Shown: positions 1-64,000 of the stretch, in pieces
Numbering within the stretch: the stretch's first letter is position 1
How the letters are laid out: each line of letters opens with the position of its first letter
Source: Methylophilaceae bacterium
GTDB lineage: Bacteria > Pseudomonadota > Gammaproteobacteria > Burkholderiales > Methylophilaceae
Length of the DNA stretch: 64,000 bases
Assembly: GCA_043774925.1 (NCBI GenBank)
Contig: JAYVSZ010000015.1
Span: 5,031-69,030 of the forward strand
Reading direction: 5' to 3'
The notes under the pieces: model-generated
Seen by the model: only the letters and a program-made list of their open reading frames with translations
Databases searched by the model: none
What the model was told of the DNA's origin: nothing
Made by a program: the position numbers and the translations under genes

Positions 1-332
1 GTAAATTCGGCAAAAATGATAAATTAGCGAAAAAAGCTTTGTCTAACGGCGCCGAAATTAATGCGCGCAGTTTGGATAAAGACGCAGAATTTGAGGCTGA
101 TCGCATGGGCATGGTATTGGCCAGCCGCGCGGGTTACGACGCGTTTGGCTTGCCGGAAGTATTGCAAACCATTGGACAAACTAACAAGTCTGATAACAGC
201 GTTGCGCTGCTCTACAAAACACATCCTGCGCCAGATGAACGCCTAGCCAAGTTAGGCGATAGTGCGGGCAACCAGTTGGACAACGTGAAAGCAGGAAAAA
301 CGCTGGAAAGCAGGCTTTATAAGCTCAATTAG
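1..332 (+). CDS. M48-family zinc metallopeptidase, C-terminal part (5' end outside window)
   Basis: Frame is open from the window edge. EFEADRMGMVLASRAGYD and THPAPDERLAKL segments are typical of the M48 (BepA/YfgC-like) catalytic-domain C-terminus. Confidence 0.7.
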   Translation, partial: KFGKNDKLAKKALSNGAEINARSLDKDAEFEADRMGMVLASRAGYDAFGLPEVLQTIGQTNKSDNSVALLYKTHPAPDERLAKLGDSAGNQLDNVKAGKTLESRLYKLN

Positions 333-521
333 GCATTGATAATAGGTGCAGAAAAACCATATATTGAACTTAGTTTATGTTGTATAATCTTAACCATATC
401 AACTAAATAAAGCTGTTGGTACCATTCGCTAAGTGAATAGCACGATAATAATAACTATAAATTTATTTAGCATTCAATCATTTGTAACACATCAGGGTTT
501 CTCAATTTTTGGAGGAACAAC

Positions 522-752
522 ATGACTAAAAGCAATATTCGTAGCAAAATCGTCATCGGCACATTTCTAATTTCAACTTTAGTTTTAAGCGGCTGCGCAG
601 GCATGACGCATCGCCAGCAAAATGCTGCGGTCGGCGCTGCTGTTGGTGGGGTTGCGGGCGCCGTGCTAACAGGCGGCAGCGCCTTCGGAACGGTTGGCGG
701 CGCGGCCATTGGCGGCATTATTGGTCATGGCGTGGACGGCTTCCGCAAGTAG
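522..752 (+). CDS. small glycine-zipper lipoprotein (OsmB/YMGG-like)
   Basis: Lipobox LSGC after a hydrophobic N-terminus, then GxxxG-rich AVGAAVGGVAGAVLTGGSAFGTVGGAAIGGIIG. GGAGGA Shine-Dalgarno 7 nt upstream. Confidence 0.6.
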   Translation: MTKSNIRSKIVIGTFLISTLVLSGCAGMTHRQQNAAVGAAVGGVAGAVLTGGSAFGTVGGAAIGGIIGHGVDGFRK

Positions 753-831
753 CCACTAAGCGAGTTGCGCCTAATTTAAATTGCATTAGATTTTTAGTTA
801 AACCAGACTTCTCGTTAAACCAAATCTCTAG

Positions 832-1842
832 TCAAACCAAGTTTTTAGCGCGTAACTCGCTCTTAATATAAGCGTAATAAATTGGCGCGGCAACAACGCC
901 CGCCAGGCCAAATGTCGCTTCCATCATCAGCATCGCAATCAACAACTCCCAAGCATGGGCGCGGATTTGATCGCCGACGATTCTCGCGTTCAAAAAGTAC
1001 TCAAACTTGTGAATAATCACCAAATATAACAACGAACCCAGCGCCACACTTAGCGATTGGCTCAAACTCACAATCACAATCATGCTGTTGGACATGAGAT
1101 TGCCGACAACCGGAATGAGACCAAGCACAAAAGTAATCGCAATGAGCGTTTTAACCAGCGGTAAATGCACGCCCAGCAATGGCAGCACGATTGCTAAATA
1201 AATACCGGTAAATGCGGCGTTGATGGCCGAAATGCGCACTTGCGCAAACACCACGCGCCTAAACGCATCGCCAAACAAAGCTGCGCGCTGTGCCAAGGCA
1301 TGCGCAAACGGTTGAAAATTATCTTCCACAGCCGCATCGCGCAACGCCACAATCCCGCCAATAATCATGCCAATCAGCACATGCGCTGTCGCCCGTCCGG
1401 CTTCCTTACCCACGCCTTGCAGCTCGCTGCCATGCTGGCGCAGCCACTCGGAAGCTTGCGCTTGGAACGCAATCGCGTCGGCAGGTAAACGCATCAAAAT
1501 CCATGCAGGTAAAATTTTGCGACTGTCTTCAAGAATTTGCGCCATTTTTCCCAATAACACCGTTAAGCTGCCCGATTCTGACCTAAAAAATGCCACCAAG
1601 CCCGCGCCCGCCAACGTGAGTAGCGATACCACAATGACAATTAAAATGGCGATTGCAATCAATTTCCCGCGTTGCACAATCAGCTTCCGCTCGATAAACG
1701 GCGTAAGAATATGAATCAGCTCGTATACCAACAAACCCGCCAGCAGCGAGGGTAGCAGGTTAAATTTCAGCACAAATAACATCGCCATACCAATAAGTAT
1801 CCAAGCGGCGATTTCGTATTTGTTCGTTTGCAATTCTTTCAT
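832..1842 (-). CDS. AI-2E family transporter (PerM/YhhT-like permease)
   Basis: 336-aa polytopic membrane protein. C-terminal GLIPVVGN...EYFLNARIVG...LLIAMLMMEATFGLAGVVAAPIYYAY pattern is typical of the AI-2E/UPF0118 family. Confidence 0.75.
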   Translation of the reverse strand: MKELQTNKYEIAAWILIGMAMLFVLKFNLLPSLLAGLLVYELIHILTPFIERKLIVQRGKLIAIAILIVIVVSLLTLAGAGLVAFFRSESGSLTVLLGKMAQILEDSRKILPAWILMRLPADAIAFQAQASEWLRQHGSELQGVGKEAGRATAHVLIGMIIGGIVALRDAAVEDNFQPFAHALAQRAALFGDAFRRVVFAQVRISAINAAFTGIYLAIVLPLLGVHLPLVKTLIAITFVLGLIPVVGNLMSNSMIVIVSLSQSLSVALGSLLYLVIIHKFEYFLNARIVGDQIRAHAWELLIAMLMMEATFGLAGVVAAPIYYAYIKSELRAKNLV

Positions 1843-1844
1843 CT

Positions 1845-2405
1845 TTATCCAAATCTACTCATTAAAGTTTGCGCTTGCATCGCTGGCAGGCTAATTTTCA
1901 CAAGCACCGCATCGCCAAACGATTTATCAATGATTTTACCTTTTAATTGTAAAACCGCGCGCGCCAATTCGTCCACACGATTATATTGTACGGTCAAATT
2001 CAGCTCCTGCATTTCTACAAAAGGCACGTCAGAAGCCGCTTCCAGCGCCATTCTCGCCGTGCCACCATAAGCACGCGCAAGACCGCCTGTGCCTAAATTC
2101 ACGCCACCATAATAGCGAATTACGCCGACGCAGACGTTAATTAAATCGCGCCCTTCCAGCATTTGCAATATCGGTTTGCCCGCGGTGCCGCTTGGCTCGC
2201 CAGCGTCTGAAAAGCGAGGCACAATGCCATCCGACGTTTTAATTCTAAATGCATAAGCCAAATGGCTTGCGGCTTGATGTTGCGTAGCGATTGCACGCAA
2301 AAATGCGCCCACTTCTTGCTCTGAGCTGCAGCTTGCGGCCCAAGCCAAAAATTTTGATTTAGTAATAGTTTGTTCGGCAAAGCCTGATTTTTCAATAGTT
2401 TGCAA
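1845..2405 (-). CDS. yigZ: YigZ/IMPACT-family protein (UPF0029)
   Basis: SKFLAWA...H.AYAFR...SDAGEPSGTAGKPIL...VIRYYGG.NLGTGGLARAYG motif series characteristic of the IMPACT N-terminal domain. Confidence 0.75.
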   Translation of the reverse strand: MQTIEKSGFAEQTITKSKFLAWAASCSSEQEVGAFLRAIATQHQAASHLAYAFRIKTSDGIVPRFSDAGEPSGTAGKPILQMLEGRDLINVCVGVIRYYGGVNLGTGGLARAYGGTARMALEAASDVPFVEMQELNLTVQYNRVDELARAVLQLKGKIIDKSFGDAVLVKISLPAMQAQTLMSRFG

Positions 2406-2408
2406 TGC

Positions 2409-4085
2409 TTAGTTCAGCCCTGTGATATTGCCGTGCGAGTCAATATCAATGCGACTGCTGGCAGGGGTCTTGGGTAAACCGGGCATCGTCATCATGTCGC
2501 CGCAAATCGCCACAACAAAGCCCGCACCGCGCGATAAACGCAATTCGCGCACGTGTAGCGTGTGGCCGCTGGGTGCACCACGCAATGTCGGGTCGCTAGA
2601 AAACGAATATTGCGTTTTGGCGATGCAAATGGGGAACTTACTGTAGTGCGCCTCCAGCGATTTAAGCTGAGAAGCCGCATCAGCGCTTAATTCTACGTTT
2701 TTGGCACCATACATTTTCGTCGCAATCGTTTCGATTTTTTTCAACAAGCTATCACTATCATTGTAAAGCAGCTTGAATTTGGATTTTTTTTGTTCAATTT
2801 CCGCGACGACCGCGTGTGCCAAGTCAGTCGCACCGGCGCCGCCTTCTGCCCAATGTTTGCAGATAATCGCTTGGCTACCAAGTCGCTCGACTTCCTTTTT
2901 GAGTGTAGCAACTTCCAAGTCGGTATCTTGCGTAAAATGATTAATTGCAACGATCACTTGCAAACCAAAATTATCATGACAATTATTAATATGTCGTTTT
3001 AAATTACTGATTCCATTAATTAAATAATCTATATTTTCAACACTTAATTCTTTCAAATCTGCACCGCCGTGATACTTCAGTGCGCGAATCGTCACCACAA
3101 TCACTACCACTTCTGGCTGTAGATTGGCCTTGCGACACTTAATATCGATAAATTTCTCTGCGCCCAAATCGGCGCCAAAACCTGCTTCGGTAATCACGTA
3201 ATCCGCTAGTTTTAACGCCGTTTTAGTTGCCACTACCGAGTTGCAACCGTGCGCGATATTGGCAAATGGACCGCCGTGAATAATCGCTGGCGTGTGCTCT
3301 AAAGTTTGCACCAAATTCGGCTGAAATGCATCTTTGAGCAAAGCCGCCATCGCGCCATGTGCCTCTAGCAGCCGCGCCGTTATTGGCTCTCCAGCCATGC
3401 TCTTTGCCACTTGAATTTCACCTAAGCGCGTTTTTAAATCGTCTAAATTTTCTGCCAAACAGAAAATCGCCATCACTTCCGACGCTACTGTGATGTCAAA
3501 ACCAGTTTCGGTTTCATGGCGCTGCTGATGAAGCGTCGCGCGGCGCAAAGCACGGTCGTTCATATCCATGCAGCGCCGCCAAGTAATTGTTTTTAAATCA
3601 ATATTGAGTGAATTTCCATGGTAAATATGATTATCCACCAGCGCCGCAAGCAAGTTATTCGCCGCCGTAATCGCGTGGAAATCGCCCGTAAAATGTAAGT
3701 TGATATTTTCCATCGGTATCGCTTGCGCGTAACCGCCGCCCGTCGCGCCGCCTTTAATGCCAAAAACTGGCCCAAGTGAAGGTTCGCGCAGGCAAATAAT
3801 GGCTTTTTTTGCTGATTTTTCTTTTTTAAATAGGTGATTCAGCGCGTCTGCAAGGCCAATCGTGGTGGTGGTTTTGCCTTCGCCTGCAGGTGTTGGGCTA
3901 ATGGCGGTCACCAGCACCAATTTTCCACTAGGTTTTTTTTGAATGTTACGCAGACAGTCTGCGCTCAATTTCGCGATATGATGACCGTACGGAATAAGCG
4001 CATCCGCAGTAATGCCAAGCGTTTTGGCAACCGTTAGTATTGGTTTTAACTCTGCCGCCTGCGCAATTTCAATATCGCTGAGCAT
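2409..4085 (-). CDS. fhs: formate--tetrahydrofolate ligase
   Basis: 558 aa. MLSDIEIAQ start, [16 protein letters not shown]-loop, [19 protein letters not shown] and full-length FTHFS-like sequence. Confidence 0.95.
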
Positions 4086-5549
4086 TTATTTGCGACCGCC
4101 TAAAATACTACCCAACACGCCGCGAATAATGCTACGCCCAAGCTGCGAACCGACAGCGCGCGCTGCCGATTTGGCAGCACTTTCTAAGATTGTGTCGGAG
4201 TTTTTACTACGCCCGCCAAACATGCCGCCCCAATCAAAGCCTTTACCCTCCTCGGCTGCTGGCGCACTTTCTGCAGCACGTTTGGTGAGTATTTCGTAGG
4301 CCGATTCACGATCAATTTGTTTCTCGTAAAACCCTGCCACAATTGAGTTGGCAATGGTTACAGCGCGTTCCGCATCTGTCGCTGGGCCAATGCGGCTTTG
4401 CGGAGGCACAATAAACGTGCGCTCGACTGGTGTTGGAGTGCCCTTTTCATCTAAAAATGAAACCAGCGCCTCACCCACGCCCAACTCGGTAATCGCTGTC
4501 CTTACATCTACTTTTGGATTGGTTCTAAATGTTTCTGCGGCAGAATTTACAGCCTTTTGGTCGCGCGGTGTAAATGCACGCAAGGCATGCTGCACGCGGT
4601 TTCCCAGCTGACCAAGTACGATATCAGGAATGTCTAAAGGATTTTGACTGACGAAATAAACGCCCACGCCTTTGGAGCGAATGAGGCGAATCACTTGTTC
4701 GATCTTGCTCATCAGCACTTGCGGCGCATCGGTAAACAGCAAATGCGCTTCGTCAAAGAAAAATACCAGTTTTGGTTTTTCTAAATCGCCGACTTCAGGT
4801 AGTTTTTCAAATAAGTCTGAAAGCAAACTTAACAACAAAGTCGCATACACACGCGGCGAGTTAAACAACTTATCGGAAGCCAGAATGTTAATCACGCCGC
4901 GGCCTTGCGCGTCAGTCTGAATCAGGTCATCCAAGTTAAGTGCAGGCTCGCCAAATAACACATCGCCGCCCTCGGTTTCAATTTGCAATAATGCCCGCTG
5001 CAGCGCGCCAACACTGGCTGCCGAGATATTACCATATTGTGTTTGATACTCGGCAGAATGCTCCGCCGCGTGCTGTGACATGGCGCGTAAATCTTTCAAA
5101 TCCAGCAACAACCAACCTTTGTCGTCAGCGATTTTGAAAATGGAATTAAGCACGCCACCTTGCACGTCGTTGAGATTAAGCATGCGCGCCAACAATAATG
5201 GCCCCATTTCGGCAATGGTGGTGCGTACGGGGTGACCTTTTACGCCAAATACATCCCAAAATGTGACGGGTGAAGCTTGTGGTTTGAAATCAGCTAAATT
5301 AAGCTGCGCCACGCGCGCATCTACTTTTGGGTTGCCGCCGCCCGCTTGGCTCATGCCAGACAAATCACCCTTCACATCCGCCATAAATACAGGCACACCA
5401 AGCTTGGAAAAACCTTCTGCCAAGCTTTGCAGCGTCACCGTTTTACCTGTGCCAGTCGCGCCCGCAATCAAACCGTGGCGATTCGCCATTTTGGGCAAAA
5501 TAAAGCTACTAATATCGGCGTTTTTAGCGATTAAAATGGGATCTGCCAT
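4086..5549 (-). CDS. DUF853/HerA-like P-loop ATPase (YjgR family)
   Basis: [17 protein letters not shown] Walker [12 protein letters not shown] Walker B-like, [12 protein letters not shown]. Length and tail typical of YjgR-type proteins. Confidence 0.85.
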
Positions 5550-5579
5550 GCGAACATTACTTTCTTTTAAATAAGATGA

Positions 5580-6113
5580 TTATATTTCACCCTTGCTGGC
5601 TTTGCTAATCATTTGAATCAGCGCGTCTTCTAGTTGCTGAGCAGCTTTCTTAGCACGCTCTGAGGGGTTTTTTATGCTTTTTAAATCATAAGTTGGGCGC
5701 GCTAAGCCTAAAAATAAATGTGATTTTTTATCGGCGCCAAGTTTCTCATATATAGCCACTCGACACGGCGCAAAAACCAAAAACTCTGGATGATCGAGAA
5801 AAATTTCTGTACCCATACTGAGATTACAAAACGAATGCACCTCTTTAACGCCTTGCGGGTCGATGCCGCGCGCTTTAATATGGTCGCCGATGGGAAAATT
5901 GGCGGGATTGACGAAATTCATGCCTTCCGACACGCTTTTTAGGCTATCTACGACGTCTTGATAGCTCACGCCGTCTTTCACTTGCACTTCATATATCGCG
6001 CTATTGGGGTTGATGCTGGTGTAGCTTGCTTGCGGGCTTTCTACGGCCACTTTATTGCTAGCACATGCGCTAAGCACAAGCAAAAAAGCAGTCGCGCGTA
6101 ATAATTTAGCCAT
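5580..6113 (-). CDS. DUF302-domain lipoprotein
   Basis: Lipobox LSAC. SFCNLSMGTEIFLDHPEFLVFAPCRVAIYEK matches the DUF302 core pattern (FCN...P...PCR..VYE). Confidence 0.6.
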   Translation of the reverse strand: MAKLLRATAFLLVLSACASNKVAVESPQASYTSINPNSAIYEVQVKDGVSYQDVVDSLKSVSEGMNFVNPANFPIGDHIKARGIDPQGVKEVHSFCNLSMGTEIFLDHPEFLVFAPCRVAIYEKLGADKKSHLFLGLARPTYDLKSIKNPSERAKKAAQQLEDALIQMISKASKGEI

Positions 6114-6120
6114 TGAATTT

Positions 6121-7056
6121 TTAAATCATTGAATGTGTGATTTTAAATGCATCATCCACCGCTCTACGGTTAAATTTGGGCGAAAGCATTTCAATAAAGC
6201 CGTAAGTATAGCCGCGCATAAAGGCATCTTTGCGTACGCCCAAATAAGTGGTGCTAGCTGGGAATAAATGACTGCAATCTAGTCGCACCAAGTGATTATC
6301 GCGCTCTTCATCAAACGCCATGTTAGCAATTAAGCCGATACCCAAACCCAAATTGACATAGGTTTTAATTACATCCGCATCAATCGCCGTCAGCACCACA
6401 TTGGGCATAACACCCGCATTGTGGAACACTTTGGAAACGATTGTGCTGCCAGTAAATGCAAAATCGTATGTAATCAGCGGGTAGCTGGCGATATGCGCCA
6501 AAGTCAGGGGCGCGGCGTCTATCAAACGGTGGCCTTTTGGCACAACCACGCAGCGATTCCACTCGTAACACGGCAGGCACAGCAAGCGCTCATCTTGGCT
6601 AATCGCCTCGGTCGCAATGCCAATGTCCGCCTCACCGCTGGCGATTTGCGCGGTGACCTGCGAGGGGTTACCTTGGTGAATATTGAGTTTAACGTGTGGA
6701 TAAGTTTCCATAAATTGCTTTACCGCAGCGGGCAATTTGTAGCGCGCTTGCGTGTGCGTGGTGGCAATGGTGAGCGTGCCAGTTTCTACTTTACTAAACT
6801 CGTCGCCAACGCGCTTGATGTTTTGCATCTCAAGAATCACCGTGGCAGCCAGTTTGATGATGTGTTTACCAGGCTCGGTTACGCCAGTTAAACGTTTGCC
6901 ATTGCGCTGAAAAATCTGCAAATTCAATTCTTCTTCAAGCAACTGAATCTGCTTGCTGACGCCAGGTTGTGAAGTGTGCAATGCCTCAGCCGCCGCAGAA
7001 ATGCTCAGTCCTTGGCGCACCACCTCATGCACATATTTTAATTGGTGTAGTTTCAT
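6121..7056 (-). CDS. cysB: LysR-family transcriptional regulator, CysB-like
   Basis: N-terminus MKLHQLKYVHEVVRQGLSISAAAEALHTSQPGVSKQIQLLEEEL closely resembles the CysB/Cbl HTH. Divergent from a sulfate-assimilation operon. Confidence 0.8.
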   Translation of the reverse strand: MKLHQLKYVHEVVRQGLSISAAAEALHTSQPGVSKQIQLLEEELNLQIFQRNGKRLTGVTEPGKHIIKLAATVILEMQNIKRVGDEFSKVETGTLTIATTHTQARYKLPAAVKQFMETYPHVKLNIHQGNPSQVTAQIASGEADIGIATEAISQDERLLCLPCYEWNRCVVVPKGHRLIDAAPLTLAHIASYPLITYDFAFTGSTIVSKVFHNAGVMPNVVLTAIDADVIKTYVNLGLGIGLIANMAFDEERDNHLVRLDCSHLFPASTTYLGVRKDAFMRGYTYGFIEMLSPKFNRRAVDDAFKITHSMI

Positions 7057-7168
7057 TTAGAGCCTCTTTTTGCTAATGCTTCCTTTATAACTAAACAGCA
7101 TACTAAAATAACAAATAAGTATTAAATAATTATATGAGTATCTGTTATATTACGCGACTAATTTCGTT

Positions 7169-8029
7169 ATGTGTGGAATAAGCATGAATTTTTATTACAT
7201 TTTTGCAGGGTTTGCTGTCGGCTTGCTAGTCGGACTCACTGGCGTGGGCGGCGGCTCGCTCATGACGCCGATTTTGCTCATATTTTTCAACGTCAAAGCG
7301 GCCGTTGCAGTGGGCACCGATTTGCTTTATGCATCGATTACCAAGTCCGCAGGTATTTTTGCGCATGGCAAGCTAGGCAATATCGATTGGCACATTGTTA
7401 AATTGCTGGCTTATGGCAGTGTGCCCGCCTCTGTTATCACTACGTTATATTTGAGGACACTCGATATTACGTCTGACAATGCCGTGGCGGAAATCAAATT
7501 CTGGCTGGGCATCGCGCTACTGCTCACTTCGCTGTCGGTTTTGTTTCGCAATCAATTGGCCAAACTCTCCAAAACTGGGCATTGGGTTAACCCGAAATAT
7601 ACGCCTGCGGCAACCATTATTTTAGGACTTATTTTAGGCTTTTTAGTCACGCTCACCTCCGTGGGCGCGGGCGCGCTGGGCGTTACCGCCTTGCTGATTC
7701 TGTACCCGAAAGCACATATCACCAAAATCGTCGGCACAGATGTCGCGCATGCGGTACCTCTGACGCTGGTGGCGGGCTTGGGCCACGTCACGCTTGGCAC
7801 GGTGGATTACTCACTTTTAGGCACACTACTTATCGGCTCCATTCCTGGCATTTGGATTGGTAGCCATTTAAGCTCAAAAGTTGCGGAACATTGGGTACGC
7901 ACAGTGCTCGCGCTGATTTTGGTTTATGTTGGTCAGAAATTAGCATTTCCGCAGTTTAATCAATTACTTGGAATTTCATTTTTGCTATTTATAATCGCTT
8001 TAAAGCAACTTGGATTTAAAAAATCTTAA
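7169..8029 (+). CDS. TauE/SafE-family sulfite exporter-like membrane protein (alternative start ATG at 7184)
   Basis: Polytopic protein with duplicated G.GGG..M.P motifs (GVGGGSLMTPIL; SVGAGALGV). First gene of the cysI operon. Confidence 0.8.
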   Translation: MCGISMNFYYIFAGFAVGLLVGLTGVGGGSLMTPILLIFFNVKAAVAVGTDLLYASITKSAGIFAHGKLGNIDWHIVKLLAYGSVPASVITTLYLRTLDITSDNAVAEIKFWLGIALLLTSLSVLFRNQLAKLSKTGHWVNPKYTPAATIILGLILGFLVTLTSVGAGALGVTALLILYPKAHITKIVGTDVAHAVPLTLVAGLGHVTLGTVDYSLLGTLLIGSIPGIWIGSHLSSKVAEHWVRTVLALILVYVGQKLAFPQFNQLLGISFLLFIIALKQLGFKKS

Positions 8030-8085
8030 GCGAATACAGTCATTTTGCATTAAAATAGCGGGCTAACTTTAATTAGCAAAGCACC

Positions 8086-9750
8086 ATGTATAAATACGAT
8101 GAAATAGATCAAACCTTAGTAAATGAGCGCGTTGCGCAATACCGCGACCAAACACGCCGTTACTTGGCCAAAGAGCTTAGCGAAGACGAATTTCGTCCGC
8201 TACGCCTGCAAAACGGCTTGTATATTCAGCGTCACGCGCCCATGCTGCGTATTGCCGTGCCTTACGGCATGTTATCTAGCAAACAGTTGCACAAATTAGC
8301 AGATATTGCCACTAAGTACGACAAAGGCTACGGCCATTTTAGTACACGCCAAAACTTGCAACTCAATTGGCCGAAACTGGAAGAAGTGCCTGATATTTTG
8401 GCGGAACTCGCCACCGTGGAAATGCACGCCATTCAAACTAGCGGTAACTGCATACGCAACATTACTACCGACCAATTTGCTGGCATTGCGCCAGATGAAA
8501 TTATTGATCCACGCGCCATGGCGGAGATTTTGCGCCAATGGAGCACGTTCCATCCAGAGTTCGCGCTGTTACCGCGCAAATTCAAAATCGCCGTCTCTGG
8601 CACCAAAGAAGACCGCGCCGTGGTGCAAATGCACGATATTGGCATGGAATTTTATCCTGATGCGCAAGGCAAAACAGCCATCAAAGTATGGGTAGGCGGC
8701 GGGCTGGGACGCACGCCAATACTAGGTGTGGTGATTCGCGAGCATTTGGAATGGCAACACGCACTTACCTATTGCGAGGCGATTATTCGCGTGTATAACT
8801 TGCATGGTCGCCGCGATAATATTTACAAAGCACGCATCAAAATTTTGGTGAAAGCGTTGGGCATTGAAGAATTTAAAAAACAAGTAGAGGCCGAATGGGC
8901 AAACTTGAAAGACGCGCCAAATACCATTACAGAAGTCGAGTTAAATCGTGTAGCCAAGCATTTTGATGTAATGCCTTATGCCCTACTGCCCAATAACGAC
9001 GCGGGTTTCGACGCGGCGATTGCCAGCAACCCCGCTTTTTCGGCTTGGGTAAAACGTTGCGTGCATGCACATAAACAGCCTGGCTATCGCGCCGTCACCT
9101 TATCCTTAAAACCACACGGCAAAGCGCCTGGCGACGCGACGAGTGAGCAAATGCACGTAGTTGCGGACTTGGCAGAACAATACAGTTTTGGCGAATTGCG
9201 CGTTTCGCATGAGCAAAATTTAATTCTCGCCGATGTCAAACTGAGTGACTTATTTGCGCTGTGGCAAAAAGCCCGTGCAAATGGCTTGGCAACGCCGAAT
9301 ATTGGCCTTCTTACCGATATTATTTGCTGCCCGGGCGGCGATTTCTGTTCATTGGCAAACGCAAAAAGCATCCCGATTGCCGAAGCCATTCAAATGCAAT
9401 TCGACAACCTCGATTATTTACACGACATCGGCGACATCGAAATCAATATTTCTGGCTGCATGAACGCCTGCGGTCATCACCATGTGGGCCATATTGGCAT
9501 TTTGGGCGTGGATAAAGACAGTGAAGAATGGTATCAAGTCTCGCTAGGCGGCAAGCAAGGCAACGATGCCAGCATCGGCAGCGTGATTGGCCGCTCGTTC
9601 GCAGCAGATGAAATGCCGGGCGTGGTGCAAAAATTGATTGATGTGTACGTGAAAGAACGCACGCCTGAAGAGCGCTTTATCGACACCGTGCGCCGCTTAG
9701 GCTTAGAGCCGTTCAAAACCAACGTTTATGCGGCAAAGGAAGTAGCATGA
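8086..9750 (+). CDS. cysI: sulfite reductase hemoprotein (nitrite/sulfite reductase family)
   Basis: 554 aa. Siroheme/4Fe-4S cysteine cluster CCPGGDFCSLA ... SGCMNACGHHHVGHIGILG. Context with cysH/cysDN. Confidence 0.85.
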   Translation: MYKYDEIDQTLVNERVAQYRDQTRRYLAKELSEDEFRPLRLQNGLYIQRHAPMLRIAVPYGMLSSKQLHKLADIATKYDKGYGHFSTRQNLQLNWPKLEEVPDILAELATVEMHAIQTSGNCIRNITTDQFAGIAPDEIIDPRAMAEILRQWSTFHPEFALLPRKFKIAVSGTKEDRAVVQMHDIGMEFYPDAQGKTAIKVWVGGGLGRTPILGVVIREHLEWQHALTYCEAIIRVYNLHGRRDNIYKARIKILVKALGIEEFKKQVEAEWANLKDAPNTITEVELNRVAKHFDVMPYALLPNNDAGFDAAIASNPAFSAWVKRCVHAHKQPGYRAVTLSLKPHGKAPGDATSEQMHVVADLAEQYSFGELRVSHEQNLILADVKLSDLFALWQKARANGLATPNIGLLTDIICCPGGDFCSLANAKSIPIAEAIQMQFDNLDYLHDIGDIEINISGCMNACGHHHVGHIGILGVDKDSEEWYQVSLGGKQGNDASIGSVIGRSFAADEMPGVVQKLIDVYVKERTPEERFIDTVRRLGLEPFKTNVYAAKEVA

Positions 9751-10364
9751 GCAACTTAATTCAACTCAAAAACGGCGTTGCTTCAATCGTTGACGATACT
9801 TGGACGATTGTGCCACTGCCCGCCAGCCTAGTGGAAGAGCGCAAACAAGCAGGCAAGGTGGTCCTGTTTAAACTCACTGGTGAAAAAACTGTCACGGATG
9901 AACAAATCGCTAACACCGAGATTACCGCAGTCGGCAATATTATTGTGCCTTTAAGCGTATTTATCGCAAGAAGGAATGAGCTTGAGAGCCGCATGGCTGC
10001 TAGTGAATTGGGCATCTGGCTGGCGACGCATGAAGTGCTGGAAGACTTAATTCACGCGGTTGACGACATCAACAAATTACCGATGATCGCCGTGTTTGTA
10101 GAACGTTTCGCCGATGGCCGTATTTTCTCGCTCGGCACGCTTTTGCGCACGCGTTACGGCTTTAAAAACGAGCTGCGCGCCTTTGGCGACGTACTTAGAG
10201 ATCAACTGTTTTTTCTTAAACGCGCTGGCTTTAGCAGTTTTCAAATCCGTGCAAATCGCAGCGCAGAAGACGCAATTGCCAGCTTAAACGACTTCACTGC
10301 GCCCTACCAAGGCGCTGTTGACGAGCCGCGCCCCGTGTTTGCGCGCTACAACCGAGGCGCATAA
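9747..10364 (+). CDS. DUF934-domain protein (sulfite-reductase-associated)
   Basis: ATGA overlap with cysI. FADGRIFSLGTLLRTRYGFKNELRAFGDVLRDQLFFLKRAGFSSF is the typical DUF934 core. This is the conserved position between cysI and cysH. Confidence 0.8.
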   Translation: MSNLIQLKNGVASIVDDTWTIVPLPASLVEERKQAGKVVLFKLTGEKTVTDEQIANTEITAVGNIIVPLSVFIARRNELESRMAASELGIWLATHEVLEDLIHAVDDINKLPMIAVFVERFADGRIFSLGTLLRTRYGFKNELRAFGDVLRDQLFFLKRAGFSSFQIRANRSAEDAIASLNDFTAPYQGAVDEPRPVFARYNRGA

Positions 10365-10367
10365 ATA

Positions 10368-11138
10368 ATGTCTGGTGAAGTCAGTTTTTTGAAGCCAAGC
10401 GCAAGCAGCGTTACCATCAACTCGGCAACCAATCCGACGTTGACGGATGCGCTGAAAGCCAGCGTGCAAGCCAAGACTGGCGCGGTGCTGGCTGTGCTAA
10501 AAAATGCCGAGAAAACCTTCCGGCCCATGACGTTTGCCAATAGTTTTGGTGCAGAAGACATGGTGCTGACCGACATTATTTTAAAAAATAAGCTCAATAT
10601 CGAGGTGTTTTCACTGGATACTGGCCGCCTACCAACTGAAACTTACGATTTAATTGGCGAAACCGAAAAGCATTACAACACCAAGTTGCGTGTGTATTTT
10701 CCGCAAGCGAATACCGTTGAGTTTTATGTTAAAAATCATGGTATTAACGCATTTTATGAAAGTGTTGAATTAAGAAAAAGTTGCTGCCACATGCGCAAGG
10801 TCGAGCCGCTACAACGTGCTTTAAGCGGCAAAAAGGCTTGGGTAACGGGCATGCGCGCCGAGCAAGCCACAACGCGTGCCAATTTGCCTGTGCAAGAATA
10901 TGATGAAGGCAACAAATTAGAGAAATTTAACCCACTTAGCGATTGGACAGAGCAAGAAGTTTGGGCGTATATCCGCATGTTTGGCGTGCCATACAACGCA
11001 CTACACGACCAGTTCTATCCGAGCATCGGCTGCGCGCCATGTACGCGCGCCATCGCCTTGGGCGAAGATGTGCGCGCTGGTAGATGGTGGTGGGAAGACG
11101 CGAACAGCAAAGAATGCGGACTTCACGTTAAAAACTAA
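10368..11138 (+). CDS. cysH: adenylyl-sulfate (APS)/PAPS reductase, thioredoxin-dependent; Cys pattern indicates APS-reductase type
   Basis: SFGAEDMVL, KSCCHMRKVEPL and SIGCAPCTRA (CC...CxxC Fe-S ligands), C-terminal catalytic ECGLH. Confidence 0.9.
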   Translation: MSGEVSFLKPSASSVTINSATNPTLTDALKASVQAKTGAVLAVLKNAEKTFRPMTFANSFGAEDMVLTDIILKNKLNIEVFSLDTGRLPTETYDLIGETEKHYNTKLRVYFPQANTVEFYVKNHGINAFYESVELRKSCCHMRKVEPLQRALSGKKAWVTGMRAEQATTRANLPVQEYDEGNKLEKFNPLSDWTEQEVWAYIRMFGVPYNALHDQFYPSIGCAPCTRAIALGEDVRAGRWWWEDANSKECGLHVKN

Positions 11139-11139
11139 A

Positions 11140-11310
11140 TTAACCGCCGATAAACGCAGATTAACGCAGATAAAAACGGATTTTTACAACAACTTTTAAA
11201 TATATAACATTAATATTTTGACTAAGACTACAGCGAACCGCTTAAAACAAACAAATATGAACAACGAAATATGAATTTATCGGCTTCCATCTGCGTTTAT
11301 CGGCGGTTAA
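11140..11310. mobile_element. MITE/REP-like element: 22-bp perfect terminal inverted repeats (extendable to about 35 bp imperfect) around an AT-rich core
   Basis: TTAACCGCCGATAAACGCAGAT at 11140-11161 and its exact reverse complement at 11289-11310. A related solo copy lies at 51367-51408. Confidence 0.5.
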
Positions 11311-11325
11311 AATGATTTTAACAAT

Positions 11326-12255
11326 ATGACAACTAAACAACCCTTATCTCACCTAGATTGGCTGGAAGCAGAAGCGATTCACATTCTGCGTGAAGTCGCC
11401 GGCCAATGCAGCAATCCTGTATTGCTTTTTTCTGGCGGCAAGGATTCGCTTTGCATTTTGCGCCTCGCAGAAAAAGCGTTTCGCCCAGGTCGATTCCCCT
11501 TCCCGCTCATGCACATCGACACTGGCCACAATTACAAAGAAGTCGTGGATTTTCGCGATCAGCGCGCTGCCGAACTGGGTGAGCGCTTGATTGTGCGCTC
11601 GGTAGAAGACTCCATGAAGCGCGGTACGGTTGTTTTGAAATCACCTGATGAGCCACGCAATAAACATCAATCCGTCACCTTGCTTGAGGCGATTGAAGAA
11701 CACGGTTTTGATTGCTGCATTGGCGGTGCACGCCGCGATGAAGAAAAAGCCCGCGCCAAAGAGCGCATCATGAGCTTCCGAGATGAGTTTGGCCAATGGG
11801 ATCCAAAAAATCAGCGGCCAGAATTATGGAATTTGTACAACGCCCGTTCGCACAAGGGCGAGAATATCCGCGCCTTTCCGATTAGCAACTGGACAGAAAT
11901 GGACGTTTGGCAATATATAGAGCGCGAAAACTTAGGCTTGCCGAGCATTTACTTTGCACATCAGCGCGACATTATTATGCGTGGCGGCGCGATGATGCCT
12001 GCCAATGTGCCGCTAGCCAATGGCGAAGTGATTAATGTGCCAAAAGTGGGCGAGAAAGTTGTCAATATGCAAGTGCGCTTCCGCACTGTGGGCGATATTA
12101 CTTGCACAGCACCCGTGCTAAGCGATGCAGACAATGTGAGCAAAATCGTGCTGGAAACCGCGACGACGACCATTACCGAGCGCGGCGCAACGCGGCTGGA
12201 CGACCAAACCAGCGATGCGAGTATGGAACAACGCAAAAAAGAAGGCTACTTCTAA
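11326..12255 (+). CDS. cysD: sulfate adenylyltransferase subunit 2
   Basis: LFSGGKDS PP-loop, HIDTGHNY, GGARRDEEKARAKERI, C-terminal QRKKEGYF. Confidence 0.95.
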   Translation: MTTKQPLSHLDWLEAEAIHILREVAGQCSNPVLLFSGGKDSLCILRLAEKAFRPGRFPFPLMHIDTGHNYKEVVDFRDQRAAELGERLIVRSVEDSMKRGTVVLKSPDEPRNKHQSVTLLEAIEEHGFDCCIGGARRDEEKARAKERIMSFRDEFGQWDPKNQRPELWNLYNARSHKGENIRAFPISNWTEMDVWQYIERENLGLPSIYFAHQRDIIMRGGAMMPANVPLANGEVINVPKVGEKVVNMQVRFRTVGDITCTAPVLSDADNVSKIVLETATTTITERGATRLDDQTSDASMEQRKKEGYF

Positions 12256-13544
12256 TGACGACACAACATAACGCCATAAACCAAACTGATAGCCTTCTGC
12301 GCTTTATGACTTGCGGCTCGGTCGATGACGGCAAAAGCACGCTGATTGGCCGCCTGCTGTTCGATACCAAAACTATTTTGGCCGATACGCTCACACAAAT
12401 TTCTAACACCAGCAAAAAGCGTGGCATGGAAGCTGTCGATTTATCACTGCTCACTGACGGCTTGCAAGCAGAACGCGAGCAAGGCATTACCATTGATGTG
12501 GCGTACCGCTATTTTTCGACTGGCACACGCAAATACATTATTGCAGATGCGCCAGGCCACGAGCAATACACGCGCAACATGGTGACCGCGGCTTCTACCG
12601 CCAATTTGGCGATTATTTTGATGGATGCGCGCAAAGGCGTACTCACGCAAACGCGTCGCCATTCATATTTGGCGCACCTCGTGGGCATTCAGCACATTGT
12701 GGTTGCGGTGAATAAAATGGATTTGGTGAATTACGACCAAAAAATTTATGACCAATATTGCGCCGATTATTTAGCTTTTGCTAAAGAAATTGGACTGGCT
12801 GGCGCACGCGATATTCGCTTTATTCCAATGTCTGCACTCAATGGCGATATGTTGGTGGATCGCTTAGAAAACATGCCTTGGTACAAAGACGAGACGTTGC
12901 TAGAGATGCTGGAAAAAGCACCTGCTGCGCATACTGATGTGGATGAAGCGTTTCGCTTTCCCGTGCAGTTTGTCTGTCGCCCGCACGCCAGCGCAGACGC
13001 CGATTTGCACGATTTTAGAGGATTTATGGGGCGCATAGAAAGCGGCGAAATCGCAGTTGGCGATGCGGTGACGGTGCTGCCAAATGGCTACCAATCTACC
13101 GTTAAAGCCATTCAAATTGGCGAACTACAATTAACAAGCGCACAAACCGAGCAAAGCGTAACCTTACTTTTAGCCGATGAAATCGACACCTCGCGCGGTG
13201 ATATGATTGTGAAAACTGGCAGTGGAATTGAGCCTGTAAAACAGATAGAAGCGCATGTTTGTTGGCTTTCAGAAACGCCGTTGTCACCAGCACGCACTTA
13301 TGTGATTCGTCACACCACGCGCGAAAGCAAAGCCAAAGTGGGCGCAATAGAATATAAAATTGATGTAAACACGCTGGAACATCAAGCTACGCCTGATTTA
13401 AAGATGAACGACATTGCACGCATGACGTTTAAACTGGCGCAACCGTTGATGGTGGACAGTTACAGCAAAAATCGTGCGACTGGGGCTTTTATTGTGATTG
13501 ATGAAAGCACAAATAATACCGTTGGTGCGGGCATGATTGTATGA
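12255..13544 (+). CDS. cysN: sulfate adenylyltransferase subunit 1 (GTPase), no fused APS-kinase domain
   Basis: TAATG overlap with cysD. GSVDDGKSTLIGRLL G1 motif, DAPGHEQY, NKMD. The ORF-track start at 12102 is an out-of-context extension inside cysD. Confidence 0.93.
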   Translation: MTTQHNAINQTDSLLRFMTCGSVDDGKSTLIGRLLFDTKTILADTLTQISNTSKKRGMEAVDLSLLTDGLQAEREQGITIDVAYRYFSTGTRKYIIADAPGHEQYTRNMVTAASTANLAIILMDARKGVLTQTRRHSYLAHLVGIQHIVVAVNKMDLVNYDQKIYDQYCADYLAFAKEIGLAGARDIRFIPMSALNGDMLVDRLENMPWYKDETLLEMLEKAPAAHTDVDEAFRFPVQFVCRPHASADADLHDFRGFMGRIESGEIAVGDAVTVLPNGYQSTVKAIQIGELQLTSAQTEQSVTLLLADEIDTSRGDMIVKTGSGIEPVKQIEAHVCWLSETPLSPARTYVIRHTTRESKAKVGAIEYKIDVNTLEHQATPDLKMNDIARMTFKLAQPLMVDSYSKNRATGAFIVIDESTNNTVGAGMIV

Positions 13545-13721
13545 TTTCAAACAATCTCATCGCGTGTGCGTTGTTGCGCGAGCTTGACGTACTAAAATGT
13601 ACTGTCTGCGCTCGCGTGCCTAGCCCAAGCTCCATATTGGTTTAAAATTAAGGCTATCCTGCAAAAACTAAATCTAATAAAATAATGCCTAATATTGGCA
13701 AAGCACTAAAAGGAAAATTAA

Positions 13722-14045
13722 ATGACTTATGTTGTCACCGAAAACTGTATTCAATGTAAATTCACCGATTGCGTGGATGTTTGCCCTGTCGATTGCTTTG
13801 TAGAAGGCCCGAATTTCTTAGCGATTGACCCAGATGAGTGCATTGATTGCACGCTGTGCGTTGCAGAATGCCCCGCAGAGGCGATTTTTGCGGAAGATGA
13901 TGTGCCAGCCGATCAACAACAATTTATCGCGTTAAACGCGCGCCTAGCGAAAGTGTGGCCGATAATTACCTCACGTAAACCGCCGCTGGAAGATGCAGAC
14001 GCCATGATGGGCGTGCCGGATAAGCTCGAGTTGCTGATTGAATAG
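13722..14045 (+). CDS. fdxA: 7Fe ferredoxin (Azotobacter FdxA type)
   Basis: [26 protein letters not shown]...[16 protein letters not shown] with the classic [3Fe-4S][4Fe-4S] cysteine spacing. 107 aa. Confidence 0.9.
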
Positions 14046-14055
14046 GTAACATTAA

Positions 14056-14084
14056 TAAAAAAGGAGGCAATCGCCTCCTTTTTA
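14056..14084. terminator. bidirectional Rho-independent terminator between convergent fdxA and CHI-like gene
   Basis: AAGGAGGC-aatc-GCCTCCTT stem flanked by an A-run and a T-run. Confidence 0.7.
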
Positions 14085-14094
14085 CTTGTAAATT

Positions 14095-14661
14095 TTAATG
14101 CCCGCCTAACATGGCTTTCTTCAAATCCGCATCCACTGGCTTATCCCCCAACCAAACCTTTAACAACGCTTTGTTAAACGCTTCGCCTTCCGTTGTGCCA
14201 AGCGCCTTGCCGTTCAGGCTCGCTTGCGTGCCTTTGCCTGGCACATAATCCAACACAACCACATCGCCCTCTTTTACCGCGCCACCCGCCGTCATGTGCT
14301 GACGAAACGCTTTGAGCTGCGGCTCTAAAGCGGCCAATTCAGCAGCAGTGTTATTGGCTTCCAAGCCTTCATCCAGTGCATGCACCAATTTCTCGGCACT
14401 TAGACTGCGCAGCATGTGTAACGAAACACGTTTCGCGCCTGTATCTGAAAGCACTGCAGCTGAGTCAGTTTTTTTAGCTGACAAATATAAAGCGCCAACA
14501 TACACTTTAAACACCATTTTGGTGCGTATGCCCGCACCGTTAAGCACTAAAGCGCTATCGCCCACTTGCACGCTGTCGTCGAGCTTCACGCCGTGCACTT
14601 CTGCCGCTTGCGCTGAAAATACTACACTGGCTAACAACAAAGCCAATAAATAACGTTTCAT
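14095..14661 (-). CDS. secreted chalcone-isomerase-fold family protein (ATG at 14661; track start 14667 is TTG)
   Basis: Signal peptide ending AQA. LNGAGIRTKMVFKVYVGALYL and ALLKVWLGDKPVD are typical of bacterial CHI-like proteins. GGGGAA Shine-Dalgarno upstream of 14661. Confidence 0.7.
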   Translation of the reverse strand: MKRYLLALLLASVVFSAQAAEVHGVKLDDSVQVGDSALVLNGAGIRTKMVFKVYVGALYLSAKKTDSAAVLSDTGAKRVSLHMLRSLSAEKLVHALDEGLEANNTAAELAALEPQLKAFRQHMTAGGAVKEGDVVVLDYVPGKGTQASLNGKALGTTEGEAFNKALLKVWLGDKPVDADLKKAMLGGH

Positions 14662-14677
14662 TATCAATTCCCCAAAT

Positions 14678-14714
14678 AAAAAAAACCGAGCCAGATTAAG
14701 TAATCACGGCTCGG
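14678..14714 (-). terminator. Rho-independent terminator after the FadL-like gene
   Basis: On the minus strand, CCGAGCC-15 nt-GGCTCGG followed by TTTTTTTT. Confidence 0.65.
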
Positions 14715-14736
14715 CGCCAATAAGCATTAACGCACA

Positions 14737-16044
14737 TTAGAAGTTATGGGTGTACTGCACGCTTAAAATATTGACTTCGCCATCGTAGCTGCCTTTTAAG
14801 CGACCGCTGTTAAATGGGGCAGTCGGGCTATTAGCGGTTTGATTATCATCTATCGGTGCCGCACTAATAAAAAGATGCGAATAACCTATATCTACTTTGC
14901 CCGCTGGCGTTAATTGATAACTTGCACCAAGTGAAACCCATTTTCTGTCATTGCCAGGAATGCGTGCAGTGCGGAATTGGTCATCAATCGCCTCTTCATC
15001 GTAAGCTAAACCAGCACGTAGTTTTAAAGCATCACTATAATGATAATTCGCACCTACCGAATAACGCATCGTGTTATGCCAGTTTTCAGCAGTGTTTGTA
15101 AGCAAAGTACCACTCGAACGTAAAATTCTAAGTTCCTTAAATCGATTCCAACCTGTCCAAGTTACATCGCCCATCAAATCCCACTTGTCATCTATTTTAC
15201 TAAAAACACTTAAAGATAAATTTTCAGGTAAAGAAACAGCGGCTGTGACGTTTCCATTAGGTGTAGCATTTACTAGCGTAGCTGGTAAGCCGGCAGGTCG
15301 TGTAAAATTTACATCACCTTCTAGTTTCTGATTCACTTTAGAGCGATAGGCTACACCAATGCGTGTATCCGCAGTAGCTTGGTAAATAGCCCCAAGGTTA
15401 AAACCAAACCCCCAATCATCACCTTTTACCTTAGCAAGGCCCTCTCCAAAAGGACCGAAGTTTACGGCTCTAGTCAGCTCCGCTTGCGCCCACATGGCAG
15501 AAACACCAAAACCCAGCGAGAGTTGATCATTGACTTTAAAAGCAACAGCAGGATTAATGTTAATGGTTTTGACTTCTGATTTAAGCGCTTGAAAGCGACC
15601 CATCCAACCATTGTCATACTCTGTTTTAAGGCCAAATGGTGCGTTAATGCCTAACCCCAATTTAATAGAAGGCACAATATCTGTGACTAAATACATATTG
15701 GGTACAAAAGCTAAATCACCTGCATCCCCGCCGTTCCCGCCTAATGGCCTAAAAACTGTTTTCGCAAAATTAATGTTAGCTGGCACAGTGCCATTATTAT
15801 TAAACTCCGCACTGGGTTTGATGAGATGCAAAGCGCCCACCACTTGCGTGCCATCAATATACGTCATACCAGCCGGATTGAAATAGACCGTACTTGCATC
15901 TTCAGCCGCTGCTGCACCGCCTGCAAAGGCATTGCCCATGCCGCTGGCGCTTTGTTCGATAAGTGCGAAACCCGCTGCATGTGCGCCAGATGCGGCAAAT
16001 AGCGAAGCCAATACAGCAGCCTTAATAATGTGATTGTTTTTCAT
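14737..16044 (-). CDS. OmpP1/FadL/TodX-family outer-membrane hydrophobic-compound channel
   Basis: Signal peptide ...GAHA, then AGFALIEQSASGMGNAFAGGAA (canonical FadL N-terminus). Beta-strand periodicity and C-terminal YTHNF. Confidence 0.85.
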   Translation of the reverse strand: MKNNHIIKAAVLASLFAASGAHAAGFALIEQSASGMGNAFAGGAAAAEDASTVYFNPAGMTYIDGTQVVGALHLIKPSAEFNNNGTVPANINFAKTVFRPLGGNGGDAGDLAFVPNMYLVTDIVPSIKLGLGINAPFGLKTEYDNGWMGRFQALKSEVKTININPAVAFKVNDQLSLGFGVSAMWAQAELTRAVNFGPFGEGLAKVKGDDWGFGFNLGAIYQATADTRIGVAYRSKVNQKLEGDVNFTRPAGLPATLVNATPNGNVTAAVSLPENLSLSVFSKIDDKWDLMGDVTWTGWNRFKELRILRSSGTLLTNTAENWHNTMRYSVGANYHYSDALKLRAGLAYDEEAIDDQFRTARIPGNDRKWVSLGASYQLTPAGKVDIGYSHLFISAAPIDDNQTANSPTAPFNSGRLKGSYDGEVNILSVQYTHNF

Positions 16045-16281
16045 GAAGATATCCCTAATTCTGATTATTTATAATAGTTTATAAGTTTTTTATTTTCTTC
16101 TTATTTTTTATACATTTAAGCTACCCGTATCCTACTAATTTTTATACGTTTAGTACAGTTTTTTGCTCTGCATGTTAATTAATCAGCAAAGATAAGTCTC
16201 GGTTTTGGATAATATACGACAGCAACATGATTTATACTTGGTTTACTACTATTTAGGTTTGACTTCATTTAGTGATATCTC

Positions 16282-16863
16282 ATGGATGCAATTTCAAACA
16301 TCGCCCTCGCTAGCGGGCTAAGCTGGGCAAGCGGTTTGCGACTTTATGCCACAGTGTTTATCGTCGGCTTACTCGGCAAGCTTGGCTACGTGCCTTTACC
16401 TGCAGGCTTGCATATCCTTACCAATCCCGTCGTTATTGGCGTTGCAGGCATATTGTGTGTCATTGAGTTTCTTGCGGACAAGTTTCCGTACATCGATAGC
16501 CTGTGGGATAGCGTGCACACCTTCATTCGCATCCCTGCTGGCGCGCTTTTGGCGATGGGCGCCATTAATAGCGCCGATCCGATGATTGCAACACTGGTTG
16601 CGTTACTTGGCGGCTCGCTCGCTGGCGCGACGCACTTTACCAAAGCGGGTAGCCGTGCGCTAATAAATACATCGCCCGAACCTGTGAGCAATGTCGCGGC
16701 ATCATTTGGGGAGGACGGCTTGTGGCTCACGGGCGGTTGGCTGGCGCTGGCGCACCCCGCCGTGTTTATTGGCTGTTTAACTGGTTTTGTGATTGTGATG
16801 CTTTGGTTTATTCCAAAACTTTGGCACGGTATTAAGCTGGTTTTGTCGCGCTTGATGACTTAA
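16282..16863 (+). CDS. DUF4126-domain membrane protein
   Basis: GLSWASGLRLYATVF...EFLADKFPYIDSLWDSVHTFIRIPAGA pattern typical of DUF4126. Confidence 0.65.
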   Translation: MDAISNIALASGLSWASGLRLYATVFIVGLLGKLGYVPLPAGLHILTNPVVIGVAGILCVIEFLADKFPYIDSLWDSVHTFIRIPAGALLAMGAINSADPMIATLVALLGGSLAGATHFTKAGSRALINTSPEPVSNVAASFGEDGLWLTGGWLALAHPAVFIGCLTGFVIVMLWFIPKLWHGIKLVLSRLMT

Positions 16864-16873
16864 AGCAAGCTAT

Positions 16874-17056
16874 TTACTTTGAAACAGACTTTACTTCATC
16901 TGGGCTTGCGCGCTCTAGAATGCCCTCGGCAATGATGGCCTCAAACAAAGCCTGCACGCGGCGATCATAATTGTCATCCAATACTCTGGCGTTGCTTGCC
17001 TGATAGTTGCGCACCGCTTCACGTTCTAAAATTGCAGAATCCACTAATTTATTCAT
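16874..17056 (-). CDS. small cytoplasmic orphan protein (60 aa from ATG 17056; track start 17068 is TTG)
   Basis: ORF with a GGAGA Shine-Dalgarno 5 nt before ATG 17056. A predicted sigma70 promoter and two GGGAW-N3-WTCCC palindromes lie upstream. No recognisable domain. Confidence 0.4.
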   Translation of the reverse strand: MNKLVDSAILEREAVRNYQASNARVLDDNYDRRVQALFEAIIAEGILERASPDEVKSVSK

Positions 17057-17099
17057 GCTCTTCTCCAAACCACTTAACTTTAAACCCGTTTTTTATTTG

Positions 17100-17164
17100 G
17101 GATACTTTCCCGTTAAGCAGAACAATAAAGCTACTTAAATGCCGTGTCAAGGGAATTTATCCCT
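17100..17164 (-). promoter_or_regulatory. predicted promoter (-35 TTGACA 17146-17151, -10 TATTGT 17123-17128, 17-nt spacer) flanked by two palindromic operator-like sites
   Basis: Read on the minus strand: GGGAAAGTATCCC (17100-17112) and GGGATAAATTCCC (17152-17164). Same motif as at 25536 and 26106/26138. Confidence 0.45.
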
Positions 17165-17177
17165 TTTAATTGAAAAT

Positions 17178-18362
17178 TTACAAATTTTTACAAATTAGGC
17201 TTTTCCTCACGCACAACCACCCAATCAGTAAGTAAGTCAGCATGCCTAGCGCCAAGCCAAGTGGGCTGTTCCAGAGCAATGGAATCACCAAACCAGCCGA
17301 AACTGTAGAAAACATCATTTGCACAAACGCTTGGGCAGAAGCCGCAGTGCCGCGCAGTTTTGGCATTCTATCCAACGCGGCGAGCGAAAGAATGGGCACT
17401 GCAAGCGCCATGCCGATATTGTACAAAGCAATCGGCAAAATATTGGCGAACACACTGACTGGTAAAAACACGCAAATAGCGACATTCAACAATGCCGCGC
17501 AAGCCATCCATGCATAAGCAGCATAAATGACTTTGTGTGCTGCGTATTTTCCCGCTGTGAGCCGCGCCAAATATGAGCCGAACACCATGCCGCACACGGT
17601 AGGAATAAACATATAGCCAAATTGGTGCGGGTTCAGTTTTAAATGTTGAAGAAGAAAAACAGGTGCGGAAAGCACATAGACAAAAAATCCTGCAAAATTG
17701 GCGCCCACCGCGCAAACCAGCTTATTAAACTCAGTATCGCCAAACGCTTGTTTGTAGCCAGACAGCACTTGTTTGCCAGAAAGCGGCACGCGCTTATCTA
17801 CAGGCACTGTCTCAGGAAGAAATATCCATGCGGCTGCTAGGGCAGCGACTGCATAAATACAGAGGAAAATAAAGATAGCTTGCCAGTGAATGCCAAGCAG
17901 CCAGCCACCAATGATCGGCGCAATGGCGGGTGCGAGGCCAAAAATCATTTGCACTTGCGCCATCACTTTTTGCGCTTGCACGCCTTCGAATAAATCGCGT
18001 ACCATGGCGCGCGCCACCACATTGCCCGCCCCTGCTGATGCGCCCTGCACCGCGCGAAAAAACCATAAAGTTTCGACATCTTTCGCAAACGCGCAACCAA
18101 TAGAAGCGAGCGCAAACATGCCCAAACCCCAGCGAATTGCCGCAATACGACCAATTGAATCGGACAGCGCGCCGTGCCACAAAGTCATTAAGGCGTAAGG
18201 CAGTAAATATGCGGTTAAGCTTTGTTGCAGCTGCAAATTATTGCCGTGCAAATCCGCTGCCATGGCAGGGAAAGCGGGCAAATAAGTATCGATGGCGAAT
18301 GGCGCGAGCGCGGCCAAACTGGCAAGCACGAAGGAAATGACGAGCGAGGAAGTTTTAATCAT
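17178..18362 (-). CDS. bcr: MFS transporter, Bcr/CflA drug-resistance subfamily
   Basis: 394 aa, 12 TM. FAIDTYLPAFPAMAADL and LSDSIGRI motifs typical of Bcr/CflA. Confidence 0.8.
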   Translation of the reverse strand: MIKTSSLVISFVLASLAALAPFAIDTYLPAFPAMAADLHGNNLQLQQSLTAYLLPYALMTLWHGALSDSIGRIAAIRWGLGMFALASIGCAFAKDVETLWFFRAVQGASAGAGNVVARAMVRDLFEGVQAQKVMAQVQMIFGLAPAIAPIIGGWLLGIHWQAIFIFLCIYAVAALAAAWIFLPETVPVDKRVPLSGKQVLSGYKQAFGDTEFNKLVCAVGANFAGFFVYVLSAPVFLLQHLKLNPHQFGYMFIPTVCGMVFGSYLARLTAGKYAAHKVIYAAYAWMACAALLNVAICVFLPVSVFANILPIALYNIGMALAVPILSLAALDRMPKLRGTAASAQAFVQMMFSTVSAGLVIPLLWNSPLGLALGMLTYLLIGWLCVRKSLICKNL

Positions 18363-18381
18363 AAAGGGATTGTACCAAAAT

Positions 18382-18410
18382 AAAAAAACTCGCTAAATAG
18401 CGAGTTTTTC
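18382..18410 (-). terminator. Rho-independent terminator after pqqE
   Basis: On the minus strand, ACTCGCT-attt-AGCGAGT followed by TTTTTTTATTTT. Confidence 0.7.
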
Positions 18411-18415
18411 ATGTC

Positions 18416-19639
18416 TTAAGGCAGCGCGTGAAAGCCTTCTACACGCTCTTTATCGCCAGCCGCATATTTTTTAGAATTTTTATCGGTTCTAAAAATAATG
18501 GGTTGTGATTGAATTTGCGGATTTTTAGAGGCTTCAATCGCTTCATCAATCAAGTGGCGATTAGGCGATTTACTACAAACAGGGTCTGCGCTTTCTGCAT
18601 CGCCAGAAAGTAAAAACGCTTGGCAACGGCAGCCGCCAAGGTCGTTATCTTTTTCGCTACAACTGCGGCAAGGCTCTTTCATCCAATCTTGGCCGCGGTA
18701 CTTATTAAAGGCCGGGCTTTCTTTCCACGCCCATTCCAAGCCGTTTTCACGCACATTGGGGAATGTAATGCCAGGTAAAACGCGTGCGGAATGGCAAGGC
18801 AACACATCGCCATTGGCGGTCACAATCATAAACACTTCGCCCCAGCCATTCATACATTTTTTTGGGCGGTCGCCAAAATAATCTGGCACCACGAAAAACA
18901 CTTTCATTTTATTGCCAACGCGCGCGCGGAAGGCATTTGTAATGCGCTCGGCTTCGTCAATTTGCTCTTTTAATGGCATCAGTTGGCTTCTGTTCACCAA
19001 ACTCCAACCGTAATATTGCGTATTTGCCAGCTCCACATAATCCGCGCCAAGCGCTTCAGCCATCTCGAGAATTTCTTTAATATGGCCAATGTTATAGCGG
19101 TGAATCACCACGTTCAGCACCATCGGGTAGCCGTGATTTTTAATCATGGCGGCCACTTTTTTCTTTAATTCAAACGTTTTGGTATTGGTAATAAAGTTAT
19201 TAATTTCTTCGGTAATGTCGTGCATAGAAAGCTGAATATGATCCAAGCCGCCTTCTTTAAAGGCTTGAATACGTTTTTCGGTTAAACCGACGCCTGACGT
19301 AATCAAATTGCTGTAATAGCCAAGTTTTTTCGCCTCGATGACAATTTCTTCAATATCGTCACGCAGCAACGGCTCGCCGCCAGAAATGCCCAGCTGAATC
19401 GCGCCTTGCTTGCGTGCATCTCGCAATACCTGAATCCATTGCTCGGTATTCAGTTCGTTTTGTGTGTGTTTGTCGTAATCGGTCGGGTTGTAGCAAAAGG
19501 CGCAATGCAGCGGACAGCGATAGGTAATCTCCGCCAGCAACCACAGCGGTTGCGTGTGCGTGATATTGGCTGCAACGCCGTTATTCTGCGCTTGCACAGC
19601 CTGTTGTACCGCAGACTCGCCTAAAGAGTTTTGTGTCAT
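18416..19639 (-). CDS. pqqE: PQQ biosynthesis radical-SAM protein PqqE
   Basis: LLAEITYRCPLHCAFCYNP (CxxxCxxC), SPASM-type C-terminal cysteines. Last gene of the pqq operon. Confidence 0.95.
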   Translation of the reverse strand: MTQNSLGESAVQQAVQAQNNGVAANITHTQPLWLLAEITYRCPLHCAFCYNPTDYDKHTQNELNTEQWIQVLRDARKQGAIQLGISGGEPLLRDDIEEIVIEAKKLGYYSNLITSGVGLTEKRIQAFKEGGLDHIQLSMHDITEEINNFITNTKTFELKKKVAAMIKNHGYPMVLNVVIHRYNIGHIKEILEMAEALGADYVELANTQYYGWSLVNRSQLMPLKEQIDEAERITNAFRARVGNKMKVFFVVPDYFGDRPKKCMNGWGEVFMIVTANGDVLPCHSARVLPGITFPNVRENGLEWAWKESPAFNKYRGQDWMKEPCRSCSEKDNDLGGCRCQAFLLSGDAESADPVCSKSPNRHLIDEAIEASKNPQIQSQPIIFRTDKNSKKYAAGDKERVEGFHALP

Positions 19640-19648
19640 TTGCTGCTC

Positions 19649-19945
19649 CTAATTTATTTTGCGAATCCAAGCTTTACCAAAAGCCATATCAAACATGCCC
19701 AAAATATCTTTTTCTATGGCTTCGGCGTCTGGAAATTTGGCTTTAAGTGCCGCCACAATCTCGCCCACTGTCGCTTTGCCGTCTACCAATTTAATCACTT
19801 CGCCCGCGCCGCCATGTAGTTTGACCATGCCTTCTGGAAAAAGTATCACATAACTTTGCTGCGCTTCTTCCCACTGAAAGCGGTGATGCAGTGCGATGGC
19901 GTAAATGTCACTGCTTTTTATATTGTCTTCTATTTTATTTTCCAT
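19649..19945 (-). CDS. pqqD: PQQ biosynthesis peptide chaperone PqqD
   Basis: 98 aa. FQWEEAQQSYVILFPEGMVKLHGGAGEVIKLVDGKATVGEIV is the typical PqqD pattern. Lies between pqqC and pqqE. Confidence 0.9.
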   Translation of the reverse strand: MENKIEDNIKSSDIYAIALHHRFQWEEAQQSYVILFPEGMVKLHGGAGEVIKLVDGKATVGEIVAALKAKFPDAEAIEKDILGMFDMAFGKAWIRKIN

Positions 19946-19963
19946 GTATGCCTTAATACTTAT

Positions 19964-20029
19964 TGTAGGAGCGCAATTTATTGCGCGATTATCTCTACAT
20001 TATTTCGCGCAATAAATTGCGCTCCTACA
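19964..20029. repeat. 25-bp perfect inverted repeat with 16-nt loop in the pqqC-pqqD spacer
   Basis: TGTAGGAGCGCAATTTATTGCGCGA (19964-19988) and its exact reverse complement (20005-20029). Each arm contains the sub-palindrome GCGCAAT-TT-ATTGCGC. Confidence 0.85.
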
Positions 20030-20034
20030 TAAAA

Positions 20035-20793
20035 TTAATCAATCTTAATCACTGGCTGGCGAAGGTAATCGCGCCCTTCCACTTTAATTTCCGTCGAAGC
20101 GAGCATGATCGAATCGGCAATCACCCATAAAACATTCAACTTAAATTGCAAAATATCCAGCGCACGCATTTGCATCTCGCGGCTTGTACTAAAATAATCC
20201 AGCGTGACGCCCAAGCCTTGCTCCACGTCGCGGCGCGCTTCGGTGAGGCGCTTTTTAAAGTAGCTTAGCCCTTCTTCTTTAATCCACGGGTACATTTGCG
20301 GCCAAGAGCTAATGCGCTGCTGATGAATGTGCGGCGCGAACAGCTCGGTGAGACTAGAGCACACGCTTTCTTGCCACGGGCGTTGTTTGGCGAAGTTAAT
20401 ATAAGCATCTACCGCAAAGCGCACGCCAGGGCTCACCATTTCTAGCGAAGTCACTTGCGCGCGCGTCAGCCCCACCGCGTTGCCAAGCTGAATCCATGCC
20501 TCAATGCCGCCCACATTTTCACCCACGCCGTCATGGTCGGTGATGCGCACAATCCATTGTTTGCGCACTTCAACATCGGGGCAGTTGGACAAAATCGCGC
20601 CATCTTTCATGGGAATGGCGATTTGATAATAAAAACGATTCGCCACCCAACTTTGCAGCTGCTCTTTGCTCAATTGGCCTTCGTACATCATCACATGGAA
20701 CGGATGATAAATGTGGTAGCCCTTGCCTTTTTCGCGCAGTTTTTCTTCAAATTCGGCGCGCGACCAAGGCGCTAATGGTGTTGCTTTTGTCAT
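20035..20793 (-). CDS. pqqC: pyrroloquinoline-quinone synthase PqqC
   Basis: 252 aa. [25 protein letters not shown] and WIQL motifs. Confidence 0.95.
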
Positions 20794-20915
20794 CGTTTTA
20801 AACCTTCAAATTATCCTATGTTGTTACCATGCCTCTGCAAGCCAATATCCACGCGGTTCTCAGAGGCATTATTTGCGCTCGAGCTTATATAACTTAAAAA
20901 TATCGATTTTTTTAC

Positions 20916-21833
20916 TTATAAGATGATGTCCATACCGTCATACGCGACTTCTATACCATGCTGAGTTAGAATCGCGCGCTCGGCAGAATCTTCGCGCAAA
21001 ATTGGGTTGGTGTTGTTGATATGAATCAATATTTTTCTGACATCACCAAATTTATCGAGTTCCTCGATCATGCCGCCCTCGCCCGACTGCGGATTGTGGC
21101 CGATGCTGCGCGCGGTTTTCGTCATTAAACCCATGTCAGCCATTTCAGTGTTGGTCCAAAACGTGCCATCCACCATAATGCAGTCGGCTTGATTCATCAG
21201 CACTGGCAAATGTGGCTCAATTTCGGCCAAGCCTGGCGAATACCAGCATTTTTTGCCAGATGAAATTTCTTCAATCAGCACGCCAATAGTATCACCGGGC
21301 TGCGGGTTGTTGCGGTGCGGAGAATAAGGCGGTGCGGCGCTTTTAAGCGCAACAGTGGTAAAGCGCAAATTCGGCACATTGGGGATTTCAAAGCTTGTTT
21401 TGCCGTCTATCGGCACTTGGTGGTAATTAATGCCGCAATAATGGCCGAGAATATTCAGCACTTGGTTGCCCGTCGTCAGGTCTTCATAGACCATATCCGT
21501 GCAGTAAATTTCGCGTTTTACTTTACCCTCACGTAGCATAAACAAACCTGTCGTGTGGTCAATTTGCGCGTCAATTAGCACAATCGCTTGAATGCCAGAA
21601 TCGCGAATATTTCTGCTTGGTTGCAAAGGCGCAAAATCTTGAATTTGTTGCAATACGTCGGGCGAAGCATTAAACAGCACCCAATCTACGCCGTTACCGC
21701 TGACGCAAATGGAAGATTGTGTGCGTTTGGTGGCTTTAATAGTACCTTTACGCAGCCCATCGCAATTGGGGCAATTGCAGTTCCATTGCGGGAATCCGCC
21801 ACCCGCGGCAGCGCCTAGTACGTGTATGTGCAT
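20916..21833 (-). CDS. pqqB: PQQ biosynthesis protein PqqB (metallo-beta-lactamase fold)
   Basis: MHIHVLGAAAGGGFPQWNCNCPNC is the canonical PqqB N-terminus. The track's longer ORF (to 21938) runs through the pqqA terminator. Confidence 0.93.
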   Translation of the reverse strand: MHIHVLGAAAGGGFPQWNCNCPNCDGLRKGTIKATKRTQSSICVSGNGVDWVLFNASPDVLQQIQDFAPLQPSRNIRDSGIQAIVLIDAQIDHTTGLFMLREGKVKREIYCTDMVYEDLTTGNQVLNILGHYCGINYHQVPIDGKTSFEIPNVPNLRFTTVALKSAAPPYSPHRNNPQPGDTIGVLIEEISSGKKCWYSPGLAEIEPHLPVLMNQADCIMVDGTFWTNTEMADMGLMTKTARSIGHNPQSGEGGMIEELDKFGDVRKILIHINNTNPILREDSAERAILTQHGIEVAYDGMDIIL

Positions 21834-21940
21834 GAGATTCTTTAGAATGTTTAATGAATGCTGAATTTTACTCTTTAACGAGTAAAATACGGATGTAAAA
21901 AACTGTGTATTAAGTTTAAATAGCCGCTTTTTATACAAAA

Positions 21941-21962
21941 AAGGCTGCCATGTGGCAGCCTT
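21941..21962 (-). terminator. stem-loop with U-tract between pqqA and pqqB (terminator/attenuator)
   Basis: On the minus strand, AAGGCTGCC-acat-GGCAGCCTT followed by TTTTTGTAT, 14 nt after the pqqA stop. Confidence 0.75.
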
Positions 21963-21976
21963 TACAGAACAAAAAA

Positions 21977-22048
21977 TTATTTGTTCATTACGTACATTGT
22001 TACTTCAAAGCCAAAACGCATTTCAGTAGCTGCTGGAGTTGTCCACAT
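21977..22048 (-). CDS. pqqA: PQQ precursor peptide PqqA (23 aa; below ORF-track cutoff)
   Basis: My translation is MWTTPAATEMRFGFEVTMYVMNK, with the conserved E-x-x-x-Y (EVTMY) cross-link residues. AAGGA Shine-Dalgarno. Immediately upstream of pqqB. Confidence 0.9.
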   Translation of the reverse strand: MWTTPAATEMRFGFEVTMYVMNK

Positions 22049-22166
22049 GATAAATTTCCTTAGTAGTTAACCGTTGCAAACATTACAACGTGAACACATT
22101 GTGCCAGCTTTCTAAACCCTACAATACTGCAATTTACCTGAATTTAACTAAGTAAATTCATGAGGC

Positions 22167-23024
22167 TTAAAAGTAATACTTAAGGGTCAGGCCGCCACCC
22201 ACATCTGGGTTGGCATCGCTAAGACCGCCATAAAGCACGGCACTGAGCTTGTAGTTGTTATTAATATAATGAGAGCCATAAATTGATAGCTCTTGCGGTT
22301 TTGGCGAGCCGCTCACAGAGGCCGTTGCCCAGTCGTAAGATACGCCAACTTCGGTATCTTTAGAAAAATTATAGCCGCCGCCTAATGAGCCATAGACCAC
22401 ATTCTTGTAATTTACGCCGCTGGGCTCACCCAGAAACTTGTAACCCAAACCCAGCGAGGCGTACATTGGGCCAAAGTTCTTATCAATATTGGTTTGAATA
22501 GCGTAATCGTTCTCGCCAGAGCCCAAGCCTCGTGTATCGCTGGCAGTGCCAAACTTGATGCGCCCAGTGAAATCAACAACAAAGCCTTGGTCACCGCCAT
22601 CATAAGCTTGATATGTAGCAGCCGCAACAATATCACCTAAACCAGATTCGGTTGTTCTTACATTCGTTGCTGTAGTTGTTGAAGGTGTAGTTGTAGTAAT
22701 TGTTTGTGGGTTTGTACATGCGCCAGTACCACGTTTGCGGCAATCTGCCCCCGTGCTGATAGTTGAAGTTGAGCTTGAGCCACTAAAACCGCTTGGTACA
22801 ACGCTGCCATTACCAGTCACACGAATCCAAGGAACAGTCACTTTATAGGTGAACGCCCCCGTTCGATAAGACGCAGCTAAGGGCACATACCAAACATCTG
22901 TAGAATCACTTGTGCCATATTTGCCGGTTGAGTAATCAGCCCCTATAGAAGCACTAAAGCCATCAGCGTAAGCATTTGTTGCTAGTAAAGTTGCAGCTAT
23001 CAATAGCTGTTTGATTAAACGCAT
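22167..23024 (-). CDS. outer-membrane beta-barrel protein (resembles the MetA-pathway/'transporter' OMP family)
   Basis: Signal peptide ending AYA. WYVPLAASYRTGAFTYKVTVPWIRVTG motif, alternating beta pattern, terminal KYYF. Inserted Thr-rich loop with two Cys. Confidence 0.55.
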   Translation of the reverse strand: MRLIKQLLIAATLLATNAYADGFSASIGADYSTGKYGTSDSTDVWYVPLAASYRTGAFTYKVTVPWIRVTGNGSVVPSGFSGSSSTSTISTGADCRKRGTGACTNPQTITTTTPSTTTATNVRTTESGLGDIVAAATYQAYDGGDQGFVVDFTGRIKFGTASDTRGLGSGENDYAIQTNIDKNFGPMYASLGLGYKFLGEPSGVNYKNVVYGSLGGGYNFSKDTEVGVSYDWATASVSGSPKPQELSIYGSHYINNNYKLSAVLYGGLSDANPDVGGGLTLKYYF

Positions 23025-23041
23025 ATTATCTCCTAATGTTG

Positions 23042-24601
23042 TTATTTATACTTACCGCTACTACTGCCGCCGCCAGAACCGCCGCCACCAGGATGACTTG
23101 AGCCGCCGCCAGAGCCGCCACCCCCACTAGGGCGACTTGAGCCACCGCCTTGCGAACCGCCTATAGAACTACCGGAAGAGCCGCGTTCGCTAGCACCACT
23201 TCCAGACGAGCCAGTGGAGTCGTGTCCGCTGGCACCACTTCCGCCAGATGAGCCTTCACCAGATCTGCCATTCCCACTCGATGAACTCGATTCTGAAGTA
23301 TCTGAAGCGCCTGACGAACCAGAACTGCCCGACGCGCCTGACGTGTTTTCATTCTTGCCAGAACTGTCACTACCTTGCTTACTATTATCTTTGAATTGAA
23401 TATCAATATCAATACGATTGCCTTTTCTTTCGGATACTTTATCGGTTACCCATTGGCCTTTGTTGTTTCGGCGCAACTCAATTTTTACCAACTTATCTTT
23501 AAAGTTATCAAGTGATTCGCCTTGCGATACGCTCACTTCTGTGCCAGAAATTGATAAATGATTCTGCCCATCTTTGCGCACATAACCTTCCATAATTGCA
23601 CTATCCACAAGGTTTACGACGTTATTAATGGGTTGCGCTTCTATATGACTCGCCTGCAAAGTACCGTTATTCCAGCTACCCGCAACTTGCACCTCACTGC
23701 CCACTTTCACTTTTGCAAGCGTTTGTTTATCTGTCACATTCACTTTTGTGCCATTTACAATAAAGCCGTCGCGCGTCAACCCCGTAACCAAGCCAAGCGT
23801 ATTTGCATTAGCGCCGTCATTCACTAAATCGACCCGTGAAGCCACAATATTGCCATTAGCTAGGCGATAGCCACTTACACGCGCAACCGCATTCGGACTT
23901 GCATTTGCCAATTGACGCACAATGTTTTGATTGACATTTACCGTTTGACCCATCACGTTAATTTGCTGACGGGCAATATCCACGCCCTTAACAGGGCCGC
24001 TCACCGCGTTAAATAAGCCGATTGCACGCGCATGCAGCACACCGTTTACGCTGTTTACCTTAAGCATCACGGTCTTGCCCACGGCCAGATCTGCCAGTTT
24101 GGCTGTTTTGCCATTGTCGTATATGGGCGTAGCGCTTTCATATTGCACTTCTTCACCGTTTACGCAAATACTAGCAAAACCTGTTACGACGCCCATAATA
24201 CCCACTTCGCCCTCTGCATCTTGAGGTAATAATGCATACTCAGGCAACGAATCACCCGTACCGCCAATGCCGCCGCCTTTTGCAATCGGTGCGCCGGTGC
24301 CAGAAATGCCCCCTGTAGCCACTTTTGCACCTGTACCTGCAACACCGCCTTGAGCGACGGGCGAACCTGTCCCAGAAACGCCACCTTTAGCTACTGAAAT
24401 TCCTGTACCTGCCACACCACCTTCCGCAACAGCAGCGCCAGTGCCAGAAATGCCACCTTTAGCTGGCGCACCTGTGCCACTAATGCCACCGTCTAAACTA
24501 TAAGGATTAATCATGGATGCGGCAGAGCACGCACCTTCGCTACCCGCATGGGCATTAGCAGCAAATAATAAGCTTATGGCAATGATGGCGGCGCGAGGCA
24601 T
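23042..24601 (-). CDS. secreted multi-DUF5666-like (OB-type) repeat protein with N-terminal 12-aa Gly-rich repeats and C-terminal Ser/Gly low-complexity tail
   Basis: Signal peptide ...ANAHA. About 7 copies of GG(I/V)(S/A)GTGxxxAx. About 4 modules of the G.VT....F.VNG..V.V pattern. Last 114 aa are S/G-rich. TAATG overlap with the upstream gene. Confidence 0.6.
   Translation of the reverse strand: MPRAAIIAISLLFAANAHAGSEGACSAASMINPYSLDGGISGTGAPAKGGISGTGAAVAEGGVAGTGISVAKGGVSGTGSPVAQGGVAGTGAKVATGGISGTGAPIAKGGGIGGTGDSLPEYALLPQDAEGEVGIMGVVTGFASICVNGEEVQYESATPIYDNGKTAKLADLAVGKTVMLKVNSVNGVLHARAIGLFNAVSGPVKGVDIARQQINVMGQTVNVNQNIVRQLANASPNAVARVSGYRLANGNIVASRVDLVNDGANANTLGLVTGLTRDGFIVNGTKVNVTDKQTLAKVKVGSEVQVAGSWNNGTLQASHIEAQPINNVVNLVDSAIMEGYVRKDGQNHLSISGTEVSVSQGESLDNFKDKLVKIELRRNNKGQWVTDKVSERKGNRIDIDIQFKDNSKQGSDSSGKNENTSGASGSSGSSGASDTSESSSSSGNGRSGEGSSGGSGASGHDSTGSSGSGASERGSSGSSIGGSQGGGSSRPSGGGGSGGGSSHPGGGGSGGGSSSGKYK
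24254..24490 (-). repeat. in-frame tandem repeats of about 36 nt encoding GGISGTGAPxAK units
   Basis: Protein residues 38-116 form about 7 consecutive 11-12-aa units. Confidence 0.8.
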
Positions 24602-25521
24602 TACTGATCCCCTTTGCTTTTTGCATCGGTATCCGTATGCATCGGCTCGTGGTAAAAATAAATGCCGTAGGTCATGCGCAACTTGGGTTGGGCGGATTGG
24701 CTATCTTCCGCGTGACTATCTGCCACTTTAAACACCTCAGTTAATGTTTTCATGCCTTGTTTCTTCGCAAATTCACTAATTTCCTGAACACTTGCCATGC
24801 TCAGCTCGTCGTAGTACACACAACGCTCAAGAAAGCTGTTTTGTTGACCGAGCATATTAGAAACCGCCGCTTCGGCGTGATCATGCAGATTGTGCCCAAA
24901 GAAAAAGGCTTTTTCTTCAAACCCTTCTTGCGGAATAAACGCATCAGCCATGATATGTACTCTATTTTCTGCATCCACTGTTGCAAAGCCGAGCCGTAAC
25001 CATTCATCTAATACGGCTCTAGGATGAATATCTGTACTGACGCTACGCACCAAGCTTTCGAACGACTCTGTTTCGCCTGCAGAAGCCAACCTAGGTAAAG
25101 CTTTGGGTATGCCCTCTTTATTCAGGTATTTTGAGTCTGAGTTCCACAAAGCCATTATTTGCGAGCCAAGCGAAATATTCTCTGGCACCACCTCACCGAC
25201 CTCAGGCGAATATTCACGCAAACGACGCACATCCTTGCGATGCACGCCGCTAATCAAACTAATACGCGTATCCGTTGGTCGCTTGCCATCAATCATAAAT
25301 TCAGTATCCGACACTTCCACAAAAAGTGTTTTGAGCAAATCAATGGCAAATGTATAGCTTAAATCATTTGCTAGCATCAGCTTAATGAATGGCTTTAGCA
25401 CGCGCTTCATAGCGCTTGCGATTAATAATTGTTTTTTAGAGAAACTGTTTTCCATACTTGAAATAGTTAAGCATTTCACCCTTGAAACCATAGCATAACA
25501 AATAAAGGGATATTTTACCAT
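24601..25521 (-). CDS. orphan cytoplasmic protein with a putative helix-turn-helix (start uncertain: 25521, 25491 or 25455)
   Basis: No signal peptide. RISLISGVHRKDVRRL looks like an HTH. First gene of the operon, divergent from a small secreted-protein gene. I recall similarity to an uncharacterised DUF family (possibly DUF6502) but cannot verify it. Confidence 0.5.
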   Translation of the reverse strand: MVKYPFICYAMVSRVKCLTISSMENSFSKKQLLIASAMKRVLKPFIKLMLANDLSYTFAIDLLKTLFVEVSDTEFMIDGKRPTDTRISLISGVHRKDVRRLREYSPEVGEVVPENISLGSQIMALWNSDSKYLNKEGIPKALPRLASAGETESFESLVRSVSTDIHPRAVLDEWLRLGFATVDAENRVHIMADAFIPQEGFEEKAFFFGHNLHDHAEAAVSNMLGQQNSFLERCVYYDELSMASVQEISEFAKKQGMKTLTEVFKVADSHAEDSQSAQPKLRMTYGIYFYHEPMHTDTDAKSKGDQ

Positions 25522-25528
25522 TTATTTA

Positions 25529-25557
25529 TTGACTTGGGAAATTATCCCGAGTACTCT
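25529..25557 (+). promoter_or_regulatory. predicted sigma70 promoter (TTGACT-17 nt-TACTCT) with palindrome GGGAAATTATCCC in the spacer
   Basis: -35 at 25529-25534, palindrome at 25536-25548, -10 at 25552-25557. The architecture is paralogous to 26099-26127. Confidence 0.45.
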
Positions 25558-25609
25558 GTTGTTTCGGGGATTAAAGTTAATTTATCAAACCTCAATTAGG
25601 AGAAATATC

Positions 25610-25843
25610 ATGTTGAATCAAAAACTATTAGTAGCACTATTTAGCGCTGCACTTGCTTTGGCACCAAGCATCAGTTTTGCGCGTCAAGGCGCTGATGACG
25701 GACCAAACCATGAAGCGAATGAACACGCAGCAGGTCATGAAGCGAATGAACATGCGAGTGGCAATAACCAAGGTGGCGATAAACATGGCAGAAACCGCCG
25801 TGGCCGCGATAAAGATAATGTAATGCCAGTACCAGCACCTTAA
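25610..25843 (+). CDS. small secreted His/Asp/Arg-rich protein (77 aa)
   Basis: AGGAGA Shine-Dalgarno. Signal peptide MLNQKLLVALFSAALALAPSISFA. Mature part RQGADDGPNHEANEHAAGHEANEHASG... The track start at 25529 is a TTG inside the promoter. Confidence 0.6.
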   Translation: MLNQKLLVALFSAALALAPSISFARQGADDGPNHEANEHAAGHEANEHASGNNQGGDKHGRNRRGRDKDNVMPVPAP

Positions 25844-25866
25844 CGCGTCAATTAGTATTAAGTGCA

Positions 25867-25900
25867 ATCCCATCTGCCATTCAGCAGGTGGGATTTTTAG
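25867..25900 (+). terminator. Rho-independent terminator
   Basis: ATCCCATCTGC-cattca-GCAGGTGGGAT (one G-U pair) followed by TTTTTAGTTTTT. Confidence 0.65.
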
Positions 25901-26098
25901 TTTTTATTGTGTGTTTTGTGTCTACAGGCATCCTACTTGTTTTAATTTTTATGTAATTAGCTTAGTAATTTTTCTATATTAATTGACCTTATTTGTCTTT
26001 ACGCCCCAATTAGTACAATTAATCTTCATTTTTCAATGATTTAACTTGAACAAAAACAATTACTTATCAATTTACTTGAATTATTTTCAATTAAACTA

Positions 26099-26151
26099 TT
26101 GACACGGGAATATTTCCCGCTTAATATTCACATCAACGGGAATTAATCCCG
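26099..26151 (+). promoter_or_regulatory. predicted sigma70 promoter (TTGACA-17 nt-TAATAT) with two palindromic operator-like sites
   Basis: CGGGAATATTTCCCG (26105-26119) lies in the spacer. CGGGAATTAATCCCG (26137-26151) lies 9 nt after the -10. Confidence 0.5.
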
Positions 26152-26186
26152 TTTAATTAAGCAGGATAAACTTTAGGAGAATTATC

Positions 26187-26540
26187 ATGAATAGCAAAAA
26201 ATTAGTATTAAGTGCATTAGCAATCGCATTATTGACAACAGCAAGTTTGTCATTCTCACGTGAAGCATCTGAAGGCCCACGCGGTGCAGATCGTATTCAT
26301 AGTGGTACCCATAAAAATAGCGTTGATGCAGATGCTATGATGCTAGCGCGTCGTGGTGCGGATGATCCTGTCCCACATCCACGTGGTGAAGGCGCTGGTC
26401 ACCCTAACAGTGTTGACGTTAACGGTATGATATTAGCGCGTCGTGGTGCAGATGACCCAGTTGGTTCTGAGCGTCCAGGTGAAGTGCATGGACAAAAGCG
26501 CGGCGGTCGCAACAGTGTTGAAATTAGCACTTTAGCCTAA
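26187..26540 (+). CDS. small secreted protein built from three tandem RGAD(D)...NSV(D/E)...LA modules (117 aa)
   Basis: AGGAGA Shine-Dalgarno. Signal peptide ...ASLSFS. DNA-level duplication with a 90-nt period (AGCGCGTCGTGGTGC at 26344 and 26434). Confidence 0.65.
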   Translation: MNSKKLVLSALAIALLTTASLSFSREASEGPRGADRIHSGTHKNSVDADAMMLARRGADDPVPHPRGEGAGHPNSVDVNGMILARRGADDPVGSERPGEVHGQKRGGRNSVEISTLA

Positions 26541-26552
26541 GCCACAAGCAAT

Positions 26553-26583
26553 AAAAAAGCCGCAATTATTTGCGGCTTTTTTT
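26553..26583. terminator. bidirectional Rho-independent terminator (convergent with the DAHP synthase gene)
   Basis: AAAAAA-GCCGCAA-ttat-TTGCGGC-TTTTTTT. Confidence 0.75.
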
Positions 26584-27697
26584 ACATCTCGCTTTTCAAA
26601 CGCGTCACCCTTCGCGCCCTCACCGCACCAGCTAAGGCTTCTAGCAAAATCACACTTTCGCCCCAGCCCAAACAGCCATCGGTGATTGATTTTCCATATT
26701 CCAAATCACAACCTGGCACATGGTCTTGTCGCCCCGCATGCAAGTGCGATTCCACCATCACGCCAATAATACGTGCATCGCCTTGCGCAATTTGCACACC
26801 CACATCGCGCGCCACTTCAATTTGCTGTTGATACTGCTTACTGCTGTTGCCATGACTACAATCGACCATCAAGCGTGGCGCAAGGCCAGCGGTTGCGATG
26901 CCAGCACAAGCCGCATCTATGCTTTTCGCATCGTAATTCGGCATTTTGCCGCCACGTAAAATCACGTGGCAATCTTCATTGCCAGCGGTCGAAATAATCG
27001 CCGATTGTCCTTCTTTGGTGACAGATAAGAAATGGTGTGGCCTTACAGCGGTTTTAATCGCATCAATCGCCACATTCACACTGCCATCCGTGCCATTTTT
27101 AAAGCCCACAGGGCACGATAAGCCCGATGCCAGTTCGCGATGCACTTGCGATTCCGTGGTGCGCGCGCCAATCGCGCCCCAACTGACTAAATCAGCGGTG
27201 TATTGCGGCGTAATCAAATCTAAAAATTCCATGCCCGCAGGCATGCCAAGCTCGTTCACATCCAGCAAAAATTTACGCGCTTTTTCTAAGCCTTCATTAA
27301 TCGCGTAACTGCCGTCAAGGTGCGGATCGTTAATCAGCCCTTTCCAGCCGACGGTGGTGCGTGGTTTCTCGAAGTACACTCGCATCACAATCAGCAAATC
27401 GGCGCTCAAACGGTCGCGCAAGTCTTTTAAAAGATGCGCGTATTCCATACCAGCCTTAGTATCGTGAATGCTGCAAGGCCCGATAATTACTAGCAAACGG
27501 TCGTCCAAGTCGTGCAAAATATTGTGAATCGTTTTGCGCGTAGCCAAAATATTTTGCGTGCTCGTGGCGCTTTCTTTCAGGCGCGCAATGAGCTCAATCG
27601 GCGTAATCAGCGGCTTAATTTCACGAACGCGGACGTCGTCCGTCGCTAATTTTTCGTAGCTGGCAATGGTAAGGCCTTGTTTTTCTGCTTCAGTCAT
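26582..27697 (-). CDS. aroG: 3-deoxy-7-phosphoheptulonate (DAHP) synthase, class I
   Basis: DDRLLVIIGPCSIHD, YFEKPRTTVGWKGLINDP, IGARTTESQVHRELASGLS, KNGTDG. The isozyme (Phe/Tyr/Trp-sensitive) cannot be assigned. Confidence 0.9.
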   Translation of the reverse strand: MTEAEKQGLTIASYEKLATDDVRVREIKPLITPIELIARLKESATSTQNILATRKTIHNILHDLDDRLLVIIGPCSIHDTKAGMEYAHLLKDLRDRLSADLLIVMRVYFEKPRTTVGWKGLINDPHLDGSYAINEGLEKARKFLLDVNELGMPAGMEFLDLITPQYTADLVSWGAIGARTTESQVHRELASGLSCPVGFKNGTDGSVNVAIDAIKTAVRPHHFLSVTKEGQSAIISTAGNEDCHVILRGGKMPNYDAKSIDAACAGIATAGLAPRLMVDCSHGNSSKQYQQQIEVARDVGVQIAQGDARIIGVMVESHLHAGRQDHVPGCDLEYGKSITDGCLGWGESVILLEALAGAVRARRVTRLKSEM

Positions 27698-28790
27698 TAA
27701 TAATCTTATTCAATATTTCTAAAAATTTTGCGTTTTCGCTAAATAATCCAACACTTACACGCAAATAATCAGGCATTTCGTAATTGGCGATTGGACGCAC
27801 AATCACGCCATTTTGTAACAGTTTTTGGTTCACTTGCGCTGCGTTTGCTATTTTAAAGCTGACAAAATTGCCAAACGAAGGAATGTATTCTAAGCCTAAT
27901 TTGTGAAAACCCTGTGTCAATTGCGCCATACCTGCCATGTTCGCAGCGTAACTGCGTGCGACAAAATCCTCATCGGCCAACGAGGCAACCGCCGCCACTT
28001 GCGCGATGGAGTTCACATTAAACGGCTGACGCACGCGGTTGAGCATATCAGCGACATCGGTGTGCATCAGGCCAAAACCTACGCGCAAGCCTGCGAGGCC
28101 GTACGCTTTGGAAAAAGTGCGCGAAATAATCAAATTCGGAAATTCTGCCAGCCAGTTAATCGCTTCAGATTTATGTTCTGCACTTAAATATTCGCCATAA
28201 GCCTCATCCAGCAAAATAAGCACATGGCTGGGAGCCGCATGGATAAAGGCGCGCAGAGCATCCTTATTAATGAGCGTACCCGTCGGATTGTTTGGATTTG
28301 CAATAAAAATGAGTTTGGTTTTGGGCGTAATGGCTTTGGCAAAAGCAGCCAAATCATGCGCAAAATCTTTAGCTGGAATCACCACGCCTGTTGCGCCAAC
28401 CGCTTGCGTCACCAATGGATACACGGCAAACGCATGTCGGGAATAAATCGCTTCGTCACGTTCGCCCAAAAATGCTCTTGCAGCCAGCTCCAGTATGTCG
28501 TTCGAGCCATTACCAAACACGATTTGGTTTGGCGAAACACCAAATTTTTTGCTCACCGCATCACGCAGGGCGAAACTGTTGCCGTCAGGGTAGCGCGCAA
28601 TGTCGCCAATTGCGTCTTCAATCGCCATTTGCGCTTTTGGGCTGATGCCAAGCGGGTTTTCGTTGGACGCGAGTTTGACAATATCGGCTTCGTTCAAGCC
28701 CATTTCGCGCGCAAGCTCAGCAATCGGCTTGCCGCCTTGATAGGGTGCGATTACCCGAATATAATCAGGTGCTAATTCTTTTAAATTCAT
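27690..28790 (-). CDS. hisC: histidinol-phosphate/aromatic aminotransferase
   Basis: KLASNENPLG, YPD, SRTFSKAYGLAGLRVG (PLP lysine). pheA-hisC context. Confidence 0.9.
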   Translation of the reverse strand: MNLKELAPDYIRVIAPYQGGKPIAELAREMGLNEADIVKLASNENPLGISPKAQMAIEDAIGDIARYPDGNSFALRDAVSKKFGVSPNQIVFGNGSNDILELAARAFLGERDEAIYSRHAFAVYPLVTQAVGATGVVIPAKDFAHDLAAFAKAITPKTKLIFIANPNNPTGTLINKDALRAFIHAAPSHVLILLDEAYGEYLSAEHKSEAINWLAEFPNLIISRTFSKAYGLAGLRVGFGLMHTDVADMLNRVRQPFNVNSIAQVAAVASLADEDFVARSYAANMAGMAQLTQGFHKLGLEYIPSFGNFVSFKIANAAQVNQKLLQNGVIVRPIANYEMPDYLRVSVGLFSENAKFLEILNKIIND

Positions 28791-28792
28791 GA

Positions 28793-29890
28793 CTAAATCA
28801 CAGCGATGGGGTAAGAGCCGAGCACTTTGACGGAAGACGCGCGTTCACGCAAATCTGTCAGCGCGGCCTGGACTTTTTGGTCGTTTTGGTGACCTTCGAT
28901 ATCGACGAAAAACACGTAATTCCAAAGTTCAATTTTCGATGGGCGTGATTCCAGCTTGGTCATGCTCACGCCATGTCGCGCAAGCGGTTCCAGCAGCTCC
29001 ACCATCGCGCCAGGTTTGTTTTTGGTGCTTAACACGAGTGAGGTTTTGTCGTTGCCAGAAGCCGCGACTTCGTGTTTGCCCATCACCAAAAAGCGTGTGG
29101 TATTTTTCGGATCATCCTCAATATTTTCCGCCAGCACATTCAAATCAAACAACTCTGCCGCGCGTTTGCTGGCAATGGCGGCGGCAAATGTGCCATCCGC
29201 AGAAACCAACTCATGAATCATTTGCGCAGCGATAGCATTGCTGGTCACCGCTTCGCGCGTGGCTTTTGGCAGATTCTTATTCAGCCACTCGTGGCATTGC
29301 GAAAGCGATTGGCTGTGCGAAAACACATGATGAATTCTGCTAATGTCCACCTGCTTGGAAAGCAAGCAATGATGCACCGGCAGGGTGATTTCGCCACAAA
29401 TTTTAAGCGGGCTGGAAAGTAACAAATCCAGCGTCAAGCCAATCGCACCTTCAGTCGAATTTTCTACTGGCACCACGCCATAATCCGCTTGATTCGCTTC
29501 CAGTGTGCGGAAAACCTCGTCGATTGAACCGCACACCACCGCTTGCCTGCCTTGGCCAAATTGCTTGAGCGCAGCTTCCTCTGAATACGTGCCTAATGGC
29601 CCTAAAAATGCGATTGAAAGCTCTTTTTCCAGCGCGCGGCAGTTGGACATCACCGCGCGGAAAATATGGCTGACAGCTTCGTTTTCTAGCGGGCCTTTAT
29701 TCTGCTCTTGCAAGCGGCGCAGCACTTGCGCTTCACGCTCAGGGCGATAAATCACGCCATCATCCTTGCCGCCATTTTGCTTAACGTAGCCAATTTGGCG
29801 CGCAAGTTTTGCCCGCGCGTTGACGAGTTTCAACACTTCGTCGTCAATCGAGTCGATTTGGTCGCGATATTGTTTTAATTGGTCGGTCAT
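28793..29890 (-). CDS. pheA: bifunctional chorismate mutase/prephenate dehydratase (P-protein)
   Basis: N-terminal CM domain (LKQYRDQIDSIDDEVLKL), PDT domain (IAFLGPLGTYSEEAA, ENSTEGAI, TRF), C-terminal ACT (ESRPS). Confidence 0.93.
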   Translation of the reverse strand: MTDQLKQYRDQIDSIDDEVLKLVNARAKLARQIGYVKQNGGKDDGVIYRPEREAQVLRRLQEQNKGPLENEAVSHIFRAVMSNCRALEKELSIAFLGPLGTYSEEAALKQFGQGRQAVVCGSIDEVFRTLEANQADYGVVPVENSTEGAIGLTLDLLLSSPLKICGEITLPVHHCLLSKQVDISRIHHVFSHSQSLSQCHEWLNKNLPKATREAVTSNAIAAQMIHELVSADGTFAAAIASKRAAELFDLNVLAENIEDDPKNTTRFLVMGKHEVAASGNDKTSLVLSTKNKPGAMVELLEPLARHGVSMTKLESRPSKIELWNYVFFVDIEGHQNDQKVQAALTDLRERASSVKVLGSYPIAVI

Positions 29891-29896
29891 TACTCT

Positions 29897-31078
29897 CTAA
29901 TTGTTCAGCGGCAAAGCGCGTACGTTGAGCACGCCATCCAGCGCGCGCAACTCCGTAATCACCCTGGCGGGCACCGCCGAATCCAAATCCACCAAGGTAT
30001 AAGCCATATCGCCGCGCGATTTATTCGACATATTATGAATGTTCAAGCCCGCATTTGCCATGGCGGTAGAAATCTGCCCGAGCATATTCGGCACATTGGC
30101 ATTGGCAATCGCCAAGCGGTGCGCCGATTCGCGGTTCATTTGCACGTTAGGAAAGTTCACAGCGTTCAAAATATTGCCGTTTTCCAAATAATCGCGCAGC
30201 TGATCGGCCACCATGACTGCGCAGTTATCCTCAGCCTCTTGCGTGGATGCACCCAAATGCGGCAGCGCGACGACATGTGCATGATCTTTCAGCGTATTTG
30301 TGGGGAAATCGCAAATATAACTGTGCAATTTTTTCGCGTCTAGCGCCTCTTTAACCGCCTTCTCATCGACAATACCTTCGCGCGAGAAGTTCAGCAATAC
30401 CGCGCTGTGCTTCATTAAAGCCAAGCGCTCGGCGTTAACCATGTGCTTAGTCGCGGGAATCAGCGGCACATGTAGCGTGACGAAATCGCTATGTTTGAGT
30501 ACATCTTCCACACTGTGCGCGCGCTTCACTTGCGAAGACAAACGCCAAGCTTGATCCACCGAAATTTCTGGATCGTAACCCAATACATGCATGCCAAGCT
30601 TCAGCGCGGTATCCGCCACCAAACCACCAATCGCGCCAAGGCCAATAATGCCCAAAGTACGGCCTGGTAACTCAACGCCAGCGAAGTGTTTTTTGCCATC
30701 CTCCACGCTTTTCGACATGGTCGCGTCATCGCCCTGCAAAGTCGTCACAAACTTTATGGCAGGGCCAAGATTGCGCGCTGCGATTAGCATGCCCGCTAAA
30801 ACCAGCTCCTTAACCGCATTGGCATTGGCGCCTGGGCTATTAAATACTGGCACGCCGCGTGCGCTTAAAGCAGAAATGGGAATATTATTGGTGCCAGCAC
30901 CTGCCCTAGCAACTGCTTGCACGCTGGCTGGAATGTCCATGGTGTGCATGTCGAACGAGCGTAGCATAATTCCATCTGGCTCAGCGAGCTCGCCAGAAAC
31001 TTCAAAATTATCCGCAGGGAAACGTTTTAAGCCGTGCGATGAAATTTTGTTAAGAACCAACACCTTATGCTTCGCCAT
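29897..31078 (-). CDS. serA: D-3-phosphoglycerate dehydrogenase-type 2-hydroxyacid dehydrogenase with C-terminal ACT-like domain
   Basis: GIIGLGAIGGLVA NAD fold, catalytic HLGAST. Adjacent to serC. Confidence 0.75.
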   Translation of the reverse strand: MAKHKVLVLNKISSHGLKRFPADNFEVSGELAEPDGIMLRSFDMHTMDIPASVQAVARAGAGTNNIPISALSARGVPVFNSPGANANAVKELVLAGMLIAARNLGPAIKFVTTLQGDDATMSKSVEDGKKHFAGVELPGRTLGIIGLGAIGGLVADTALKLGMHVLGYDPEISVDQAWRLSSQVKRAHSVEDVLKHSDFVTLHVPLIPATKHMVNAERLALMKHSAVLLNFSREGIVDEKAVKEALDAKKLHSYICDFPTNTLKDHAHVVALPHLGASTQEAEDNCAVMVADQLRDYLENGNILNAVNFPNVQMNRESAHRLAIANANVPNMLGQISTAMANAGLNIHNMSNKSRGDMAYTLVDLDSAVPARVITELRALDGVLNVRALPLNN

Positions 31079-31132
31079 GCTTTACCACTCCCCTATGCGG
31101 CCAGTATTTTTCGGCCTAATGATTTGTTATTT

Positions 31133-32215
31133 TTAACTGTGACTTTGCTCGAAGGCCTTCATAAAATCAACTAAAGTTTGCACACCTTCTACTGGCATCG
31201 CGTTATAAATAGAGGCGCGCATACCGCCCACAGAACGGTGACCTTTTAATTGCAACAAGCCACGATTTTTCGCCTCTTTCAAGAAGTCTTCATCTAAAGC
31301 TTCATTTGCTAGCGTGAATGGAATATTCATGCGTGAGCGATTTTCCTTCGCTGTTGGGCAATTGTAAAAATCGGTGCTATCCAAGTAATCGTAAAGCATG
31401 TTGGCTTTTAAAATATTGGTTTTTTCCATTGCCGCCAAGCCACCTTTGGCTTTGAGCATTTTAAACACCAAACCAGCCACGTAAATAGCAAATGTCGGCG
31501 GCGTGTTGTACATGGATTCGTTATCTGCATGGATTTTGTAATCATACATACTCGGCGTGCCAGCCATGGTTTCGCCAATCAAATCCTCGCGCACAATCAC
31601 AATCGCCAAGCCTGCTGGACCGATATTTTTTTGCGAACCTGCATAAATCAGCGCATATTTGGAAACATCTATCGGGCGCGACAAAATATGCGAAGACATA
31701 TCCGCCACCAAAGGCACATCGCCTGTGTTGGGTGTTTCGAAAATCTCAACGCCGCCAATCGTTTCGTTGGTGCAAATATGCACGTAAGCCGCATCTGCAT
31801 TGAGTTTCCAGCCAGATGAAGCAGGCGCATAACTGAAATTTTTGTCAGCTGAAGTGGCGACCACATTCACTTCACAATACTTTTTCGCCTCAGAAATGGC
31901 TTTTTTTGACCATTCGCCAGAATTTAAATAATCTGCCGTTTTCTTACCGCGCAGTAAATTCATGGGAATCATGCCAAACTGCGCCGAGCCGCCACCTTGC
32001 AAAAATAATACTTTGTAATTAGCAGGAATCGCCAACAACTCGCGCAAATCCGCTTCAGCTTCTGCCGCAATACTCATGAACTCTTTGCCGCGGTGCGACA
32101 TTTCCATCACAGACATGCCAGAGCCATGCCAATCGAGCAGCTCAGCTTGCACTTGCGTGAGCACATCCTTTGGTAGCACAGCCGGACCAGCGGAAAAATT
32201 GTAAATCTGCGTCAT
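31133..32215 (-). CDS. serC: phosphoserine aminotransferase
   Basis: [36 protein letters not shown] (PLP Lys), [12 protein letters not shown]. Confidence 0.95.
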
Positions 32216-32255
32216 CTAAAAACTCTCCAAAATTAAAGCTATTATCAAAGTTGCA

Positions 32256-34832
32256 TTATTCTACATCACTGCCAATTTCATCATCTGTTTCGACGATTTT
32301 CTCTAGGCCAGAAAGCTTCTCGCCCTCGCCCAAGTTAATCAGCGTCACGCCTTGTGTGGCGCGTCCCATGTCTCGAATCTCTTTCACGCGCGTGCGAATC
32401 AACACGCCACCCGTTGTAATCAGCATAATTTCATCATCGTCACCCACTAATTTCGCCGCCACTACCAAGCCGTTACGGTCACTCACAGCAATGGCTTTTA
32501 CGCCTTGCGTGCCGCGACCAGAGTGGCGGAACTCTGCCAATACCGTGCGTTTGCCATAGCCATTTTCTGTGGCTACCAGCACAGACTGCTGGTCATTATC
32601 TGCAATTAAGAGCGAAAGCACTTGTTGCTTAGCGGCGAGCTTCATGCCGCGCACACCACGCGTGGCGCGCCCCATTGGCCGCACATCATCCTCGGTAAAC
32701 CATACCGCCTTGCCGCCGTTAGAAACCAGCACAATATCATTTTTGCCATTGGTAATTTCAGCGCCAATCAAGTAATCGCCCTCGTCCAGTTTAATAGCGA
32801 TAATGCCGTTTTTGCGCGGATTTGCAAATTCTGTCAATGCAGTTTTTTTCACCGTGCCTTGTGCCGTTGTCATAAAAATAAAGTGGTTTTCATCAAACTC
32901 TTTTACCGACAAAATGGCGTTAATTTTTTCGTTTTCATCCAGCGGGAATAAGTTCACAATTGGCTTGCCACGCCCGATTCTACTGCCTTGTGGCACTTCA
33001 TACACCTTCAGCCAATACACTTGACCAAGGCTACTGAAGCACAGAATGTAATCGTGCGTATTCGCCACAAACATTTTGTCGATAAAGTCATCTTCTTTGG
33101 TCGGCGCCGCTTGTTTGCCACGTCCACCGCGTTTTTGTGCGCGATACTCTTCTAGCGGTTGCGATTTAATATAACCTGTGTGCGACAGCGTCACCACAAC
33201 ATCTTGCGGCGTGATTAAATCTTCTAGCGATAAATCTTGCGCATTCTCGATGATTTCAGAGCGGCGTTTATCACCAAATTGTTTGCGAATTTCAGTCAAC
33301 TCATCGGTAATCATGGTTGTTACGCGTGCGGCATTGGCCAAGATATGCAGCAAGTCCGCAATTACGTCCATCACTTCTTTGTATTCCGTTACAATTTTGT
33401 CTTGCTCAAGGCCAGTTAAGCGTTGCAGGCGCATTTGCAAGATTTCTTGCGCTTGCACTTCGCTTAATTTGTAGCCTTTTTCGCTCAAACCAAACGCTTC
33501 ATCCAAGCCTTCTGGTCGCGAAGCCTCCATCGCGGCGCGTTTCAACATTTCCTCTACCACAGGCGATTGCCACGTCTTCGCCATCAAGTCCACTTTGGCT
33601 TCAGGCGGCGTTGGTGCGGCTTTTATAATCGCAATCATTTCATCCACATTGGCCAGCGCCACTGCCAAGCCTTCCAACACATGACCACGCTCACGCGCTT
33701 TGCGCAGTTCAAATACTGTGCGGCGCGTAATGACCTCACGGCGATGGCGTAAAAACGCCTCTAACATTTGTTTTAAGTTCAGCAAACGTGGCTGACCATC
33801 GAGCAAAGCCACCATATTCATGCCAAACGTATCTTGCAGTTGCGTTTGTTTGTAGAGATTATTCAATACAACCTCAGGCACTTCACCACGTTTAAGCTCA
33901 ATCACAACGCGCATGCCAGCTTTATCCGATTCATCGCGCAAATCAGAAATGCCTTCGATTTTCTTTTCGTTCACCAGCTCGGCAATTTTCTCGACGAAGG
34001 TTTTCTTGTTTACCTGGTAAGGCAACTCGTCCACAATCAGCGCCTGACGGCCGCCGGATTTGTCCATATCTTCAAAGTGTGTGCGACCGCGCATCACCAC
34101 GCGTCCACGGCCTGTGCGGTAGCCTTCTTTTACGCCCACCGTGCCGTAGATAATGCCCGCGGTTGGGAAATCTGGCGCTGGCACTAGCTCAATCAGCTCA
34201 TCAATAGTGGTCTCTGGGTTTTTAAGTAAAGCAAAACATGCGTCCAATACTTCATTGATGTTATGTGGCGGAATGTTGGTCGCCATACCTACCGCAATGC
34301 CCGAACTGCCGTTAATCAGCAAGTTAGGAATACGCGCTGGCATAATCAGCGGTTCATGCTCGCTGCCATCGTAGTTAGGGCCAAAATCAACGGTTTCTTT
34401 ATCAATATCGGCCAATAATTCATGGGCGATTTTTGCCATGCGGATTTCCGTATAACGCATTGCAGCCGCGTTATCACCATCCACCGAACCGAAGTTACCT
34501 TGGCCATCCACCAGCATATAGCGCAAGCTAAAGTCCTGCGCCATCCGCACGATGGTGTCGTACACCGCCGTGTCGCCATGTGGATGGTATTTACCTATCA
34601 CATCGCCTACAATACGTGCAGATTTTTTGTACGGCTTATTGTAATCATTGCTCAGCTCATGCATGGCAAATAACACGCGGCGATGCACTGGCTTTAAACC
34701 ATCACGCACATCGGGTAGCGCGCGGCCTACAATCACGCTCATGGCGTAATCGAGATAGCTTCTTCGCATCTCGTCTTCTAAACTAATTGGCAGGGTTTCT
34801 TTGGCAAACTGGTCGATTGGTTTATCTGTCAT
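32256..34832 (-). CDS. gyrA: DNA gyrase subunit A
   Basis: 858 aa. [38 protein letters not shown] (catalytic Tyr), C-terminal beta-pinwheel repeats. Confidence 0.98.
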
Positions 34833-35149
34833 TTGTTTCGTTTTTCTGCGTTAATGCTGCTTTTTTTGAGCGCGTTTTTATAAGATATTTTCTCACCAAA
34901 TATTAACATGTTTAGCGCATTAAAGCAGTGCTTATCAGCGATATTTAATGCCTAAAACACATCTTAAATTTTTAACAATTTCTGTTTATAATTTAAACAT
35001 AAAATTAATAAATATATTCAACTGGGCGAATGTGTCTTTAAGCGTAAAACCAGTTTAACGTTCAGATATTCTATCTGTTCTTACCAAAAACTTAACCCAA
35101 GGATATCAACATGCAACTTAAAAGGATTCAAAACTGAAGAAGGAATACC

Positions 35150-35389
35150 ATGAGCCGCGAAGGCAATCTAGAAGCGGCTACCCGACATGCCTTAGATTGG
35201 CAGAATCCAGACTTTTACAACGAAGAAAGCTTAAACCACGAGCTTGAGCGCATTTTTGATATTTGTCACGGCTGCCGCCGTTGTGTGAGCCTGTGCAACA
35301 GTTTCCCCACCCCGTTCAATTTGAACAACAACAATCAGGACATTGAAATATGTCTACAATGTTGGGGGAAGTCCACTGATTACTATTGA
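35150..35389 (+). pseudogene. 5' remnant of an (Fe-S)-binding oxidoreductase gene (HdrD/GlpC-like), truncated after about 55 conserved residues
   Basis: MSREGNLEAATRHALDWQNPDFYNEE...FDICHGCRRCVSLCNSFPT matches the N-terminus of a much longer Fe-S protein family as I recall it. The sequence then degenerates (PFNLNNNNQD...) and stops at 79 aa. Confidence 0.5.
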
Positions 35390-35419
35390 GCAGCTAGAAT
35401 CGCTGCGCAGTGATTTAAA

Positions 35420-35767
35420 TTAGTTTAAGCGACTTTTAGCTTGCTTAATCTCTGGCATGCCAATGTGGCTAGCAACTGCCAACATCTGCTCAACAAGTGC
35501 CAATAGCTGCTCAACATACTCAACAATCTGCTTGTAAATTGCATTAAATAAATCAGCATCCTTGCTAAAGCTGAAGGCATCTTTTGCTGATTCGATCGAG
35601 CAGTTTACTTCTACTTTTATTGCACTAAGATCTTTCGATAAGCGGGTCATCAAATTTTCATCGTCCAGCTTATTTTTCAAGCCATTCAACTGCAACTCAT
35701 TTTTAGCCAACTTGCCAGCCCAAGCAGTAAATTGCGATTCCAAACCTTTGTTGCTGTGAATCATCAT
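35420..35767 (-). CDS. orphan all-helical protein (115 aa) in an AT-rich islet
   Basis: ORF only. Heptad-like, charged helical sequence with no recognisable motif. Flanked by low-GC DNA. Confidence 0.35.
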   Translation of the reverse strand: MMIHSNKGLESQFTAWAGKLAKNELQLNGLKNKLDDENLMTRLSKDLSAIKVEVNCSIESAKDAFSFSKDADLFNAIYKQIVEYVEQLLALVEQMLAVASHIGMPEIKQAKSRLN

Positions 35768-35806
35768 TTTGTATTATCCTAATTAGATTGTTACTAATTT
35801 GTCATC

Positions 35807-35836
35807 TAAAAAACTGTTTGGATAAAACATCCAAAC
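35807..35836 (-). terminator. Rho-independent terminator after metZ
   Basis: On the minus strand, GTTTGGAT-gtttt-ATCCAAAC followed by AGTTTTTT. Confidence 0.65.
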
Positions 35837-35906
35837 TGAATGAAGGCATCATACAAAGTGCTAAAAAAATTACCAGCTTATTTACAATAGTTAACAATCG
35901 CGCATA

Positions 35907-37082
35907 TTAAAGCTTTAAATCCGCTTTCAAGTCGTTCACATTTTCCAAACCCACCGCAATACGGACGAGATTGTCTTTTATGCCCGCTTCCGCGCGAGCC
36001 TCAGCCGTAATGCGGCTGTGCGTGGTGGTGGCTGGGTGCGTAATGGTACTTTTGGCATCGCCCAAATTCGCAGTAATCGAAATCAGTTCAGTTGCATCAA
36101 TTAATGTCCAAGCCGCTTGCTGTTCGGTTTGACCTACTTTTGCTTTCACTTCAAAACTCACAATGCCGCCGCCATTGGTTTGCTGCTTCATCGCCAAATT
36201 GTGCTGCGGATGCGACTTTAAGCCTGGATAAAACACGCGCGCAACTTGTGGTTGCGCTTCTAACCAAGTAGCCAAAGCCAGCGCGCGCGCAGCATGCGCT
36301 TCCATACGCACGTGCAAAGTCTCCAAACCTTTCAAAAACACCCAAGCGTTAAATGCGCTCATGGTGACGCCTGCCGTGCGTAAAAAGCCGTACACTGGCT
36401 CCATTAACACTTTAGACCCAAGCACTGCGCCACCCAAACAGCGGCCCTGCCCATCAATAAATTTGGTGGCCGAATGAATGATGATATCCGCGCCTAATTC
36501 CAAGGGCTTTTGAATGGCAGGCGTGCAAAAACAATTATCTACCGCCAAGTGCGCGCCGGCTTTGTGGGCGATTTCGGCCAGCGCGGCAATATCGCACACT
36601 TCTGTCAGTGGGTTGGATGGCGTTTCTACAAAAAATAGTTTGGTTTTTGGGGTAGTCGCTGCCTGCCACTCGTCAAGATTCGTCAGCGAAACGAAAGTGA
36701 TGTCCAAACCCCAACGCTTGAGAATGTTGCCAAATAATTGTACAGACGTGCCAAAAATGCTGCGCGAAGCCACAATATGGTCGCCCGCGCTGCACAAACC
36801 CATGACGCATGCCAAAATAGCCGACATGCCGCTTGATGTCGCCACGCACTGCTCCGCGCCTTCCAGCGCAGCCAGTTTATTTTGAAACATGGTGACGGTT
36901 GGGTTGGTAAAGCGCGAGTAAATATTACCAGGCTCTGTGCCACCAAAACGCGCTGCTGCTTGCGCTGCGCTTTTAAATCTAAAACTCGAATTTAAAAAAA
37001 GTGCTTCAGAATTCTCGCCAAACTCCGTCATTTCACTACCTGCGCGCACTGCAAGGGTTTCTGCATGATAGTTTTTTGTCAT
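35907..37082 (-). CDS. metZ: O-succinylhomoserine sulfhydrylase
   Basis: Cys/Met-metabolism PLP family (HSATKFIDGQGR PLP Lys). N-terminus and purF-metZ context are typical of MetZ. Confidence 0.85.
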   Translation of the reverse strand: MTKNYHAETLAVRAGSEMTEFGENSEALFLNSSFRFKSAAQAAARFGGTEPGNIYSRFTNPTVTMFQNKLAALEGAEQCVATSSGMSAILACVMGLCSAGDHIVASRSIFGTSVQLFGNILKRWGLDITFVSLTNLDEWQAATTPKTKLFFVETPSNPLTEVCDIAALAEIAHKAGAHLAVDNCFCTPAIQKPLELGADIIIHSATKFIDGQGRCLGGAVLGSKVLMEPVYGFLRTAGVTMSAFNAWVFLKGLETLHVRMEAHAARALALATWLEAQPQVARVFYPGLKSHPQHNLAMKQQTNGGGIVSFEVKAKVGQTEQQAAWTLIDATELISITANLGDAKSTITHPATTTHSRITAEARAEAGIKDNLVRIAVGLENVNDLKADLKL

Positions 37083-37118
37083 ATTTGCCTCTTAATCTTA
37101 TCTTAACGGGCATTAAAA

Positions 37119-37162
37119 AACCCGTGATAGCTGTACAAGGCTAAAACGGGTTCTTTTTTACC
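37119..37162 (-). terminator. stem-loop with U-tract between purF and metZ (purF terminator and/or metZ leader attenuator)
   Basis: On the minus strand, AACCCGT-30 nt-ACGGGTT followed by TTTTAATG. A T-run also lies on the plus strand. Confidence 0.55.
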
Positions 37163-37280
37163 TCGCTTTAGCAGAATTTATTATGCGCTCGCAAGCTGAG
37201 TTAGGCTTTGTTTAAGATTGGCCACTCAAATCAGCGCAGATTCATATTATGCCGATCTATTTAATTCGTCAAGCATCCAA

Positions 37281-38828
37281 TTAAGAAACTTGCTCAACCG
37301 CCTCATCATCCTCTTCACCCACCAAATTTAAATCCATTTGTGTGCTGGAATTTGCTGGTTTTTGCTTTCCATTCAAGTCGCCGCGCGCGGCCTCTATTCG
37401 ATTGAGGTAAGCCGCATCCACGTCGCCAGTCACGTATTTGCCATCAAAGCAACTGCAATCAAACTGCTTAATTTTCGGGTTGGAGGCTTTGATGTCATCC
37501 ACCAAGGCATCTAAATCTTGATAAATCAGCGCATCCGCGCCAATTTCCTTGCAAATTTCCTCGTCTGTGCGCCCTGTCGCAAGCAATTCGTCGCGGCTTG
37601 GCATATCGATGCCATACACATTGGGAAAGCGCACTGGTGGCGCGGCAGAGGCAAAATACACCTTGTTTGCGCCTGCATCACGCGCCATTTGCACGATTTG
37701 CTGCGATGTGGTGCCGCGCACGATGGAGTCGTCCACTAAAAGTACGTTTTTGCCTTTGAATTCGATGCCGATTGGATTGAGTTTTTGCCGAACCGATTTT
37801 TTGCGTAAGGCTTGGCCGGGCATAATAAACGTACGACCAATGTAACGATTTTTAATAAAACCTTCACGATAATCCAAACCAAGCGCAATACCTACTTGTA
37901 GCGCGCTCGGGCGGCTGGTATCAGGGATGGGAATGACCACGTCAATTTTGAGATGGCTCCACTCGCGCTTGATTTTTTCGGCCAAACTTGCCCCCATGTC
38001 CAAACGCGTTTGATACACGGAAACGCCATCAATCACCGAATCTGGACGGGCTAAATAAACATATTCAAAAATACACGGCGTGAGTTTTGGTTTCTCGGCA
38101 CATTGGCGACTAAACAAATTGCCTTCCATGTCAATAAACACGGCCTCGCCAGGCTCAACATCACGCATTAACTTAAAGCCCAGCACATCAAGCGCCACGC
38201 TTTCTGAAGCGACAATATATTCTGTACCTTTTTCGCTTTCTAATTTGCCTATCACTAAAGGACGGATGCCGTGTGGATCGCGAAATGCGAGCAAGCCAAA
38301 ATTCGCTATCATGGCGACCACGGCATAAGCGCCCTTGCAGCGGCGATGCACGCCAGCCACGGCGTCAAACGCCATGTCAGTATTCAACACTGCGCTTTTT
38401 GAGGTTTTTTCGATTTCATGCGCAAGCACATTGAGCAGCACTTCAGAATCTGATGTGGTATTAATGTGGCGCAAATCTTGACGGAACATTTCCGATTTGA
38501 GTTGCTCGGAGTTGGTTAAATTACCGTTGTGGCCAAGCACAATGCCAAAAGGCGAATTGACGTAAAACGGTTGCGCTTCAGCCGCGCTAGACGAGCCAGC
38601 AGTGGGGTAACGCACGTGCGCAATGCCAGCATTACCAATCAGGCTACGCATGTGGCGGGTATGAAAGACATCCTTCACCAAGCCATTGTTTTTATGCATA
38701 AAAAACGTATTGCCATCGCAAGTCACAATACCCGCGGCATCTTGCCCGCGATGTTGTAGTACCAGCAAACCATCGTACAACAATTGGTTAACTGGATTTT
38801 TGCCTACAATACCTAAAATTCCACACAT
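37281..38828 (-). CDS. purF: amidophosphoribosyltransferase
   Basis: [10 protein letters not shown]-terminal Cys nucleophile, [28 protein letters not shown] motif. Confidence 0.97.
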
Positions 38829-38866
38829 AAATGGTGATATCCTTAAAGTGCTATTTAATCACAGAT

Positions 38867-39358
38867 TCAATCAAAACTCACATGCTTGGCGACACTTGGT
38901 GGCAGCCAAGGCAACATGCTTTTAACCAGCACTTCCAGCGGCGAGCTAAACATGGCGTTCGTCCAGCGCGGGTCTTTTGGAAAGTTGGTTAAACCTGCCA
39001 AAAATACAAATACACACACAATCAACATGCCGCGCGCCAAACCAAACACCGCGCCAACAAAGCGGTTGAGCCAATTTAAACCAATTTTTTTAATGATGCT
39101 TGAAAGCGCAATAGACAACAAACTGGCAACGAGCAAAACACCGAGCATTAAAATGACAAAGGCCGCCAACACTTTAAGCGACTCGGTTGGAATATCTTGC
39201 GGCAACACTGGTACCAGTTGCGATGCGTAGGTTCTTGCCACATACAAGGCAGCAATCCAGCCGATAATCGCCAGCACTTCGCGCACCGCGCCGCGCATCA
39301 TACTCACGACAATCGAGATGCCGACGATGACTAAAACGATGTAATCAAAACTGGTCAA
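38867..39358 (-). CDS. cvpA: CvpA-family membrane protein (colicin V production)
   Basis: 163 aa, 4 TM. FDYIVLVIVGISIVVSMMRG start. dedD-cvpA-purF context. Confidence 0.85.
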   Translation of the reverse strand: MTSFDYIVLVIVGISIVVSMMRGAVREVLAIIGWIAALYVARTYASQLVPVLPQDIPTESLKVLAAFVILMLGVLLVASLLSIALSSIIKKIGLNWLNRFVGAVFGLARGMLIVCVFVFLAGLTNFPKDPRWTNAMFSSPLEVLVKSMLPWLPPSVAKHVSFD

Positions 39359-39375
39359 CTAAAGTTTAATCCCCA

Positions 39376-39990
39376 TTATTGACTCACGACCATGCCGGTC
39401 AAACCCGCGTCCTTAATGTTCTCCAGCGCGATTGCGGCTTCATTGCGCTCGGCAAAAATCTGCGTTTTTAAGCGGATTTTTTCACCTTTATCGGTTTTAA
39501 TTTTTTCAGTTTGCGATTTGTAGCCCAAATCACTCAACTTGGTTTGTAGCTGCTTGACGTTTGTCGGATCTGTAAAAACACCAATTTGCACATAGAATTT
39601 TTTAGACGTTTCTGGCTTTTCTTTAGGCGGCGCTTTAAGCTCAACCGTGGGTTTGGTTGCTGGTACAGCTTCTGGCTTTGATGTTGCTTCTGGGTCTGCT
39701 GGCTCATCTGGCGCGGCTTCTGACGGTGCTGCCTCAGCAGGTTTTGAGGGCTCACTCGGAATCACATTTGAATCGAATTCTGTTGGCGCCATTGGCGTTG
39801 GCGTCACTGTTGTGCTTGCCTCGTTTGGCAAGGTGATGGTGATTTTTTCTTGCGGATTGCTGGCGGCGCGGTCTTTTAATAACATTGGCAATAAAATCAC
39901 CATCAACAAAACCAGTGCAATCGCACCCACCAAGCGGCGACGTGCGCGTTTTTTAAAGTTTAATTCTTGGTCAGATTGGTCTCTTTGCAT
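39376..39990 (-). CDS. dedD: SPOR-domain cell-division protein (DedD-like)
   Basis: N-terminal TM, Pro/Ala/Glu linker, C-terminal SPOR domain (FYVQIGVFTDPTNVKQLQTKL...). folC-dedD-cvpA context. Confidence 0.7.
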   Translation of the reverse strand: MQRDQSDQELNFKKRARRRLVGAIALVLLMVILLPMLLKDRAASNPQEKITITLPNEASTTVTPTPMAPTEFDSNVIPSEPSKPAEAAPSEAAPDEPADPEATSKPEAVPATKPTVELKAPPKEKPETSKKFYVQIGVFTDPTNVKQLQTKLSDLGYKSQTEKIKTDKGEKIRLKTQIFAERNEAAIALENIKDAGLTGMVVSQ

Positions 39991-40014
39991 TTCAACGCCT
40001 TAAAAATTGCCATA

Positions 40015-41286
40015 TCAAGAAAAATTCAAACCTGCAATCGCATCCGCAACGGTGTAAAACGAGCCGAATACGACTATTCTATCATTTTTGGCAGCGTCTT
40101 TACAGGCCGCTTGCAGGGCAGTGGCGACATTTTCAAACGAATAGCTACTTGTATTCAGTTTGCCTAAATTTTTCTGCAAATTTTGTGCTTTTGCACCGCG
40201 CACATTGTGAATATCCGCCAAATACCAAGCAGCAATATGCGGCGCTAATTCACTCACAACACCGGCAATATCTTTATCGGCCAACATCGCGAACACCGCT
40301 AATGTGCGGCCCGCACAGGGTGTATTTTGCAGGTTATGCGCCAGCGATTGCGCCGCTTGCGGGTTGTGCGCTACATCCACAATAATGGGTGGATTTGATT
40401 GAATTTGATGAAACCGCCCCATTAAAGTCACTGCCCTGAGAGCCGCGCCGATGTTGGCTGCTGGCACGGGCAGTATTTCACTTAAATGTTGTACCGCACG
40501 CATAGCACAAGCTGCGTTATTCAGCTGAAAATCGCCATGCAAAGCCAACTTCGGCAAAACTAGTTTGGTTTTTTTATCGATATAAATCCAATTGTTTGCC
40601 GTTTTTTCTACGCTAAAATCGCGGCCAATTAATTGTAAATCTGCGCCAATTTCTGCGGCATAATCTGTCACGCTTTGTGGCGGATGGTCATCCCCACAAA
40701 TCGCCAATTTGTTGGCGCGGTAAACGCCCGCCTTCTCAAAACCTATTTTCTCGCGCGTGTCGCCCAAATATTCCATGTGATCCAAAGCAACGCTGGTGAC
40801 AATGGCGCACGCAGGTTCAAACACGTTCACTGCGTCCAGCCTGCCGCCCATACCCACTTCTAAAATTGCAACATCAAGTCCAGTTTTTACAAAATGCCAA
40901 ACAGCAGCTAACGTGCCCATTTCAAAGTAAGTCAATGCCACATCACCGCGCGCAGCTTCTACCGCCGCAAAAGCAGTGCATAAACTTTCATCTGTGATTT
41001 CACAGCCATTCACACGCACACGCTCGTTATAACGCGTTAAATGCGGCGAAGTGTAACAGCCGACGCGGTAGCCCTCATGCAAATAAATCGCCTCTAACAT
41101 GGCGCAGGTAGAGCCTTTGCCGTTGGTACCAGCAATGGTGATAATCTGGAAATTTTGGTTCAAATCAAGGCGGTTGGCAACTTCTTTAACGCGCTCCAAA
41201 CCCATTGCGATGGCTTTAGGATGCAAAGCCTCGATGTAGGCTAACCACTGATTTAGTGTGACTGGCTTGGGCGAGGAGTTGGTCAC
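40015..41286 (-). CDS. folC: bifunctional folylpolyglutamate synthase/dihydrofolate synthase
   Basis: IAGTNGKGST P-loop, SPHL..YNERV, Mur-ligase-like architecture. Confidence 0.93.
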   Translation of the reverse strand: MTNSSPKPVTLNQWLAYIEALHPKAIAMGLERVKEVANRLDLNQNFQIITIAGTNGKGSTCAMLEAIYLHEGYRVGCYTSPHLTRYNERVRVNGCEITDESLCTAFAAVEAARGDVALTYFEMGTLAAVWHFVKTGLDVAILEVGMGGRLDAVNVFEPACAIVTSVALDHMEYLGDTREKIGFEKAGVYRANKLAICGDDHPPQSVTDYAAEIGADLQLIGRDFSVEKTANNWIYIDKKTKLVLPKLALHGDFQLNNAACAMRAVQHLSEILPVPAANIGAALRAVTLMGRFHQIQSNPPIIVDVAHNPQAAQSLAHNLQNTPCAGRTLAVFAMLADKDIAGVVSELAPHIAAWYLADIHNVRGAKAQNLQKNLGKLNTSSYSFENVATALQAACKDAAKNDRIVVFGSFYTVADAIAGLNFS

Positions 41287-41299
41287 AAAACCCTAGAAA

Positions 41300-42166
41300 T
41301 TATGCAGCTTTGACGGTGCGCATTAAATTTGAGAGCAGACTGAACAGTGTTTGGCGCAATTCACGACGATCCACGATCATGTCAATCGCGCCATGTTCTA
41401 ACAAAAATTCTGCGCGCTGAAAGCCGTCTGGCAAGGTTTCGCGCACAGTTTGCTCAATGACGCGCGGGCCTGCAAAGCCAATCAAAGCGTTTGGTTCGGC
41501 AATAATAATATCGCCCAACATGGCAAAACTGGCAGAAACGCCGCCCATGGTGGGGTCAGTCAGTATTGAAATAAATGGTAATCCTGCTTGCGATAATTTA
41601 GTGAGCGCAGCGCTCGTTTTAGCCATCTGCATCAGCGATAGCAAGCCTTCTTGCATGCGAGCACCACCGCTGGCAGACACGCAAATAAAAGGCGATTTTT
41701 GTTTAATTGCCGCATCTATGCCGCGCACAAAGCGCTCGCCCACGACTGCGCCCATTGAGCCGCCCATAAATTTGAATTCAAACGCGGCAATCACAATCGG
41801 CATACTGAGCATTTTGCCTTGCATCACAATCAGCGCATCAAGCTCGCCCACTTCTTTTTGCGCCGTTTTCATGCGATCTACATAGCTTTTGCTATCTTTA
41901 AACTTTAGCGCATCCACAGGCTGCACGTTAGCGCCAATTTCCACGCGATTTTCTTCATCTAGCAAAAAGTTTAGGCGGCCACGTGCCGAGATGCGATTAT
42001 GATAATTACATTTCGGACAAACCTCTAAATTGCTTTCTAAATCAGTACGATACAATACGGTTTGGCATGCATCACACTTACTCCACAAGCCTTCTGGCAC
42101 GTTGCGCTTTTGCACAGAACCCACCACACGCTTGATTTTTTGCGGAATTTTATCTAACCAGCTCAT
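41300..42166 (-). CDS. accD: acetyl-CoA carboxylase carboxyltransferase beta subunit
   Basis: Zn-ribbon CDACQTVLY...[19 protein letters not shown]. Confidence 0.95.
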
Positions 42167-42186
42167 ACTTTTCCCCTGACTTTTCT

Positions 42187-42981
42187 TTAATCAACTGCGG
42201 TACGAAGCGCTTGCATCAGCTTACTTACGTTTTCAATCAGCGTTTCTTCGCTCGATTGCTCAATGGTAAGTACCATGCGGCTACCAACCACAATACCATC
42301 TGCAAATTCAGCCACTAATTTCGCCGTTGCAGCATCTTTTACACCAAAACCAACGCCAATCGGCAAATCTGTTTTTTGGCGAATGGCTTTCACTTTCGCC
42401 TTCACTTCTTCAATATCCAAATTGCCCGCACCAGTCACGCCTTTTAGCGATACATAATACAAAAAGCCTGTCGCTTGATTGACGATTAAGTCGATGCGCG
42501 CAGGCTCTGTGGTAGGTGAAAGCAGGAATATGCTATCGACGCCATTGGCTAAAAGCGCTGCGTTAAACACTTTACATTCCTCGGGCGGATAATCCACCGT
42601 CAGTACGCCATCCACGCCCGCATCTTTTGCGGCAGTGGCAAAAGTATCTGCCCCCATCGCCTCAATTGGATTAGCATAACCCATTAATATGATAGGTGTT
42701 TTTTTATCGTTAGCGCGAAACTCTTTTACCAACGCCAACACTTTGCGCAAACCCACTTTATGCTGCAAAGCACGCTCACTCGCACGCTGAATCACTGGGC
42801 CATCGGCCATCGGATCAGAAAATGGCACGCCTAATTCAATCATATCTGCACCATTTTTAACCAAGACGTGTAGCAGTTCTACGGTGCGCTCAGGACTAGG
42901 GTCGCCCGCCGTAATGTACGGAATAAGTGCTTTTTTGTTTTGAGTTTTAAGCGCTTGAAAAACTGAAGAAATTCGTGACAT
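42187..42981 (-). CDS. trpA: tryptophan synthase alpha chain
   Basis: [33 protein letters not shown]. Confidence 0.95.
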
Positions 42982-43068
42982 AAGGTGTTAAAGAAGCCGT
43001 GAGTTCGAAGAAATTTGGAAGTTGAAAAGCACAAAATTAGGCAAGGCGTAAACTAAAAATAAAAACGA

Positions 43069-43087
43069 CGCATATGGTTTATATGCG
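43069..43087. other. AT-rich hairpin flanked by T-runs on both strands within the 156-bp trpB-trpA spacer
   Basis: CGCATAT-ggttt-ATATGCG. On the minus strand it is followed by TCGTTTTTATTTTT. Confidence 0.4.
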
Positions 43088-43137
43088 AGTTTTTGGTTTT
43101 TAGAGAGGCGACGCAGCATAATGAAGTGGTTTTTGAT

Positions 43138-44343
43138 TTACAAGGTGATATTAGAGAGTTTGGCAACGGTATTAATGTCTTTATCACCGCGACCAGAAAG
43201 ATTGACCAAAATGATTTCGTCTTTACGCATGGTTTTGGCCATTTTTTCCGCATGCGCCAGCGCGTGGCTAGATTCCAACGCTGGAATAATGCCTTCTGTA
43301 CGGCACAAGCTGTGAAACGCCGCCATGGCTTCATCATCGGTAATCGCCACATACTCAGCACGCTTGATATCCTTTAACCATGCGTGTTCTGGGCCAACGC
43401 CAGGGTAATCTAAACCGGCCGAAATTGAATGTGTTTCAATAATGTTGCCATCCGCGTCTTGCATTAAATAGGTGCGATTACCGTGCAGCACGCCAATCGG
43501 ACTGTTCGCAGTTAACGGCGCTGCGTGTCTGCCCGTTTCCAAGCCATGTCCAGCCGCCTCTACGCCGATTAAGCGCACATTTGGCACGTCAATGTAAGGA
43601 TAAAAAATGCCCATGGCGTTTGAGCCGCCGCCAACGCAGGCAACGATTGCATTAGGCTGGCGCCCGACCATTTCCATCATTTGCTCTTTGGCTTCAATGC
43701 CGATAATCGCTTGAAAATCGCGTACCATCATCGGGTACGGATGCGGACCTGCTACCGTGCCGATAATATAAAATGTGCTTTCAATGTTGGTTACCCAGTC
43801 GCGCATCGCCTCATTTAAGGCATCTTTAAGCGTTTTAGAGCCACTTTCTACTGGCACTACGGTGGCGCCCAACAATTTCATTCTAAACACGTTAGGCGCT
43901 TGGCGTTTCACGTCCTCGCTACCCATATACACCACGCATTCCAAACCTAAACGTGCAGCAATCGTCGCAGTTGCAACGCCATGTTGACCTGCGCCTGTTT
44001 CCGCAATCACACGCGGCTTACCCATGCGCTTGGCTAGCAAGGCTTGACCAATCGTATTGTTTACTTTGTGTGCGCCAGTGTGATTCAAATCTTCGCGCTT
44101 TAAGTAAATCTGTGCACCGCCGACGCGATCCGACCAACGTTTTGCATGATAAATCGGGCTCGGCCGGCCAACAAAGTGTTTTAAATCGTATGCGTATTCA
44201 GCTAAAAAAGTGGGGTCATGTCGATATTTTTCATACATCAGGCGCAGCTCTTCTAAGGCTTCAACCAAGGTCTCCGCAACAAAAGTACCGCCAAATTGCC
44301 CAAAATGTCCGCGCTCGTCGGGCATGTCATAGACTTGCATCAC
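43138..44343 (-). CDS. trpB: tryptophan synthase beta chain
   Basis: [24 protein letters not shown] (PLP Lys), [16 protein letters not shown]. Confidence 0.97.
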
Positions 44344-44966
44344 TCACTCCTCGTTTGCTCTACTGCATGCATAAATGCTACGATTTTCGTCTCACTTTTT
44401 ATGCCTTTACTCAGCTCCACACCGCCGCTCACATCCACCGCATAAGGCTGCACATGCTTAATCGCATCGCCCACGTTTTCTGGGTTTAATCCACCCGCTA
44501 AAATGACTTGTTTAGATAGATTTTTAGGGATTAAATTCCAATCAAACACGTACCCAGTGCCGCCATAAGCCGAATCGGAATGTGCATCTAGCAACAACGC
44601 TTTTGCACGATTAAATTCAACACAGCATTGTAACAAATTTGTGTCAGGCTTAACGCGAATCGCCTTCAAATAAGGCAAATTAAATTGTTCACATTCAGCG
44701 GCCGTTTCATCTCCGTGAAATTGCAAAATATCCAAATTTACGCTCGCTAAAACCGCGTTAATTTCTTGTTTTGAAGCGTTCACAAACAAACCTACCGCAC
44801 TGACAAATGGCGGCAGTGCAGCCACAATTGCACTAGCCGCTGCAATTGTCACGCAACGTGGGCTTGCCGCATAAAACACTAAGCCAATCGCATCCGCACC
44901 CTGCGCAACTGCAACCAAAGCGTCTTCGACACGAGTAATGCCGCAAATTTTAACGCGAGTTCTCAT
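44340..44966 (-). CDS. trpF: phosphoribosylanthranilate isomerase
   Basis: VKICGIT, LQFHGDE, GGTG..FDW. ATGA overlap with trpB. Confidence 0.92.
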
Positions 44967-45029
44967 AAAGTCTCCATAAAACGTAAGCCTATCGTAAACG
45001 CGCGCCGATGTCAGTTAAATCAAGGCCTG

Positions 45030-45839
45030 TTAAATCAAAGCAAGTGGCCGATGTGTCGCAGGCAAATTCCACTTTTTATCGTATTCCACGCCAGTTAAAT
45101 ACAAGCCATTAGGCGAAAATGTCGGCGGCGCCTCGGTGCGGTCTTGGTTCGCCAGCAGCGTTTGCATATATTCGGGGGAATGTTTTCCGTTGCCAATGTA
45201 AATCAACGCGCCGACCATATTGCGCACTTGGTGCTGCAAAAAAGCATTGGCGGAAAATTCAAACACAATATGGCTACCAACCGCATGGCCATTTAATTGA
45301 TATATGGTGGCTTGCAGCAAGGTCCTGATGGGAGAGTTGGCCTGACATTCGCTGGCGCGAAACGCGCTAAAATCATGTTCCCCAAGCAAGTAATTGCAAG
45401 CTTTTTGCATGACGGCAACATCCAAAGGCATGTGATACCAGCCAGCCTTCTTCGCCAAAATGGCTGGCGCAACAGGTGAGTTTACCAGCAAGTACTGATA
45501 GCTGCGGTGCATGGCAGAAAAGCGCGCGTGAAATTGCGCTTGCCCTTCAATGTTAACCATCGCTTTCGACCAAATCACGCGCACCGTTTCTGGTAAAAAG
45601 GCGTTCACTCCGCGCACCCAAGCAGTTTCTGGGCGATTCACTTCGGTGTCAAAATGCACCACTTGCATCATGGCGTGCACGCCAGTATCGGTGCGGCCTG
45701 CAGCGTGGATACGCACGCTGTGCTGCGTAATAGATTGAATCGCTTTTTCTAACGCATCCTGCACGCCGCATAAGCTTGGCTGGCTTTGCCAGCCACAAAA
45801 ACTGGCGCCGTCAAACTCAATACCAAGTGCGATGCGCAT
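45030..45839 (-). CDS. truA: tRNA pseudouridine(38-40) synthase
   Basis: MRIALGIEFDG..F.GWQ, AGRTDTGVHA (catalytic Asp), HQVRNMVG. Confidence 0.93.
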   Translation of the reverse strand: MRIALGIEFDGASFCGWQSQPSLCGVQDALEKAIQSITQHSVRIHAAGRTDTGVHAMMQVVHFDTEVNRPETAWVRGVNAFLPETVRVIWSKAMVNIEGQAQFHARFSAMHRSYQYLLVNSPVAPAILAKKAGWYHMPLDVAVMQKACNYLLGEHDFSAFRASECQANSPIRTLLQATIYQLNGHAVGSHIVFEFSANAFLQHQVRNMVGALIYIGNGKHSPEYMQTLLANQDRTEAPPTFSPNGLYLTGVEYDKKWNLPATHRPLALI

Positions 45840-46484
45840 TTATGCCACAATCTTAAATAAAATTTGCATCAAAGCGAGTGCCATCAAGGCAATCAAGCTA
45901 TTATCCAGCCAAGAAAATGTTGGTTTTTCTAGCGTAATTTCGATGTCATCATGCTGCGTTTCTGTAAAAATATTCGCCAAATTTTGGCTTAAATTGCTAA
46001 AAATAAGCTGATTTTTTGGCGCTTGTTGTTGCAATTCAACGTAATGCAGTGTTAGCCATAATCGGGCTGCGAAGCGCTCCACATCTAGGCCTATGTATTT
46101 TAGTGGCGTCAATAAAAAGTAAAAGCCTGAAATAAGTTGCTGCCTAGTGTTTACTGCTAACAATATTGATAACGCCGCCAACATCACCGTAATGCGCAGT
46201 AATTGCATTAAACCCGCGCGCAAGCCTTCGTAAGTCGGGCTGATGCTAAAAGGCCAGCCAGCAATATGTTCGCCAGGCGTATTGAGCGCAAAAATGACAA
46301 ACATGACTAAATAGAACCATTTTAAACGCTTTGTTAAGCGATAAAACTGATGGTTTTTAACCAGTATTAGCATGCAATATAACAGGCCAGCCGCGAGAAG
46401 TAGTACTTTTAAATTCAATATGTTAAGTGCAATAGAGAATATAAAAAAAGCCATTAATTGCGTCATGATATTAATTTTTGGCAT
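45840..46484 (-). CDS. orphan CbiQ/ECF-transporter T-component-like membrane protein
   Basis: LLRITVMLAALSILLAVNTRQQLISGFYFLLTPLKYIGLDVERFAARLWLTLHYV resembles the CbiQ core. Its stop abuts the truA start. No A or S components lie nearby. Confidence 0.45.
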   Translation of the reverse strand: MPKINIMTQLMAFFIFSIALNILNLKVLLLAAGLLYCMLILVKNHQFYRLTKRLKWFYLVMFVIFALNTPGEHIAGWPFSISPTYEGLRAGLMQLLRITVMLAALSILLAVNTRQQLISGFYFLLTPLKYIGLDVERFAARLWLTLHYVELQQQAPKNQLIFSNLSQNLANIFTETQHDDIEITLEKPTFSWLDNSLIALMALALMQILFKIVA

Positions 46485-46575
46485 GACTTGAATTATTTCC
46501 TAATTTTGGCAGAATTACAAAAAAATAAAACAAAAAAACCGGACATATAGCCCGGCCTTTTTTATGTTACAAAAG

Positions 46576-49404
46576 CTAGCCTATTTGTGTCAAAAGCGCT
46601 TCGGCACGTTTACGCTGATTGTCGCCGCCTTCTTTCATCACTTCCGCTAGTAGCTCTTTGGCACCTTCTTCATCATCCATCTCGATATAGGCTGAGACCA
46701 GTTCCAGCTTGGTTTCCACGTCAGCTGGCTCATCTGCAGAAGCAACAGGTGTTTCGCTTGCAGCATCATCCATATCTAAAGTGATGCCTGATAAATCTAC
46801 TGTTTTTGCTGTGCCTTCATCCGCAGCGTCAGCAGTGATTGTCGTAATATCAAAGCCAAAATCACCAGCATCTGCAGCATCACTCATTTCAAACGATTCG
46901 AAGTTGCTGCTTTCCGCCACTTCGTTGTCTTGCAAACCAAAATCGACTTTAGGCAGATCAAAAGATGCTTCCTCTACCGTTTCAAACGTCGGCGTTGCGG
47001 ACGAATTTTCTGCCCCTAATTTAGAAAAATCTAAATCTGGCATGGTGTGGCTAAAGCCAGGACTGGCCTTCATCTCAGGCGCATCTGTTGTGCTCAATTC
47101 ACCCATGTCGAAGTTCAAACCAGCATCCATCGCCGGTGTTTCTGTTGGCATATCAAATGACTCAAACGCAGTTGCAGCCACTGCCGTGCCCAATGCTGCT
47201 GTAAGCCCAGCACCCGCTAAACCACTTGTTAAATCTTGCGCTTTCTCTTTTATCGCCTCTAAACTTTTAGGCGCATCAAAATTCATGTCAAGACCATCAT
47301 CAGCTTTGGTGCTTTCTGACGCGAAATCTTTGGTTAAAGAATCGTTATCAAATGAAAAATCTAAATCTTTTTCTGCCGCTAGCGGAGAATCGGAAAAATC
47401 AGAAGCGTCTAATTTAGCGCCAGTATCGGCCAGCTTTGCTTTGCCGCCCGTTGGGCTAGCGTTAGCTTGGTAGAGCGGATTGCTCGGCTCCAGCTTAATA
47501 CCAATTTCTGCCACTCTTGCCCATATTGGGTCATCCGCACCCAATGTGGTATAAAGCTCGCCCGAAACCGTCTCAAAAGCAGACATACTCTTGCTTGCAG
47601 CGTACATTTCCAGCAATTTAAGATGCAGTTCGTAACGTTTTGGTTCTTTTGAGATGGCATCTTTCAAAATTTCTTCAGCTTGCGCGTCGCGACCATAAGC
47701 CATATACACTTCAGCTTCCGCTATCGGGTCAACGTCATTGGTGTCAATCATGCCACCACTTGCGCTTTGCGAGAAATCAGTTAAGAAGGATGTGTCGCCA
47801 GTATCTACGCTGGAGCTAGAAGTATTACCGAACACAGTATTGGCTTTTAAACCACCCGAAGTCATGATGCCTTGTTCAAAATCCGCTAGATTTTTCTTAC
47901 GTTTATTACGCAAGAACATCCAACCACCGCCTAACAATGCCAACAAACCACCTGCACCGCCCAATAAAACTGGATCTAGATTTCCTGCCATACCGGCTAA
48001 GAAGCCTGGCTGCTCAACTGGCGCAGCGATAACGGCTGGTTTAGCTTCTGGTTTGGCTTCTGGTTTTGCAGCTTCAACAGGCTTTTCTGGTGTGCTTGGC
48101 GCAGCAACCACATCGGCAGGTTTTGCTTGCTCAACTGGCTTTACCGCTTCAACTGGTTTGATTTCTGCAGGCTTTTGCTCGACAACTGGTGTTTTACTTG
48201 CTTCCGCCGCTTGTTTTTGCATGTCGGTCATTGCATTATTTTTAAGTGCCAACAATTTTTGCATATCAGCAATTTGCTTTTCAAGCGCAGCAGTTCTGTC
48301 TTGCGCCTCTTTCAAGCCTTTTTCACGCGCCGTCACCTCTTCTTGTAGCGCCGCCACTTTCGCTTGCAATGATTTAGCCTCTGCTGAGTTACCATCGCCA
48401 GCCGATAGTTTCACGACATCTTTTGGTCCATTACCTGCTGGCATCGATTTGTCTTCAGCCGCAGTTTTAATCTTACCACTAGAAGATTGTCCACTTGCTT
48501 CTGCATCGACAGGGGCAGAATCCACCACCATACCCGCTAGTTTATTACGGTAAGCATTCCAATCGGCTGTTTGCACTTTGATTTCTTGCGCTGCTGCTTT
48601 GCGTGAGAGCGCGTTTAATGCCTCTTCGGAGGGTGGGCGTATGATTTTACCCACATTCAAGCGGTTCATATTGTCGCCGCTAAACGCATCTGGGTTGGTT
48701 TGGTACAAACCAACCAACATTTGCTCAAGACTTACGCCTTCCGGCTTCATTTCGCTCGCAATTTTTGCCAGCGTATCACCTTTTTGTGTCACATACTCTT
48801 GACCCGCAGTTTCTGCGCCAGCGCTGCTAGCTTCGGTATCCGCGATTGGCTTTACTTTTCTGTTCTTTCGGCCACTTTTTTTCGTGCTAACAGGCGCATC
48901 GGCAGCCATGTTATTATCAGCTTGCGCTGCCATTTTGCTCGTTTGTACCACAGGCGCTTGCGTGGTTGAGCCAGCCTGTGTGTTGCTATCTACTTCGCCC
49001 GTGTAACCAGGCGGATCGAGCAAAACGGTGTATTCGCGCAACAAGCGGCCAGAGTTCCAATCCACTTGCAATAGCATGTCTAAGAATGGCTCGCTGATTG
49101 GCTGAGCTGAATTAAGTTTTAGAATGGGTGCGCCGCTAGCGTTTTTTGCAACTGTCACTTTAATGTTATTGTGCGATGCTGGGCGCTCAATGCCTTGCGC
49201 TGCGTATGCTTCCTCTGAAGCAATTGCGGCGGTAATTGAGGACAGCTCCTCAGCACTGACTGAAATAAGCTCAATATCTGCCTTAAGCGGTTCGCCGATA
49301 CCTGATTGCACATTCAACTTGCCTAAGCCTGCCGCAAATACTGAGATTGGCAGCAGCGCCACGCATAAGGCAACTGAGATTTTCTTTAATTTTGAGTTAT
49401 GCAC
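46576..49404 (-). CDS. fimV: FimV/HubP-family polar landmark protein
   Basis: Signal/TM, N-terminal FimV domain, LysM (YVTQKGDTLAKIA), coiled coil, TM (LLGGAGGLLALLGGGWMFL), acidic repeats, C-terminal TPR-like FimV motif (LELVSAYIEMDDEEGAKELLAEV). asd-fimV-truA context. Confidence 0.85.
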   Translation of the reverse strand: MHNSKLKKISVALCVALLPISVFAAGLGKLNVQSGIGEPLKADIELISVSAEELSSITAAIASEEAYAAQGIERPASHNNIKVTVAKNASGAPILKLNSAQPISEPFLDMLLQVDWNSGRLLREYTVLLDPPGYTGEVDSNTQAGSTTQAPVVQTSKMAAQADNNMAADAPVSTKKSGRKNRKVKPIADTEASSAGAETAGQEYVTQKGDTLAKIASEMKPEGVSLEQMLVGLYQTNPDAFSGDNMNRLNVGKIIRPPSEEALNALSRKAAAQEIKVQTADWNAYRNKLAGMVVDSAPVDAEASGQSSSGKIKTAAEDKSMPAGNGPKDVVKLSAGDGNSAEAKSLQAKVAALQEEVTAREKGLKEAQDRTAALEKQIADMQKLLALKNNAMTDMQKQAAEASKTPVVEQKPAEIKPVEAVKPVEQAKPADVVAAPSTPEKPVEAAKPEAKPEAKPAVIAAPVEQPGFLAGMAGNLDPVLLGGAGGLLALLGGGWMFLRNKRKKNLADFEQGIMTSGGLKANTVFGNTSSSSVDTGDTSFLTDFSQSASGGMIDTNDVDPIAEAEVYMAYGRDAQAEEILKDAISKEPKRYELHLKLLEMYAASKSMSAFETVSGELYTTLGADDPIWARVAEIGIKLEPSNPLYQANASPTGGKAKLADTGAKLDASDFSDSPLAAEKDLDFSFDNDSLTKDFASESTKADDGLDMNFDAPKSLEAIKEKAQDLTSGLAGAGLTAALGTAVAATAFESFDMPTETPAMDAGLNFDMGELSTTDAPEMKASPGFSHTMPDLDFSKLGAENSSATPTFETVEEASFDLPKVDFGLQDNEVAESSNFESFEMSDAADAGDFGFDITTITADAADEGTAKTVDLSGITLDMDDAASETPVASADEPADVETKLELVSAYIEMDDEEGAKELLAEVMKEGGDNQRKRAEALLTQIG

Positions 49405-49575
49405 TATCCCACCCTTAATATACTAAAATATTGCAATAACAAAAATAACATCAATTAGTTAGAGTTGCAAGCTCATAATGCACATTATATTCAACAGCTA
49501 TGTGATTGTTAGTGAATACTGTTGCTTTTTTTCAAAAAAATCGCGGAAACTTAGTCTCGCTTTGCGCGACTTTAC

Positions 49576-50691
49576 TTACTTTTGCGTGATTAAAATGCGT
49601 AACATTCGGCGCAATGGCTCGGCCGCGCCCCATAACAGCTGGTCGCCCACGGTAAATGCAGAGAGATAATCATCGCCCATGTTCAACTTGCGCAAACGGC
49701 CGACAGGCGTAGCGAGCTTGCCAGTGACAGCGGCAGGTGTCAGCTCGCGCATGCTGGCTTGGCGTTCATTCGGAATCACTTTCGCCCATTCATTCGCCTC
49801 CGCCAACATTTGACTGATTTCGTCCAGCGGCACCTTTTTTTTCAGTTTAATGGTCATGGCTTGGCTATGGCAACGCATGGCGCCAATGCGCACACACAGG
49901 CCATCAATCGGAATCGGCTTACTTTCGCGGCCAAGAATCTTATTGGTCTCCGCGCCGCCTTTCCATTCTTCTTTACTTTGTCCGTTGCCCAAGTCGCTGT
50001 CAATCCACGGAATCAAGCTGCCTGCCAACGGCACGCCGAAATTTTCGGTGGGAAAGTTACTATCGCGTAAAGTGCCAGCCACTTCGCGGTCGATGTCTAA
50101 AATCGCCGAAGCGGGGTCTTGCAAGAACGCACTCGCCACGCGATGCGCCTCGCCCATTTGATTGAGTAATTCACGCATATTCTGCGCACCAGCGCCAGAA
50201 GCCGCTTGGTAGGTCATAGAAGTCACCCACTCGACTAAGTCTGCCTCAAACAAACCATTTAATGCCATTAACATTAACGAAACCGTGCAGTTGCCGCCAA
50301 TCCAGTTATTGCCGCCTTTTTGTATTGCATCTTCAATCACGTGCATATTCACTGGGTCGAGAATAATCACCGAATCTTTGTTCATGCGCAGTGTTGAAGC
50401 GGCGTCTATCCAATGACCAGCCCAGCCAGAGCTGCGTAATTGAGGAGATATCTCACTGGTGTAATCGCCGCCTTGGCAGGAAACAATCACGTCCATTTTT
50501 GCAAGTTCAGCAATATTTTTCGCGTCTTGCAAGCTAGGCGAATCTTTGCCAATGCTAGGCGCAGCGCCGCCCGCTTGCGACGTGGTAAAAAATTGCGGCT
50601 CAATGAGCGCAAAATCATTTTCTTCTACCATCCGCTGCATCAGCACGCTGCCCACCATGCCACGCCAACCTATAAATCCCACTCTAAGCAT
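49576..50691 (-). CDS. asd: aspartate-semialdehyde dehydrogenase
   Basis: [17 protein letters not shown] is the canonical start. GGNCTVSL active-site Cys. The track extension to 50757 overlaps the entericidin-like gene. Confidence 0.93.
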
Positions 50692-50716
50692 TGTTATTCC
50701 GTTTTGTCTGTTAAGT

Positions 50717-50836
50717 TTATTGAGTCGATTTTTTAATCGCCTCGCCACCTTTTTCAATGTCTTGGCCCACGCCGTGAATCGTGTTGCAGCCAGCTAACAC
50801 AAAAACATATATTGCTAATACTATGATTTTATTCAT
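50717..50836 (-). CDS. entericidin EcnA/B-family small lipoprotein (39 aa; below ORF-track cutoff)
   Basis: My translation is [39 protein letters not shown]. It has the lipobox LAGC and the CNT..G.G.D....G..I pattern of entericidins. Confidence 0.7.
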
Positions 50837-50850
50837 AAAAATATCCTTAA

Positions 50851-51345
50851 TTAATCGCGAAAATTACCAAATTGCATCGGGAAATCCGTCACATTTTTCT
50901 TCACAAACGCAATCGCGTCTTGCAAAATATCGCGCTTTGCGCCGTTTACGCGTACTGTATCGCCCTGAATGCTCGCCTGCACTTTCATGCCGCTATCTTT
51001 AATCAACTTGGTAATACGTTTTGCCAAGTCAGCATCAATACCCGCGCGGATTTTCAGCTCTTGCTTCACTTTATTGCCGCCCACTTTTTGCACGTCTTTA
51101 TGCTCTAAACGCTTAGAAGAATCAGGCTCTTTTTTCTCCATGCCTGGCAGCAAAATATCTTTAATCTGGTCGATCTGAAAGTCATTATCGCCGAACAAAG
51201 TAATCACGCTGTCTTTTTCGTTGAGTTCAACTTTAGCACTCGTGCCTTTAAAATCGTAGCGATTGGTAATTTGCTTGCCCGCAATATCAATTGCGTTTTT
51301 TAAGCCAACCATATCCACTTCCGAACTAATATCAAAACTTGGCAT
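50851..51345 (-). CDS. yajQ: YajQ-family nucleotide (c-di-GMP)-binding protein (UPF0234)
   Basis: MPSFDISSEVD start, NRYDFKG, QFGNFRD end. 164 aa. Confidence 0.9.
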   Translation of the reverse strand: MPSFDISSEVDMVGLKNAIDIAGKQITNRYDFKGTSAKVELNEKDSVITLFGDNDFQIDQIKDILLPGMEKKEPDSSKRLEHKDVQKVGGNKVKQELKIRAGIDADLAKRITKLIKDSGMKVQASIQGDTVRVNGAKRDILQDAIAFVKKNVTDFPMQFGNFRD

Positions 51346-51366
51346 AAAAAATCCTTAAAATCAATT

Positions 51367-51408
51367 TTAGCCGCCGATGAACGCAGATGTACGTCGATAA
51401 AAACGGAT
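51367..51408. repeat. solo copy of the repeat forming the arms of the 11140-11310 element
   Basis: TTAGCCGCCGATGAACGCAGATGTACGTCGATAAAAACGGAT versus TTAACCGCCGATAAACGCAGATTAACGCAGATAAAAACGGAT (36 of 42 identical by my alignment). Confidence 0.5.
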
Positions 51409-51487
51409 AAAAACATCAAAATACAGTTTAATAAAGTCTAAAACAACCGCCATACAAGCCAATATCCATGCGGGTTACAGAGCATAT

Positions 51488-51799
51488 TTATTCAAAGTGG
51501 CAAACGTAGTCTAACATTTCAATTGTTTCTATTTCAAAACTTGAATTCCCTGGCACGGTGAATTTTTCACCCGCGCCATAAGTTTTCCAGTCACTTTCCC
51601 CATCTAAGCGCACTTTACACTTGCCCAAATTGATTTCCATCAACTCTGGCGTAGCGGTGTTAAAAGTGAGCGAACTTGGGAAAATTACGCCAATCGTGCT
51701 ACGCGTCCCGTTTGGCAACATCACGGTGTGGCTTACACATTTGCCATCAAAATACACATTGGCTTTTTTCTTCACGCTTACATTATCAAACTGTGCCAT
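51488..51799 (-). CDS. ppnP: pyrimidine/purine nucleoside phosphorylase PpnP (DUF1255/YaiE)
   Basis: 103 aa. [15 protein letters not shown]....G....GVI.P....F.T...E.M....G. Cupin-like pattern. Confidence 0.85.
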
Positions 51800-51836
51800 T
51801 TTTATTCCTCAAAAATATTAATTATATTAGTGTAAA

Positions 51837-52904
51837 TTACATTGCCGCGACGATTTGGTCGCCCATTTCAGAACAACTGACTTTTTTCATGCCTGCTTCG
51901 TAAATATCGCCCGTGCGGTAACCCGCTGCCAGCACTTTTTTCACTGCGTTTTCAATGCGTTGCGCCGCAGCTTCATTGTCAAACGTGTAGCGCAACATCA
52001 TGGCGGTCGATAAAATCGTTGCAATCGGATTGGCCAAATTCATACCCGCAATATCTGGCGCAGAGCCGTGCGATGGCTCGTACAAGCCTTTTTTGGTCTC
52101 ATTGAGTGAAGCAGAAGCCAGCATGCCGATTGAGCCTGTGAGCATTGAAGCTTCGTCTGACAAAATATCACCAAAAATATTGCCTGTCACAATCACATCA
52201 AACTGTTTTGGGTTACGAATCAATTGCATCGCCGCATTATCCACGTACATGTGACTCAACTCAACTTCCGGGTATTCTTTGGCGACATCAATCACAATTT
52301 CTTTCCAAAATTCTGTCGTTTCTAGCACGTTGGCTTTATCTACTGAGCAAAGTTTTTTCTTACGTTTCATGGCAATACCAAACGCTACATGCGCAATGCG
52401 GCGCACTTCAGATTCCTTATAAACCATGGTGTTGAAGCCTTCGCGTTCGCCATCCGCATTCACACGCATGCCGCGCGGCTGGCCAAAATAAATATCGCCA
52501 GTCAGTTCACGCACAATCATAATATCTAGCCCAGAAACCACTTCTGGCTTAAGTGTGGAAGCATTGGCAAGCTCAGGATACAGCACCGCAGGACGCAAAT
52601 TGGCGAACAAACCTAAATCTTTACGCGCAGCTAATAAACCGCCTGTTTCTGGGCGTAACGGACGGTCTAGCTTATCATACTGCGGGCCACCAACAGCACC
52701 AAGCAGCACCGCATCTGCCTCACGGCAAACTTTTTGCGTAAATTCTGGGTACGGATGGCCATGAGCATCGTAGCCTGCGCCACCAAAAGGCGCTTCGGTA
52801 AAGGTCATACCTAAACCTTCTTTACTCAGCACTTCCAACACACGCATCGCTTGTGCAATAATTTCTGGGCCAATGCCATCACCGGGTAAAACTGCAATTT
52901 TCAT
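51837..52904 (-). CDS. leuB: 3-isopropylmalate dehydrogenase
   Basis: [51 protein letters not shown]. Confidence 0.96.
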
Positions 52905-52951
52905 ACTAATTTCCTAAATTTATTATCAACTAAATACTTGACTAAAAATCA

Positions 52952-53590
52952 CTAAGAAAACAACCAAGGCTGAACCGCTTTATGCTTGTTTTCAAACGCT
53001 TTTATCGCCTCTGCGTGTTGTAGCGTTAAACCTATTTCATCCAAGCCATTTAGCAAATTACGCTTAGAAGTTGGGTGAATTTCAAAGCCAAATGTTTCGC
53101 CGCTTGGCAGCGTGACGGTTTGCGATGGCAAATCAACACTCAAGTTGTAACCTACTGTTTTTTCACACGCTTTAAACAATTTATCAACAATATCGTGGCT
53201 AGCTACAATCGGCAACATGCCATTTTTATAGCAATTGTTAAAGAAAATATCGGCGTAACTTGGCGCAATAATCACGCGAAAACCGTAATCTTCAATCGCC
53301 CAAGGTGCGTGTTCGCGACTTGAGCCACAGCCAAAATTTTCACGCGTAAGCATAATTTGTGCGCCTTTGTAACGAGCTTGGTTAAGTACAAAGCTAGAAT
53401 TCAGCGGACGACTAGTACAATCCATGCCAGGCTCGCCGTGGTTGGTGTAACGCCATTCGTCAAACAAATACGGGCCAAAACCGCTACGCTTAATCGACTT
53501 TAGGAATTGTTTTGGAATAATCGCGTCAGTGTCAACATTGGCGCGGTCCAGCGGGCAAACTAATCCATCAATTTTAGTAAATGCTTTCAT
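52952..53590 (-). CDS. leuD: 3-isopropylmalate dehydratase small subunit
   Basis: [29 protein letters not shown]. Confidence 0.95.
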
Positions 53591-53597
53591 TTTTTTC

Positions 53598-55007
53598 TCA
53601 GTTCAAAGTACGAATATCAACAAAATGGCCTGCAATCGCTGCCGCAGCCGCCATTTCTGGGCTCACCAAGTGCGTGCGCCCGCCTTGGCCTTGGCGGCCT
53701 TCAAAATTGCGGTTGCTAGTCGATGCGCAGCGCTCACCTGGCGCAAGTTTATCGGCATTCATCGCCAAACACATGCTGCAGCCTGGCTCACGCCATTCAA
53801 AACCTGCATCTGTGAAAATTTTGTCTAAGCCTTCCGCTTCCGCTTGGCGTTTCACCATGCCGCTGCCCGGCACAACCAGCGCCAGTTGAATATTGCTGGC
53901 CACTTTCTTGCCTTTGAGTACGCCTGCGGCAGCGCGTAAATCCTCAATGCGGCTATTGGTGCATGAGCCGATAAAAATTTTATCCAGCTTGATTTCGTCA
54001 ATCGGCGTATTTGGCGCTAAGCCCATGTATTTGAGCGCGAGCTCCATGCTGCCCCGCTTGGTTGCATCGGCCTCATTTGCAGGGTCTGGCACATTTGCGC
54101 CAATTGGCAATACTTGTTCTGGCGATGTGCCCCAAGTGACTTGCGGCGCAATATCAGCCGCTTTTAATTCAATGATACTATCGTATTTTGCATCGGCATC
54201 AGCAGCCAAGGTGTGCCAATAAGCCACCGCTTTATCCCAATTTTCGCCTTTTGGCGCATGCAAACGGTCTTTTAAATAATCTGCCGTTTTGCTGTCTGGC
54301 GCAATAATGCCCGCGCGCGCGCCCGCTTCAATCGCCATATTGCAAATGGTCATGCGGCCTTCCATGGAAAGCGCGCGAATTACTTCGCCCCCAAACTCAA
54401 TGGCGCAACCATTGCCGCCCGCCGTGCCAATTTTACCAATCACGGCCAATGCCACGTCTTTAGCAGTCACACCTTTACCAAGTTCGCCATCCACTTTTAC
54501 CAACATATTTTTGGATTTTTTCGCAATTAAAGTTTGTGTGGCTAACACATGCTCAACCTCTGACGTGCCGATGCCATGCGCCAATGCGCCAAACGCACCG
54601 TGTGTACTGGTGTGCGAATCGCCGCACACTACCGTCATGCCGGGCAAGGTTGTGCCTTGCTCAGGGCCAATCACGTGAATAATGCCTTGATTGGCGTGCT
54701 TAAATGGAAAGTACACAAGCGCGCCAGTTTCTTTAATATTGCTGTCTAGCGTTTCCACTTGCAAGCGCGAAATTGGGTCTTCGATGCCTTTATCCCAATT
54801 TTTGGTGGGCGTATTGTGGTCAGGGTTGGCTACAATCGTGTCACTGCGCCATGGTTTGCGACCAGCGATGCGTAAGCCTTCAAACGCTTGCGGGCTGGTG
54901 ACTTCGTGCACCAAATGTCTGTCAATATAAATTAAGCAAGTGCCGTCTGCATCTTCATGCACCACATGCGAATCCCACAATTTATCGTAAAGCGTTTTGC
55001 CTGCCAT
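53598..55007 (-). CDS. leuC: 3-isopropylmalate dehydratase large subunit
   Basis: [51 protein letters not shown]. Confidence 0.96.
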
Positions 55008-55029
55008 GATCTTTTCCTTAAAAAAACCT

Positions 55030-56616
55030 TTAATTCAACTGCGCGTCGCGCATCAATTTATATTCAATCGCGTCTCGCATTGCATGCCAAGAGGCATCAA
55101 TAATATCGGTCGAAACGCCAATTGTAGTCCAACTGCTATTTTGGTCGGCCGATTCAATCAGCACGCGCACTTTGGCGGCGGTGGCTTTATCAGAATCCAA
55201 AACGCGCACTTTGTAATCGACCAGTTTCACACTTTTAATCGCGGGGTAAAAACGCTCCAACGCTTGCCGCACCGCCTTATCCAGCGCGTTTACTGGGCCA
55301 TCGCCTTCCGCTGTCGCCGTTTCCTCTTGCTCGCCAACGGCAATGCGCACCGTCGCGGCCGAACTAACGCCATCTTCAGACGATTCTTGCACGCCAATTC
55401 TATATTCTTTCAGCGTAAAAAATGGCTTGTACGCGCCTAGCAAGCGGCGCACCAGCAAATCAAATGAGCTTTCCGCGCTTTCGTATTGATAGCCTTCGTG
55501 CTCCATCACTTTAAGATGCGCCAGCACGCGCTTAGTTTCTTCCGAATCCTTGTTCAAGCTCGCATCTACCGCATTAATCTTGGCGAGCAGCGCAGTGCGT
55601 CCCGCGACTTCTGAAACTAAAATATGGCGCACATTGCCGACTTGTTCGGGGTTGATATGCTCGTAGGAAATCGGGTTTTTGCTCACCGCGTCAATGTGCA
55701 TGCCGCCCTTGTGCGAAAACGCGTCGTTGCCCACATACGGCGCCTTGTCGTTAAACGCCATGTTGGCGACTTCGTTCACAAAACGCGCGGTTGGCGTCAG
55801 TTCTGCAATTTTTTTCTGCGGAATGCAAGTCATACCCAACTTCAACTGCAAATTGGGGATAATCGAGCATAAATTGGCGTTGCCACAGCGCTCGCCAATG
55901 CCATTAATTGTGCCTTGCACCTGACTTGCGCCCGCTTTTACCGCCGCAATTGAGTTTGCCACCGCCATTTCACAATCATTGTGGCAGTGAATGCCAATTT
56001 GCACATTTGAAAACTGCGCGACGACTTTTTGCGTAATGCTAAATACTTCATCTGGAAAAGTGCCGCCATTAGTATCGCACAAGCACAATACATCAGCGCC
56101 CGCGTCTGTGGCGGCTTGCAGCGTTTTTAGCGCATATTCGGCATTCGCTTTATAGCCATCAAAAAAATGTTCAGCGTCAAAAACGACTTCTTTATTTTGC
56201 GCTTTTAAAAACGCAATGCTGTCGCCAATCATCGCCAAGTTTTCATCTAAACTGGTGCGCAAAATCTCCGTCACTTGATAATCCCAACTTTTGCCAAAAA
56301 TAGCCACGGCGGCGGTTTTTGCGCTTAAAAGTGATTGCAAATTGCCGTCGGAAGCCGCATGGATATTGGGTTTGCGCGTGCTGCCAAAAGCGATGATTTT
56401 CGCATGCTTTAATTTAAGCGCACTCGCCCGCTCAAAAAACGCCAAATCTTTCGGATTCGATCCCGGATTACCCGCTTCGATATAGCCAATGCCCAAATCG
56501 TCCAAGCGCTGGACAATTTTGAGTTTATCCTCGACCGTAAACGAGACGCCTTGCGCCTGCGCGCCGTCGCGTAAGGTGGAATCATAGATGATTATTGGCA
56601 TAACCACTTGGCTCAT
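55030..56616 (-). CDS. cimA: (R)-citramalate synthase (LeuA-family, CimA type)
   Basis: 528 aa. [48 protein letters not shown] and [13 protein letters not shown]. Length and N-terminus match the CimA clade rather than classical LeuA. TAATG overlap with argG, upstream of leuCDB. Confidence 0.75.
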
Positions 56617-57851
56617 TATTTCTTCTTTTGCTTCAAGTTCGCGGCAATGCGCATTCTGAGTGCGTTGAGCTTGATAAAGCCGCCTGCGTCTTTTTGGTCG
56701 TAAGCCCCCGCATCGTCCTCAAACGTCGCAATGGTGCTGTCGAACAGCGAGTCAGTTTTGCTGTCACGTCCAGTCACAATCACGTTGCCTTTGTAAAGCT
56801 TCAAGCGCACCCAACCATTGACCGTGCTTTGCGTGTGGTCAATCAGCTTTTGCAAAGCCAAACGTTCAGGGCTCCACCAATAGCCGTTGTAAATCATGCT
56901 GGCGTAGCGCGGCATCAAATCGTCCTTCAAATGTGCCACTTCGCGGTCTAGTGTAATGCTTTCAATGGCGCGATGCGCTTTGAGCATAATGGTGCCGCCC
57001 GGTGTTTCATAGCAACCGCGCGACTTCATGCCGACGTAGCGATTTTCTACCAAATCCAAGCGGCCAATGCCATGTTTGCCGCCAATTTTGTTTAAATGCG
57101 CGAGCAATTCATGCGGTTTCATTTTCTCGCCGTTGAGCGAAATCGGGTCGCCATTGACGTATTCAATATCCAAATATTCCGCCGCATCTGGCGCTTTTTC
57201 AGGGCTTACTGTCCAGCGCCACATGCTTTCCTCGGCTTCTGCGGCGGGGTTTTCCAAATGGCGGCCTTCGTAGGAAATGTGCAACAAGTTCGCATCCATG
57301 CTGTATGGGCTACCGCCTTGCTTGTGCTTCATTTCAACCGCTATATTATTGGCTTCCGCGTAATTCATCAACTTTTCGCGGCTAAGCAAATCCCATTCGC
57401 GCCACGGTGCAATAATTTGAATATTCGGGTTTAGCGCATACGCGCCCAGCTCAAAACGCACTTGATCGTTGCCTTTGCCAGTCGCGCCGTGCGATATGGC
57501 ATCCGCATTGGTTTCAGCCGCGATTTCAATTAAGCGCTTGGCAATTAACGGGCGCGCGATGGAAGTGCCGAGCAAATATTCGCCTTCATACACCGTGTTG
57601 GCGCGAAACATCGGGAACACAAAATCGCGCACGAATTCTTCACGCAAATCGTCAATGTAAATTTCTTTAACGCCTGCCTGTTTAGCCTTAGCCCGCGCGG
57701 GCTCTAGCTCTTCACCCTGACCTAAGTCAGCGGTAAAAGTCACCACTTCACATTGATATTCGTCTTGTAGCCATTTTAAAATGACCGAGGTATCAAGGCC
57801 GCCCGAATAGGCTAGCACTACCTTTTTGACCGCTTTTTTAACATCGCTCAT
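56616..57851 (-). CDS. argG: argininosuccinate synthase
   Basis: [45 protein letters not shown]. The track start at 57872 is TTG; ATG at 57851 gives the canonical length. Confidence 0.95.
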
Positions 57852-57875
57852 AAAACTTAAATTCCCAATCAATAA

Positions 57876-58178
57876 CTAACCCAAAAATAAATCAAAAGCA
57901 ATTAACACGCTCACAATACCCATTACCGTTAGCCCAGCTAGAAACAACCAATCGGCTATTTGTTCCAATTTTTCAGCATTTTCTTCTTGCCTTATCGTCC
58001 AAAAAGACAGCCAAGCGCTCACGATAAATACAAAAGAATTAATCGCTAAAATTTCATCTGCCCAAGATGATACGGCATTTTTTGGTATTAACTGCACCAG
58101 CGAAATCACCGTCATGCATACACCCGCCATAGTGGCTGATACGGGCAAGATATGGTAATTGTTTTTGCTAGCCTCCAA
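57876..58178 (-). CDS. small 3-TM membrane protein of unknown function inside the arg cluster (TTG start abutting argF stop; alternative ATG at 58130)
   Basis: ORF fills the argF-argG gap exactly. Three hydrophobic segments. No recognisable family. Confidence 0.4.
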   Translation of the reverse strand: MEASKNNYHILPVSATMAGVCMTVISLVQLIPKNAVSSWADEILAINSFVFIVSAWLSFWTIRQEENAEKLEQIADWLFLAGLTVMGIVSVLIAFDLFLG

Positions 58179-59093
58179 CTACAACTTCCCCAGCAACAAA
58201 TATTCCATTAACGCCTTTTGTACGTGAAGCCTATTTTCTGCCTCGTCCCATACCACGCTTTGTTTGCCATCAATTACGCTTGCCGCCACTTCTTCGCCGC
58301 GATGGGCAGGCAAGCAGTGCATAAAAAGCGCATCTCTGTTCGCTATTTCCATCATATCCGCATCGACTTGCCAATCCGCAAAATCATGCTTGCGCGCTTC
58401 GTTTTCCGCCTCAAAGCCCATCGATGTCCACACGTCCGTGGTCACCAAATCCGCGCCACGTGCGGCTTCCATCGGGTCAGCAAACTCCTCGTAGTGCGCA
58501 TGACCGAACAAATTTGCGCGCTCCGCTTCCACTTCGTAACCTTTTGGCGTAGAAACATGCACGTTGAAATCCAGCACTTCTGCGGCTTGCAGCCAGGTGT
58601 TGCACACGTTATTGCTGTCGCCAATCCAAGCCACGGTTTTACCTTTTATCGAACCGCGATGCTCGATAAACGTGAAAATATCCGCCAAAATCTGGCACGG
58701 ATGATATTCGTTGGTCAGGCCGTTAATGACGGGTACGCGCGAATTTGCAGCAAAGCGCTCAATAATGCTTTGCTCGTAGGTGCGAATCATCACAATATCG
58801 CTCATGCGCGAAATCACTTGCGCTGCGTCTTCTACTGGCTCGCCGCGACCAAGCTGCGAATCGCGCGTATTCAGGTAAATCGCTGAACCGCCAAGCTGAT
58901 GCATGCCCGCTTCAAAGCTCAAACGCGTTCTTGTACTGGCTTTTTCAAAAATCATCACCAATGTTCTGTCTTGCAAGGGCCAGTATTGCTTGTAGGCCTT
59001 AAACTGGCCTTTAATCCACGCCGTACGCGCGAAAATATGATTCAACTCATCGGTGGTTAAATCGTTAAATTGTAAGAAATGTTTAATCGCCAT
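58179..59093 (-). CDS. argF: ornithine carbamoyltransferase
   Basis: FEKASTRTRLSFE, HPCQ, HCLPAHRGEEV. Confidence 0.93.
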   Translation of the reverse strand: MAIKHFLQFNDLTTDELNHIFARTAWIKGQFKAYKQYWPLQDRTLVMIFEKASTRTRLSFEAGMHQLGGSAIYLNTRDSQLGRGEPVEDAAQVISRMSDIVMIRTYEQSIIERFAANSRVPVINGLTNEYHPCQILADIFTFIEHRGSIKGKTVAWIGDSNNVCNTWLQAAEVLDFNVHVSTPKGYEVEAERANLFGHAHYEEFADPMEAARGADLVTTDVWTSMGFEAENEARKHDFADWQVDADMMEIANRDALFMHCLPAHRGEEVAASVIDGKQSVVWDEAENRLHVQKALMEYLLLGKL

Positions 59094-59101
59094 AGTTTAA
59101 A

Positions 59102-60283
59102 TTAGTGCTTTAAAAACGCCTTAATCAAAGTGGAAAGCCGCGCAACTAGCTCGTTCGCTTCAGCATCATTAATCACTAGCGGAGGTAGTAAACGCACCAC
59201 TTTATCCGCCGTCACATTAATCAGCAACTTGGCTTCCAGCGCCGTTTTCACGAGTTCCGCGCAGGGTCTATCCAGCTCAACACCAATCATCAAGCCCGCG
59301 TTGCGTATGTTCAGCACCGCTTTTTCGTTGGCGAGTTCTTTTTTAAAGCCCGCCACAATAAGATCGCCCATTTTCTGTGCATTTTCACGCAATTTTTCAT
59401 CAGCAATCGCGCTCAATGTGGTCAATCCCGCTATTGTTGCCAGCGGGTTCCCGCCGAATGTCGAGCCATGTTTGCCCGGCGTAAACACCTCGGCAGCCGC
59501 ACCTTTGGCTAAGCATGCGCCAATCGGCACGCCAGAACCCAAGCCTTTAGCCAGCGTCATCACGTCAGGAAATATATCGGTGTGTTGAAACGCAAACCAA
59601 GTGCCAGTGCGGCCAATGCCGCTTTGCACTTCGTCCAGCATCAACAACCAACCATTGTCATCGCAGACTTTGCGCAAGCCTTGAAAATAAGCTTTCATGT
59701 CGGCAGGAATATGCACCCCACCCTCGCCTTGCACTGGCTCGACTAATATGGCTACCACGTTATTTTTGCGTGAGGCGATTTGTTTTACCGCTTCCAAATC
59801 ATCGTACGGCACACGTACAAAACCGCTCACCAGCGGCTCAAAACCTGCTTGCGCCTTACGGTTGCCCGTGGCCGAAAGTGTCGCCATAGTGCGCCCGTGA
59901 AACGCGCGTTCCATGACAATAATTTCTGGATTTGTAATGCCTTTTTTGTGCGCATAAAGCCGCGCCAGCTTGATTGCAGCCTCATTCGCCTCGCAACCGG
60001 AATTGCAAAAAAACACTTTATCCATGCCAGAAACTTCAGCCAATTTATCGGCTAAAGCAGCTTGCTCGGCCACGTTGTAAACATTTGAAACGTGAATCAG
60101 CTTAGCTGCTTGTTCTGAAATTGCCTTTACCAACTTGGGGTGTGCATGTCCAAGCCCATTCACAGCAATGCCCGCTAGCGCATCGAGGTATTTTTCACCT
60201 TCATCGTCCCACAGCCAAACGCCCTGGCCTTTGACGAAAGTGACAGGGTTTCTGTTATAGGTGTCCATCAAGTGTTGCGACAT
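59102..60283 (-). CDS. argD: acetylornithine (succinyl-diaminopimelate) aminotransferase
   Basis: Class-III aminotransferase: FCNSGCEANEAAIKLAR, LMLDEVQSGIGRTG, TLAKGLGSG (PLP Lys). Confidence 0.9.
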   Translation of the reverse strand: MSQHLMDTYNRNPVTFVKGQGVWLWDDEGEKYLDALAGIAVNGLGHAHPKLVKAISEQAAKLIHVSNVYNVAEQAALADKLAEVSGMDKVFFCNSGCEANEAAIKLARLYAHKKGITNPEIIVMERAFHGRTMATLSATGNRKAQAGFEPLVSGFVRVPYDDLEAVKQIASRKNNVVAILVEPVQGEGGVHIPADMKAYFQGLRKVCDDNGWLLMLDEVQSGIGRTGTWFAFQHTDIFPDVMTLAKGLGSGVPIGACLAKGAAAEVFTPGKHGSTFGGNPLATIAGLTTLSAIADEKLRENAQKMGDLIVAGFKKELANEKAVLNIRNAGLMIGVELDRPCAELVKTALEAKLLINVTADKVVRLLPPLVINDAEANELVARLSTLIKAFLKH

Positions 60284-60316
60284 AATTTACTCAAAATCTA
60301 GCCAAAGTCTAAAAAG

Positions 60317-60345
60317 AAAAACGGCGGCTAAGGCCGCCGTTTTTA
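60317..60345. terminator. Rho-independent terminator (symmetrical; serves the 60359-60850 gene on the minus strand)
   Basis: AAAA-ACGGCGGC-taag-GCCGCCGT-TTTT. Confidence 0.75.
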
Positions 60346-60358
60346 AGCCTTACAAAAT

Positions 60359-60850
60359 TTACAAGCCAACAAGTGCTGCGTGGCTCAAGCCGTTTGCCAT
60401 GAAAAACAACATCGGAATCGACAGCATAAAGTTAGTACGCGAAGCCAGCATTGCCACTCGGCGTGCTTTCGCTTTTTCGTCGTCTGTCGCAGGTTTCATG
60501 CCCAAAATCTTTTGTTGATTTGGCCAAATAAAGTGCCAAACATTAATCAACATAATCGTGCCTAACCAAGCGCCAATGCCGATGCCAGCGAAACCGTTGC
60601 GCAACATAAATGCATCGCCCAGATTAGATCCTAATAAAGCCGCGCCTGCTAGCCATGTACCCACTGCTGCCCAACGGAAGTAAAACAAGGCCCGTGGCGC
60701 AATGTGTTTGGTGATGCCCGCCGCCGTACCATCAGCGCCTGCGTCTTTAAGGCCAGCCATTTGTACCAAATTAAAATAGTAAAGCAAACCAATCCAAGTA
60801 ATGCCAAAAATGAAATGTAACCAACGCGCTATGCCTGCCATGTATTCCAT
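60359..60850 (-). CDS. 4-TM membrane protein resembling the HemJ/PuuD(N-terminal)/CopD-like superfamily
   Basis: RWLHFIFGITWIGLLYYFN resembles the conserved His-containing first helix of HemJ/urate-hydroxylase PuuD-type proteins. The family assignment is tentative. Confidence 0.5.
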   Translation of the reverse strand: MEYMAGIARWLHFIFGITWIGLLYYFNLVQMAGLKDAGADGTAAGITKHIAPRALFYFRWAAVGTWLAGAALLGSNLGDAFMLRNGFAGIGIGAWLGTIMLINVWHFIWPNQQKILGMKPATDDEKAKARRVAMLASRTNFMLSIPMLFFMANGLSHAALVGL

Positions 60851-60851
60851 A

Positions 60852-60956
60852 TTAAGCTCCTGCCATCAAAAAGTTTTTCAAAAAGAATACTAAAACTATG
60901 GTCAAAATTACACCTGAAATAATGGTGCCTGATATTGATTCTAATGGATTTTTCAT
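60852..60956 (-). CDS. possible 34-aa single-TM peptide, stop 1 nt before the downstream start
   Basis: My translation is MKNPLESISGTIISGVILTIVLVFFLKNFLMAGA. AGGGAG Shine-Dalgarno 8 nt upstream. The stop TAA is 1 nt before the ATG of the 60850 gene. Confidence 0.3.
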   Translation of the reverse strand: MKNPLESISGTIISGVILTIVLVFFLKNFLMAGA

Positions 60957-61042
60957 CGCGGTCGCTCCCTAATAAAATGCTAGCAAAATTTACTTTACGT
61001 TCTAGGCTAGAGATTAGCGCAAAAGCCGCGATTTTGCAAGGT

Positions 61043-62113
61043 TTAAGCGTGACAATCTGACTTCGCTGCCAAGAACGGTTTGATGCGCAGCAAGGTATCT
61101 GGATGCGATGACAGCATATCGCTAATCGGGTCGCCAGCATCGGGCGCATCGGATTTTGGCTTTTTCTTATCGTCAGACTTCATGTCAGGCCTGCTTTTAG
61201 CCAAACGCAGCAAAATATCGGCAAACGCTTTTGGCGGCAAACAGGCTTTTTGCAAGGCTTGTAGTGAAAATGCGTCAGCCTCATATTCCAATGTGCGCGT
61301 GTAACGCATTTGCATCAACACGCCAGGCAAGCCAGACGCCATCGAGCTGACGTCGCCCGTTACCGCGGCTAAAATCAAGCCAGAAAGCGCGCCTTGAATA
61401 CTTTGCCGAAATGCGTGACGCTTTTTAACGTGACCCAGCTCGTGCGCCAGCACCGCAACGATTTCCGTGTCATTTTTCGAGAGTTTAACTAAATCGTCGG
61501 TGATAATCATAATGCCGCCAGGAATCGCAAAGGCATTGGCGCCAATGGCTTCGGATTCGCGAAACTCCAAACGATATTGCGGGCATTCTTTGAAAGCGGC
61601 ACACATATTGTTCACCGCAGCAATAATGCGCACTTGGCGCGATTTTTCGATTTTGCTCGGCGTAAAATAGCTGTATTTCGCATCCAAACCCTTAAGCACT
61701 TGCTCGCCAAGACTGGCTTCCATGCTGGGCGGTGTGGCATCCGCCACACGTTGCGCCAGCACTGGCACGCCATATTGCAAAAATAGCCAACCCGCAAACA
61801 CAGTTGCCATCAGCGAAACGATCACCCAACCAAGATGATTTTCTAGATAATGCACGCCGCGCCAAAACGCGCTGGTTTTGGAAGGCATTGCCGCTTCCAG
61901 CTCGCTGAGGTCAAAAGCTTCTAATCTGCCGCCATTGGGCAGATCTATTAAGCGCTTGGTCTTGCCCAGTTTGGCTTGTACATCGATGTACGCGAGCTTA
62001 TACGTGAGTGTTTCGCCATCAATTTCAAAATTTAAGGCATCGCCTGCAACTCGCACCAGTACTGGCTGTGCGCGGGCACTGTTACCATCAAAAAAATCGG
62101 CGGGAAACGACAA
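61043..62113 (-). CDS. M48-family zinc metallopeptidase with N-terminal soluble domain and two TM helices
   Basis: HELGHVKKRH (HExxH), downstream EYEAD and SSHPDTLLRI motifs. 14 nt downstream of the DUF898 gene. Confidence 0.85.
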   Translation of the reverse strand: MSFPADFFDGNSARAQPVLVRVAGDALNFEIDGETLTYKLAYIDVQAKLGKTKRLIDLPNGGRLEAFDLSELEAAMPSKTSAFWRGVHYLENHLGWVIVSLMATVFAGWLFLQYGVPVLAQRVADATPPSMEASLGEQVLKGLDAKYSYFTPSKIEKSRQVRIIAAVNNMCAAFKECPQYRLEFRESEAIGANAFAIPGGIMIITDDLVKLSKNDTEIVAVLAHELGHVKKRHAFRQSIQGALSGLILAAVTGDVSSMASGLPGVLMQMRYTRTLEYEADAFSLQALQKACLPPKAFADILLRLAKSRPDMKSDDKKKPKSDAPDAGDPISDMLSSHPDTLLRIKPFLAAKSDCHA

Positions 62114-62127
62114 GTTTATGCTATCGC

Positions 62128-63579
62128 TTAACCGAACGACAAATCTACGTCAAAAAAGTCAGCAATTTCTTCGCCTGTAGCTTTCATTTCTGCCTTTTTA
62201 TCGCCCACAAACTGGTCGAAATCGACATCGCCAATAATTTGCAGTTTGGAAGCGCGATATTTCGCCATGCGAATCTGCGCCCAAGGCGTTGCCAAGCCAA
62301 AAGTGCAAACAATCGCGATAATATTGCTGATGTACAGCCAAACAAAATCGCGCGCACGGAGCGTACTTTTGAACGAAAGTTTATCTAGTGTCGTACTGTT
62401 CCATACCAAATTGCCAATGCGCGCTTTTAAGTAGCCCACAAAGCCGAAAGCAAAGACTAAATAAGCCAGCACAAAAGCAAGCATCCCTAAAAAAGCCGCA
62501 GGATTTTTGAACATGTTTTTCAAGTTTTCTGTTCGCGCTTTTTCGCGCTCCTGCATCATCTCCTCAAAGGTTTTTTCTTCTGGTTGGTCTGGCATCATTG
62601 CTTTTTGTCTTGCTAATTCTTCTTGAATTTGTGCTTCCGTTGGTGCAGATTCTCGCAGTGCCTCTTCTTCCTGAACGCGCTCCACGGGCATTACATCTTC
62701 AGCTTGAATTTCCGCAGGTGGCAACTCTGGTGCAGCTTCTGGCGGCGCAACGTCAGAATAAACACGCTCTACTTTTTTAATTTCTGGCGCTGGCATTTCT
62801 GCTGTAACTTCGTTTGCGGCCAACACGACTTTATGTTGCGGAACGCCCACAAAGCCCATGGTGTAAGGCACACTAAGCTCGGTATGTTTTGCTGCTTTAG
62901 CCTTGGCTTTTTCTATCAACTGTTGACCCCTCCATACGCCGCCAACCAAGAGACCAATAATGATTACTGGCACAATAAATAACCATAAATACACCTTGTA
63001 AAACTGTTTTACAGTCGCTTGCATATCAAACTGGCTCATACCAAATTTGTGATTATTCATCATGAATTTGTTGCGTTGATGCGCGGCAAACGGCGTGAAC
63101 AAACCCAAAGTAACGATAGTGATAAGAGGCAACACAAAAAACACGCGCACGGCTTCACCCAATTTGCCGATAAAATCGAAGCGCAGGCCGCGATGACTGG
63201 TGTTGCGCGCGTTGAACATGGCAGAGCGTACGACGAGCCAAGGCAGCGCGATAAAAAATAGCAACATACAAATGCCAGGAATAATGGGGCTGATTTGACC
63301 GCCAAATGCATAGCCGAGGAAAAAGACAAAAGCGATGGCGCGACCTTTTAAGATGGCGATTGGTTTTGCGTGATAATCAAAACCGACATTATCGATTAAG
63401 GTATTGTTATAAAAGTACTTTTTGCGGCGCACCTTGGCCCAAGCCGAATAAATGCCGAAGCTAACTAAAGTGAGTAATAAATTGACGATCCAAATGCCAA
63501 AATATTCGCTAGCTTTGCCGTTAAATACGATTGGCGTGGTTTTTTGTGTATTATTTTGATTGCCGTTTTGCTCGTTCAA
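62128..63579 (-). CDS. DUF898 (YjgN)-family membrane protein with an approximately 140-aa acidic Pro/Glu/Ala-rich insertion
   Basis: FNGKASEYFGIWIVNLLLTLVSFGIYSAWAKVRRKKYF and the second-half repeat are typical of DUF898. Residues about 217-360 are a charged low-complexity linker. Confidence 0.8.
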   Translation of the reverse strand: MNEQNGNQNNTQKTTPIVFNGKASEYFGIWIVNLLLTLVSFGIYSAWAKVRRKKYFYNNTLIDNVGFDYHAKPIAILKGRAIAFVFFLGYAFGGQISPIIPGICMLLFFIALPWLVVRSAMFNARNTSHRGLRFDFIGKLGEAVRVFFVLPLITIVTLGLFTPFAAHQRNKFMMNNHKFGMSQFDMQATVKQFYKVYLWLFIVPVIIIGLLVGGVWRGQQLIEKAKAKAAKHTELSVPYTMGFVGVPQHKVVLAANEVTAEMPAPEIKKVERVYSDVAPPEAAPELPPAEIQAEDVMPVERVQEEEALRESAPTEAQIQEELARQKAMMPDQPEEKTFEEMMQEREKARTENLKNMFKNPAAFLGMLAFVLAYLVFAFGFVGYLKARIGNLVWNSTTLDKLSFKSTLRARDFVWLYISNIIAIVCTFGLATPWAQIRMAKYRASKLQIIGDVDFDQFVGDKKAEMKATGEEIADFFDVDLSFG

Positions 63580-63703
63580 TTATTTTCCCCTGCGTGAATT
63601 GTTTTAGCTATTTTTGTACTACAGGCAGTTTACCCGAAACAATTGCGCAAGCAAAACCACCTTTGCAAGTTAAAATAGTATTTTCGTTAAATATGACACA
63701 AGC

Positions 63704-64000
63704 ATGAAATTGCCCCCGCTAGGAAGCCTATGGATGCTGGTTGCCGCGCTGGGCTTCGCCATTATGGGCGCACTGGTTAAAGTAGGCGCGGCAAAATTTA
63801 GCAGCGCAGAGCTGGTGTTTTATCGCTCCATATTTGGCTTGATTGCCATTTACGCCTACATTTTCGCCAAGCGATTACCACTCAAAACGCCTGTGATGTA
63901 CAAACATATGTCGCGCTCACTGGTGGGTTTTGGCTCACTGGTGCTGTTCTTTTACGCAATCGCGCATTTGCCTTTGGCTACCGCCATCACACTTAACTAC
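63704..64000 (+). CDS. DMT-superfamily (EamA-like) transporter, N-terminal part (3' end outside window)
   Basis: My translation is MKLPPLGSLWMLVAALGFAIMGALVKVGAAKFSSAELVFYRSIFGL...HLPLATAITLNY, a typical first EamA domain. The frame is open to the window edge. Confidence 0.75.
   Translation, partial: MKLPPLGSLWMLVAALGFAIMGALVKVGAAKFSSAELVFYRSIFGLIAIYAYIFAKRLPLKTPVMYKHMSRSLVGFGSLVLFFYAIAHLPLATAITLNY

Follow-up and report, generated by a model that had tools for sequence, protein, structure and literature searches.

The five genes at positions 22,167 to 26,540 of the window, the 64,000-nucleotide stretch of Methylophilaceae DNA analyzed here, are one copy of a widespread bacterial cassette whose function was not previously characterized. 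Pfam, NCBIfam, the PDB and the searchable literature record no function for its products, in agreement with the preliminary description of this DNA. The best explanation, to which we give about an even chance, is a self-regulating envelope cassette in which a DUF6502 repressor would act on a shared palindrome and an outer-membrane barrel would export disordered proteins.

Gene order and flanking genes

A check of the window's open reading frames (ORFs) found all five where they had been placed previously, and the earlier description was also right about the overlap, the intergenic gap, the signal peptides and the palindromes in the promoters. On the minus strand, one base (in TAATG) belongs both to the stop codon of the 24601-25521 ORF and to the start codon of the 23042-24601 ORF, and the 17 nt from the DUF5666 stop to the ATG of the outer-membrane protein (OMP) gene contain an AGGAG ribosome-binding site. 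The comparison sample consisted of 77 related loci from Pseudomonas, Aromatoleum, Gallionellaceae, Comamonadaceae and others. The DUF5666 gene was immediately 3' of DUF6502 in 67 of these 77, and the barrel gene came next after DUF5666 in 48 of 63 loci and elsewhere in the locus in six more. The order DUF6502, DUF5666, OMP is repeated in distant lineages, frequently with 4-nt overlaps. Comparative genomics showed gene linkage as well as operator conservation. The proposal that the genes form a single unit was borne out by this recurring order and by a palindrome that, in almost all lineages, lies ahead of both the operon and the genes for small secreted proteins; both features make it reasonable to see the products as a regulator, a periplasmic protein, a barrel in the outer membrane and secreted partners. 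No barrel gene was found within 10 kb in the Comamonadaceae and Rhizobium loci, where the regulator and the DUF5666 protein are present (the pair is retained on Rhizobium chromids), so the barrel is either not obligatory or encoded elsewhere. The Comamonadaceae loci without the barrel still encode disordered proteins.

Terminator-like hairpins were predicted after gene D (25866-25895, plus strand) and, as a bidirectional terminator, between gene E and the DAHP synthase gene (26553-26582). As the preliminary description had noted, none was found between the OMP stop and pqqA; the spacer there folds no better than shuffled sequences (z = -0.44). This spacer, the shared orientation of the cassette and pqqA, and the conservation of the arrangement in Methylophilaceae would fit a cassette that is co-transcribed with pqqA and has a part in the PQQ, quinoprotein or lanthanide biology of methylotrophs. 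We consider such a role very unlikely. The pqq genes lie beside the cassette in 7 of more than 80 loci, all of them from Methylophilaceae; copies are common outside the methylotrophs, and those in Pseudomonas, Aromatoleum, Gallionellaceae and Rhizobium have unrelated flanking genes. Also, the palindrome search of the window detected no operator in front of pqqA. A PQQ or lanthanide role, as speculated earlier, is therefore not indicated, and the connection to pqq is no more than local synteny.

The palindrome and the DUF6502 protein

The related loci share a 17-bp palindrome, GTGGGA-W5-TCCCAC, which appears in the window as (C/T)GGGAA-W4-TCCCG. Searching 1.36 Mb with the pattern GGGA-W5-TCCC, in which the flanking G and T were left free, gave 65 exact sites compared to 0.75 expected from shuffles; the free G and T were conserved at 81% and 76%. 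Fifty-four of the 65 exact sites were within 1.3 kb upstream of DUF6502, and the palindrome nearly always immediately precedes DUF6502 or a neighboring gene for a low-complexity protein with a signal peptide. Most loci without an exact site show a version with one or two mismatches at -30 to -150. The Methylophilaceae and Rhizobium loci also carry it. In the window, CGGGAA-W4-TCCCG occurs at 25535, 26105 and 26137, with two more copies at 17098 and 17150, giving nine strand matches where 1.2 were expected (none of 100 shuffles reached nine).

The palindrome is often directly next to a TTGAC(A/G) -35 box, which is followed 17 bp later by a -10 box. In 15 site orientations this geometry shows the same fixed offset; any other offset occurs at most twice. 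The shared putative operator tTGGGAAATTATCCCGa (25534-25550) forms the 17-nt spacer of the predicted gene D promoter (25529-25557, plus strand; TTGACT, TACTCT). It also takes in the -35 box of the predicted sigma-70 promoter from which the DUF6502-DUF5666-OMP operon would be read divergently (25512-25540, minus strand; TTCCCA, 17 nt, TGgTAAAAT). The gene E promoter (26099-26151, plus strand; TTGACA, TAATAT) has two putative operators, one at 26105-26119 between TTGACA and TAATAT and the other at 26137-26151, past TAATAT. The two further copies (17098-17112 and 17150-17164) flank a TTGACA/TATTGT promoter that reads into an ORF for a predicted cytoplasmic protein of 60 aa (16874-17056, minus strand), which is likely an extra regulon member. 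Since the palindrome sits in a sigma-70 promoter spacer or on a -35 box, DUF6502 would be a repressor. One general class of autoregulated bacterial repressors has a palindromic operator overlapping both its own sigma-70 promoter and a divergent one. The cassette resembles this class in having a 17-bp inverted repeat that falls between the -35 and -10 boxes or on top of them, and a regulator gene that is adjacent to, and divergent from, its targets, but it differs in that the DUF6502 family has no detectable relative, in sequence or structure, among known regulators.

The protein previously called an HTH-like orphan belongs to Pfam family PF20112/DUF6502 (6.9e-32; 111 bits against a cutoff of 27), a family that gave 2,436 word-index hits and comprises 3,199 clusters at 50% identity. 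The longest ORF reaches 25521, where the ATG overlaps the predicted -10 box, and homologues are 280-290 aa long; the true start is therefore probably M23 at 25455, which places the gene, for a predicted cytoplasmic helix-turn-helix regulator, at 24601-25455 on the minus strand. In this protein of about 285 aa, a pair of helices at the N-terminus is joined by a helix-turn-helix, a winged-helix-like unit and a long hairpin of helices. The helix-turn-helix and winged-helix-like unit were seen in the AF2 model (pLDDT 87.8), in which the conserved motif SRISLLTGVHRKDVRRL maps to helices 62-69 and 73-81. The recognition-helix motif GVHRKDV is almost without variation among aligned homologues, and rare HRR/QRR helix variants accompany GTGTG..CACAC-type sites. 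A structure search with the model returned no significant match, the best being sigma, MarR and IclR proteins (E >= 0.26), so the fold is not proof of DNA binding.

This search result, together with the window sites 8 kb away at 17.1 kb, could suggest that the palindrome is bound by another regulator, encoded elsewhere, and that DUF6502 has a role other than transcriptional control, perhaps helping the exported proteins as a chaperone or assembly factor in the cytoplasm. We regard this as quite improbable. The palindrome tracks DUF6502 through alpha-, beta- and gammaproteobacteria and MAGs assigned to Binatia, Myxococcota and Margulisiibacteriota, and it is absent from a variant locus without DUF6502 (L004). 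DUF6502 is the sole conserved cytoplasmic cassette protein with a helix-turn-helix-like basic helix, and its helix variants co-vary with half-site variants. CRP is an unsuitable binder since the degenerate sites read TGTGA-N5-TCACA and the CRP spacing is N6. DUF6502 is a probable DNA-binding protein family not earlier recognized as such. We infer DNA binding and repression by DUF6502, and also the localization of the cassette proteins. DUF6502, probably as a dimer bound to the 17-bp palindrome, would repress its own operon, the divergent genes D and E and the 60-aa ORF at 16.9 kb, which are probably its regulon, until some signal lifts the repression.

Secreted proteins and the DUF5666 protein

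Derepression would yield small, Sec-exported, disordered repeat proteins of two kinds, represented by D (acidic/His, GADDxxGH type) and E (modular, Arg/Gly/Asp/Glu). Gene D (25610-25843, plus strand; start MLNQ) encodes a His/Asn/Gly/Asp-rich disordered protein of 77 aa with a predicted signal peptide; its mature end is RQGADDGPNH, a GADD-x2-(G/N)H motif. The 117-aa product of gene E (26187-26540, plus strand) has a signal peptide and three modules of about 30 aa, of REASEGPRG... and RRGADDP... types. D and E had been called secreted paralogs. Both do carry signal peptides, but their kinship is weak (31% identity, E = 1e-6), the similarity being chiefly in the signal peptide and an AR(Q/R)GADD motif. 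Every one of the 24 ORFs with at least two motifs of the GADDxxGH type is found upstream of DUF6502, at a distance below 1.3 kb. Among the loci examined, the operator-adjacent genes of Pseudomonas, Comamonadaceae, Sideroxydans, Methylophilaceae and other lineages encode low-complexity proteins with signal peptides, which have little in common beyond being disordered and, for some of them, having the GADDxxGH motif.

The DUF5666 repeat protein (23042-24601, minus strand) has a signal peptide, seven GG(I/V)xGTG 12-mers, a beta core of about 260 aa made of OB-like DUF5666 modules, and a disordered Ser/Gly tail of 120 aa. Pfam matches DUF5666 at 6e-17 in three stretches, so the domain proposed earlier was found, with a count of three rather than about four. 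The same architecture is repeated in 12 distant homologues, and all 13 aligned cores match PF18914. The bacterial OB-fold (BOF) periplasmic stress proteins include YgiW and YdeI, and YdeI is reported to associate with porins. The cassette likewise pairs periplasmic OB-like domains with an outer-membrane barrel; however, DUF5666 is a separate Pfam family, and its roughly four tandem modules are here combined with Gly-rich repeats at the N-terminus and an extended disordered tail.

SilE and PcoE are periplasmic disordered metal sponges, and CusF is an OB-like metallochaperone. The small cassette proteins are similarly Sec-exported, disordered and His/Met/Asp-rich, and the DUF5666 modules are small OB-like barrels with weak CusF_Ec matches (E ~0.01, in 2 of 13 cores). 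Metal handling is possible on grounds of composition. As a metal-homeostasis module, DUF6502 would sense a divalent metal, the D-type and Gly/His-rich proteins would be SilE/PcoE-like sponges, the DUF5666 modules would bind metal in the manner of CusF, and the barrel would be a channel for cations or metal complexes. We give this reading less weight than the export of disordered proteins, with which it overlaps and is compatible. It is consistent with the Asp/His-rich GADDxxGH and GDDHGNH motifs and GGGGH runs, Met/His-rich partners in Sideroxydans, one locus with nikR divergent from DUF6502, a Tat-type signal on the Rhizobium DUF5666 protein, and an H193 invariant in 68 of 68 aligned DUF6502 sequences (for D192, invariance holds only in a smaller 11-sequence alignment). 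Against it, DUF6502 has no Cys and a single invariant His, too few ligands for a metal site; many E-type modules are entirely without His (as at locus L006); all SilE, PcoE and CusF family matches are below threshold; and no conserved metal transporters, including RND or P-type efflux genes, adjoin the cassette.

The outer-membrane barrel

The OMP gene (22167-23024, minus strand) encodes a 12-stranded beta-barrel in the AF2 model (pLDDT 82.5), and its C-terminus, LTLKYYF, agrees with the earlier assignment as a barrel ending in KYYF. The model has no N-terminal plug, and residues 78-123 form a long low-confidence loop. The top Foldseek match was FapF (E = 7e-12, TM 0.62-0.70), the outer-membrane transporter of the Pseudomonas functional-amyloid (Fap) system, which exports unfolded polypeptides (PDB 5o65/5o67/5o68; PMC5557850). 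The two barrels are similar in size and strand number, and FapF shares its operon with Sec-exported, unfolded, repeat-rich substrates, a placement similar to that in the window. In contrast to FapF, the window barrel (13-15% identity) has neither an N-terminal coiled coil nor a helical plug, as the mature protein starts two residues before strand 1. No FapA-E homologues or FapD-like/C39 peptidase were present with the cassette, and its putative substrates, for which export is hypothetical, are charged and disordered, unlike the Gln/Asn-rich Fap amyloid repeats.

The next Foldseek match was the COG4313 channel Pput2725 (E = 1e-8), which has the same 12-stranded fold, and TodX and FadL were also matched. 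COG4313 channels (Pput2725, SphA; PDB 4rl8; PMC4493636) are thought to take up hydrophobic molecules. PF13557 (Phenol_MetA_deg) is matched by 23 of 50 barrel relatives, with the window barrel itself below the Pfam threshold, and the barrel profile has a weak sequence match to TodX (E = 0.001). These data would suit a COG4313- or SphA-like channel that takes up a small hydrophobic or amphipathic molecule, with the DUF5666 protein as its recipient in the periplasm and the secreted proteins co-regulated while bypassing the barrel. We think this unlikely, since FapF outscores COG4313, the lumen-occluding N-terminal segment of about 14 residues is missing, no catabolic genes are linked to the cassette, and the conserved co-regulation with disordered secreted proteins is left unaccounted for.

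The likeliest job of the cassette would be disordered-protein export or handling at the envelope. Derepression would also supply the DUF5666 protein, with its four OB-like modules and its long disordered tail, as the periplasmic partner of the 12-stranded barrel of FapF/COG4313 fold. As hypotheses, we propose export through this barrel and its ligands: much as FapF exports amyloid subunits, it would most likely carry low-complexity polypeptides in unfolded form to the cell surface, with D, E and/or the DUF5666 tail as candidate substrates. The exported proteins could be cation- or polyanion-binding surface or matrix material. At the L004 variant locus, a related barrel is paired with a FecR-domain protein that likewise bears a long charged repeat tail.

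Layout and conservation of the cassette

As the preliminary description had noted, three minus-strand genes are tightly packed in the window: a DUF6502 gene (24601-25521, with the likely real start at 25455), a DUF5666 gene (23042-24601) and an outer-membrane barrel gene (22167-23024). The stop of the first and the start of the second overlap as TAATG, and the 17-nt gap between the DUF5666 and barrel genes contains an AGGAG ribosome-binding site. Genes D (25610-25843, 77 aa) and E (26187-26540, 117 aa) run divergently on the plus strand, and, as described, each encodes a signal peptide; a hairpin terminator stands behind each of them. Downstream of the barrel gene lies pqqA (22048-21977, 23 aa), and the reported lack of a terminator was borne out, with no terminator-like structure found in the interval between the two genes. 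A strong hairpin terminator is located directly 3' of pqqA, ahead of pqqB (21963-21940; window 21940-22048). This arrangement looks like an attenuator and would favour a short pqqA transcript. An Rfam search of the window from 21.8 to 26.7 kb gave no match above gathering thresholds.

The first protein had been called an orphan, which is incorrect. It matches the Pfam HMM of DUF6502 (PF20112) with 110.8 bits against a gathering threshold of 27, over residues 35-292 of 306. A word-index search returned 2,436 relatives, and an exhaustive search returned 3,199 clusters at 50% identity. The second protein belongs to DUF5666 (PF18914), which it matches in three stretches (62 bits against a gathering threshold of 27, 6e-17), and all 13 homologous cores examined match the same family. 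D and E had no family match in Pfam or NCBIfam.

Conservation of the neighbourhood was examined with a genome scan, in which an alignment of 11 DUF6502 sequences was run against one genome per species and gene content was assigned by local HMM searches of every ORF. The scan yielded 80 loci from the Pseudomonas putida group, Aromatoleum/Azoarcus, Gallionellaceae/Sideroxydans, Rhodocyclaceae, Comamonadaceae, Methylophilaceae, and Binatia- and Myxococcota-labelled MAGs. The DUF5666 gene directly follows DUF6502 in 67 of the 77 loci with enough flank, often with a 4-nt overlap. Of 63 loci, 48 have the barrel gene directly next, and 6 more have it at another place in the locus. No barrel gene was found within 10 kb of the cassette in the Comamonadaceae loci, and the Rhizobium chromids carry a DUF6502-DUF5666 pair, with a Tat-type signal on the DUF5666 protein, while the annotated genes of their 7-kb flanks include no barrel. 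A tie to PQQ had also been raised. It is only in Methylophilaceae loci that the cassette has pqq and DAHP-synthase genes as neighbours and, thus, the adjacency to pqq is lineage-specific synteny.

The palindrome and the DUF6502 protein

The palindromes seen in the D and E promoters in the preliminary description proved to belong to a motif that accompanies DUF6502. In 1.36 Mb of DUF6502 loci there are 65 exact GGGA-W5-TCCC sites, compared to 0.75 in shuffled sequence. The two bases to either side, which were left unconstrained in the search, are conserved as well (G 81%, T 76%), extending the motif to GTGGGA-W5-TCCCAC. Fifty-four of the 65 exact sites lie at most 1.3 kb upstream of DUF6502, with 27 at 0-100 nt upstream, and most loci that have no exact site hold a copy with one or two mismatches (GTGTGA...TCCCAC) at -30 to -150. 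The palindrome beside the Rhizobium pair reads ATGGGAAATTTTCCCAT. A CRP site was considered and rejected because the degenerate forms of the palindrome are TGTGA-N5-TCACA and not N6.

The position of the palindrome relative to predicted promoters is also constrained. A TTGAC(A/G) -35 box abuts the palindrome, with a -10 box 17 nt further on, at one fixed offset in 15 site orientations, compared to at most two for any other offset. The D and E promoters in the window have exactly this layout. The palindrome of the D promoter (25535-25549) also overlies the -35 box of the predicted promoter of the divergent operon, TTCCCA-17-TGgTAAAAT. Two further copies (17098-17112 and 17150-17164) flank a TTGACA/TATTGT promoter of a 60-aa ORF that is predicted to be cytoplasmic (MNKLVDSAILEREAVRNYQ...; 16874-17164 with its promoter region), for which no family match and no homologue among the 86 fetched loci were found. 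In the D, E and operon promoters, the palindrome thus lies over or within the predicted promoter elements, as one would expect for a repressor.

Of the conserved parts of the cassette, DUF6502 alone is predicted to be cytoplasmic, and several of its features fit a DNA-binding role. Its AF2 model (pLDDT 87.8) places a helix-turn-helix at 62-81 and a winged-helix-like unit at 132-168, with a long helical hairpin beyond them. The second helix of the helix-turn-helix is a basic segment, TG-V-H-R-K-D-V, which is nearly invariant in the family. Four loci (L058, L065, L077 and L084) encode an HRR or QRR helix instead of HRK and stand beside GTGTG...CACAC-type palindromes; this pairing of helix and half-site, seen in these four loci, may reflect protein-DNA co-variation. 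The best Foldseek matches of the model were to sigma, MarR and IclR proteins at non-significant E values (0.26 or worse), suggesting that the fold is either new or too divergent to be classified. The symmetry of the palindromic site and the lack of significance of the sigma matches led us to reject a sigma-factor reading. From comparative genomics, we infer that DUF6502 probably acts as an autoregulating repressor that binds the palindrome.

Several loci depart from this pattern or have unusual neighbours. Two Methylophilus MAGs (L072 and L079) contain a second, divergent DUF6502-DUF5666-barrel cassette (45% identity), which in the L072 MAG coexists with the pqq-linked cassette (L008). These second cassettes have no canonical operator close by, and their best sites are about 4.5 kb upstream. 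On pRL12 of Rhizobium johnstonii 3841 (L087, 6944-9417), the DUF6502-DUF5666 pair adjoins extra flagellar hook genes; its DUF5666 protein has the Tat-type signal SRRQFLLAG and a Pro/Gly-rich tail, and the palindrome lies just past the stop codon. A Rhodocyclales MAG (L045, 9004-9950) has a NikR-like gene divergent from DUF6502 with two operator copies between them, the sole direct metal-related neighbour seen.

The secreted proteins and the outer-membrane barrel

In every lineage examined, the products of the genes next to the operator combine a signal peptide with sequence of low complexity. The Pseudomonas proteins are 200-340 aa long; Gly makes up about 50% of them, and they contain GGGGH runs as well as GDDHGNH repeats. 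Those of the Comamonadaceae are Ser/Gly-rich and end in RGRGADDAVGHVR repeats, those of Sideroxydans are Met/His/Gly-rich, and one gammaproteobacterial MAG encodes EKPE repeats. In Methylophilaceae and some Nitrosomonadales, the proteins are built of REASEGPRG...RRGGR and RRGADDP... modules.

ORFs with at least two GADDxxGH-type motifs numbered 24 among the 8,677 scanned, and all 24 were less than 1.3 kb upstream of DUF6502, which makes a secreted GADDxxGH-repeat protein the fourth recurrent component of the cassette. Gene D, whose product has the mature end RQGADDGPNH, encodes a short member of the group. E has only 43 relatives, built of three to six shuffled modules of about 30 aa each. In the E-type proteins P0122-P0163 and in E itself (26187-26540), each internal junction, (I/V)LA|R(R/E)(G/A)(A/S)(D/E)(D/G)P, looks like the signal-peptide junction SFS|REASEGP. 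This likeness suggests either that the cleavage region was duplicated along with the modules or that the proteins are cut into individual peptides. E resembles multi-core RiPP precursors only in the variation of module copy number, and such an assignment was rejected since E has a Sec-type signal peptide and the cassette contains no modifying enzyme or maturase.

Besides its signal peptide, the DUF5666 protein has seven 12-aa GG(I/V)xGTG repeats, a core rich in beta structure and a Ser/Gly tail of 120 aa. A long disordered tail closes all the homologues compared; it is Ser/Gly-rich in some and consists of VEKVERPEK repeats in others. The Gly-rich repeats are not RTX calcium-binding repeats, which are tandem GGxGxDxUx nonapeptides: Thr replaces Asp, the period is 12 aa and there is no Pfam match. 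A machine-learning study (PMC13255231) counts DUF5666 as one of the gene features that best predict the pH at which bacteria grow optimally, a link that is a statistical association only.

The third product had been proposed to be a beta-barrel, and its AF2 model (pLDDT 82.5) agrees, with 12 strands at residues 23-34, 42-55, 58-71, 124-142, 148-158, 173-184, 187-197, 209-219, 224-233, 244-253, 258-267 and 275-284. A 45-residue loop with two conserved Cys is modelled at low confidence. In a Foldseek search of the PDB, FapF, which transports the functional-amyloid polypeptides of Pseudomonas, took ranks 1-18 (E 7e-12 to 1e-9, TM 0.61-0.73), followed by the COG4313 protein Pput2725 (4rl8; E = 1e-8) and then by autotransporter, FadL/TodX and porin barrels. 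By sequence, the only Pfam match of the window barrel is to DUF3187 at E = 0.007, which is below the cutoff. It does not match PF13557 (Phenol_MetA_deg) at an E of 1 or better, while 23 of 50 barrel relatives do, and the barrel profile matched a stretch of TodX (E = 0.001) among PDB sequences.

FapF forms trimers of plugged 12-stranded barrels and carries a periplasmic coiled coil; it secretes unfolded substrates and requires the peptidase FapD (PMC5557850). The window protein has the same 12-stranded fold; in contrast to FapF, it lacks the N-terminal coiled coil and helical plug, since its signal peptide ends near residue 20, strand 1 begins at 23 and no helix or other segment lies in between. 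The FapF operon also encodes FapA-E, with FapD a C39 peptidase, whereas no gene of the cassette matches a family other than DUF6502 or DUF5666. In COG4313 barrels, which are thought to import hydrophobic molecules, the N-terminus occludes the lumen (PMC4493636). The 12-stranded barrel is common to this COG4313/PF13557 group and the window protein, but the segment of about 14 residues that folds into the COG4313 lumen is absent. Judging by the model, the window barrel is a relative of both FapF and COG4313 and a member of neither as defined.

A Burkholderiales MAG (L004, 6518-8768) has a variant cassette without DUF6502, in which the palindrome was not found and a barrel homologue is kept. The partners of this barrel are a FecR-domain protein with a long PEKVER-repeat tail and a small secreted ERPEK-repeat protein. 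Here again, this type of barrel is linked to periplasmic proteins whose tails are charged and disordered.

Proposed function and outlook

No function had been assigned to the five products in the preliminary description, and this still stands: Pfam, NCBIfam, the PDB and the searchable literature record no function, operator or regulon. NCBIfam has no family for the five cassette proteins or for 10 partner proteins. PDB sequence searches with the three operon proteins and their family profiles gave no useful relative, the DUF5666 matches being due to chance, and no protein of the set has a sequence relative among solved structures. Literature searches for DUF5666, DUF6502, PF20112 and PF18914 returned incidental mentions only (co-expression hub-gene, proteome-abundance and machine-learning pH-feature tables), and none was found on Gly/His-rich periplasmic proteins of P. 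putida. Taken singly, the parts resemble things already known: repressors that regulate themselves, FapF/COG4313 barrels and OB-like modules in the periplasm. Their combination and the regulator family are both undescribed.

In the mechanism that we propose, DUF6502 would bind the palindrome and keep its own operon, D, E and the 60-aa ORF repressed until a signal lifts the repression. The cassette products would then reach the periplasm by the Sec pathway, where the FapF-like barrel and the multi-OB DUF5666 protein would export or display unfolded low-complexity polypeptides. Some lineages have no nearby barrel gene and the gating elements of FapF are absent, and these points weigh most against the mechanism. 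A more far-reaching reading, which we consider rather unlikely, is that DUF6502 is a new transcription factor family whose regulon is a widespread, unrecognised pathway in which an unplugged FapF-like barrel and a multi-OB protein bring charged, intrinsically disordered polypeptides to the surface as a polyelectrolyte coat or protein 'metallophores'. The data are also compatible with a cassette for metal buffering, to which the Asp/His motifs of the secreted proteins, the one nikR neighbour and weak CusF-like matches would point, although many E-type modules contain no His and a clear metal site was not seen in DUF6502.

If DUF6502 binds the palindrome, it would represent a new transcription factor family whose regulon could be read in any genome by motif search. 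If the barrel exports the co-regulated disordered proteins, FapF-type polypeptide secretion would reach beyond amyloids, and it would become worth asking what role secreted bacterial disordered proteins have at the envelope. Three "domains of unknown function" now form one testable unit, with a candidate regulator and the exact 17-bp site proposed for it, a delimited regulon and a structural clue to the barrel. The cassette is spread across Pseudomonas putida-group species, Aromatoleum, iron oxidisers, methylotrophs and rhizobia, and P. putida offers a genetically tractable host in which to study it.

A few kb from the cassette, the window also encodes a FadL/TodX-family outer-membrane protein (14737-16044), near a gene for a chalcone-isomerase-like protein (14095-14667; together 14095-16044). 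This pair is a separate outer-membrane transport system for hydrophobic compounds and is unrelated to the cassette.

Follow-up and report, generated by a model that had tools for sequence, protein, structure and literature searches.

A divergent three-gene operon and two small genes for secreted proteins lie side by side in the window, the whole 64-kb stretch of DNA that was analysed, and a further small gene at some distance appears to belong to the same set. The features that encode them are as follows.

16877-17056, minus strand: orf59, a 59-aa non-secreted protein 3' of predicted promoter P3, without a family match
22167-23024, minus strand: third gene of the operon, 285 aa, outer-membrane beta-barrel-like, with a signal peptide
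23042-24601, minus strand: second gene of the operon, a secreted protein of 519 aa with GG(I/V)(S/A)GTG Gly-rich repeats, three DUF5666 domains and a Ser/Gly-rich tail
24601-25455, minus strand: the DUF6502 protein, the candidate regulator, 284 aa, in a reading frame open up to 25521
25610-25843, plus strand: sp77, a predicted target gene for a 77-aa secreted protein, rich in His, Asn and Asp, of low complexity and with a signal-peptide-like N-terminus
25866-25895: terminator after sp77
26187-26540, plus strand: sp117, a predicted target gene for a 117-aa secreted repeat protein with ARRGADDP...RGG units
26553-26582: terminator after sp117

The first-pass annotation had proposed an HTH-like orphan gene at 24601-25521 as the regulator of the two small genes. 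The gene itself stands, and comparative evidence argues for its candidacy, but its start is most likely 25455 (M23 of the ORF), because family alignments begin there, and it is no orphan, being the first cistron of a three-gene operon. Its product belongs to the DUF6502 family (Pfam PF20112, E 6.9e-32, 110.8 bits against a cut-off of 27, profile positions 5-263 of 268), as do all 56 of the 56 aligned relatives. A search gave 2436 homologues. The family is large, with 4,821 clusters at 50% identity (E up to 1e-3), and is carried by methylotrophs, nitrifiers, iron oxidisers, Pseudomonas, Aromatoleum and rhizobial megaplasmids; the Pseudomonas putida strains QH1 and PSE9 (loci L038 and L052) are among the carriers. 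Database entries name its members only 'DUF6502 family protein' or 'hypothetical protein', Pfam describes it as a 'family of unknown function', and the term DUF6502 is not mentioned in the literature that was searched.

The start of the second operon gene overlaps the DUF6502 stop codon, and its product matches Pfam PF18914 (E 6e-17); the DUF5666 literature, as far as it was accessible, is uninformative. A DUF5666 gene follows DUF6502 in 70-71 of 80 DUF6502 loci of other species and in all five annotated alphaproteobacterial plasmid loci examined. The third gene has a homologue in 59 of the 80 loci and is annotated as 'outer membrane beta-barrel protein' in Methylocystis, while Pfam gives only a weak DUF3187 match. 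The two secreted proteins are weak paralogues (31% identity, E 1e-6, BLASTP). His-rich orthologues of sp77 occur in relatives L204 and L205, and relatives of sp117 with AREASEGPRGxDNERPGDRQRRGG repeats are encoded 3' of palindromes in L001, L003, L004, L006, L023 and L032. Pfam and NCBIfam have no family for sp77, sp117, orf59, a Gly/His-rich protein of Pseudomonas or the other targets; a divergently encoded protein of Nitrosomonas has a weak cupredoxin match (E 0.027).

Palindromes and predicted promoters of the window

The pattern GGGAW-N3-WTCCC (GGGAWNNNWTCCC) has five exact matches in the 64-kb window, as against a mean of 0.07 in 100 shuffles of the window, none of which had more than one match. 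All five are intergenic and lie within three sigma-70-like predicted promoters. The other one-mismatch copies, four in number (28439, 44527, 45176 and 56452; chance expectation 2.9), are inside long ORFs. The sites and promoters are listed below.

17099-17163, minus strand: third predicted target promoter P3, with -35 TTGACA (17150-17145), a 17-nt spacer and -10 TATTGT (17127-17122)
25507-25519: imperfect candidate operator, GGGATATTTTACC, with one mismatch; it covers the -10 predicted for the operon promoter of DUF6502 and lies 29 bp from O1 of P1
25529-25557, plus strand: predicted promoter P1, with -35 TTGACT (25529-25534), a 17-nt spacer and -10 TACTCT (25552-25557), read from the sequence and from alignment with P2 and P3
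25536-25548: candidate operator O1 of P1, GGGAAATTATCCC, an exact pattern match in the 17-nt spacer
25566-25570: half-site GGGGA, just 3' of the predicted P1 start, without a right arm
26099-26127, plus strand: predicted promoter P2, TTGACA-17-TAATAT, from the promoter scan, 10/12 matches
26106-26118: candidate operator O1 of P2, GGGAATATTTCCC, a spacer site that spans about -29 to -17
26138-26150: candidate operator O2 of P2, GGGAATTAATCCC, centred 32 bp from the centre of O1 and spanning about +4 to +16

The five sites reported at first pass (25536-25548, 26106-26118, 26138-26150, 25507-25519 and 25566) all proved correct in coordinates and sequence on re-reading. Its inventory of three perfect palindromes had missed two further ones, which belong to P3: 17151-17163 abuts the -35 and 17099-17111 lies at about +5 to +17. 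Similarly, both target promoters that it named are retained, but the set was incomplete without the third at 17.1 kb. The alignment of the upstream regions of sp77 and sp117 is confirmed; they have in common TATTGAC(T/A), a palindrome in a 17-nt spacer and a -10, and both also contain TTAGGAGAA(A/T)TATCATG, as well as a CGGG(G/A)A site 3' of the -10. The -10 of P1 (TACTCT) is weak and falls below the threshold of the promoter scan. Transcription is predicted to start near 25564 from P1, 26134 from P2 and 17115 from P3, and near 25505 for the DUF6502 operon. O1 of P1 also overlaps the predicted -35 of the divergent DUF6502 operon promoter, which is promoter-like (TTCCCA-17-TAAAAT on the minus strand). 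The dyads, which are enriched over chance, lie inside or beside the predicted core promoter elements, at -29 to -17, at +4 to +17 or abutting the -35.

Phylogenetic footprinting, which the first-pass annotation had recommended, supports the operator reading: in relatives whose DUF6502 is 83-89% identical, the arms and the promoter hexamers are kept, in contrast to the variable centres of the palindromes and the variable DNA upstream. The arms of O1 of P1 are retained in L201, L204 and L205, and the imperfect site recurs as GGGATTATTTTCC or GGGATTTTTTTCC, at the same 29-bp spacing, in Methylotenera-like relatives. The GGGA half of the 25566 site is kept in L204 and L205, where the right arm is missing too. 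The P2 block is conserved in L201, L203 and L204, with 250 bp upstream of it diverged. Neither a homologue of orf59 nor the sites of P3 were found in relatives L001-L006. A spacing of 29-35 bp between sites is common among DUF6502 loci.

The same palindromes could in principle be nucleic-acid hairpins and not protein sites, working for example as terminators, as attenuators or as stem-loops that stabilise the 5' end. Each of them folds as RNA, at -5 to -11 kcal/mol, although these energies are typical of any palindrome; two were flagged as weak terminator-like sites, and O2 of P2 and its counterpart in P3 would be transcribed. Most copies, however, precede the predicted start, being located in the spacer or 5' of the -35, so that they would not be transcribed from these promoters, and Rfam gave no match at gathering score in the whole window. 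Moreover, the GGGA/TCCC arms are invariant across three proteobacterial classes without compensatory changes while the centre varies, which is the signature of base-specific protein recognition and not of structure. A hairpin function is therefore very improbable.

The motif beside DUF6502 genes of other species

The motif is enriched, conserved and tightly co-located with DUF6502 across Proteobacteria. A perfect site is present in 61 of the 80 loci of other species, and these loci hold 87 perfect sites against about 4.6 expected from a Markov model. Most of them (77 of 87) are within 1.2 kb upstream of the DUF6502 start, 44 at -50 to -200. Among the 19 loci that have no perfect site, 15 carry a one-mismatch copy, 13 of these at the same upstream position, and the remaining four keep a wTTCCCac half-site. 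The extended consensus is gtGGGAAwwwTTCCCac, roughly 17 bp. Six plasmid loci of alphaproteobacteria encode a DUF6502 that shares 37-43% identity with the protein of Pseudomonas; five of them have a perfect site inside the cluster and the sixth has one-mismatch sites. In Rhizobium the sole site is 3' of the DUF5666 gene. The site is thus conserved beside the candidate regulator gene across species. In alpha-, beta- and gammaproteobacteria alike it is found directly upstream of DUF6502, which speaks for the early suggestion that the regulator may control its own expression.

The promoter-embedded layout recurs as well. The string TTGAC-N2-site was found at 10 sites of other genomes, and in nine of the ten TAnnnT follows exactly 3 nt downstream. 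This arrangement, TTGAC-N2-[site]-N3-TAnnnT, appears in several betaproteobacterial lineages, in promoters that drive secreted low-complexity proteins, and is in keeping with the repressor geometry over the -35/-10 spacer and the +1 region that had been predicted from the window. In other taxa many promoters of the DUF6502 operon have no recognisable -35, so that activation may operate there.

That the resemblance of the two promoters is a by-product of recent duplication of the two small genes, or chance, with no regulatory meaning, has a negligible probability. The weak paralogy of sp77 and sp117, and the alignment of their promoters beyond the palindromes, would fit such an origin, but the motif is also found at the non-paralogous P3 and DUF6502 operon promoters, and its occurrence in 61 of 80 distant loci and on alphaproteobacterial plasmids, where expectations are 0.07 for the window and 4.6 for the loci, in practice refutes this reading.

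A metagenome scan for double palindromes was also carried out. The raw scan was rejected as a specificity test, most of its 120 matches being unrelated REP-like hairpin pairs (G/C centre) or tandem arrays, and it became informative only once restricted to A/T centres and family-type flanks. Twenty loci have A/T-only centres. Twelve of these also have family-type flanks, and nine of the twelve contain DUF6502, one carries the gene for the outer-membrane protein, another is a contig of only 1 kb and the last has no explanation; the eight A/T-centre loci without such flanks have no DUF6502. On one metagenome contig, L084, the extended motif forms an array, and there is no DUF6502 gene in the 5 kb around it. 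The opinion that the motif is not the box of a well-known regulator has held up, as the literature search found no published regulator with this box, and a human transcriptome paper was the sole match to the exact motif strings.

The DUF6502 protein as candidate regulator

An earlier structure model of the DUF6502 protein was poor (pLDDT 68). In the AlphaFold model (pLDDT 83), residues 62-81 are predicted to form a helix-turn-helix and residues 94-168 a winged-helix-like module. Among 138 family representatives (28-48% identity) the best-conserved block, tdSRxsxxTGxHRkdvxrlr, corresponds to this predicted basic helix-turn-helix, and its conservation matches the invariance of the operator arms. 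The label 'HTH-like' is accordingly upheld as a structure prediction and a sequence pattern, but no known HTH family was matched: Pfam and NCBIfam have no match of DUF6502 to known HTH or transcription-factor families. A PDB sequence search with a whole-protein profile gave only two matches (E about 1), and one with a profile of the HTH segment gave none. Two Foldseek searches revealed no significant match to the fold of a solved structure (best E 0.55). Their non-significant short matches to BusR, PcaR, MarR and sigma region 4 (E 0.25 to 3, probability at most 0.63) suggest HTH-like elements, not membership.

Several families were considered and rejected. For TetR, Pfam has no match besides DUF6502 even at E up to 10, and the Foldseek match is non-significant (E 1.2). 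For MerR there is no Pfam match, and the spacers are 17 nt, not 19-20 nt. ArsR/SmtB, MarR, GntR, IclR and other winged-helix repressors gave no significant sequence or structure match, and a weak match (E about 1) of residues 180-219 to the plant SBP zinc-finger domain was dismissed. The idea of a metal sensor was prompted by HNLHDH and Cys212, which are ligand-like in close relatives, but across the family conservation is limited to D192-H193 of the HNLHDH motif and does not extend to Cys212; a metal-sensing role for DUF6502 is speculation only.

The palindrome might be a genuine operator bound by a factor encoded elsewhere, with DUF6502 a co-regulated cytoplasmic component of an envelope system that does not bind DNA. 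The lack of significant similarity between DUF6502 and known DNA-binding families or structures agrees with this, as do the motif arrays of L084, with no DUF6502 in reach, and Rhizobium, with no site upstream of DUF6502. Such a factor is nevertheless unlikely. The cluster is patchy, occurring in Pseudomonas in at least seven unrelated genomic contexts and also on alphaproteobacterial megaplasmids, and the motif is always present; its regulator should therefore travel with it. A factor encoded elsewhere would need to co-occur with the cluster in alpha-, beta- and gammaproteobacteria. In the 80 loci, conservation around the sites is limited to three gene families, of which DUF6502 is the sole one without a signal peptide and the only cytoplasmic one, and the neighbourhood contains no further conserved gene and no classical transcription factor. 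Furthermore, the most conserved part of DUF6502 is the basic helix-turn-helix-like element.

We infer the binding protein, the sign of regulation, the promoter assignments (-35, -10 and +1) and an inducer, and DUF6502 is probably a local, autoregulated repressor that acts through the palindromes. The 13-bp palindromes would form the core of the roughly 17-bp operator, to which a dimer of the DUF6502 protein (24601-25455) most likely binds via the conserved basic helix-turn-helix of residues 62-81. In P1 and P2 the operator would fill the 17-nt spacer between a near-consensus -35 and a -10, and in P2 and P3 a second operator would cover about +4 to +17; a protein bound there should therefore exclude or block RNA polymerase and so repress. 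The sites at 25536-25548 and 25507-25519 overlap the divergent DUF6502 promoter, and thus the regulator would repress its own operon, consisting of DUF6502, the DUF5666 protein and the outer-membrane protein. Some signal would release the repressor, and the small, secreted, hydrophobic-poor repeat proteins and the envelope operon would be switched on.

DUF6502 could instead bind the palindrome as an activator or dual regulator, either from the spacer in the manner of MerR or by overlapping the -35 at operon promoters that have none. The operon-proximal sites of Pseudomonas, Nitrosomonas and others, which precede a good -10 by 6-9 nt where no -35 can be recognised, would suit an activator, and the site between -35 and -10 resembles MerR operators. 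Activation is quite unlikely all the same, since P1, P2, P3 and nine promoters elsewhere have a near-consensus TTGAC -35 at the optimal 17-nt spacing, not 19-20 nt, and such promoters should be active unaided. The further sites, at +4 to +17, lie where a bound protein would act as a roadblock, and no MerR-family match exists in Pfam.

Related systems and significance

The proposed repressor has parallels in well-studied systems. In TetR/tetO of Tn10, the tetR and tetA promoters are divergent and overlapping and contain two palindromic operators about 30 bp apart. Here too a local regulator is divergent from its predicted target, two dyads 29 bp apart (25507/25536) lie in compact overlapping promoters, and one set of sites would repress both directions. 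However, DUF6502 has neither a TetR_N domain nor the TetR fold and is of different predicted architecture (about 284 aa), the operator sequence is unrelated, and DUF6502 is predicted to be co-transcribed with structural genes. In systems of the ArsR/SmtB and CopY type (arsRBC, copYZAB), the regulator is the first cistron of the operon that it represses, an inverted-repeat operator overlaps the core promoter, and the genes controlled encode envelope or periplasmic proteins, which in some cases are rich in His or Met. DUF6502 likewise comes first in its operon, with an inverted repeat over the predicted core promoter and envelope proteins as putative targets, but it matches neither HTH_5 nor HTH_20 nor any other winged-helix family. 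The dyad centred in the promoter spacer recalls MerR, whose activation depends on a spacer of 19-20 nt whereas that found here is the optimal 17 nt; further differences are the extra sites, found both at +4 to +17 and 5' of the -35, and the missing match to the MerR HTH. A local autorepressor with dyads embedded in promoters follows a classical regulatory logic, in which specialists would find nothing surprising.

For DUF6502, an operator, a regulon and a role in DNA binding are all new proposals. It is possible rather than probable that DUF6502 founds an unrecognised family of sequence-specific DNA-binding regulators, with a fold absent from the PDB, that controls a dedicated envelope module. 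In such a family the operator gtGGGAAwwwTTCCCac and the recognition helix would be almost unchanged across alpha-, beta- and gammaproteobacteria (about 4,800 clusters). The module would consist of the DUF5666 periplasmic protein, the small outer-membrane barrel and secreted disordered proteins rich in His, Gly or Met, or in Arg plus acidic residues, and its function may be to buffer metals or cations in the periplasm or to answer envelope stress.

What was a 'domain of unknown function' becomes in this way a testable hypothesis, whose concrete parts are a defined consensus for the operator, predictions of the promoters and of the DNA-binding element, and a small regulon. The near-invariance of the operator means that a single position weight matrix should suffice to map the regulon of any genome with a DUF6502 gene. 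The putative targets, namely the secreted hydrophobic-poor repeat proteins, the DUF5666 protein and the outer-membrane barrel, are all uncharacterised, and the regulator would provide a handle on the condition that induces them.

Palindromes and predicted promoters in the window

The palindrome GGGAWNNNWTCCC has five exact matches in the 64-kb window, against a mean of 0.07, and never more than one, in dinucleotide-preserving shuffles of the window. With one mismatch allowed, ten copies are present against 2.9 expected. The five perfect copies are all intergenic, as is the one-mismatch copy at 25507; the other four one-mismatch copies lie within long ORFs, consistent with chance. Sequences and coordinates in the first-pass annotation proved exact on re-checking and the upstream regions of sp77 and sp117 align as it described; of the perfect copies it had recorded 25536, 26106 and 26138 and missed 17099 and 17151. 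A third promoter, P3, joins this alignment. All promoter and start-site assignments are predictions.

25529, plus strand: P1, predicted promoter of sp77 (25610-25843, plus), TTGACT-17-TACTCT; palindrome in the spacer, positioned as in P2, with only a GGGGA half-site downstream
26099, plus strand: P2, predicted promoter of sp117 (26187-26540, plus), TTGACA-17-TAATAT; palindromes in the spacer (about -29 to -17) and downstream of the predicted start (about +4 to +16)
17150, minus strand: P3, predicted promoter of orf59 (16877-17056, minus), TTGACA-17-TATTGT; flanked by two palindromes, of which 17151 abuts the -35 and 17099 covers about +5 to +17
25540 to 25512, minus strand: putative divergent promoter, TTCCCA (25540)-17-TAAAAT (25512), with TG before TAAAAT
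sp77 and sp117: both with an N-terminus like a signal peptide, a strong Shine-Dalgarno sequence and a terminator of their own

P3 and P2 have the ATTTTCAATTAAA...TTGACACGG context in common, as if a P2-like promoter had been copied. The sequence also suggests a divergent minus-strand promoter at 25540-25512, whose -35 falls within the 25536 palindrome and whose -10 falls within the imperfect 25507 palindrome. P1 and the divergent promoter would therefore overlap back to back, and the operators 29 bp apart would be common to both.

Conservation of the putative operator with DUF6502

The comparison set comprised 80 DUF6502 loci, on contigs at one genome per species and including Methylotenera, Nitrosomonas, Pseudomonas, Aromatoleum, Gallionellaceae and Thiotrichales, with DUF6502 proteins 45-67% identical to that of the window. 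A perfect palindrome is found in 61 of the 80, and 87 perfect copies occur in 1.34 Mb against 4.6 expected under a first-order Markov model; 77 of the 87 are within 1.2 kb upstream of the DUF6502 start, 44 of them at -50 to -200. Among the 19 loci with no perfect copy, 15 have a one-mismatch copy (13 at the equivalent upstream position) and the remaining four retain the wTTCCCac half. Flanking positions extend the consensus to about gtGGGAAwwwTTCCCac(g). Ten betaproteobacterial sites (Methylotenera-like, Nitrosomonas, Georgfuchsia and unclassified MAGs) have TTGAC-N2 before the palindrome on the strand opposite DUF6502, and in nine of these TAnnnT follows exactly 3 nt after it, as in P1 and P2. 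Phylogenetic footprinting in the close relatives L201-L205 shows that P2 is conserved from its -35 across both of its palindromes, while the palindrome centres vary and the 250 bp upstream have diverged; P1 and the imperfect site behave similarly, and the 29-bp palindrome pair is kept in Methylotenera-like loci. That the palindromes are a relic of paralogy or chance has a negligible probability; sp77 and sp117 are weak paralogues (31% identity, E 1e-6). Function as hairpins is very improbable, since the arms are invariant with no compensatory change, the majority of copies would not be transcribed from the predicted promoters and Rfam finds nothing.

DUF6502 homologues also occur on 76 plasmid records, mostly rhizobial megaplasmids, and are 37-43% identical to the Pseudomonas protein. 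Of six plasmid loci examined, the five annotated all have the DUF5666 gene directly after DUF6502, five have a perfect palindrome within the cluster and the sixth has one-mismatch copies. Azospirillum has cgtGGGAAAATTTCCCact 122 bp upstream of its DUF6502 gene. On the Rhizobium megaplasmids L208 and L212, the DUF6502-DUF5666 pair is directly 3' of plasmid-borne flagellar hook genes (flgE, flgK, flgL), and the single palindrome follows the DUF5666 gene and precedes that of an 82-aa non-secreted protein, in sequence that resembles a TTGACA...TATTGT promoter.

When metagenomes were scanned for any pair of palindromes 14-44 bp apart, most hits proved unrelated, being REP-like hairpins and tandem arrays with G/C at the centre. 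Many were GTAGGCTGGGATGNAATCCCAGC...GCTGGGATTNCATCCCAGCCTAC hairpin pairs of a REP-like family (L099, L104, L110, L112, L124, L126, L136, L138, L159, L164, L192, L196 and others), which has the GGGAT...ATCCC core by coincidence and is unrelated to DUF6502. Twenty loci had A/T-only centres; DUF6502 is present in nine of the 12 with family-type flanks and in none of the eight lacking them. The other three of the 12 are a locus with the outer-membrane protein gene, a 1-kb contig and L084, which is unexplained. In this last (metagenome contig Ga0058701_10027627, GC 0.38), at least five copies of agtGGGAAATTTTCCCact recur at 30-90 bp intervals at 2872-3072, with no convincing ORFs in the region and no DUF6502 in the 5.1-kb contig; the array fits none of the present explanations.

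The DUF6502 protein and its operon

The ORF at 24601-25521, proposed in the first-pass annotation as an HTH-like orphan regulator, is present and belongs to Pfam DUF6502 (E 7e-32), but homologues are 280-290 aa long and their alignments begin at Met23, so that the start is probably 25455. It is no orphan: the next gene (23042-24601, minus), whose start overlaps the DUF6502 stop codon, encodes a 519-aa secreted protein with three DUF5666 domains, and is followed by that of a 285-aa outer-membrane-type protein (22167-23024) and then by pqqA and pqqBCDE. About eight Gly-rich repeats of 11-12 aa, GG(I/V)(S/A)GTG..., stand at the N-terminus of the DUF5666 protein, and its long C-terminal tail is rich in Ser and Gly; in Pseudomonas orthologues the repeats read GGTGGTG and the tail is made of (K/R)VEKVE repeats. 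pqqA (MWTTPAATEMRFGFEVTMYVMNK; 21977-22048, minus) lies between the outer-membrane protein gene, which it directly follows, and pqqBCDE (18416-21938). The order DUF6502 operon-pqqA recurs in L201 and L204, whose contigs run beyond the outer-membrane protein gene. Read-through into pqq is conceivable. The window comes from a Methylophilaceae-like betaproteobacterium. The nearest genome matches are Methylotenera and Methylophilus MAGs (62-67% protein identity), and the gene order is the same on ENA metagenome contigs at 83-89% identity.

Clustering of all ORFs from -3.5 to +5.5 kb at the 80 loci gave only three widely common families, with DUF6502 at 80 loci, the DUF5666 protein at 70 and the outer-membrane protein at 59; no classical transcription factor co-occurs. 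Because the window copies of the last two have signal peptides, DUF6502 is left as the one conserved product of the cytoplasm. The cluster occupies at least seven unrelated genomic contexts in Pseudomonas, and its regulator should thus travel with it. Binding of the palindromes by a different, unlinked factor is unlikely.

No HTH model of Pfam or NCBIfam matches DUF6502, even with the segment scanned alone, and PDB searches with whole-protein and HTH-segment profiles gave nothing significant. AlphaFold gave a poor model when run on 56 close sequences (pLDDT 68) and a better one, with pLDDT 83.4 and pTM 0.68, on 145 sequences drawn from three clades. The latter model has two long N-terminal helices and, at 62-69/73-81, a helix-turn-helix (TRISLISG-VHR-KDVRRLRE). 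It further has a module like a winged helix, formed by helices 94-106, 132-139 and 145-155 together with hairpin 158-168, and, at the C-terminus, a helical hairpin. Foldseek found no significant match in the PDB (best E-value 0.55); its short local matches, to sigma region 4 and to regulators of the winged-helix or HTH kind, are suggestive only. The best-conserved block, tdSRxsxxTGxHRkdvxrlr, is the predicted helix-turn-helix (138 representatives, 28-48% identical to the window protein), in agreement with operator arms that are invariant in three proteobacterial classes.

Putative target genes and probable mode of regulation

Outside the DUF6502 operon, genes directly downstream of palindromes encode mostly secreted low-complexity proteins with only 4-15% hydrophobic residues, none with a family assignment. 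They include proteins with AREASEGPRGxDNERPGDRQRRGG repeats in betaproteobacteria, Methylotenera-like ones among them, proteins of 45% Gly and 10% His in Pseudomonas that carry the repeat GGEPGDDHGNH, proteins rich in Met and Gly in a few lineages and, elsewhere, larger secreted proteins such as a cupredoxin-like 610-aa protein in Nitrosomonas. Small, non-secreted proteins are encoded by orf59 and the Rhizobium target; orf59 (59 aa) has no family match, and P3/orf59 was not found in relatives L001-L006. In sp117 and its relatives (L001 9349-9738, L004, L023), units of roughly 30 aa consist of a short hydrophobic patch, then AREASEGPRGxDNERPGDRQRRGG(R), an architecture resembling a poly-peptide precursor with dibasic ends. 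The Nitrosomonas protein (~610 aa), encoded divergently from DUF6502 in L011, L016, L031, L040 and L057, has a cupredoxin-like C-x2-H-x2-M motif (TCSIHPYMFG), with a weak Pfam Copper-bind match (E 0.027). That the module handles cations in the periplasm is a guess based only on protein composition.

We consider it likely that DUF6502 binds the palindromic operators and represses. With their near-consensus -35 and optimal spacing, P1, P2, P3 and the nine similar promoters of other genomes should be active unaided; a dimer in the spacer together with a dimer at +4 to +17 would have the geometry of a repressor, and the sites over the DUF6502 operon promoter imply autorepression. That DUF6502 binds but activates or acts dually is quite unlikely; the case for it comes from operon promoters with no -35 in other taxa. 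The repressor arrangement resembles Tn10 tetR/tetA in that divergent promoters overlap and a pair of operators is spaced by about 30 bp, and ArsR/SmtB or CopY in its operon-first autorepressor layout, but differs from MerR in spacer length. When membership was tested, DUF6502 fell in none of the families compared (TetR, ArsR/SmtB, CopY, MerR), and a literature search found no paper mentioning it. The classical layout, taken with the result on membership, points to classical control by an uncharacterised protein family, one with 4,821 clusters at 50% identity (E up to 1e-3), 1,027 of them at E up to 1e-30. DUF6502 thereby gains a directly testable function, operator and regulon.
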